Assembly (NCBI GenBank): GCA_031409335.1
Contig: JANNWY010000121.1
Coordinates: 1-34,293, forward strand
DNA: 34,293 nucleotides
Source: Chthoniobacteraceae bacterium
GTDB taxonomy: Bacteria; Verrucomicrobiota; Verrucomicrobiia; Chthoniobacterales; Chthoniobacteraceae
Reading direction: 5' to 3'
In this document: one piece after another, positions 1 to 34,293 of the stretch
Layout: each line of letters begins with the position of its first letter
Numbering within the stretch: the first letter of the stretch is position 1
Notes under the pieces: model-generated
Seen by the model: the letters and a program-made list of their open reading frames with translations, nothing else
Database searches by the model: none
Told to the model about the DNA's origin: nothing
Position numbers and translations under genes: made by a program

Positions 1-45
1 GGGCGCGCGCTCTCGGAGGCGTGGCGCTGCGCGCGCAGGGTCGCT

Positions 46-70
46 TCATGCGGAGGCCCGCATGAGCCAC
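46..70 (-). repeat. REP-like palindrome (GTGGC + TCATGCGG-N4-CCGCATGA on the minus strand), copy 1
   Basis: tcatgcggaggcccgcatgagccac matches 17144-17168 at 22/25 positions; all differences are in the loop. Confidence 0.6.
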
Positions 71-416
71 GGCCTGACGGGCCGCGACAAAGCATTTCCC
101 GGCATCGCCCAGGCTTCCATTGCGCGATGGCCCTGCTCCGCCAGCCGACCGTCGGCCCTTCGGAAAACGATGCTGGACTCTTCCCGAGAAACCCCACCCG
201 CCTAACTCGCTTGTCTCTGAGAGGCTGAGCTTGTCGAAGGCCGCTGCGGGGCAAAAGCCTTCGCTTGCCCGTGGGGAAACGGGGGTTTCGGGTTCAGGGA
301 ACACGTTCATTCTGCAAATGGGGTTTTGCTTTGAGGAACTGCGACCGACAACTAACCGCGCAGGTTTTGCCGACGTTCCCTAAATTCGTCAACATCATTT
401 TTGAAACTTATCGAAT

Positions 417-788
417 GATGCCGGGGAAATGGGGCGCTTTGCTGGGTGACAAAAGGACGGCGCAGGGTGGGGATAACTCTTTGCCGGGTGGCAAAATCAT
501 TTTTCCATCCGTCTTGATGTCTTTGTCACCCTGCAAAATGTCTTTGTTACCCTGCAACGTCATGATGTTAGCCGTCGCGAGCGTTTTCCTTCCTGCGAGA
601 AGTCCATGTCATACCACATGGACTTCTCGCAGGGTGAAAAAATGTTTAAGACAGATGACTTGAATTCTCTGCAGGGCGGATCTGTCTCTATGTCACCTTG
701 CTTCGTCGTCTTGTTACCTGACACGGAAGCCATGTTACCCTGCAAAGAAGCCCTGTTGCCTGAAAAACGTTCCATTCGCGGGAGAAAA
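417..788. repeat. Degenerate 21-bp-period array (about 17 units) with block-wise inverted cores
   Basis: Best units: tttg-ctgggtga-caaa (438), tttg-ccgggtgg-caaa (480), tttg-tcaccctg-caaa (522), tttg-ttaccctg-caac (543), ctcg-cagggtga-aaaa (626), catg-ttaccctg-caaa (731). The tgtyacc-like motif recurs at 524/545/566 and 691/712/733/754. Confidence 0.85.
592..633. repeat. Perfect 18-bp inverted repeat with 6-nt loop at the centre of the array
   Basis: cctgcgagaagtccatgt (592-609), loop catacc, acatggacttctcgcagg (616-633). Confidence 0.95.
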
Positions 789-863
789 TGCCGGGAGTCA
801 ACCGGATGGCACCGATGTTGCTAAGTAGCTCTCCCGTATGTCTGTTCCATGAAACGCAGAAAG

Positions 864-1025
864 CCCTGCGGACTAATCCGCGGGACCTTGTGCCTATCCG
901 ATGGCTGGCGGCTCCGGGAGGGATGTGAAAGCATTCCTTCCCACGCACAACTGGCTGGAGGATGGGTGCGGGGTGGCTGTTCCGGCGACGGGGGCAGGCG
1001 ACAACACTAGTCATTCTGACTAGTG
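864..1025 (+). ncRNA. Putative structured RNA / 5' leader upstream of the FN3 gene
   Basis: Hand-paired stems: 865-872/877-884; 885-899/960-974 (15 bp, 5 G-U); 902-908/951-957; 916-926/931-941 capped by a GAAA tetraloop; perfect 1005-1013/1017-1025. Confidence 0.55.
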
Positions 1026-1050
1026 AGATAGTATCAAATAACATCATGTT

Positions 1051-1668
1051 ATGAAAAAGCCCATAGTCTCACTGAGCTTCGCCAAGCTGGCGGATGCCAA
1101 TCTCGTCACCAAGACGAACCAAATCCTTGCCAGCATGACTGGCAATACCCACTACCCTACTCCGACGCCCACCCTGCCAGTCGTGCAGGCGGCGGCGACG
1201 GCCTTTAGCTCCGCGCTGACGGCGGCGGCGGATGGCGGGAGGACGAAAACGGCGGAGAAGAACGCGGCGCGCAGCGTCCTGCTCGGGCTGCTGCGGAATC
1301 TCGCGCTGTTTGTGCAGCAGCATTGTAATGAAGACCTGGTGGTGCTGCTGACCTCGGGCTTCGACGCGCAGAAGGAGCCGCAACCGGCGGGGGTGCTGCC
1401 AGCTCCGCTTGGGGCGACGCTGACGCGGAGCAAGCTCTCGGGCCAGCTCGACTTCCGGGCGGGATCGGTCGCGAACGCGAGCGCCTATGAAGGGCAGATG
1501 ACCACGGATATCAACAAGAGCGAGTGGGAGGATGTGGGGACGTTCACAGCCACCCGCTTTTCGCTCGATGATCTGAAGCCGGGCACGACCTACTGGGCGC
1601 GCTCCCGCGCGGTCGGCTCTGAGGGGCCGGGGGCGTGGAGCGATGCGGTGTCGGCGATGGCGATTTGA
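1051..1668 (+). CDS. Small protein with N-terminal helical domain and C-terminal fibronectin type III-like domain
   Basis: 205-aa ORF. C-terminus has the FN3 pattern LDDLKPGTTYWARSRAVGSEGPGAWS; N-terminal half is Ala/Leu-rich amphipathic helices; no signal peptide. Confidence 0.8.
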   Translation: MKKPIVSLSFAKLADANLVTKTNQILASMTGNTHYPTPTPTLPVVQAAATAFSSALTAAADGGRTKTAEKNAARSVLLGLLRNLALFVQQHCNEDLVVLLTSGFDAQKEPQPAGVLPAPLGATLTRSKLSGQLDFRAGSVANASAYEGQMTTDINKSEWEDVGTFTATRFSLDDLKPGTTYWARSRAVGSEGPGAWSDAVSAMAI

Positions 1669-1760
1669 CCCGCGGATCAACGCGGATTTCGCCGGGGCAC
1701 GGCCGATCGGTTTTCGCGAACCGGGGGCCGGTCTTCGGTGAGATCCGCGCAATCCGCGGG
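1669..1760 (+). repeat. Long imperfect hairpin with cgcggat/atccgcg repeats directly after the FN3 stop codon
   Basis: cccgcggatcaacgcggatttcgccggggcacggcc...ggccggtcttcggtgagatccgcgcaatccgcggg; several mismatches are G-U compatible on the + strand. Confidence 0.75.
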
Positions 1761-2044
1761 CGCATCGCCGCCATCGGCTGCGGGGAGGTGCCCACCGCCT
1801 TTTGGGCGAACAAGAAAATGAGATCGGCTCCGCGTTCCTCGAACTCACCCGCTACACCGGCGATCCAAGGCGCAGCCTGCGCTGAGAAACCATCGGAGTT
1901 CACACATTTTCGGCAGCCGACATCTGTAACTACAAAGCAGTAGCAAGTTTGCCGCGGGGCTTGCCGCGACTAGGCATTTGCCGCGAAGAATCGACTTTCA
2001 ATGTTTAGCAATCGCCGTTTTCCACTGCCCATCAACGTGCCGCC

Positions 2045-2896
2045 ATGTCCGTCATCCTTCTCAAGCTGAGCTGCCCCGACCGCGTCGGTCTGCTCGCGCG
2101 CGTCTCGAATTTCGTGGCGGAGCACGGCGGCAATTTTATCGAGGTGCATCAGTTCACGGACGCGGATGCGAAATGGTTTTTCACGCGAATGGCGATCGAG
2201 ACGGGGACGTTGCATGTCGGGCTCGGGGAATTTCGCGCGCGTTTTCAGCCAGTCGCCGATGGGCTCGGCGCGGAGTGGACGATCCGCGATGCAGCGGAGA
2301 AAATGCGCGTCGTGCTGATGGTCTCAAAGCTGGGCCACTGCCTGGCGGATTTGCTCTGGCGCTGGCGCTCGGGCGAACTGGCGTTCGAGGTGCCGCTGGT
2401 GATCTCGAATCATGCGGACTTCCGGCAGATGGTGGAGCGCGAGGGCATCGAATTCCACCACGCGCCGATGGCTGCGCCGCAGGAAAATGGGTTCGGGAGA
2501 ATCGCGGAGCGTCTGCGTGAAGTGCGGGCGGACCTCGTGGTGCTGGCGCGCTACATGCAGATCGTCCCGCCCGAAATCTGCGCGGAGTGGCACGGGCGAA
2601 TGATCAACATTCATCATTCGTTCCTGCCGTCATTCGTCGGCGCGAATCCGTACCAGCGCGCGCACGAGCGCGGCGTGAAGCTGATCGGTGCGACCTGCCA
2701 CTACGTCACCGCGGAACTCGACGCCGGGCCGATCATCGATCAGGAAGTGATTTCCGTGGAGCACTACCACACGCCTGCGGATCTGGTGCGGCTCGGACGC
2801 GATTGTGAGCGCCTCGCCCTCGCCCGCAGCGTGCGCTGGCATCTCGCGGATCGCGTGCTGATGCACGGGAAAAAGACGGTCGTCTTCCGGGATTGA
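2045..2896 (+). CDS. purU: Formyltetrahydrofolate deformylase
   Basis: N-terminal ACT domain (CPDRVG), VSKLGHCL, LARYMQI, INIHHSFLPSFVGANPY, ELDAGPII motifs. Confidence 0.97.
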   Translation: MSVILLKLSCPDRVGLLARVSNFVAEHGGNFIEVHQFTDADAKWFFTRMAIETGTLHVGLGEFRARFQPVADGLGAEWTIRDAAEKMRVVLMVSKLGHCLADLLWRWRSGELAFEVPLVISNHADFRQMVEREGIEFHHAPMAAPQENGFGRIAERLREVRADLVVLARYMQIVPPEICAEWHGRMINIHHSFLPSFVGANPYQRAHERGVKLIGATCHYVTAELDAGPIIDQEVISVEHYHTPADLVRLGRDCERLALARSVRWHLADRVLMHGKKTVVFRD

Positions 2897-2904
2897 CGCG
2901 CTCG

Positions 2905-3348
2905 CTAAACGGACGAAAGCGCTTCCTTCACCGCGGCGGGCAGCGGACGCGCGCCATCGCCGCCGAGGCGCGTGTCGATTTCCTCCAGGCGATGGATGAG
3001 ATCGCTCACCTCGCGCCGGGCGTACGGTCCGCCCGCGGCTGCGCAAAAGTGCGTGCGGCAGCCGAATGGCCGGTCGCTGTAGATCAGGCAGCGACCCTGC
3101 GGATCGAGCAGCGGACACGCGCCGTCGGTGCGCTCGGCGACACGGGTGCGGCCGGTGGAGCGCAGCGCTTTTGCGGCGGTGAGCGCTTCGCCTTTGGTGA
3201 GAAACGGCGTGCGGCCGGTGAGCTTGAAGTGGCAGCACTCGGTGCGCAGCGTGCAGGCGCGCTCGATCGGGCGCGTCGCGAGTTCCGCGTAAATGGCGCG
3301 CACTTCCGTGATCGCGGTCGCGGCGTCCGGCGAACGGCGCGGCTTCAC
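2905..3348 (-). CDS. YkgJ-family cysteine-cluster (Zn/Fe-S binding) protein
   Basis: CTLRTECC ... CPLLD...CLIYSDRPFGCRTHFC. Probable GTG start at 3348 overlaps the upstream TGA (GTGA). Confidence 0.8.
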   Translation of the reverse strand: MKPRRSPDAATAITEVRAIYAELATRPIERACTLRTECCHFKLTGRTPFLTKGEALTAAKALRSTGRTRVAERTDGACPLLDPQGRCLIYSDRPFGCRTHFCAAAGGPYARREVSDLIHRLEEIDTRLGGDGARPLPAAVKEALSSV

Positions 3349-3881
3349 TCCGCGCGGTAATGCACACTCAGCGTGCGGAACACATTCGAGCCGTTTTGCG
3401 CGCTGTAGTAGAACAGCTCGATCGCGGTGTTGTTCTTGTTCCACTTGTAACCCACCACGGTCTGCACCACGTCGCCCTCGGGCTCGGTCTTGCGCGCGAT
3501 CAGTTGTCCGGGCCCAAACCGCTTCTCGATGCTCCGCCGAATCTGGCCCATGTATTCGTCGTACTTCGGCTGGTCCCAATTGTCGCGCTGATACTGCAAC
3601 TCGACCTCGGTGAGCGTGCCCGCCTTGAAGAAAAAAACCGTCCGTTTCAAACCCGCCTGCGCGAGCCCCTCGACATCCCAGGCATCGCGCCCGTTCTCGG
3701 TCTTGCGCTTTTCAACGATCGTCGCCTTGGCGTTCTTGAGCAGTCGCTCCAGCCGCTCGCTGGATTCGCCCCAGATGAGGCCGAACGGTGGCTTGATGTC
3801 CTCCGCCCGCGCAGTCGAAACCAGCCACACTGCGGCGAGCAAGCCAGCGGTTGAAAGTGTGAGCGTCGATTTGCGGATCAA
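3345..3881 (-). CDS. Hypothetical exported protein
   Basis: Last ~178 aa of the long minus ORF: signal-peptide-like LLAAVWLVSTARA followed by protein-like sequence; TTG start at 3881 is uncertain. Confidence 0.7.
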   Translation of the reverse strand: MIRKSTLTLSTAGLLAAVWLVSTARAEDIKPPFGLIWGESSERLERLLKNAKATIVEKRKTENGRDAWDVEGLAQAGLKRTVFFFKAGTLTEVELQYQRDNWDQPKYDEYMGQIRRSIEKRFGPGQLIARKTEPEGDVVQTVVGYKWNKNNTAIELFYYSAQNGSNVFRTLSVHYRAE

Positions 3882-4097
3882 AGTTTGGGGCAGTGCCTCG
3901 ACATGCCAACCCGCACAGCACACCGCTTTGCGAAGCGTTGTCAAACCCCGATCCCGCCTCGTTCGGAGTTCGGGCTTTGAAAGCGAGGGCGATGAAACCC
4001 GCGAGCGCGGCAGCCGCCGAGATCGCGCGGCGGATGCAACGCTCGCCGACGCATCAATCGCGCTCGCGGAATGGGTGCGCGGTGTTATCTCAAATCC

Positions 4098-6578
4098 GTG
4101 AAATTTCTCGCCCATTTTCTTTTCACCACGACGACGCTCTGTGCCGCCACGATTCCCGGTTCGTTCCGGCAGATCCACTGCGATGGCGGCGGGTGGTTCG
4201 AGCAGATCGTCCCGCATTCTTCGGGCCGCATCTATGGACGGACGGATGTCGGCGGGCTCTATCGCAGCGACGATCATGGCGATTCGTGGCAGTTCCTGAG
4301 CGGCGATTTCACGAACTACGCGAGCTACTTTGTGCAGGGTCTCGCGATCGCGAGTGGCAGCGCGGATGTCGTCTATCAGGCGACCGGCACTTCCTATGCG
4401 GACGGGGAGCCGGGCTGCGGTGTGTGGAAAAGCGTGACCGGCGGGGCAACGTGGACGCAGGTGCTCGCGGGCGTGAATTTCTCCGGCAACGACGCGCCGC
4501 GCTGGGGCGGCGAGTGCCTCGCGATCCAACCGGGGAATGACGCAGAAATCTGGGCCGGCTCGCGCGGCAACGGACTGTGGCGCTCGGTGAATTCCGGCGC
4601 GAACTGGACCAACACGGCGGCGGCCACTTTCGACACGTCGGATGTCGTGATCTGCGGCGTCACGATCCACCCGGCGGCGCCGGATCACGTCTGGGTGTGC
4701 GGCGAGGGCGGCGTGTGGGTGAGCGTGGATCACGGTGCGACTTGGGTGAAAAAAATCACAGCCACGCGCATCTATCGCGTGGTGAGAAAGGCGGACGGCA
4801 CCACCTTTGCCGCGGGCGTGAACAGCGGCGCGAACGTGCTTTACCGAATCACCGCGAGCGATTGGGCGAACCCGGCGACTTACACGGCGGCGAACATCAA
4901 CGCCAACTACAACGCCGCGCTGCCCTACCCGCCGAGTGGGGAAATGGCGATGGTGCAAGTGATGGCGAACGGCGATCTGTGGGCGGCGGACCTGTTCGAG
5001 TTCACCTGCAAAAGCGCGGACAACGGCGCGACTTTCACGCGCCTGCCGATGACGCTCACCGGCCCGCTCACCGGGTGGACGAGCCCCGGCACGACGACCG
5101 TGCCGGGCGGGCGCAACGGCATCGTGCAGGATCCTGCGCTTGCCTCGCGCTTCTTCCTCGGCGGCGGTTACGCGCCTTTTCGCAGCGACGATTCCGGCGC
5201 GACGTGGCGCTTCATCGTCGGTGGCGTGAGCGAGACGGTCGCGTGGCGCGCGTGTTTTCATCCCACCGACCCGAACCGCGTGTGGCTGCCCATCGCCGAC
5301 CTCGGCGCGACGACGGTGAGCGATGGCGGCGCGAGCGGTGCGAGCACGGGCTACATCGCGCCGCAATTTCCCTTTCCCGATGACAACGTGGTTTTCTCGC
5401 ACCGCATGCTCATCAGCGCGGAAAAAACGATCGCGTCCGGCGGTGAGCAGGCCACCCACAAGGCGCGCATCTACCAGACGATCAACAACGGCGCGACGTG
5501 GACAAAGCTCGCCGCCGCCGGCCTGCCCACCGGCGCGAATCGCGAACTCGTGGACGCCGTCGCGGCGAGCGACAACGCGGATGACTTCATCGTCTTTGCC
5601 AGCGGCACCACCGGCGTCGGCGCGGCGGGGATTTACCGCACGACGAATGGCGGCGCGAATTTCACCCAGGCCACGGGGATCCCGGCGGGGAGTGACACGG
5701 GCAATCTTTTCTACTGGCAGCCCTCGCTCGAACGGCACGCGACCGACCCCGCGGTGCGCTTCCTGTTTCTCCGCAACACCGGCTTTTTCAAAAGCACAGA
5801 TCGCGGCGCATCGTGGACAAAGCCCGGCGCGCAGCCGCGCAATACGTTCGCGAAACTCCGCGTCGATCCCGTCACCAGCCGCGTCTGGGTTGGCACGGAA
5901 TTCAGCACGGGCTTTGATTTCAGCGACGATGGCGGCGCGTCGTGGACGGCGACGAGCACGTTCACGAGCGTCACCGATTTCGACTGTCACGGCGGCCGCC
6001 TCGCGGCGCTCGGCAGGCGCGCGGGGGATACGTTCAACAAGATTTACGCCTCCGCCGACAACGGGGTGACGTGGGATGAAATCACGCGCGCCGGCCAGCG
6101 CTTTGCGAACGCGCAAGCCGTTGCCGTGGACCCGTGGCGGCCCGGCACCGTTTGGATTTCCACGAATGGCCGCGCCATCGCGCGCTTCACGCCGTGGACG
6201 CCGCTCGAAATCTGGCGCGACACCAATCTCGGCAGCCCGACCGCCGACGACCTCGCGAACCCGGACGGCGACACCTTTCGCAATCTGATCGAATACGCAC
6301 TCGGCACCGATCCCAACGCCCCGGATGCGCCGCTCACCGGTGAGATCGCCACCGACGCTGGCTCGCGCTACACCGCGCTCCGCATCCCCCGCGATGCCAT
6401 CGCAGCAGGCGTGACCTACAGCGTGGAAGCCAGCGGCGACCTCGCGACATGGAGCGCCGCGGGCCTCGTGACCATCGCCGATACGGCCACGCTGCTGCAC
6501 GTCCGCGACAATGTCGCCATCGGCGCGCCGGGTGTTGGAAAACGTTTCCTGCGGCTAAGAGTGACCGCGCCACTTTGA
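4098..6578 (+). CDS. Secreted GH74 (xyloglucanase)-like BNR/Asp-box beta-propeller protein with C-terminal accessory domain
   Basis: Signal peptide from GTG 4098; GGGW...YGRTDVGGLYRS matches the GH74 catalytic RTDxGG motif; many S-x-D-x-G-x-T-W Asp-boxes. Confidence 0.8.
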   Translation: MKFLAHFLFTTTTLCAATIPGSFRQIHCDGGGWFEQIVPHSSGRIYGRTDVGGLYRSDDHGDSWQFLSGDFTNYASYFVQGLAIASGSADVVYQATGTSYADGEPGCGVWKSVTGGATWTQVLAGVNFSGNDAPRWGGECLAIQPGNDAEIWAGSRGNGLWRSVNSGANWTNTAAATFDTSDVVICGVTIHPAAPDHVWVCGEGGVWVSVDHGATWVKKITATRIYRVVRKADGTTFAAGVNSGANVLYRITASDWANPATYTAANINANYNAALPYPPSGEMAMVQVMANGDLWAADLFEFTCKSADNGATFTRLPMTLTGPLTGWTSPGTTTVPGGRNGIVQDPALASRFFLGGGYAPFRSDDSGATWRFIVGGVSETVAWRACFHPTDPNRVWLPIADLGATTVSDGGASGASTGYIAPQFPFPDDNVVFSHRMLISAEKTIASGGEQATHKARIYQTINNGATWTKLAAAGLPTGANRELVDAVAASDNADDFIVFASGTTGVGAAGIYRTTNGGANFTQATGIPAGSDTGNLFYWQPSLERHATDPAVRFLFLRNTGFFKSTDRGASWTKPGAQPRNTFAKLRVDPVTSRVWVGTEFSTGFDFSDDGGASWTATSTFTSVTDFDCHGGRLAALGRRAGDTFNKIYASADNGVTWDEITRAGQRFANAQAVAVDPWRPGTVWISTNGRAIARFTPWTPLEIWRDTNLGSPTADDLANPDGDTFRNLIEYALGTDPNAPDAPLTGEIATDAGSRYTALRIPRDAIAAGVTYSVEASGDLATWSAAGLVTIADTATLLHVRDNVAIGAPGVGKRFLRLRVTAPL

Positions 6579-6653
6579 ATCGCAGCGAACGAAGGTGGCC
6601 GATCGGTCCCGCGCTTGTCAGGAGTTCCGCCGCGTGATGTCATCCCCATTTTT

Positions 6654-7643
6654 ATGACCCCAGCGCAAGCCATCCGATCCGCACTCCCTCTCCTCGCCGG
6701 GCTGATCGTCGGTGCCGTTGGCGCGGTGCTTTTTCAGGAAAGCATGCCGGCGACACTAGGCTCACCACAGGAGCGCGCGGACAAGCTGGAGCGCGAACTC
6801 AATCAGGCGCAGAGCCGGCTCGCGGCGTTCGAGTCGCCTGATGCGCGGGAGAAAAATTCGCGCGGAATTTTCGACCGAGCCAGCAAGGCGAAATCGTCGA
6901 TGCAGCTTCGCAGCATTGCGGATCGCGTCCGCGCGGGAGAACCCGTTTCACCCGAGGATATTTTTCGCGCGACCAAACCGTGGCTGAGCGACATCTCGCC
7001 GGTCTTCGACCTGATGCGGGTGCGCACGCAGCGGAAGTTGTTCGAGAGCATGTCGGGTGAAATCGCGCGCAAATACGACCTCAATCCGCAACAGCAGGCG
7101 GCGTTGAAAGTGTGGTTCGCCAGCCGGGCGGAAGAGCAGACGAAGCAATGGAACGACATGGTCAACAGCGACACGACCGGGCTCAAGGATTTCCTGCGCA
7201 TCGCCCAGGACCAGCAGCCCGACAAGGGCATCGAATCCTTCATGGAAACCGTGCTCACCGGCGAGAAACTGGCGGCATACAAAAGCGAGCGACTCAACGA
7301 TCGGGCGCAGCGCGTGCAAAGCCAGGCGGACGCGAAAGTGCAGCGCCTGAATTCCATCGTGCAGCTCAGCGACGCGCAGCGCGATCAGGTCTTTGGAATC
7401 ATGGCTCGCAACTCTCCTGACTACGATCACGCGATGGTGCTGGAAGGCACGGGCGGGCAGATCAATGCCGCGCCGACTGGCAATTCGCAGGCCGCGATTT
7501 TATCGGTGCTCACACCGGATCAGCGCGTCGCTTATGAATCCGAACGCACCCGCCGCCACGACGAAGCGGCGAAGGAAATGGCGGAGGTCGGCCTCGCGTT
7601 TCCCCCCGAGTGGGACGTGCTCGATGACATGGATTTCCGGTGA
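6654..7643 (+). CDS. Hypothetical membrane-anchored helical protein
   Basis: N-terminal TM segment (LPLLAGLIVGAVGAVLF), coiled coil, and LNPQQQ/LSDAQR/LTPDQR motifs reminiscent of LTXXQ/Spy-type helices. Confidence 0.75.
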   Translation: MTPAQAIRSALPLLAGLIVGAVGAVLFQESMPATLGSPQERADKLERELNQAQSRLAAFESPDAREKNSRGIFDRASKAKSSMQLRSIADRVRAGEPVSPEDIFRATKPWLSDISPVFDLMRVRTQRKLFESMSGEIARKYDLNPQQQAALKVWFASRAEEQTKQWNDMVNSDTTGLKDFLRIAQDQQPDKGIESFMETVLTGEKLAAYKSERLNDRAQRVQSQADAKVQRLNSIVQLSDAQRDQVFGIMARNSPDYDHAMVLEGTGGQINAAPTGNSQAAILSVLTPDQRVAYESERTRRHDEAAKEMAEVGLAFPPEWDVLDDMDFR

Positions 7644-8620
7644 GCGGCGTGCCTGAAACTTTGCGTGGCGTGACGCCCGCGATCGACATCCGTTCCGTCC
7701 GCGTGGACTACGGCGATTTTGTGGCCGTCGATGATCTCACGCTCACGATTCCACCCGGCGAAGTCTTCGGTTTGGTCGGCCCGAATGGCGCGGGGAAAAC
7801 GAGCACCTTCCGCGTCCTGACGACGCTGATGGAGCCGACCTACGGCGAGGTGATTCTTGACGGCGTGGATGTGTTTGAAGACATCGAAAGCGCGCGCCGC
7901 ATCATCGGCTACATGCCCGACCTCGCGCCCGTGCCGACGGATTTGAAGGTGTGGGAATTCCTCGATTTCCACGCCGCCGCGTACGGACTCGGTACCCGCG
8001 CGCAGCGCCGCGAACGCGTCGCCGAATGCCTCGAAGAAGTCTCGCTCACCGATCAGCGCAATAACTGGTGCAAGGCACTTTCCCGCGGCCAAACGCAGCG
8101 CGTCGTCCTCGCGAAAACGCTGCTCCACCGCCCGCGCGTCCTCATCCTCGATGAACCCGCGAGCGGCCTCGATCCCCTCGCCCGCCGCGACCTGCGCAAC
8201 GCGCTGCGCAAGCTCGCGAAGACCGGCGCGACCGTCTTTGTCAGCTCGCACATCCTCAGCGAACTCGCCGAAATGTGCTCGTCACTCTGCGTCATGAATC
8301 GCGGGCGCCTGCTCGCATCAGGCACCGTCGATCAAGTGCGGCATCAGCTCGGCAACACCGAACGCACACTCACCGCCACGCTCCTCGGCCGCCAAGAGGA
8401 AGCCGGCGAATGGCTCGCCGCGCAGCCCGCCGTCCACGAACTGCGGATCGTGGAAGCGCAGATCATCTTTGGCTTCAAAGGCACCGACGACGCGCAGGCC
8501 GATCTCATGGCGGGCCTCATCCAGCTTGGCTTCCGCATCCGCGCATTTGAAGAAAGACGCTCCTCGTTCGAGGACATCCTCGTCGAAGTCGCCGAAAGCA
8601 ATCGCCGGCTCCGACCATAG
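7640..8620 (+). CDS. ABC transporter ATP-binding protein (ABC-2/multidrug type)
   Basis: Walker A GPNGAGKT, signature LSRGQ, Walker B LILDEPASGLD, SSH switch; GTGA overlap with the upstream gene. Confidence 0.95.
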   Translation: MSGVPETLRGVTPAIDIRSVRVDYGDFVAVDDLTLTIPPGEVFGLVGPNGAGKTSTFRVLTTLMEPTYGEVILDGVDVFEDIESARRIIGYMPDLAPVPTDLKVWEFLDFHAAAYGLGTRAQRRERVAECLEEVSLTDQRNNWCKALSRGQTQRVVLAKTLLHRPRVLILDEPASGLDPLARRDLRNALRKLAKTGATVFVSSHILSELAEMCSSLCVMNRGRLLASGTVDQVRHQLGNTERTLTATLLGRQEEAGEWLAAQPAVHELRIVEAQIIFGFKGTDDAQADLMAGLIQLGFRIRAFEERRSSFEDILVEVAESNRRLRP

Positions 8621-8830
8621 CGTTCCATATCCGGCACGCGGCGGGATGGTGTTTCGAGCGTCGCGATCGAGACCCGGCTCGTATCCCCACCGAGCAACTG
8701 CAACTTCAGGGCAAGCCGGGCGAGTGCCCAGCCCCGCTGCTCGCGAAGCCGCCATGATTTACACTCGCACCCTTATGCCCGCATCAATCTGGAGTCAGAA
8801 TCATTTGGCGGCGATCCCGGCAATTTGAGC

Positions 8831-9928
8831 ATGGACTACGACGTTGCCATCGTCGGTGCTGGTCCCGCCGGATCGACGTGTGCCGCGACCTGCGCTGAAG
8901 CCGGGTTGCGGACGCTGCTTCTCGAAAGGTCCGTATTCCCCCGGGAGAAGGTGTGTGGGGATTGCGTGAATCCTGCGTGCTGGCCGATCCTCGACCGGCT
9001 GCACCTCGGCGAGCGCCTGCGCGCGCTGCCGCATTCGCGAATTGCGGAAGTGGAATTCATCGGCACGAAAGGCCATTCCAGTCGCCATCACATTTGCGGG
9101 GAAATCGCCATCAAGCGCAGCGCCCTCGATCTTCTCCTGCTCACTCGCGCCCGCGAACTCGGTGCGCGGATTTGCGAGGGCGTCACCGTCACCGCGCTCG
9201 AAAAGGGATGGATCATTCGGACGAGCGCGGAGACTTTCCACGCGCGCACGCTCGTCGCCGCGGATGGGCGCAACTCGACCGTCGCGCGACTGCTCGGCCT
9301 GCTTCCCCCAGCGGCAAAGGACCGGATCGGCGTGCAGACGCATTTTCCCGCGCCGCCGGATTTCGGCGAACGCATCGTCATGCGTTTTCTGCCCGCGGGA
9401 TATTGCGGGCTCGCCAGCGTCGGCGACGCGCAGCTCAATCTTTGCCTGGTGAGCACCGCCCGGAAGATCGACGATCTGAAAACATGGGCTGCCCGCGAAT
9501 TCACGCTCCCGGCGAATCAGGAATGGCGCGTCATCACTCCCCTCGCCCGCGCCGCCGTGCCGGCGATGCACGCGAATCTTTTGCTTGCCGGCGACGCCGC
9601 GCGCGTCGTCGAGCCCTTCACCGGCGAAGGTATCTACTACGCACTCGCCTCCGGCGAACTCGCCGCGCGCCACATCCTCTCGCGCAATCTCGATGGCTAC
9701 GCGCGGGCGCACGCGCAGCTTTATCGCGGTCGTCTCTGGATCAATCAGCTCGCGAAGCAAGCCGTGCTGCATCCGCGCATCGCGACCCTCGCGCTGCGCG
9801 TTCCCTTCGCGCTCCGGCTGCTCACCGCGAAAGTCGTCAGGGCATCAGCTTCGGGAGAAAAACAATCGCGCCCACCACCGCCGCGCCGATCGCCGCCGCG
9901 AGCACGGCACCTGCCGCGAGATCCTTGA
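8831..9928 (+). CDS. FAD-dependent oxidoreductase, geranylgeranyl reductase family
   Basis: GAGPAG Rossmann motif, FPREKVCGD, AADGRNS, GDAARVVEPFTGEGI. Confidence 0.9.
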   Translation: MDYDVAIVGAGPAGSTCAATCAEAGLRTLLLERSVFPREKVCGDCVNPACWPILDRLHLGERLRALPHSRIAEVEFIGTKGHSSRHHICGEIAIKRSALDLLLLTRARELGARICEGVTVTALEKGWIIRTSAETFHARTLVAADGRNSTVARLLGLLPPAAKDRIGVQTHFPAPPDFGERIVMRFLPAGYCGLASVGDAQLNLCLVSTARKIDDLKTWAAREFTLPANQEWRVITPLARAAVPAMHANLLLAGDAARVVEPFTGEGIYYALASGELAARHILSRNLDGYARAHAQLYRGRLWINQLAKQAVLHPRIATLALRVPFALRLLTAKVVRASASGEKQSRPPPPRRSPPRARHLPRDP

Positions 9929-10220
9929 TGCGCCCCGCCAGCGGCCTGCGCTCCGGCGAGACGAGATCGACCATGCCTTCCAGCGCCGTATTGAAACATT
10001 CCGCCGCCCAAACCGACGCGATCGAGATCGTGATCGCGCACCATTCCCACGCGACCAATTTCAGCGCGAAACCGCACCCCACCACGAGCACGGTCGCGAG
10101 CGCGTGGAGGCGCGCGTTTGCCTGCGTGCGAAAGCAGTTCGCGAGGCCGCGAAACGCATGGCCGAAGCTGCGCAGACGCCCGCGCCACCAGCCGGCATTC
10201 GCAACGTGGCGCTCTTCCAT
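9837..10220 (-). CDS. dgkA: Diacylglycerol/undecaprenol kinase (DgkA family)
   Basis: SFGHAFRGL, NARLH, AECFNTALEGMVDLVSP, KDLAAGAVL. Confidence 0.9.
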   Translation of the reverse strand: MEERHVANAGWWRGRLRSFGHAFRGLANCFRTQANARLHALATVLVVGCGFALKLVAWEWCAITISIASVWAAECFNTALEGMVDLVSPERRPLAGRIKDLAAGAVLAAAIGAAVVGAIVFLPKLMP

Positions 10221-10235
10221 GCCCGGAGCGCCGCG

Positions 10236-10451
10236 TTACTTTTTCTCGGGGAAAAACTTGGGCGCTTCCTCGGTCTTCGCACCCTCGACTGGCTTGGCCG
10301 CCCCGCCGTCCTCCGCAGTTTTCGCATCATGCTTTTCGCCACCGTGCTCCTCGTGGACTCCCGGCTGCGGGTCGCCGGGCAGCGGATGCTGTTCACAGGC
10401 ATTCCAAAAAAGCGCGAGCGTGCAGAGCGACAGAAGCGAAAGAAATCTCAT
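10236..10451 (-). CDS. Small putative lipoprotein
   Basis: MRFLSLLSLCTLALFWNAC is lipobox-like and is followed by a short charged, disordered tail. Confidence 0.65.
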   Translation of the reverse strand: MRFLSLLSLCTLALFWNACEQHPLPGDPQPGVHEEHGGEKHDAKTAEDGGAAKPVEGAKTEEAPKFFPEKK

Positions 10452-10503
10452 AAGCGGGCGCGAAGCTAGCGGACGGTTTTGCGCCATGCCAACGGAAATC
10501 CGT

Positions 10504-10866
10504 TCACTCGCCGCGATAGCTGCAACGCGCGGTCGGTGTCTCGTGGATGACGATCTCGGCGAGGCCAGGGCATTGCGGTGCGAGCTTTTGCCAAAACCAC
10601 GCCGCCATGTTTTCAATCGTCGGATTTTCGAGACCGGCGATTTCGTTCAGGTAGGAATGATCGAGCATCTCCACGAGCGGACGCATCGCGCGCCCGATGA
10701 TCGCATGATCGTAAAACCACCCCGTCTCCGGGTCGGTCTCGCCTTCCACGGAAATCTCGACCTTAAAACTGTGCCCGTGCATCTGCCGGCATTTGTGACC
10801 TTCGGGCGCGTGGGGAAGAGTCTGGGCAGCTTCAAAAGTGAAGTCTTTGGTGAGGCGGACTTTCAT
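10504..10866 (-). CDS. queD: 6-carboxy-5,6,7,8-tetrahydropterin synthase
   Basis: KDFTFEAAQTLPHAPEGHKCRQMHGHSF, LDHSYLNEIAGLENPTIE, ETPTARCSYRGE closely follow E. coli QueD; ATG at 10866. Confidence 0.93.
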   Translation of the reverse strand: MKVRLTKDFTFEAAQTLPHAPEGHKCRQMHGHSFKVEISVEGETDPETGWFYDHAIIGRAMRPLVEMLDHSYLNEIAGLENPTIENMAAWFWQKLAPQCPGLAEIVIHETPTARCSYRGE

Positions 10867-10870
10867 GAAT

Positions 10871-11128
10871 TCAATAGTGATCGCGGCACGAAATGATGGT
10901 GATGGAATCGTCCGACACCCGATAGACGAGCCGATGCTCCTCGTTGATCCGCCGCGACCAGCAACCCTTGAGTTGATGGCGCAACGGCTCAGGTTTTCCG
11001 ATGCAGGTGAAAGGCTCGCGGGCTGCCTCTCCAATCAGGCGCACCAGTCGCTCAAAAAGTTTCCGGTCCTCCGCGGACCACGCCGTAAACTGCGCGAAGG
11101 CGTCGCCGTGAAACGCTACGTTCCTCAC
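10871..11128 (-). CDS. yoeB: Txe/YoeB family mRNA-interferase toxin
   Basis: GKPEPLRHQLKGCWSRRINEEHRLVY...CRDHY; the catalytic E, R and C-terminal HY are retained. Confidence 0.93.
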   Translation of the reverse strand: MRNVAFHGDAFAQFTAWSAEDRKLFERLVRLIGEAAREPFTCIGKPEPLRHQLKGCWSRRINEEHRLVYRVSDDSITIISCRDHY

Positions 11129-11349
11129 TGAAATTGAGCCTGATCGGGGATCACTAAATTCCGGCCCGCTTCCATGTCCGCGACGGCGCGCAGCAGGCGC
11201 TCTCGGCGTGTGGCATCGCTCAGAAGATCGTCCGTTTCGTCGGCTTCCATGACTTGGATTTCTATCACCTTGTGGGCAAACGCGGCTTTCACTGTCTCGA
11301 CAAAAGTCGGGTCGAGCTCATCAACGTGAAGGCGGTAGATCGTCGTCAT
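11125..11349 (-). CDS. Putative antitoxin of the YoeB-type toxin
   Basis: 74 aa, acidic, overlaps the toxin start (GTGA); DETDDLLSDATRRERLLRAVADMEAG resembles the YefM toxin-binding C-terminal helix. Confidence 0.8.
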   Translation of the reverse strand: MTTIYRLHVDELDPTFVETVKAAFAHKVIEIQVMEADETDDLLSDATRRERLLRAVADMEAGRNLVIPDQAQFQ

Positions 11350-11355
11350 GGCCGG

Positions 11356-11389
11356 AGACTAACTGCGGATTTTCACCGTGACAACCGCA
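11356..11389 (-). promoter_or_regulatory. Sigma70-type promoter (probably leaderless) with overlapping inverted repeat for the TA module
   Basis: Minus strand: TTGTCA (11384-11379), 17 nt, TAGTCT (11361-11356), 6 nt, ATG. Imperfect inverted repeat tgcggattttcac/gtgacaaccgca at 11364-11389. Confidence 0.65.
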
Positions 11390-11401
11390 TCGTCGATGTC
11401 C

Positions 11402-12052
11402 TCACACGCTCTTCTGTTTCGGGTCCCAGATGAATTTGTGCATCTGGAGCTGGAAACGCACGGGCAGTTTGTCTTCGAGAATCCACTCGACGATTTGGCG
11501 CGGTTCGATGCGGTCGAAGATCGGCGAAAAGAGCACTGCGCCGCAGCGTTTCACCAGGTCGTGGGTGCGGACTTGTTCGCGGGAAAACTCATAGTCTTCG
11601 CGTGAGCCGATCACGAATTTCACTTCGTCGCGCTTCGCCAAATGCGGGATGTTCGACATCAAATTGCGCGCGCATTCGCCGCTGCCGGGCGTCTTCAAAT
11701 CCATGATGCGATGCACGCGCGGGTCGATCGTCGAGATGTCATGCGCGCCGCTGGTTTCGATGAGCACGGTACGGCCGGCGTCGCAAAGTGCGGTCATCAG
11801 TGGCAGCACGTTTTTTTGCAAAAGCGGCTCGCCGCCGGTGATCTCGACGAGCGGGCAATCAATCGCGAGCACTTCAGCGAGCACTTCGGTCACCGGGCGC
11901 TTTGTGCCTTTGTAGAAGGCGTATTCCGTGTCGCAGTAGGTGCAGCGCAGATCGCAAAAAGTCAGCCGCACGAAGACGCACCGCTCGCCCGCCCAAGTGC
12001 TCTCGCCTTGGATGGATTCGTAAATTTCGTTGATCGTCAGCGTTGGCGACAT
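11402..12052 (-). CDS. queE: 7-carboxy-7-deazaguanine synthase (radical SAM)
   Basis: INEIYESIQGES, FVRLTFCDLRCTYCDT (CxxxCxxC), ITGGEPLLQ, ETSG, QLQMHKFIW. Confidence 0.93.
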   Translation of the reverse strand: MSPTLTINEIYESIQGESTWAGERCVFVRLTFCDLRCTYCDTEYAFYKGTKRPVTEVLAEVLAIDCPLVEITGGEPLLQKNVLPLMTALCDAGRTVLIETSGAHDISTIDPRVHRIMDLKTPGSGECARNLMSNIPHLAKRDEVKFVIGSREDYEFSREQVRTHDLVKRCGAVLFSPIFDRIEPRQIVEWILEDKLPVRFQLQMHKFIWDPKQKSV

Positions 12053-12159
12053 TGCGAATGTGGTGTGTTGAGAGTTGCCGAAGTCTCTCAGCTTGTCGAA
12101 GAGAGAGCCGCGCGGCGCAAGTTCGGACACGCCGCTCCATTCGCACCCCAATTTTCCCA

Positions 12160-12954
12160 ATGAATCGCATCGACGAAAAATTCACGACTCTCCGCGCTGC
12201 CGGAAAGAAGGCGCTCATCGCCTACATTTCCGCGGGCGATCCGCATCTCGCTGCGACGCGCGCGCTGGCCATCGCGTTTGAAAAGGCGGGCGTCGATATC
12301 CTCGAACTCGGCGTCCCGTTTTCCGATCCGCTGGCGGATGGCGTGGTGAATCAGCTCGCGGCAGCCCGCGCGCTCGCATCGGGAACGACGGTGCATGGTG
12401 TGCTGGATTGCGTGCGCGAAATCCGGCGTGAGTCGCAGCTTCCGATCGTGCTCTACACGTATGTGAATCCGATCTACCGGTACGGCTTCGCGGCGTTCCA
12501 CCGCGATGCGGAGGCGGCGGGCGTCGATGGCCTGCTCATCCTCGATCTGCCGCCGGAGGAAGACGCGCGGAATGTCGAACTGCGCGAGACAAGCGGCCTG
12601 AAACGCATCCGCCTCATCGCGCCGACCACGCCACCGGCGCGCATCGCCGCGCTCACCAAAGATGCGAGCGGCTTCATCTATTACGTCTCGCGCGAAGGCG
12701 TGACCGGCGAGCGCGCGGAGGTCGCGGATACGATGGCTGGCCGCGTCGCGGAAATCCGCGCAACGACTTCTCTCCCGATCGCGGTCGGGTTTGGCATTTC
12801 AAATCCCGAGCATGTCCGCCAGGTCGCGGCGTGCGCGGATGGCGTGGTGGTCGGCAGCGCGATTGTGAAGCAGATCGCCGCAGCCGGTGATTCGCCCGAT
12901 CTCACGCAACGGCTCGCGGATTTCGTGCGACCGCTCGCTGAAGCGACGAAATAG
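12160..12954 (+). CDS. trpA: Tryptophan synthase alpha chain
   Basis: AGDP, ELGVPFSDPLADG, DLPPEE, YYVSREGVTG, VGFGIS, DGVVVGSA. Confidence 0.97.
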   Translation: MNRIDEKFTTLRAAGKKALIAYISAGDPHLAATRALAIAFEKAGVDILELGVPFSDPLADGVVNQLAAARALASGTTVHGVLDCVREIRRESQLPIVLYTYVNPIYRYGFAAFHRDAEAAGVDGLLILDLPPEEDARNVELRETSGLKRIRLIAPTTPPARIAALTKDASGFIYYVSREGVTGERAEVADTMAGRVAEIRATTSLPIAVGFGISNPEHVRQVAACADGVVVGSAIVKQIAAAGDSPDLTQRLADFVRPLAEATK

Positions 12955-13079
12955 ATCCGAAATCCGAATCTCGAAATCCGAAACAGACTTCCGGAAAAAA
13001 TCGGCAAATAAAAAAACGATGACGCCGCGCGCCATCCGTTTTTCCTCTTCGCGCTATTCGGGTTTGTTTCGGATTTCTC
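12949..13079. repeat. Heptamer (aaatccg-like) repeats with an inverted partner between convergent trpA and larB
   Basis: atccgaaatccgaatctcgaaatccgaaacag (about 12956-12987) versus tgtttcggatttc (about 13065-13077). Confidence 0.6.
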
Positions 13080-13764
13080 CCCGAGCGGCGTGCAGCATCC
13101 GGTTGATCGTCGCCGCCGCGTACGCCGCGCCGAAACCGTTGTCGATATTCACCACCGTCACGCCGCTCCCGCACGAGTTCAGCATTCCCAGCAGCGCGGC
13201 GATGCCGCCGAAACTCGCGCCATAGCCGATGCTCGTCGGCACCGCGATCACCGGCTTGCTGACGAGCCCGGCCACTGCGCTCGGCAGCGCGCCTTCCATG
13301 CCCGCGACCACGATGAGGACGTTGCACGCTTCCAGCCGATCGCGTTCCCCGAGTAGTCGGTGAATCCCCGCCACGCCGACATCCGTGATCCGCTCCACGC
13401 GATGTCCGAAAATCTCCAGCGTCACCGCCGCTTCATCCGCGACCGCCAGATCCGACGTGCCGGCGCAGATCACACCGACGGTTCCGTCGCACTTCGGAAA
13501 CGGCTCGCGCTCGACCGTGATGCACCGCGCGCGCTCGTGCCATCGCGCATTTGGAAACTCCACCGCCAGCGCGCGAAACTGTTCTTCATTCGCGCGGCTC
13601 ACCAGCAGCACCGTGTCGTGCGCCAGGATCGTGCGTCCGATTACCGCGACATCCCTCGCCGTTTTTCCCGCGCCAAAAATCACCTCGGGAAAACCGCAGC
13701 GCCGACGCCGATCCGTGTCCACCCGCGCTTCACCGATATCGATAAAACCGTCAGCCACGCGCAA
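13054..13764 (-). CDS. larB: Nickel pincer cofactor biosynthesis protein LarB (AIR carboxylase-like)
   Basis: DTDRRRRCGFPEVIFGAGKT, AGTSDLAVADEA, DVGVAGIHRL, AGMEGALPS, VPTSIGYG, LNSCGSGVTVVNIDNGFGAA. Confidence 0.92.
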   Translation of the reverse strand: MRVADGFIDIGEARVDTDRRRRCGFPEVIFGAGKTARDVAVIGRTILAHDTVLLVSRANEEQFRALAVEFPNARWHERARCITVEREPFPKCDGTVGVICAGTSDLAVADEAAVTLEIFGHRVERITDVGVAGIHRLLGERDRLEACNVLIVVAGMEGALPSAVAGLVSKPVIAVPTSIGYGASFGGIAALLGMLNSCGSGVTVVNIDNGFGAAYAAATINRMLHAARGEIRNKPE

Positions 13765-13767
13765 GGA

Positions 13768-14238
13768 TCAGGTTGTCGCCGGTGTCTCGAACGTCAGCCG
13801 CATCGGAATCATCTTCGACGTCACAAATCCGTGGCCCGCGAAAAAAGCCTGACTGCGTTCATCGAGACGGTCGGCGAGCAGCGTGATGCGGAGAAAGTCC
13901 TTCTTTTTCGCGTAAGCGATCACATGCTCCAGAAGCTGCGAGCCATGCCCCAGACTGCGGTAGTCGCGATGCATGATCACGTCTTCCAGCATGATCACGA
14001 AGCCTCCTTCCGCCGTGCTGATCGTGAAGAGCAGATTGATCATTCCGAAAATCATCCCGTTGTGGCGCAGCACAAAAATCCGACCGCGGCTCGGCTGTTC
14101 GAGGATCAGACGCAGCCCGCGCATTTGCTTTGCGCGATCCGGCTTGAAGTCGCCCTCCATTTGAAACAACTCGAACAGCAGATCGGTGAGTTGCGGCAGG
14201 TCTTCCAGCGTGGCTTGCTCGATGTGCGGCTCTTCCAT
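13768..14238 (-). CDS. GNAT family N-acetyltransferase
   Basis: LEDVIMHRDYRSLGHGSQLL acetyl-CoA motif A; FFAGHGF motif B. Confidence 0.9.
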   Translation of the reverse strand: MEEPHIEQATLEDLPQLTDLLFELFQMEGDFKPDRAKQMRGLRLILEQPSRGRIFVLRHNGMIFGMINLLFTISTAEGGFVIMLEDVIMHRDYRSLGHGSQLLEHVIAYAKKKDFLRITLLADRLDERSQAFFAGHGFVTSKMIPMRLTFETPATT

Positions 14239-14431
14239 GAATTTCGGTTATCTCACAATCCGCGGGAGAGTGAAAGGCTTAGAGTGGGTTCGTCGGTTGA
14301 ATCGGTGGAATCCAGGGCTTTTCCGCGTTCCGGGATCGCGCTTTCAAAGGCTTGCAACGCCACAGTTTCACTCTAAGACACGGGGCTCACCCCGGTCATC
14401 GCACCGCTACGAAACTACTACCTGCCACACC

Positions 14432-15181
14432 ATGAAATCGCTGCCCACACTCCTCGCACTCTTCACCATCGGCCTCGCCAGCGCTCCCGCGGTCGATACC
14501 TCGGAGGTCATCAACGCCCCGACCTTCGGCTCCGCCAAAGAAGGCGCCACCGCAAAGGGGAAACCAATCTTCAACGGCAAGGATCTCACCGGCTGGAAGG
14601 GCGTGGAAGGATTCTGGAGCGTCGCGGACGGCGCGATCACGGGCACGACGACGACGGAAAATGCCGTGAAGACCAACACGTTTCTGGTGTGGGAAGGTGA
14701 GGTCAGCGACTTCGAGTTGAAATTCAAATACAAGGTCATCGACGGAAATTCCGGCGTGCAATACCGCAGCAAAGTCGTCGATTCCGCGTACTTCATCGTG
14801 GCTGGTTATCAGGCGGACTTTGAAGCGGGGAAGACCTACAGCGGCATTCTTTATGAAGAAAAAGGCCGCGGCATCCTCGCGCAACGCGGGCAAATCGTGA
14901 CGCTGGCCGAGGGTGAGTCGGCGGCCAAACCAAAGATCGAAGTCACCGGTTCGGTCGGTCGCTCGGATGAAATTCAGGAATCCATCAAGGACAAGGAATG
15001 GAACGACTACAAGATCGTCGCGAAAGGAAACCGGCTGAAGCACTACATCAACGGTCGCCAGACCGTCGATGTGACGGACGACACCGCCGTCGGCGCGAAG
15101 AAAGGCGTGCTCGCATTGCAACTGCACGCGGGCAAACCGATGACGGTGCAGTTCAAGGACCTCATGCTGAAAGCCGAATAG
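14432..15181 (+). CDS. DUF1080 (3-keto-disaccharide hydrolase-like) exported protein
   Basis: Signal peptide; IFNGKDLTGW, GNSGVQYRS, GYQAD, EWNDYKI, LALQLH, VQFKD. Confidence 0.9.
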   Translation: MKSLPTLLALFTIGLASAPAVDTSEVINAPTFGSAKEGATAKGKPIFNGKDLTGWKGVEGFWSVADGAITGTTTTENAVKTNTFLVWEGEVSDFELKFKYKVIDGNSGVQYRSKVVDSAYFIVAGYQADFEAGKTYSGILYEEKGRGILAQRGQIVTLAEGESAAKPKIEVTGSVGRSDEIQESIKDKEWNDYKIVAKGNRLKHYINGRQTVDVTDDTAVGAKKGVLALQLHAGKPMTVQFKDLMLKAE

Positions 15182-15204
15182 CTCTTCGGACGACAAAGCA
15201 ATTC

Positions 15205-15241
15205 AAAGGGCCGCGGTCGCGTGAATGCACCGCGGCCTTTT
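15205..15241 (+). terminator. Intrinsic terminator-like hairpin
   Basis: aaagggccgcggt (15205-15217) pairs with accgcggcctttt (15229-15241), just downstream of the DUF1080 gene. Confidence 0.65.
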
Positions 15242-15268
15242 CGCATCGCGAAACATTCCTCCCACGCA

Positions 15269-16150
15269 ATGAATCGAATCCCGCGCGGACCCGCAGCCGG
15301 CCTCGTCATTTTCGCAATCGTCGCGCTTGCCACCGCGCTCTGGCTGCGCTCGCCGGGGCTCGATATTCGCGATGGGCGGAATGATCGCGGCGGCAATGGC
15401 ATCGTCCTCGGCCCAGCGTGGACTGGCGGGGATGCGACTCCGTCCGCGCTCGCCGTCGGCGAAATCGCGCGCTCCATTCGCGAGCATCATCTCGCGGAAC
15501 TTTACCTCCAGCTCCCACCGCCAAACGCCGACGGCGCCCTGATCGGCATCGACTCCGCGCGCATCGAAGCGCTGCTTTACGAGTGTTCCGACGCGCGCGG
15601 CTGGGCGCAGGTGAATGTCGCCGGCCATCCGTTCGACGATCCGCGCTGGCGCAGGTTTTTCATCGTCGATCTCCGCCGCCTGCTCGATCGCGTGCCGCGA
15701 CTCCGCGGCGTGCAACTCGATTTCTCCGCCATCGACGACGTCTCCCCCGCCCTGCTCATGCTGCTCGACGAACTCCGCCCCGCGCTCGCCGCCGACACCC
15801 GCCTGCTCTCCATCGCCGTCGCCGGGTGGAAAGAGCCCTACTTTCGCGAAGTCGCCCGCCGCGCCGATCAGCTCGTCGCCCCGCTCGATGTTCACGCCTC
15901 TGCATTTGCGAAATTTAGCGTCGCGCGAAATGTCACCTTCATCAGCGATTCGCTCGCGTGGTCCGCGGAAAAACCCGTGCTTTTCCGCATCCCTCCCGCC
16001 GATCGACTCCCGCGCGCCCTCCGCGTCGTTCACCTCGCCTTTAGCCAACAGCCGCCGCCCGATCACTACCGGGGAATCATCCTCGATTCCCACACCGCCC
16101 CGGACCCCGCGGCGTGGAACGAACTGCGCGGGCACTTCCTCCGCCCGTAG
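15269..16150 (+). CDS. Membrane-anchored GH18-like TIM-barrel protein, probably non-catalytic
   Basis: N-terminal TM segment; RGVQLDFSA and DQLVAPLD sit where GH18 has DGxxxDxE and MxYD. Confidence 0.5.
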   Translation: MNRIPRGPAAGLVIFAIVALATALWLRSPGLDIRDGRNDRGGNGIVLGPAWTGGDATPSALAVGEIARSIREHHLAELYLQLPPPNADGALIGIDSARIEALLYECSDARGWAQVNVAGHPFDDPRWRRFFIVDLRRLLDRVPRLRGVQLDFSAIDDVSPALLMLLDELRPALAADTRLLSIAVAGWKEPYFREVARRADQLVAPLDVHASAFAKFSVARNVTFISDSLAWSAEKPVLFRIPPADRLPRALRVVHLAFSQQPPPDHYRGIILDSHTAPDPAAWNELRGHFLRP

Positions 16151-16153
16151 TCG

Positions 16154-16906
16154 CTACATCCGCAATTCCCGCTGCCGATACGCCTCGTCCCGGCGTCCTG
16201 CGAGGCTGGCGACTTGCTCGGGCGTGAGAAAAATCGGGCCGCCGAGTGCCGCCGCGCCGAGCCGGATCGCCGCCGCTTTCTCCGCCATCAGCATCGCGCC
16301 CATCACCGCCTGCGGCGTCGCCCCGAGCGCGATCACGCCATGATTTTCCAGCAGGATGATCCGCGGCACGATACCCGTTTCCGCGATGAAAGCGCGCGTC
16401 GCCTCGCGGATCGCGAGCGCGAGCGGCAGGCCGGGATCGCTGTACTGGACAAAGACGGAAGCCGGTCCGCAGCACACGACTTCATCGGGAAAAATACGCC
16501 GGTCCGCCAGCTCGCGGGCGCGCGGCGAGCAGAGCCATTGATTGCACGCGACGGGATGCGCGTGCCCGACGAATGCGACGCCATCGAGCGTCAGCAGCCA
16601 CGCGTGAAAAAGCGCCTCGATGCTCGGTCGCTTCGCCGCCGGATCGATGCGCGCCGCCAGCAGCGCCGCTTCCATTCCCTCTTCGTCGAGAGCTGTCGCA
16701 TCGAAAAGCGCGAGCAACATTTGCTGATCGCACACCGTCAGATCATCCGCCCTCAGCGTCCCCAGCGAACACCCGCTCGCCTTCACCGCAAATCGTCCGC
16801 CATCCATCCGCGCCGAAGTATTCCCCTCGCCCAAAATCGCAAACGGCCGATCCTCGCGCCCAAGTTCATGAGAGAGTTGCAGCAAGGCAGCGAGTGGGTC
16901 GGACAT
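16154..16906 (-). CDS. Class II aldolase/adducin family protein
   Basis: GEGNTS, VKASG, RPSIEALFH, GHAHP, LENHG Zn-binding motifs. Confidence 0.9.
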   Translation of the reverse strand: MSDPLAALLQLSHELGREDRPFAILGEGNTSARMDGGRFAVKASGCSLGTLRADDLTVCDQQMLLALFDATALDEEGMEAALLAARIDPAAKRPSIEALFHAWLLTLDGVAFVGHAHPVACNQWLCSPRARELADRRIFPDEVVCCGPASVFVQYSDPGLPLALAIREATRAFIAETGIVPRIILLENHGVIALGATPQAVMGAMLMAEKAAAIRLGAAALGGPIFLTPEQVASLAGRRDEAYRQRELRM

Positions 16907-16963
16907 GCCGCGATTGGAGCGCATTGAAATGTCGCGGGCAAGCTCGCGCAGGCCAATCGCATC

Positions 16964-17090
16964 TTAACAGCCTGTTGCAAAACTCATGGCTCCTCACGCA
17001 AAGCGCGCAAAGGCCGCAAAGGTTCTCTGATGAAGTTCCTCTTTGCGCCCTTTGCGATCTTTGCGTGAGGCTTTTTCAACAAGCTGTCAA
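16964..17090. mobile_element. MITE-like element with terminal inverted repeats and internal cgcaaag/ctttgcg 9-nt-period hairpin
   Basis: Ends ttaacagcctgttgcaaaa and tttttcaacaagctgtcaa; internal cctcacgcaaagcgcgcaaaggccgcaaag pairs with ctttgcgccctttgcgatctttgcgtgagg. Confidence 0.65.
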
Positions 17091-17143
17091 TAGGTGGCAA
17101 CACTCATCTGCAAAGAATGGTCGCGCAGCCGCAGCTCAGTGCC

Positions 17144-17168
17144 TCATGCGGCTCCCCGCATGAGCCAC
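17144..17168 (-). repeat. REP-like palindrome, copy 2
   Basis: tcatgcggctccccgcatgagccac; matches 46-70. Confidence 0.6.
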
Positions 17169-17248
17169 AAGCTGCGCCGGGCGCTCGCATCTTGATGCGA
17201 TCGGGACTTTCCCGGGAGGCGACGACGCTTCATCGTCCGCGCATTCCC

Positions 17249-18432
17249 ATGAAGCCGCCCGCCCGGATTTCCGCCTTCGCCGTTTGTGGCATCATTGGAT
17301 GGTTTGCGTCCGGGAAATGGACCGCGCCAAATCTTCCAGCCCCGCAGCCAGCAGCGGCGCCGCGCTCGATCACATCGAGATCGTGCCGCCAAGCAGCGGC
17401 GAGCATTTTCCGCAGAACGGATATTGGGTTTCGGAGAGCGATGTCGGCTCACAAGTTTTGAGCGAAGCGGCCTCGCGAGATTGGGATGGGACGTTGCGGT
17501 GGCTGCGCGAGCATCCCGAAAACGCCGTGAACTTTCACAGCCTGGGAGGCGCCTTGGGCAAAAGACTTACCGCAGACTTCACCGCAACGCTGCGCTCAGT
17601 CGCAAACAGCGACGTTCCTGGGCTGAACGACGCGCTCCGTTACGCTCTATCGATTGATGGCTACGAACAGCGCGACCGCATCTCGTTCTGGCTCGATCAA
17701 CAACCCGCCAGCGACTTCACGCGATCCGTGCGCGGATCATTGCTCGAAGCGATCACAGACAAAGCACCGGACACAGCTCTGGATTATTTGGATCGCGTGC
17801 CCGATCTGCCGGAAGATCGCAAATTGATCGAGGATGGATCGAGGAACCTCCTCAACGGAAGGAACGCGATGAACCGCTTCGAGGATTTTCTCGCGAATGC
17901 TTCGCCAAAAATGCGGCCCTATTTGATCGAGGCTGCGCTGTCCGGCTACGAAGGGATCGGTGCCGACGCACCGCGCTGGGCGGATCGCATCGCTGAACTG
18001 CCCGCTGACCGGCAGGGCAAAGCCATCGCCGGGCTTGCCCGCACTTGGGCCGGTGCCGATCCGCAGGCTGCGATCCAATGGGCGCTCGCTCAGCCCGATC
18101 CCGCGAATCGCGACGCCGCGCTGAATGCGTCCGCGAAGACGTGGGCTGCGGGCGATCTTCGCGAAGCCGCCGCGTGGATCAACGCGCAGCCCGTGGGAAT
18201 AAACCGCGATGTGGCCACGCGCGGTCTCGTCGCGGGCATCGCGCATTCGCAGCCGGAGAGCGCGTGGACTTGGGCGTTGAGCATCCAGACTCCCGCGCAA
18301 AAAGTCGGCGCGCTGCAATCGGCATACGCCGGGCTTCGCAACAAGGATTTCGGGATGGCGGAACAACTCCTGCAAAGCGCCCACCTCCCGCCAGCCGACG
18401 CGAAAACCGTGCGGCAACCACCGCCAAGGTGA
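17249..18432 (+). pseudogene. Frameshifted membrane-anchored helical-repeat protein (WAxxDPxAAxxW repeats)
   Basis: Anchor MKPPARISAFAVCGIIGWFASG is in one frame and the repeat body (WAGADPQAAIQW, WAAGDLREAAAW) is in another; junction at about 17345-17400. Confidence 0.7.
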
Positions 18433-18439
18433 CGACGCC

Positions 18440-20066
18440 ATGAATCGCGAAACGCTTCAAACGCTCGGCGGATGCGGCATCGCGCTGGCTCTCGGCTTTT
18501 TCGCCGGCCGCCTGCGATCGCCATCCACCGACCGCGCACGGCCCGCGGATATCGCTGCGCAATCTTTCCCCGTCACCGAGGCTCAACGCACTGCCGAAGA
18601 AATCTTATCCAAAGCCATCCGCGACGAAACCGGCGCGCAACGCTGGATGACTCTGCTTTCCGCTGCGGAAAATGCGACTGCGCCGGACCTGCCGCGACTC
18701 ATCCGCACCGCGGACAAAGATGAACCGATGCTGCGGATGCTCGCCGCGCGCTGGGCTGAACTCGATCCGAAGCACATGCTCCACACGCTCTACGCGGATG
18801 CGCTGCTGCCATTTGGCGTGCCGGAACGGCTGCCGGGCACCGCGATTTTGCGCGACGTGCTGCTGGAGGAATGGACGAAGAGCGATCTCGCGGGAGCGGT
18901 CGCGGCGCTAAACGACGTGCCCGAGTTTTCAATTGCGCGGAAACTTTCGCCAGTCGCTCGCAAATTCCGTGATGCAAGCCGACGTGGAGCACGGCCTGCG
19001 GCTGATGAGCGAGTGGAAGGTCAGCCTCATTTCCGATCTCGGAAAAATCACCGCGTGGGCCGAACGCGATCCCCGGCACGCGGCTGAAGTCGCGCTGCCG
19101 TTGAGCGGATTTCACAGCGGACAGGCGTTGCTGAAAGAAGTCGGGAAAGCGTGGGCGAAAGGCAATCCGGCGGAGGGATTGAAGTATGCGGAAGGGCTCG
19201 CGCAGGGTTCGCGCAAAAGTCTCGGTGGCGAGATCATCGAGCGCTGGGCCGAGCGCGATCTCGCGGCGGCGGTCGCATTCGCGGAGGCGCAGCCGGATGC
19301 GATGCGCGCATCGCTCGCGGGGGGACTCGTCGCGACTTGGGGAAAGGGCGATCCCGCCGCCGCGCTCGCGTGGAGCCAGCAGAATCTCAAGGGCAACACG
19401 CGCACTGAAGTCATCGGAAATCTTGTGACCGCTTTCGCCGAAAAAGACCTCGCGGCGGCTGGCGGGCTCGTCGCCAGCATGGAACCCGGCGCCGCGCAAA
19501 ACCGTGCGACCACCGCGATCGTCGAGACCTGGATCAAAAAGGGAGCGAGCGAGCGGGCGGCTGCATTCGAGTGGCTCGCGGGTGTGCCGGACGCGGAGGC
19601 ACGGCGCGCGGCGATTGAAAAAGTGGCGTGGACATGGGCGGTCGGCGATCCGGCGGCGGCGCGCGATTTTCTCGCAGGCCCTCACGGCAGCATGGCTTCG
19701 CCAAATACCATCCGCCTTGTCACCAGCATCCAGGCGGGGACAAATCCCGAGGCGACGATGGAATGGGCAAACACGCTCCCCGCCGACCGCCGCGAAACCG
19801 CGCGCAACGCCGCGCTGGACGGCTGGCTTCAGTCCCGCCCGGAAGGCGCGACCGCATTTACCCGCGCGCTTCCCGCCGGCCCGGAACGTGCGCGCGCCAT
19901 CGAGACGGTCTCGTAAAGGCTCGCCTATCAATCGCCGGAACTCGCCGCGAAATGGGTCCGCGAACTCCCTTCATCCGAACAGCAAACGGCTCGCGAAATT
20001 TTCGAGCGCACGGATTTGTCCGACGAAAAGCGCGCGCAACTCAACAAGGCGCTGGAGAACCTTTGA
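18440..20066 (+). pseudogene. Second helical-repeat protein gene with a frameshift and a premature stop
   Basis: Frame change near 18930-18945; in-frame TAA at 19914-19916 is followed by protein-like RLAYQSPELAAKWVRELP...LNKALENL ending TGA at 20066. Confidence 0.8.
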
Positions 20067-20069
20067 CGC

Positions 20070-20154
20070 GCCGTGGCTTGCCGCTCCAGCGGCGAGCGGG
20101 TCACGTGGAGGGCGACCGCTTTTCCCACTCGCCGCTGGAGCGGCGAGCCACGGC
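20070..20154. repeat. REP doublet (REPIN-like) 31-bp inverted repeat between convergent genes
   Basis: 20070-20100 and 20124-20154 are complementary at 29/31 positions; each arm is GTGGC plus an internal palindrome tygccgct-cc-agcggcga. Confidence 0.85.
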
Positions 20155-20188
20155 CCCCGCGGGAACCGCCATTCTCGCGCCCGTAAAA

Positions 20189-21196
20189 CTACGGCTGCTT
20201 TTCCAGCGCATCCCTTTCCGCGTCGCGTTTCACGCGTTCTTTCTTCACCGCGTCCACCGTCTGCTTCCGCACTCGGTCGATGGTCGAAAGGAATTCGGTC
20301 AGCGCCTTTTCCATTTCGGGCGAACGTTTCTGCACTTCCTGCTGGGCGATGCCCGCGTCCTTCATGGCATCGCGAATCACCGCCGTCGTTTCCTTCAGCG
20401 ACCGCGTCGCCTGATCGATCAGTTTGTCGTCGATCTTCGCTTCGCGCAGCGCCTTCACGAGTTTTTCTACCGCCTCGTGCTCGACGTTATTCGACGCCAT
20501 CACCTTTCCATCCTTGTCGAGGATCAGCGCGCGGGACTGATTTAGAAACGATCCCGAGTTACCAAGTTTCGACAGCCATTTGTTTTCCGCCACATCCGTC
20601 TCCAGGTGCGTCGTGAGTTTCACATCGAGCGTGTTTTGCTGGCCCTTGCGGAAATACGTGACCTTCACCATTTCCCCGTCCTTCTTCGCGGCGATGAGCT
20701 CGCGAACTTGATTGAGATCGCTGACGAGGCTGTCGTCGATCTTCGTCAGCACGTCATTCTTTTGCAGACCGGCTTTCTGCGCGGGACTGTCCGGCAGAAT
20801 CGTCCCCACGACAACGCCGGTGCCAGGTTCGATCGGCAATTGCGCACTGAGTTCTTCCGAGATGGGTTGAAGCGCGACGCCGAGCCACGTCACCGGTTTG
20901 CTCTTCAACGAATACGCCTTCCTGACGCCTCCCGTGACGATCGTTTCGCCGTCTCCCACCACGATCGAGTCGCCGTCTTTGTTGATCGTCGTCACCTTGA
21001 TTTCCGTCCCGCTGCCGAGGTCGATTTCGCGCGTCTCTTTTTTCCCGTTCACGTCGATGGTGATCGTCGCCTTGCCCGTTTTCCCGGACGTGACTGTGTT
21101 GAAATTCGATTCGCTTTTGCTCTCCGCTTCCGCGGCAAAAGCAGCGCTGGTGAGCAGGGCGATCGTGGTCGTGAGGATGGATGGATTTAGTTTCAT
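20189..21196 (-). CDS. Exported PDZ-domain protein without a protease domain
   Basis: Signal peptide (AAFA); WLGVAL...GVVVGTILPDSPAQKAGLQKNDVLTKIDD is a PDZ domain; helical C-terminal tail. Confidence 0.88.
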   Translation of the reverse strand: MKLNPSILTTTIALLTSAAFAAEAESKSESNFNTVTSGKTGKATITIDVNGKKETREIDLGSGTEIKVTTINKDGDSIVVGDGETIVTGGVRKAYSLKSKPVTWLGVALQPISEELSAQLPIEPGTGVVVGTILPDSPAQKAGLQKNDVLTKIDDSLVSDLNQVRELIAAKKDGEMVKVTYFRKGQQNTLDVKLTTHLETDVAENKWLSKLGNSGSFLNQSRALILDKDGKVMASNNVEHEAVEKLVKALREAKIDDKLIDQATRSLKETTAVIRDAMKDAGIAQQEVQKRSPEMEKALTEFLSTIDRVRKQTVDAVKKERVKRDAERDALEKQP

Positions 21197-21210
21197 GTGA
21201 GTTTGTGGAT

Positions 21211-21648
21211 TCAGAAAATTTCGAGCGCGACGGGGATGATTTCGCTCCGCGGCTCGCGGCGGCGCAGCGTCGATTTTCCGTCATCCCCGGCGTACGTCGT
21301 GTCATCAAGCCAAGTCGTGCGAACGAGCCGGTAGGGCCGCGCCGGATCGTGATCGACCAGCGCGACATCGCGGACTTCGAGCAGCGTGCTCGTCTGGTCG
21401 ATCGGCAGGAAAACGCGCACATCCGCCGGACTCGCGCTGCTCGCGATCGGTGGTGGAGCCGCGGGTTCGCGGTTCACGAAAAACGCCAGCGCCAGCGCGG
21501 CGGCGGCGCTGAGTGGGATCGCAAACCAAACCAGGCGGACTTTTCCCGGCGCGGGTGGCGCGGCAGCGAGCAGCGCGCGCATCCGCTCTGGCGCAGGCGC
21601 GGCGGGTCGCAGCGCACGCAGCCGTTGTTCGAGATCGTCGTCGCTCAC
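21211..21648 (-). CDS. Putative anti-sigma factor (single TM)
   Basis: GTG start overlaps the sigma stop (GTGA); DDLEQRLRALRP N-terminus, then TM WFAIPLSAAAALALAFFV. Confidence 0.7.
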   Translation of the reverse strand: MSDDDLEQRLRALRPAAPAPERMRALLAAAPPAPGKVRLVWFAIPLSAAAALALAFFVNREPAAPPPIASSASPADVRVFLPIDQTSTLLEVRDVALVDHDPARPYRLVRTTWLDDTTYAGDDGKSTLRRREPRSEIIPVALEIF

Positions 21649-22130
21649 GAGCGCACCTCCTTTAGCGCAGCGCGCAGATGCTCGAGCGCGTACCGATAGC
21701 GCGAGGCTGCGGTATTCAGCGGGATGCCCAGCGTGTCGGCGATTTGTTGAAAGGTGAGTTCGCTCCACGTTTTGAGGATCACGACTTCGCGCAGATGAGC
21801 GGGCAATTCTTTCACGGCGTGTTCGAGTGCATCGTCGTGCGCCGACTCGCCGACGGGGGCCTGGAACCACTCCGGCGCGGCGAGTTCGCGGAGTTCACGG
21901 CGGTCATTTCGCCGCCCGAGATCGATCGCGCGCCGGCGGATGGTGGCGAAGACGAGCGCGTGATCCGGCGTCCGTCCCCCGCCCCGCCGCCACACTTCCA
22001 CGAGCGCGTCCTGGAGCACGTCCTGCGCGTCGGCTTCGCTCCGGGTTTGATCGCGGGCAAAGAGCAGGAAGCGGCGCGCATGGGCTTCGAGCCAGGTGCG
22101 CCAGAGATGGGGATTTTCAGGAATGTCCAC
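21645..22130 (-). CDS. ECF RNA polymerase sigma factor
   Basis: Region 2 DAQDVLQDAL...IRRRAIDLGRR; region 4 LPAHLREVVILKTWSELTFQQIADTLGIPLNTAASRYRYA. Confidence 0.93.
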   Translation of the reverse strand: MDIPENPHLWRTWLEAHARRFLLFARDQTRSEADAQDVLQDALVEVWRRGGGRTPDHALVFATIRRRAIDLGRRNDRRELRELAAPEWFQAPVGESAHDDALEHAVKELPAHLREVVILKTWSELTFQQIADTLGIPLNTAASRYRYALEHLRAALKEVRS

Positions 22131-22269
22131 GCGTCGTGCATTGGCAGTTTCGACTGGGTAAGCGAAGCCGTCTGCCGTTTTTGTCTGTACTCCGCGAGAT
22201 TTTTTCGCTGAGCGAAAATGTCCGCGCAGCGCTTGCGGTCACCGTCCCCGGTCGGGCAAGTTCCCCGCC

Positions 22270-23832
22270 ATGCAAAGCCAGCCATCCGAATCCACGCGCA
22301 CCGCAAAAGGCCACCGCTTCGGCTTTCTAAAAGTAGCCGCCGTGCTCGTCCAGGTCGCACTGCTGGTGGTGTACTTCTGGCCGGAACTGGAGCGCAACTT
22401 CCAAGGCTGGCTTTACCTTTTGATCGGCAGCATCGCCGTCGTGCTCGTGCTGATCTGGTTCACATTTCTCAGCCGGTTGCGCTGGTTCGTGCGCGTGCCC
22501 GGCCTCGCCCTCGTCGGACTCGCAGTGTATGGCCTTCCCAAAATCTTTCGCACTGATGGGTCGTCGAGCGGAGTCGGAGTTCCCAAGCTCGCGTGGAAAT
22601 GGACGCCGCCGCGCCCGCCCGCACCCGATCTTGCGCCGGTTGCCTCACTGCCGCCCGCCGTCGCCGCAAACATCCCCGACGTGCCGCAGTTCTTCGGCCC
22701 AAATCGCGATGGCATCGTGACCGGCGCAAAGCTGGCGCGGGACTGGAAAACGACGCCGCCGAAACAGCTCTGGCGTCAACCCATCGGCACTGGCTGGTCC
22801 GCATTCGCCGTCGCAGGCGGACGCGCTTTCACGCAGGAGCAGCGCGGGGAAAATGAAGCGGTCACCTGTTACGACGTACTAACTGGAAAGCTGATCTGGA
22901 CGCACACCAACCCCGCGCATTTCACCCAATGGCAGGGCGGCAATGGCCCGCGCGCGACGCCGACGGTGCATCGCGGACAGGTCTATGCGTATGGCGCGAC
23001 GGGCATCCTTGACTGCCTCGATGCGGCGACTGGCCGGCGTGTGTGGTCGCGCGAAGTTTTGAAGGAAAACAAACTCTCGAACATCGAATGGGGCACGTGC
23101 TCGTCGCCGCTCGTCTTCGATGAAACGGTGGTCGTCACCGGCGGCAACGAACGCGGCCCGACGGTGCTCGCATTCATCGCCGCGACTGGCGAACCGCTCT
23201 GGCGCGGCGGCACCGATCGCGCGAGCTACTCATCGCCGATCCTCGCGACGCTCTCCGGACGCCGCGTCATCCTTTCGCTGAACGCCGCATCATTCACCGC
23301 GCACGATCTCGTCTCGGGTGAAACCGTGCTCAGTTTCCCCTGGCCCGGCGAATTTCCCAAAGCAGGCCAGCCCGTCGTGCTCCCCGGCGACCGCGTCTTC
23401 CTCGCCGCCGGATACGGCCTCGGCTGCATGATGCTCCAGATCAAACCCGGCCTGGGAAATCAACTCACCGCGACGCAGCTCTGGAGAAGCATGCGCATGA
23501 AAAATCAGTTCAACAGCGTGGCCGTGCGCGACGGAAATATCTACGGGCTCGACGACGGCCTGCTCGCCTGCGTCTCCGCGGAAACTGGCGAGCGAAAATG
23601 GAAAAGCGGCCGCTACGGTTCCGGCCAGTCGCTGCTCGTCGATGACCTCGTCCTCATCCAAAGCGAGCCCGGCCCCATCGTCCTCGCCGAAGCAAAACCG
23701 GAAGCATTCCAAGAGCTGGGCCGCATCGACGCTCTCAGCAGCAAAACGTGGAATCACCCCACGCTGGCTGGCAGATATCTGCTCGTGCGGAACGATCAGG
23801 AAGCCGCCTGCTACGAACTTCCCGTGCAGTGA
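22270..23832 (+). CDS. Membrane-anchored PQQ-like (BamB-like) beta-propeller protein
   Basis: Three N-terminal TM segments; PQFFGPNRDG, GPRATP, CLDAATGRRVW, SYSSP, KTWNHP motifs. Confidence 0.88.
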   Translation: MQSQPSESTRTAKGHRFGFLKVAAVLVQVALLVVYFWPELERNFQGWLYLLIGSIAVVLVLIWFTFLSRLRWFVRVPGLALVGLAVYGLPKIFRTDGSSSGVGVPKLAWKWTPPRPPAPDLAPVASLPPAVAANIPDVPQFFGPNRDGIVTGAKLARDWKTTPPKQLWRQPIGTGWSAFAVAGGRAFTQEQRGENEAVTCYDVLTGKLIWTHTNPAHFTQWQGGNGPRATPTVHRGQVYAYGATGILDCLDAATGRRVWSREVLKENKLSNIEWGTCSSPLVFDETVVVTGGNERGPTVLAFIAATGEPLWRGGTDRASYSSPILATLSGRRVILSLNAASFTAHDLVSGETVLSFPWPGEFPKAGQPVVLPGDRVFLAAGYGLGCMMLQIKPGLGNQLTATQLWRSMRMKNQFNSVAVRDGNIYGLDDGLLACVSAETGERKWKSGRYGSGQSLLVDDLVLIQSEPGPIVLAEAKPEAFQELGRIDALSSKTWNHPTLAGRYLLVRNDQEAACYELPVQ

Positions 23833-23872
23833 AAGCGCGAATGCCGGGAACGCTCATCGCGGACGTTCTAGC

Positions 23873-25222
23873 CTAAACTGTCTCCGCCGTCGGATGCACC
23901 CACGGCGCGCGGTACGGGCGCGTGAGCAGGCGATTTGCCTCATCGTCGCCAACGACTTTGAACGCCGCAGGATCCCACGTTAGCGTGCGACCGAGTTGCA
24001 TCGCGACGTTCGCCAAAATCGAGGAGGCGCTGGAGATGCAGCCTTCCTCGATGTCGGCGACGGGGCGTCCGCGCGTGGCGATGCAGTTTAGCAAATCCTT
24101 CATGTGGCCGCGCACGGCGGGCGCGCAGTGTTTCTCCAAATCCTTCTCCGTTTTGTCCTCGGGATATTGCTCGAGTTCCATGCCAACATCGCGATGCGCG
24201 GCCTCGCCTTTGCCGCCCTGTGGCGTGAAGTCGTAGCTGTTCACGCTTGCCTTCAGCGTGCCCTTGTCGCCGTAGAAAGTCGCGGCCCACGGATACTTTT
24301 GATCGGGCGCTTCACCCCATGAGCGGTGCGTCCATTCCACGCGGAGTTCGGGGAACTCGAACGTCGCCGTTTGCGTATCGGTGATGTTTGCCTTACTCGC
24401 CTTGTCCATGAAAATGCCGCCGCTGGAACTGATGCGCGTGGGCCAGCCGAGGTCCATCATCCAGCGCGTCATGTCGAGCATGTGAACGCACATGTCGCCG
24501 ACGATGCCGTTGCCGTATTCCATGAATGCGCGCCAGCTTCGCGGATGCACGAGTTTGTTGTACGGCCGCATCGGCGCGGGGCCGGTCCACATCTCGTAGT
24601 CGAAGCCTTCCGGCGGCGCGATATCCGGCGGATTTTCCCGCGCGCGCATGTGGTAGTAGCAGCAGATTTCCACGAGCCCGACTTTGCCGAGCTTGCCCGC
24701 CTTGATGATCTGTTCGCGCGCTTCGATGAGATGCGGCGTCGAGCGGCGCTGCGTGCCGATTTGCACCACGCGTTTGTATTTCCGCGCCGCCGCCAGCATC
24801 GCCTGGCACTCGGTCACATCGACGCCGGTGGGTTTCTGGCAATACACATCCGCGCCCGCTTTCACCGCCTCGATCATCGGCAGCGCGTGCCAGTGATCCG
24901 GCGTGCCGATGAGCACCACATCGAGATCTTTCTCCTTCAGCATCTCGCGCCAGTCGCCGTACAGACGCGGCTGTTTTTTGGAAACCTGACGCTCGGCGAC
25001 CAGCTTGGCGGCACCCACGAGCATCCGCTTATCCACATCGCAAAGCGACACGACGTCGACCGGCGCGACCTGGATGAGCCGCAGCAAATCGACCTTCCCA
25101 TACCAGCCGCAACCGATCAGCCCGACGCGCTTTTTCTGATCGGCGAAATCGACGGCGTGCGAGCGGAGCGTGGATGCCGCGAAAGCTGCGGCACTGGTGC
25201 GGAGGAACTGGCGGCGGTTCAT
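23873..25222 (-). CDS. Tat-exported Gfo/Idh/MocA oxidoreductase
   Basis: MNRRQFL twin-arginine signal; GLIGCGWYG; TPDHWHA; YCQKP; GTQRRS; DMCVHMLD. Confidence 0.93.
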   Translation of the reverse strand: MNRRQFLRTSAAAFAASTLRSHAVDFADQKKRVGLIGCGWYGKVDLLRLIQVAPVDVVSLCDVDKRMLVGAAKLVAERQVSKKQPRLYGDWREMLKEKDLDVVLIGTPDHWHALPMIEAVKAGADVYCQKPTGVDVTECQAMLAAARKYKRVVQIGTQRRSTPHLIEAREQIIKAGKLGKVGLVEICCYYHMRARENPPDIAPPEGFDYEMWTGPAPMRPYNKLVHPRSWRAFMEYGNGIVGDMCVHMLDMTRWMMDLGWPTRISSSGGIFMDKASKANITDTQTATFEFPELRVEWTHRSWGEAPDQKYPWAATFYGDKGTLKASVNSYDFTPQGGKGEAAHRDVGMELEQYPEDKTEKDLEKHCAPAVRGHMKDLLNCIATRGRPVADIEEGCISSASSILANVAMQLGRTLTWDPAAFKVVGDDEANRLLTRPYRAPWVHPTAETV

Positions 25223-25283
25223 TCGATTCGATTGCCAGACCCGCCTGTGAAACACAATGCAGCAGAATGGTGACTTTTGTGGG

Positions 25284-25952
25284 TCAAGTAGGTTGAAACC
25301 GAGCAATGGCACGAAGCGCGCGGTGCAGACTTCGCGAATGTCTCTCAGCTTCGTCGATGTTCCATTGTTGACGGGCAAAACTGAGCAGCGAGCGTTCAAA
25401 CAGCCGACCCACTTCCGCAGTCGAGCCAGCGCGTGGCACCAAGTTGTTCACCACGTCGGCAGAGGCCGACAATCGTGCGAGCCTCACGATTTCCAGTTTT
25501 GGGTCGGCGATTGATTCGATCAAGGCTGGCAAATGAACAGAATCCACCGAAAGGAAATCCGCGAAGTTTGCTCTGTCCGCGAGCAGCCACGCCTCCACTT
25601 CCTTGACCGCAACGCGAAAGACGAGGTTTCGGCTCCGCCGAATTCCCTTTGGCAGCCAAGTCGGGAGCACGTCTCCGGGACACTGCGCATGGACGTCCAA
25701 ATCCGTCAGGACGAAAACGGGTTCCCCTCTCGCTGCCGCATGATTGAAAGCCGGCAGCCTGACACGGAGCTGCCCGAAACCTGAAAGGCCGCGTGCTTCA
25801 CGCACATTCCGCCGGTTGTAGCGCCCGCCGGGCAATTCTGTTTGAGGATACCGTGCGCCGATCGTGATGTCGCGCCGGGCGTGTTTGATCACACGGCACC
25901 ACACGACCTCGCTCAGCGCGTCCTCAATCGCAATGGCAACGGAAATAGCCAC
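25284..25952 (-). CDS. DUF4276-like / TOPRIM-like putative nuclease partner of the ATPase
   Basis: IEDALSE, LTDLD (DxD) and KEVEAWLLAD motifs; starts 3 nt after the ATPase stop. Confidence 0.7.
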   Translation of the reverse strand: MAISVAIAIEDALSEVVWCRVIKHARRDITIGARYPQTELPGGRYNRRNVREARGLSGFGQLRVRLPAFNHAAARGEPVFVLTDLDVHAQCPGDVLPTWLPKGIRRSRNLVFRVAVKEVEAWLLADRANFADFLSVDSVHLPALIESIADPKLEIVRLARLSASADVVNNLVPRAGSTAEVGRLFERSLLSFARQQWNIDEAERHSRSLHRALRAIARFQPT

Positions 25953-25955
25953 AGC

Positions 25956-27104
25956 CTACCAGAAGGACATTTGTTCAACTTTCCGCGGATCGGTCAGCGG
26001 TAGCGCTGCTTCTCCCACGCTCATGCCGCCCTCGACCAAAGCCCGAACGAGTTTCTTTTTGCTCGCAGGCGTGACTCGCGTGCCTTCCGTGTCCGGTTCG
26101 AGCAGCAGCACTTCCTCAAGGCCAACTCCTGGGTCGGCGAGCAACGCATAGCTGTGCGTGCTGACGATAAGTTGCCGCCCATTGCCGCCGGACACCTCGT
26201 GCATCAGCGCGGGAATTTGTCGGACGATTGCGTTGTTCAGCGAAAGTTCAGGCTCTTCGAGAAGCAGCACGCCATTGGTTTCCAGCAAGGCCCAAAACAG
26301 TCCGAGCATCCGAATCGTGCCATCCGAGAATTGATCCTCCTGCTGCCGCGCGCCCAATGGGCGCCAATGCTTGTAGTTGACCTCGACGTGCGGGTTGCCG
26401 CGCTTGTCCTCGACATAGCGGAGCTGCTTGAAATGCGGGACCGCGACGCGCAGCGCCTTTTCGATTTTTTGAAGGAGTTCGGTTCGCCTGCCTTTTGGTG
26501 TGTCGGACAGCCGTCGCATGAATTGCAGACCAAAGGGATCGCCCATAAAGCGCGGCGCAGTGATCTTCTCTGCGTGCTTCACCAACTGCGGCACGAGGTG
26601 CAGATAAGTAACCGCCTCGAAAAACTTCGCCACGTCCCGGAATTCAGCGTTTGCGAAAGTCTGCTCCAAATACGTCTGCGTGAGCCGCTCTGGGTCGCGT
26701 TCGTCATCCGCGTCGGGCCGTTTTTTGGACCATCCATCCCGGCGGTGAATCTCCTCATACACCAGATGGGGTGGCTGCTTTTCATCTGCTGCTTGCCGGA
26801 GGCCAATGGCATATTTCCAATGAGGCTGTGGCTCCCCGCGCTCGCCGAGATGCACCGCGATTTCAACGTCAGGCTTCCCTCTCGCAGCGAGGCAGCGGAT
26901 TTTTTTCAGCCCGCCCAATTCACGGACCGCATCCTGCAAACCGCCGCCCTCAGACTTGGCGATGTCGCGGAGAAAGCGAAACACTTCCAGGAAGTTTGAT
27001 TTTCCTGCCGCATTCGGTCCGACGAGAAAGACGCGGTCGCCAAGCGCGACATCCACGCTCTTGAAGTTCCGCCAGTTTTTCAAAATCAGTCGTGTGATAA
27101 TCAT
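25956..27104 (-). CDS. ABC/SMC-like AAA ATPase (AAA_15/AAA_21-like)
   Basis: LKNWRNF, Walker A GPNAAGKS, signature FSDGT, Walker B LLLEEPE, STHS; AGGAG Shine-Dalgarno upstream. Confidence 0.9.
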   Translation of the reverse strand: MIITRLILKNWRNFKSVDVALGDRVFLVGPNAAGKSNFLEVFRFLRDIAKSEGGGLQDAVRELGGLKKIRCLAARGKPDVEIAVHLGERGEPQPHWKYAIGLRQAADEKQPPHLVYEEIHRRDGWSKKRPDADDERDPERLTQTYLEQTFANAEFRDVAKFFEAVTYLHLVPQLVKHAEKITAPRFMGDPFGLQFMRRLSDTPKGRRTELLQKIEKALRVAVPHFKQLRYVEDKRGNPHVEVNYKHWRPLGARQQEDQFSDGTIRMLGLFWALLETNGVLLLEEPELSLNNAIVRQIPALMHEVSGGNGRQLIVSTHSYALLADPGVGLEEVLLLEPDTEGTRVTPASKKKLVRALVEGGMSVGEAALPLTDPRKVEQMSFW

Positions 27105-27528
27105 GGTTGAGTCTCCTGCGTGAGGTTAATATTCCGCAAACGTTGAGGGTCGGTCGTTTGCGATCATCACACCACCGGAAAATGCCCCTCGACGCATCGC
27201 ACACGCGGTTCGTCAGGGATCGACGGCGACAGTTTGTACTGGCGATCGTCCGGCTTCTCGAATTTGGCGATGGGCGTTGGTGCGGCATTGGGCGAGGCGC
27301 TGACATGCAGCCTACGGTAGTGGCGAGACGAATTGCCACTCCACCAGAGTTTCACGAAAAGTGTGTAACCCTCCGCCTCCAATTCACCCGAAGTTGGGAG
27401 AACGCTGTGATGTGCGGAAGCTGCGAGGGCAGCGGATCGAGTGCGAAGGGGCCAGCGGAGGTTCAATTCGCGACGGTGTCAAATCGCGCGGCAATTGGCA
27501 ACGCGTGCGGGCGGCTGATTTCCGGGCA

Positions 27529-30500
27529 TCACTGCGCGGGACGCGTGACTTCGAGACGGTAATATTTTTGCGGCTCCGCGGAATACGGCAGCACCGCGCG
27601 GATGACGCGCGTGATGCCGTCGTCCGACACGATCTGCTCGGTTTCATTCGCGTCGCTCCACGTCGTGAAATCCGTGGTGGCGCGGATGTCGAATGTCACA
27701 TCCGTCGCCGCGAGATTCCGGCGGTAGATGAGCACGAGCGCGGGGCCGTCGAAGGCCAGCGCGGGCGCGGCGTTCGAGGCGAGCGCGTCGGTGTTGAATC
27801 CGTATTCGAGCAGATTTCGCAGGCCGTCGCCGTCCGCGTCGGCGAGGTCGCCGGCGATGCTCGCGGTATTCGCATCCGCGCCAAATTTCGCGAAGCGCCA
27901 GCCGTCGATCGGCAGGTCGGTGATCGCCATGTTTGCGGACGCGGGCGCGCCGATGAGGTAGTTGCTGTTGCTCACCAGCGTGAACGTCGCCGTCTCGACG
28001 CCCTCGGCAAGCGTGTCGGCGAGCGGCGTGACGGGCACGTTCACGGACGCGACGCCATCGGCGAGGAAAACCGTCGCGGGCAGCGTGTAATCTGCGTCCC
28101 GCGTGGCGCTGCCGCTCATCGTGAAACTCACCGTCACGTCGCCCATCGTGCTATCGCGCGACACGATGAAATGCGCGGCCACCAGCCCGGTCTCGCCCGC
28201 ATTTGCACCCGGCGCGGTCGTGACGCTGAGCATGGAAATCACGCTCGTGCTGGTCGTGTCGTCGAAAGTTTTCACCTGCCCGTCATCCGCGATGAGCCGC
28301 AGCACGTGGCTGCCCGCGGTGTCGAATGCGACGGTCGTATCCGTCGCATTTTCATCACCAAATGTCGCGGCTCCGGGTCCGCTGAGTTTTATCCAAAGCG
28401 GCGTGACTGTGCCGGGCACCGCTGGCTTCGCGTCGTCGCTCACCGTCGCATTGAGATCGCGCGGCTGCCCGATTCCGCCGCTCACATTCACGCCCGCATT
28501 CACCGCTGCGCCGGTGTTGTTCGTGAGCGCGATGCTTACGTTGGTGAAAGTGGCCACCGCATTCGACGCGCCCGCCGCGTTCGTCACGGCGAGGCCGACG
28601 AGCATCGGGTCCGTCGCGTTTGCGAGCGCGGTCGTGCTCACGAGCGTCCATGCCACGCCGTCCGCCGAGTGGTAGCCGGAAAAATCCGCGCCGCTGCGCA
28701 CGAGCCGCAACCAGCGCGGCGCTCCGAGCGCGGCCGTATTCGTCGCCGTCGCAGCGGTCGCGGCGGTCGCGCGGCGAATCCACGAGAGCCGCGCATCCGT
28801 CGTCACGCCGAGGAATGCCTCGACATCCGCGCTGCCCGTCGCCGTGCGCGCCATGATCCCCGCGCGGCTCGAAGTCGCGCTGCCGCCGCTGATGCTCGCG
28901 ACGCGCGCGATGATTTCCCACGAAGTCCCCGTCATCGTCTGCCGCACGAAATAGAACCCGTCCGCGCTGTTGCTCGAAATGCTCGCGCCATTTCCCGTGA
29001 CCGTGAAAGTGCCGCCATCCTGCGTGTAGCTCCCGCCGCTCGCACCGCTGCCCACGTCGCCGGATTGCAGCGATGCGGCCACCGTGGGCGCGACCGTCAC
29101 GCGCAAATCTTTCGCCGTCTGAAGCGCGCCATCACTCGCTGTGAGCCGCAGCACATGCACGCCAGCGGCGGAAAAACGCGCGCCGGTTTCGAGCTCGGCG
29201 GGGTTGTCGAATGTGACCGTCCCCGGCCCGCTGAGTTTCGTCCAGGTCGTCGTGACTGCGCCGGGCGCGAGCGGTTTTCCGTCGTCGCTCGCAGTCGCTT
29301 CGAGTAGCAGGCCCGTCGCGATATTTGGAATGGCGACGTTCGTCACCGTCGGGCTGACGAACGTGATTTCCGGCGCGAGATTCGTGTCGTCGTCGGCGAT
29401 GGTGACGGTCGCGCTGTTCGGCGCGCCGATCGCGTAAAGCCCGGCGGCCAGCGTCGCGATGACGGTCTCGGGGGATTCCGGCGCGGCATCGTCCAGCGGC
29501 GCGACGATCACCGGCGCGGAAGACGATCCGGCGGGAATCAAGACTGCCACAAGGATCGCGGCGTAGTCGCTGCCCGCCGTCGCCGTGCCGGTGATGTTCA
29601 CATTCACCGAAAGTGCCGCTGACGTGGAGCCGCTGCGCGCGATCGTAAAAGTACCCGTGTCCCCGCCTTCGCTCGCGGCGGCGTCGCTCGCGGTGATCTT
29701 CACCGCAGGCTCGTCGTCGCCGATGGTCACGGTCGCGACGCTCGGTGTGCCGACGGTGTATGCGCCGCTCGCGATGGTGAGTTGCACGGATTCATTTGCC
29801 TCGCCCACCAGATCGTCGAGCACGGCGACGGGCACGACGACGGAGCTTTCGCCGACGGCAAAATCCGCGGTGCCCGCGATGGTCGCGTAGTCGGTGCCGT
29901 TCGTCGCGGTGCCTGCGATCGTGAGGTTCACGGTGAGCGCGCTGGTCGTGGCGCCGGTCCGCGCGATCGTGAATGCGCCATCATTCGCGGGCTCGGCGGC
30001 GCTCGCATCGGTCGCCGCGATCGTCACCGTCACGGCGTCGTCGTCGATGATCGTGTAAGTGAGCGCGGTGTTCGGACTGAGCGTCGCGCCGACCGCGTTC
30101 GAGAGCGCGAGGACGATCGTTTCGTTGGTCTCCAAATCCGGGTCGTTGAAGATCGTGTTCGGGATGATCTTTACCGTTTCGCCGATCGCGAAAGTGAGCG
30201 TGCCCGCCGCGAGCGTGAAGTCCGCGCCGACCGTCGCGTTGCCGCCGGTCACGGCGAAATCCACCGTCACCACCGCCGTCTGGGCGGTGCTTAAAGCGAC
30301 CGCGATTTGCGCAGGCGACGCGCTTTCACCGCCGCTGCCCGTCGCACCCGCAAAGCCCACCGTCGCGGCAGGCGGCGCGTCGTCGTCGGTGATCGTGACG
30401 GTGTGCGAAACGCTCCCGAGTTTCGCGCCGTTGGGATTGCGCAGCGTGATGACGACGGTCTGATTCGGCTCATCGAGCGTGTCGTCATTGATCGTGAGCG

Positions 30501-33500
30501 GGACCGCCTGCGCCGTCTCGCCCGCCGCGAAAGTGAGCACGCCGTTCGTCGTCACAAAATCCACATTTCCGCCAAGCGCCGTCCCGCCATTCGTGTACCA
30601 CTCGACCGTCACCTCGCCCGCCTGCGCGGCACTCAGCGTCACGTTCAAATTCACCGTGCCCGCGCCTTCCGCAGCGCTGCTCGAGGTCGGTGAAAATGCG
30701 ACCGTCGGCAGCGTCGTTTGCGCATCGGGAATGTAGCGCGTCGCACTGCCAAGACCAAGGCTGTAGGCCGCGTCGGGAGCGATGTTGAGGATCAGCGTCT
30801 CGACGCCTTCCGACAAAACATCGGCCAGCATCGGCACATCCACGTAAGCCCCAGTCGCGGCTGCGGCGATCGTCACGGTGCCGCTCGGCGCGGTGAAATC
30901 CACACCGCTCGTGGACGTGCCGCCGAGCGTGTAATTCACCGTCAGCGCATTCGTCGTCGCGCCCGTGCGCGAGATGAAAAACTTCGCGAGGCTGCCCGCC
31001 GTTTCGGTGAAAGAATCGTCGGTAGTCGAGGCGTTCACCTGCGGCAATTCGTCGTCCTCGATGTGCAGCGTCGCCGCGCGATCCACCGCGAGCGAGTAGG
31101 CCGCGTTCGGCGCGAGCGTGAGCGTCACGGTTTCGTAGCCCTCGTTTTCCACATCCTGAATCGGCGCAACCGTCACCGTCGCCGTCGCATTTTTCGCGAT
31201 GCTCAAAGTCCCCGTCAGCGTCGTGAAATCCACGCCGTTCGCCGCCGTTCCGCTCATCGTGTAAAGCACGTTGATGTTGCCCGTGCCGGTGCCGGTCGTC
31301 GTGATTCTGAACGTCCCGTTCGTCCCGCTTTCCTTTGCCGAAGCCGTCGTGCTGACCGCGACATACGGCACGTCGCCGTTGTCCGTGATCGTCACCGTCG
31401 CATCGCCCGGGGAGCCGACCGCGTAGCCCGTGCCACCGCGCAAATACAGCCGCGCGGTCTGCGCGGGTTCGCCGATCCCATCATCGACTGGCGTGATGAC
31501 GATCGTGCCGACGCCGCTCCCTGCCGGGATCGTGAGCACGCCCGGTAGCGCCACGTAATCCGTCCCGTGCAGCGCGCCGCCCGTGAGCCCGTAATTCACC
31601 GTGAGCGCCGCCGCCGTGCTCCCCGTCCGCGTGATACTAAATACGCCGGGATCGCTCGCCGCCTCAGCCGCCGCCGCATCCGTCGCCACCACGCTCAAGA
31701 TCGGTTCATCGTCATCGTGAAGATTTGCGGTGCCGCTGTTGTCCGCGGTCGCCGTGGCGCGGATGTAATTCGCGTTCGTCGAAATCGTCAGGATCACGGT
31801 TTCCATTCCCTCGATCGTCGCGTCCTGATTTGGCGTCACATTCACCAGCACACTCGATGCGCCCGCGGGGATGGTGATCGTCGCCGGGATGCTCGCGTAG
31901 TCCGTGCCATTCCCCGCCGTGCCCGTCATCGCGACCGCCACGCCGAGCGCGCTCGTCGTCGGCCCGATGCGCTCGATCAAAAACTGCGCGACGTCCCCGC
32001 CTTCATCCGCATCGCGATCCGCCACGCGCATCCGCACGAGCGGCTTCGTGGTGTCGGAGTCGGCGATGAAAAGCGTCGCCGTCGCGGTGCCGAGCACGTA
32101 GGTCGTCGCGGGCTGCAATTCGACAATCACCGTCTCGAAGCTCTCCGCCGCCGTGTCATCGACCGCCGTCACCACGAGATCGACGAACGCCGCACCCGCC
32201 GCGATCGTCGCGATGGTCCCGAGCGCGGGCGTGTAGTCCGTCGTGCCCGTCGCCGTGCCGCTCGGCGAGAGAAAATTCACGGTCAACGCCGCCGTCGTCG
32301 CACCCGTCCGCGAAATCCGAATCACCCCGGTATTCGCGCCCTCCGCGCAATCCGCATCCTGCACGAACAGGCTCACGACATTCTGCTGGGTGCCGGTGAA
32401 ATTCACCGTCGCATTTGGCCCGACCGTCACCGTCGCGCTGCCGGTCGCCGTCAGCGTGTGGGCAAAGAGTTGCGCGACGACCGAGTGCGATCCCGCGGCC
32501 AGGCCAGTGAGCGCGTAGCTGCCATCGCTGTTCGTGTAAGTGTCGCGCGTCCCCGCCGTCACGCGCACATGCTGGAGCGGCAGCGCGCCGTCCGTGATCG
32601 TGCCCGAGATGCGAAACGTCCCCGGCGTGCCCACCGTCACAATCACCGACGCGCTCGCCGTGCGCCCTTTCATATCCGACGCCACGCAGCGCACGCGATA
32701 CACTCCCGCCGTCGTCCACGATTTCGTCACGACCGCGGAGTTCGCGGTGCTGAACGACTTGTCGCCAAAGTCCCACGCATACGCGAGCACGTCGCCATCC
32801 GGGTCGGTCGCGGTCGCGGTGAAAGTGACCGTCGCGCTCGCGGCCACGCTCGTCGCGCTGGCGGCGAGCGAAACTGCGGGCGTCTGATTGGTCGGGAAAG
32901 GGCCGGTGTTCACCGTCACATCCACGCTCGGCGGCGAGGTCGCATTTTTCGCCACGGGCGTGATGTGGATGTCGCTCTCCACGTCGGAGAAAGTGCGCCC
33001 GATCACGATCGGCGCGTCCGTTTTTCCATCGGTGGAACCCGGCGTGGTATCGAGCAAATGCGAGCCGCCCGCGCTCGTCGCCCACGGATCCCAATGCAGA
33101 AACACGCCGCCCTGCACCCACGCATTGCTCGCGAATTTCTGCCGCAAATCCACCCAGTAATCGCGCGCCGCATCCTTGCGCACTTTCAGCGCATAGCGCA
33201 GCCGCGGATCGAGCCGCGGCTGATCCATTTGGTAAATGCGATACGTTCCGCTCTGCCCGACACTGTGGACGAACGAAGTCGGCATCCAGTTGAGCAAATT
33301 TTTGTGGCACGCATTGAACTGCAAATCGCCCGCGCTCGCGCTGCCCATCGTGTCAAAGTTGTCGCCGTACTCGACATGCGCGCCGCCGCCGATTGGCGAG
33401 CCATTCGTCGTGCTCCAAAAGTTCGCGTGCCACAGCCCGAAGTTGTGTCCGTATTCATGCACCGCCACGCCCGTGCCCGTGCCGGATTTCAGCCAGCAGC

Positions 33501-34293
33501 CTTTGCCGCCGACGTATGCCTGCCCGCCGAAACTGCCCGGCGAGCCGGTGTAAATCACCGTGTCGAAATCGAAATTCGCGGGGTCGAAACCCGCCGCCTT
33601 CGACGCGATGCGCGCGTCGTTCAGCACTTCATACGCGCTGCCCGTGTCCTGATCCTTGTACCACGCCTCGCTGCGCGGCAGCACGATGATCGGCGTCACC
33701 GTCGTGAGGAAAGTCATCGCGCCAAAACTCGAATCCACAAACCAGTCCTGCACGTTTTTCCCGAGATCGTGCCCGTCCTTTTCGCTCACGCTTTCCCGGC
33801 GCGTTTCCGGAAAAGCGATGCGCATCAGCACATGCGTCTTGTAGCCCGTGCTCTGCGTCGCCGACGGCGGACTCGTGGGTTTGCTCGGCCCGCCATTTCC
33901 GCCCTCCGCCGCGAGCTGATCCTCCAGCGCGTGGATGTGCCCGCCCGAGCAAAGGAAGATGAATTTGCCACCAGCCTCGACGACCGGCTGCTGTGGCGCG
34001 ACCGCATCGAAAGCGCCGTCCGCATTGCGCGGCGCGGGCGTCTCGATGCTGGAAACCGGACACACCTCGACGACCGCGCGCGAGTTCCCCACGCCCTCGC
34101 GCAATTCGCGCCCGCTCACAAAACCATCCGCATCCTTCGCCATCACCGTCCGGCGACGCGTGAGGTTGTTCGGATGATTCGGAATCTCGCCCGGCTCCAC
34201 GACGCGCAATGGTCGCTCATCCACCGCCATCACATCATCCACCGCGATGCCGACGATGCACGCGCGCTCCGTCGTCTGCTGCGCCAGCTTTGC
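27529..34293 (-). CDS. Giant secreted zinc metallopeptidase with PKD, Calx-beta repeats and C-terminal accessory domain (5' end lies outside the window)
   Basis: Frame is open to the window edge; HEYGHNFGLWH plus FDTMG Met-turn (metzincin); YAWDFGD PKD motif; many GTAxxGxDY...DDxxxExxET Calx-beta-like repeats. Confidence 0.88.
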   Translation of the reverse strand, partial: AKLAQQTTERACIVGIAVDDVMAVDERPLRVVEPGEIPNHPNNLTRRRTVMAKDADGFVSGRELREGVGNSRAVVEVCPVSSIETPAPRNADGAFDAVAPQQPVVEAGGKFIFLCSGGHIHALEDQLAAEGGNGGPSKPTSPPSATQSTGYKTHVLMRIAFPETRRESVSEKDGHDLGKNVQDWFVDSSFGAMTFLTTVTPIIVLPRSEAWYKDQDTGSAYEVLNDARIASKAAGFDPANFDFDTVIYTGSPGSFGGQAYVGGKGCWLKSGTGTGVAVHEYGHNFGLWHANFWSTTNGSPIGGGAHVEYGDNFDTMGSASAGDLQFNACHKNLLNWMPTSFVHSVGQSGTYRIYQMDQPRLDPRLRYALKVRKDAARDYWVDLRQKFASNAWVQGGVFLHWDPWATSAGGSHLLDTTPGSTDGKTDAPIVIGRTFSDVESDIHITPVAKNATSPPSVDVTVNTGPFPTNQTPAVSLAASATSVAASATVTFTATATDPDGDVLAYAWDFGDKSFSTANSAVVTKSWTTAGVYRVRCVASDMKGRTASASVIVTVGTPGTFRISGTITDGALPLQHVRVTAGTRDTYTNSDGSYALTGLAAGSHSVVAQLFAHTLTATGSATVTVGPNATVNFTGTQQNVVSLFVQDADCAEGANTGVIRISRTGATTAALTVNFLSPSGTATGTTDYTPALGTIATIAAGAAFVDLVVTAVDDTAAESFETVIVELQPATTYVLGTATATLFIADSDTTKPLVRMRVADRDADEGGDVAQFLIERIGPTTSALGVAVAMTGTAGNGTDYASIPATITIPAGASSVLVNVTPNQDATIEGMETVILTISTNANYIRATATADNSGTANLHDDDEPILSVVATDAAAAEAASDPGVFSITRTGSTAAALTVNYGLTGGALHGTDYVALPGVLTIPAGSGVGTIVITPVDDGIGEPAQTARLYLRGGTGYAVGSPGDATVTITDNGDVPYVAVSTTASAKESGTNGTFRITTTGTGTGNINVLYTMSGTAANGVDFTTLTGTLSIAKNATATVTVAPIQDVENEGYETVTLTLAPNAAYSLAVDRAATLHIEDDELPQVNASTTDDSFTETAGSLAKFFISRTGATTNALTVNYTLGGTSTSGVDFTAPSGTVTIAAAATGAYVDVPMLADVLSEGVETLILNIAPDAAYSLGLGSATRYIPDAQTTLPTVAFSPTSSSAAEGAGTVNLNVTLSAAQAGEVTVEWYTNGGTALGGNVDFVTTNGVLTFAAGETAQAVPLTINDDTLDEPNQTVVITLRNPNGAKLGSVSHTVTITDDDAPPAATVGFAGATGSGGESASPAQIAVALSTAQTAVVTVDFAVTGGNATVGADFTLAAGTLTFAIGETVKIIPNTIFNDPDLETNETIVLALSNAVGATLSPNTALTYTIIDDDAVTVTIAATDASAAEPANDGAFTIARTGATTSALTVNLTIAGTATNGTDYATIAGTADFAVGESSVVVPVAVLDDLVGEANESVQLTIASGAYTVGTPSVATVTIGDDEPAVKITASDAAASEGGDTGTFTIARSGSTSAALSVNVNITGTATAGSDYAAILVAVLIPAGSSSAPVIVAPLDDAAPESPETVIATLAAGLYAIGAPNSATVTIADDDTNLAPEITFVSPTVTNVAIPNIATGLLLEATASDDGKPLAPGAVTTTWTKLSGPGTVTFDNPAELETGARFSAAGVHVLRLTASDGALQTAKDLRVTVAPTVAASLQSGDVGSGASGGSYTQDGGTFTVTGNGASISSNSADGFYFVRQTMTGTSWEIIARVASISGGSATSSRAGIMARTATGSADVEAFLGVTTDARLSWIRRATAATAATATNTAALGAPRWLRLVRSGADFSGYHSADGVAWTLVSTTALANATDPMLVGLAVTNAAGASNAVATFTNVSIALTNNTGAAVNAGVNVSGGIGQPRDLNATVSDDAKPAVPGTVTPLWIKLSGPGAATFGDENATDTTVAFDTAGSHVLRLIADDGQVKTFDDTTSTSVISMLSVTTAPGANAGETGLVAAHFIVSRDSTMGDVTVSFTMSGSATRDADYTLPATVFLADGVASVNVPVTPLADTLAEGVETATFTLVSNSNYLIGAPASANMAITDLPIDGWRFAKFGADANTASIAGDLADADGDGLRNLLEYGFNTDALASNAAPALAFDGPALVLIYRRNLAATDVTFDIRATTDFTTWSDANETEQIVSDDGITRVIRAVLPYSAEPQKYYRLEVTRPAQ

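Follow-up and report, generated by a model that had tools for sequence, protein, structure and literature searches.

A helically phased 21-bp array upstream of a helical-module and FN3 gene family, with a predicted role as a binding site for the gene product

We analyzed a 34,293-nucleotide stretch of DNA from a Chthoniobacteraceae bacterium (contig JANNWY010000121.1 of assembly GCA_031409335.1; hereafter the window), which is contig C121 of the genome denoted G000. Close to its start lie a degenerate, non-coding tandem array of about 18 units of 21 bp (417-795, no strand assigned), a match to the sigma-54 promoter consensus (806-822, + strand), a folded leader (833-1050, +), a gene for a 205-aa protein (1051-1668, +) and a long hairpin (1669-1760, no strand assigned). 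An earlier note on this DNA had described the array, leader, gene and 3' hairpin, and upon rechecking the coordinates all four were located where it had placed them. Its remark that the non-coding part is more AT-rich than the flanking genes also held for the array, the GC content being 50.7% there and 65-73% in the gene and flanks. The neighbors are ordinary, with purU at 2045-2896 (TIGR00655 above cut-off) followed by a convergent CxxCxxCC-domain gene at 2905-3579. A 2237-aa open frame occupies the far end of the window (27529-34242, - strand).

The lag-21 identity of the array was 0.453, compared to 0.250 ± 0.023 in 2000 shuffles (maximum 0.34), and it was the top lag-21 stretch within the 34-kb window. 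Thus, the phased 21-bp array of the earlier note is real, but its phasing includes one 1-nt slip: the units stand in two orientations on one shared 21-nt grid, and the slip arises because the reverse-complement register moves by 1 base near 585-627. The central perfect palindrome claimed in the same place proved to be an 18-bp inverted repeat inside the array (592-633, no strand assigned), whose arms at 592-609 and 616-633 pair perfectly but are split by a 6-nt loop. An Rfam scan of window positions 1-2100 returned no family at gathering score. Upstream of the array, a 118-bp element at 208-325 is 92% identical to G000:C190:318-434; these are its only two copies in the genome, each standing some 90-100 bp before an array-gene module (single-module in one case, doubled in the other; see below), and the element was not found in 150 family genomes.

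The 205-aa protein, as judged from its ORF, Pfam and AlphaFold, consists of a three-helix N-terminal module (about residues 1-110) followed by an FN3 domain, and has no signal peptide. The Pfam fn3 match was weak (E 0.005); the AlphaFold model (pLDDT 97.7) showed three long helices and an FN3 domain, and the latter was supported by structure comparison (Z 15.5, rmsd 1.5, 89 aligned). The N-domain alone matched only generic bundles of four helices (talin/vinculin/FAT type; at best Z 9.0, rmsd 3.3, 95 aligned), and a Foldseek search with it gave no match at E ≤ 0.001. No RHH or HTH fold was among the top 50 fold matches listed, a list whose membership does not settle absence; a weak fold match to TasH was not significant (E 4.9), and no Pfam Nop domain matched among 129 family members. 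PDB sequence searches returned FN3 matches only, NCBIfam (window protein only) and PADLOC (four proteins) gave no matches, and PHROGs matches were to tail proteins and covered the FN3 half only. A kinship with DUF6261/HagB was considered, but the Pfam scan of the 129 members gave no such match and the literature search no relevant paper. The net charge is about 0 (median 0 for the helical module), and the module carries conserved basic residues (K/R5 83%, K/R70 94%, R74 83%, R/K82 63%). A hydrophobic N-terminal stretch was found in 4 of 150 members, partial correlations between N-domain and FN3 were discordant between pair sets, and a homodimer prediction run without controls scored 0.00 and carries no weight. 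The family is large and unnamed, with 4327 clusters at E ≤ 0.001, part of them FN3-only matches; a phylum-wide draw gave matches in 19 of 301 genomes, mostly via FN3 alone. At G000:C299:30143-30622, directly after an ABC transporter gene, lies a 5'-truncated paralogue (84% identical) without an array and without the N-terminal 75 residues.

The earlier note had proposed that its four elements form one module, and this was borne out for the array and the gene but not for the leader or the hairpin. The leader folds well in the window (z = -5.4 for 780-1050) but is locus-specific by folding and homology search: no homologue was found in any fetched locus, and leaders as a class do not fold beyond chance (median z -0.4; below -3 in 12 of 101), on which grounds a conserved leader RNA was rejected. 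Metagenome scans for its close relatives yielded none close and two distant fragments. The hairpin also folds strongly (z = -7.6 for 1660-1770), but folding and a genome-wide arm search placed its outer arms in a dispersed family of inverted repeats with 8 arm pairs in the genome (36 arms versus 1 in a shuffled genome). This family occurs at window positions 1671-1760 and on seven other contigs (C15, C35, C106, C164, C208, C299 and C317), with arms built of short repeats and 39-116 bp apart. Among 149 family genes, only that of the window is followed by it, while 60 of 149 relatives have an ordinary terminator-like hairpin there instead; the hairpin was therefore rejected as a module part. Thus, with the leader not conserved and the hairpin dispersed, neither belongs to the module.

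We then asked how regularly the gene family is accompanied by an array, using 153 distinct genes comprising automatic loci, 40 regions picked from the family-genome match list and 80 loci of 180 relatives, a sample that is biased to the window's family and in which kin are not independent. Where at least 600 bp of upstream sequence was available, as it was for 142 single-module genes, an array preceded the gene in 122 cases; the other 20 lacked one by the chosen cut-off. Lag 21 was the top lag, at 0.5 or above, in 104 of these 142 upstream regions and in only 1 of 123 downstream regions, so that the check proposed by the earlier note, 21-nt autocorrelation in the flanks of homologues, came out in favor of the association. 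Furthermore, whereas the note had named homologues without arrays and leaders as grounds for giving up the module, upstream arrays were found in Verrucomicrobiota, Bacteroidota, Acidobacteriota and Polyangiaceae, with Sphingobacterium, Lacibacter, Chryseolinea and Luteolibacter among the genera that carry the family. The periods were 21, 22, 41, 42, 43 and 44, which corresponds to 10.25-11 bp per turn; some relatives span 20-22 or 41-44. The 106 arrays that we segmented had a median of 14 units and ended a median of 214 bp before the gene start; L164, a 7-mer repeat, is among the 106 and was left out of array-similarity analyses. Several 22-bp arrays with near-identical units (L124, L127 and L171 of Lacibacter, and L058) have been recently homogenised. 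Nine Sphingobacterium loci (L144, L146, L149, L153, L155, L158-L160 and L162) have a phage-like-looking layout around the module, with an upstream excisionase-type HTH-like ORF (by eye; no Pfam match) and a downstream DUF5675 gene and small membrane ORF. Just ahead of the conserved start, an apparent N-terminal extension that stays in frame and repeats W-D-G or Y-D motifs was seen at L019, L022, L025-L027, L031, L033, L052, L064, L072 and L073, and several members of this extended subclade have a collagen-like gene downstream.

Directly after the window's array, 245 bp before the gene start, lies the match to the sigma-54 -24/-12 consensus (GG-N10-GC), with GG at 808-809 and GC at 820-821 and a predicted transcript start near 833. 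With the promoter downstream of the array, the array would lie upstream of, and hence off, the mRNA if this promoter is used. Leaders were scored against the consensus with weights of our own choosing and a cut-off set after the results of a first scan. A strict match was found in 40 of 102 non-Bacteroidota leaders, compared to 1 on the antisense strand and an expectation of 1.2 from shuffled sequence. In the doubled family, 12 of 40 leaders matched (0 antisense). The match usually stands 47-125 bp before the start (32 of 42), which makes the window's 245 bp atypical. G000 furthermore contains an RpoN-box ORF and 15 ORFs with a GAFTGA-like motif. These counts speak for a reading in which a sigma-54 activator or some other regulator, encoded by a separate gene, uses the array as its upstream activator region, the array-linked gene being only a target. 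However, we consider this reading quite unlikely. Just 2 of 43 Bacteroidota leaders have a match, though most such loci have arrays. Promoter and array are not positively associated (array/no array 26/12 with promoter versus 49/11 without), and the distance between them ranges from -11 to 439 bp without significant phase (Rayleigh z 2.4, n = 27). No neighbor gene family, regulators included, recurs across clades (25 largest clusters, flanks of 0.5-3 kb). Moreover, the two gene-linked 21-bp arrays of G000 are unrelated in sequence (similarity 0.34, null 0.35), and an activator region would leave the doubling of the array period, to which we now turn, unexplained.

A doubled form of the family is encoded at G000:C190:1115-2182, where a gene for a 355-aa protein follows a 41/42-bp array and a sigma-54 match, and was found in 38 of 151 genomes of the window's family. 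The doubled and single-module families are homologous (hhalign 81.6%; HMM cross-matches at E 1e-8 to 8e-6). It is the helical module that is duplicated, module 1 matching module 2 at 92.6% in hhalign, while module 1 does not directly match the single-module profile (3.5%). From 30 automatic loci and 20 picked regions, we obtained 36 doubled genes whose N-terminus was complete and whose upstream sequence was long enough; 27 of these had 41-44-only arrays, 2 had 21-periodic arrays and 7 had none. Among the 142 single-module genes, in contrast, 110 had 21-bp arrays, 12 had 41-44-only arrays and 20 had none. Arrays with only the longer period thus made up 27 of 29 in the doubled family and 12 of 122 in the single-module family, a difference for which the Fisher p of 2e-18 is too strong because the contrast is one clade versus another. 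Searches for a second, independent module doubling among longer proteins, which were weak and crowded, found none. Thus, in a single phylogenetic contrast, the array period follows the number of helical modules: 21 bp with one module and 41-44 bp with two. Since the period doubles where the helical part doubles, the repeats are likely landing sites for the family's own product rather than structured RNA.

The sequence properties of the arrays were examined next. Consensus units were dyad-symmetric in 77 of 106 arrays (p<0.05 versus column permutation), although among 41/42-nt consensus units just 10 of 30 were significantly symmetric at the same level. The 10.5-nt component of column conservation was the strongest, and unit conservation ran at 0.63-0.80 across all columns, leaving no variable block of guide size. 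At all 20 positions tested and at any distance from either axis, bases formed Watson-Crick pairs within their own unit as often as with other units. Duplex sites should behave in this way and local hairpins should not, and per-unit RNA hairpins were accordingly rejected. An alternative that we regard as unlikely, but less so than an activator region, is that the array works at the level of RNA or single-stranded DNA: units of opposite orientation would pair into long degenerate duplexes, to be measured or bound by the protein. The window's array does fold strongly (z -8.7 sense, z -5.2 antisense), the longest perfect stems average 10.8 compared to 9.0 in the column-shuffled null and reach at least 15 bp in 11 of 53 arrays, the orthologous G090 copy of the central stem carries one compensatory change (along with one G-T and one A-C change), and two turns of an A-form duplex would likewise match a period of 21-22. 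Against this, the arrays showed no hairpin or within-unit covariation, with G-T and A-C mismatches similar in number; the folding excess over the null was alike on both strands in 50 arrays (-0.358 vs -0.332 and -0.355 vs -0.330); and the promoter, where found, is downstream of the array. Thus, neither covariation nor strand asymmetry lends backing to an RNA reading of the array.

We also asked if the arrays might encode a heptad-repeat peptide partner: an open frame runs through 81 of 106 raw arrays, sense open frames slightly outnumber the null (75 compared to 60), and the translations look heptad-like. However, each of the three codon positions takes a share of 0.33 of the differences from the consensus, synonymous changes make up 0.25-0.29 whichever of the six frames is read, and stop depletion reflects an avoidance of TAG/CTA in every frame. 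In addition, 1-nt slips occur in 40 of 106 arrays, all 62 indels are single-base (the gap penalty disfavors longer ones), and periods of 22, 41, 43 and 44 exist. The codon-position, synonymous-fraction, stop-codon and indel tests thus refute the peptide partner, to which we attach next to no probability, and a coding array was rejected: the arrays are non-coding.

Arrays are not confined to the gene. G000 contains nine clear arrays of the 21/42 type, of which three stand before a family gene (C121, C96 and C190) and six are gene-less (C214, C228, C259, C258, C163 and C55; those on C228 and C259 are 79% alike). The earlier note had held that similar arrays throughout the genome, unlinked to the gene family, would speak against a module, and the six gene-less arrays in part fit that objection. 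G090 carries the window's array in two near-identical copies, neither with a gene and each in an unrelated context (L187:1-330 and L200:150-300), and in both the match to the window stops at the TGG of the -24 box. Such copies, along with a multi-copy and patchy family (61 of 151 genomes of the window's family, up to 16 matches per genome) that has no conserved neighbors across clades, and some freshly homogenised arrays with an identity of up to 1.0, would fit a selfish dispersing cassette of gene and array, or an array that is a by-product of repeat amplification, with no binding role. We give this reading as little credence as that of an activator region. Across four phyla, the sequence turns over but the period remains a helical multiple, and the protein has no transposase or nuclease match in Pfam, NCBIfam, PADLOC, PHROGs or fold searches. 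Furthermore, plasmids gave no tblastn match, phages three partial matches only, and viral contigs no relative of the window protein.

Taken together, a helical-multiple period, two-fold symmetry every 10.5 bp, a lack of RNA covariation and the tracking of period with module number make duplex DNA sites for the family's own product the simplest account. We therefore predict, tentatively and with close to even confidence, that the protein binds its own helically phased array. The array would then be a line of putative binding sites, with mirror-symmetric units two helix turns apart. One helical module may cover one half-site of about 10.5 bp, in which case a pair of single-module proteins would span 21 bp and a pair of double-module proteins 42 bp. 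Phased binding-site arrays need same-face spacing (PMC4551981), and the protein could coat the array on one face of the helix with its FN3 domains pointing outward. Selection would then act on spacing and not on sequence, so that the unit sequence drifts. By coating the array, the protein may control its own promoter (in many Verrucomicrobia-type loci one of the sigma-54 type) or assemble a nucleoprotein scaffold; arrays without a gene may be additional sites or stranded copies. The conserved basic residues of the helical module count in favor of binding. Counting against own-array binding are the near-neutral charge, the lack of a recognized DNA-binding fold and the lack of residue-base covariation, no protein column tracking array sequence beyond descent (top p 0.49), as well as the 12 single-module genes with 41-44-only arrays, the 20 of 142 without an array and the 6 of 9 G000 arrays without a gene. 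A bolder extension, which we think rather unlikely as a whole, is a widespread modular protein-DNA lattice in which helical modules would serve as rulers of one DNA turn each and polymerise on self-made symmetric arrays, displaying Ig-like FN3 domains every 7 nm, with module number setting the spacing; the unexplained 20-21/41-nt bacterial satellites would thereby gain a cognate protein.

Bacterial repeats of constant 20-21-nt (and 40-41-nt) size are a puzzle in print (PMC8161180). At the locus described here, such arrays are connected with a defined gene family, with a candidate promoter and with a numerical rule (21 bp for one module, 41-44 bp for two), so that a single protein and two oligonucleotides would suffice to address the question. 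If the proposed binding is true, DNA-binding modules of a new class, each with its own ruler, would also offer a building block for ordered display on DNA.

Several known systems share parts of this arrangement. Plasmid iterons are phased arrays of sites next to the gene for their cognate protein. Likewise, oriCII of V. cholerae with its protein RctB has tandem sites whose helical phasing matters, and resembles the present loci in having helically phased tandem sites beside a cognate-protein gene (PMC4551981). Unlike iteron origins, however, the present module has no Rep or winged-helix match, no plasmid matches and many copies per genome, and its units, unlike iterons, are self-symmetric and fast-drifting. 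In the partition systems parC/ParR and sopC/SopB, a centromere-operator array lies upstream of a small gene whose product coats the array and controls its own promoter. The present module resembles these in its array upstream of a small gene but differs in that no partition NTPase recurs among the 25 largest neighbor clusters; Pfam and the top 50 fold matches listed showed no RHH or HTH match, and to our knowledge, the FN3 domain and the scaling of period with module number have no counterpart in partition systems. Upstream activator sequences of sigma-54 promoters comprise two or three sites. The -24/-12 match downstream of symmetric sites recalls them, but here the units number about 14, neither their distance nor their phase to the promoter is fixed, and arrays are also present where no sigma-54 match is found. 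In TIGR-Tas systems, 36-nt units with conserved box C/D repeats and variable spacers accompany a Nop-domain protein (PMC12045711). Both have 5-15 units of short period arrayed next to a single small gene, and in both the repeats vary from locus to locus (PMC12045711), but the present units are of 21 nt and degenerate throughout, with no edge or loop repeats and no variable spacers.

A literature search, with most subscription journals outside its reach, found no description of the pairing of array and gene family, and the accessible part of PMC6749651 held nothing relevant to it. The nearest relatives are the repeats of Subirana and Messeguer, 20-21-nt and related 40-41-nt bacterial repeats of constant size, variable sequence and a function given as unknown (PMC8161180). 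Compared by description only, these are like the present arrays in being non-coding, of 20-21 nt with a 40-41-nt class, unconserved in sequence and spread over many bacterial groups, and the present arrays in turn have the 20-21 (or 40-41) nt size, variable sequence and non-coding nature by which such repeats are defined. They differ in that the accessible sections of the paper concern Bacillus and propose RNA roles, and describe no partner gene, dyad symmetry or promoter link (PMC8161180). The module of array and gene falls outside the iteron, partition, TIGR and structured-RNA classes.
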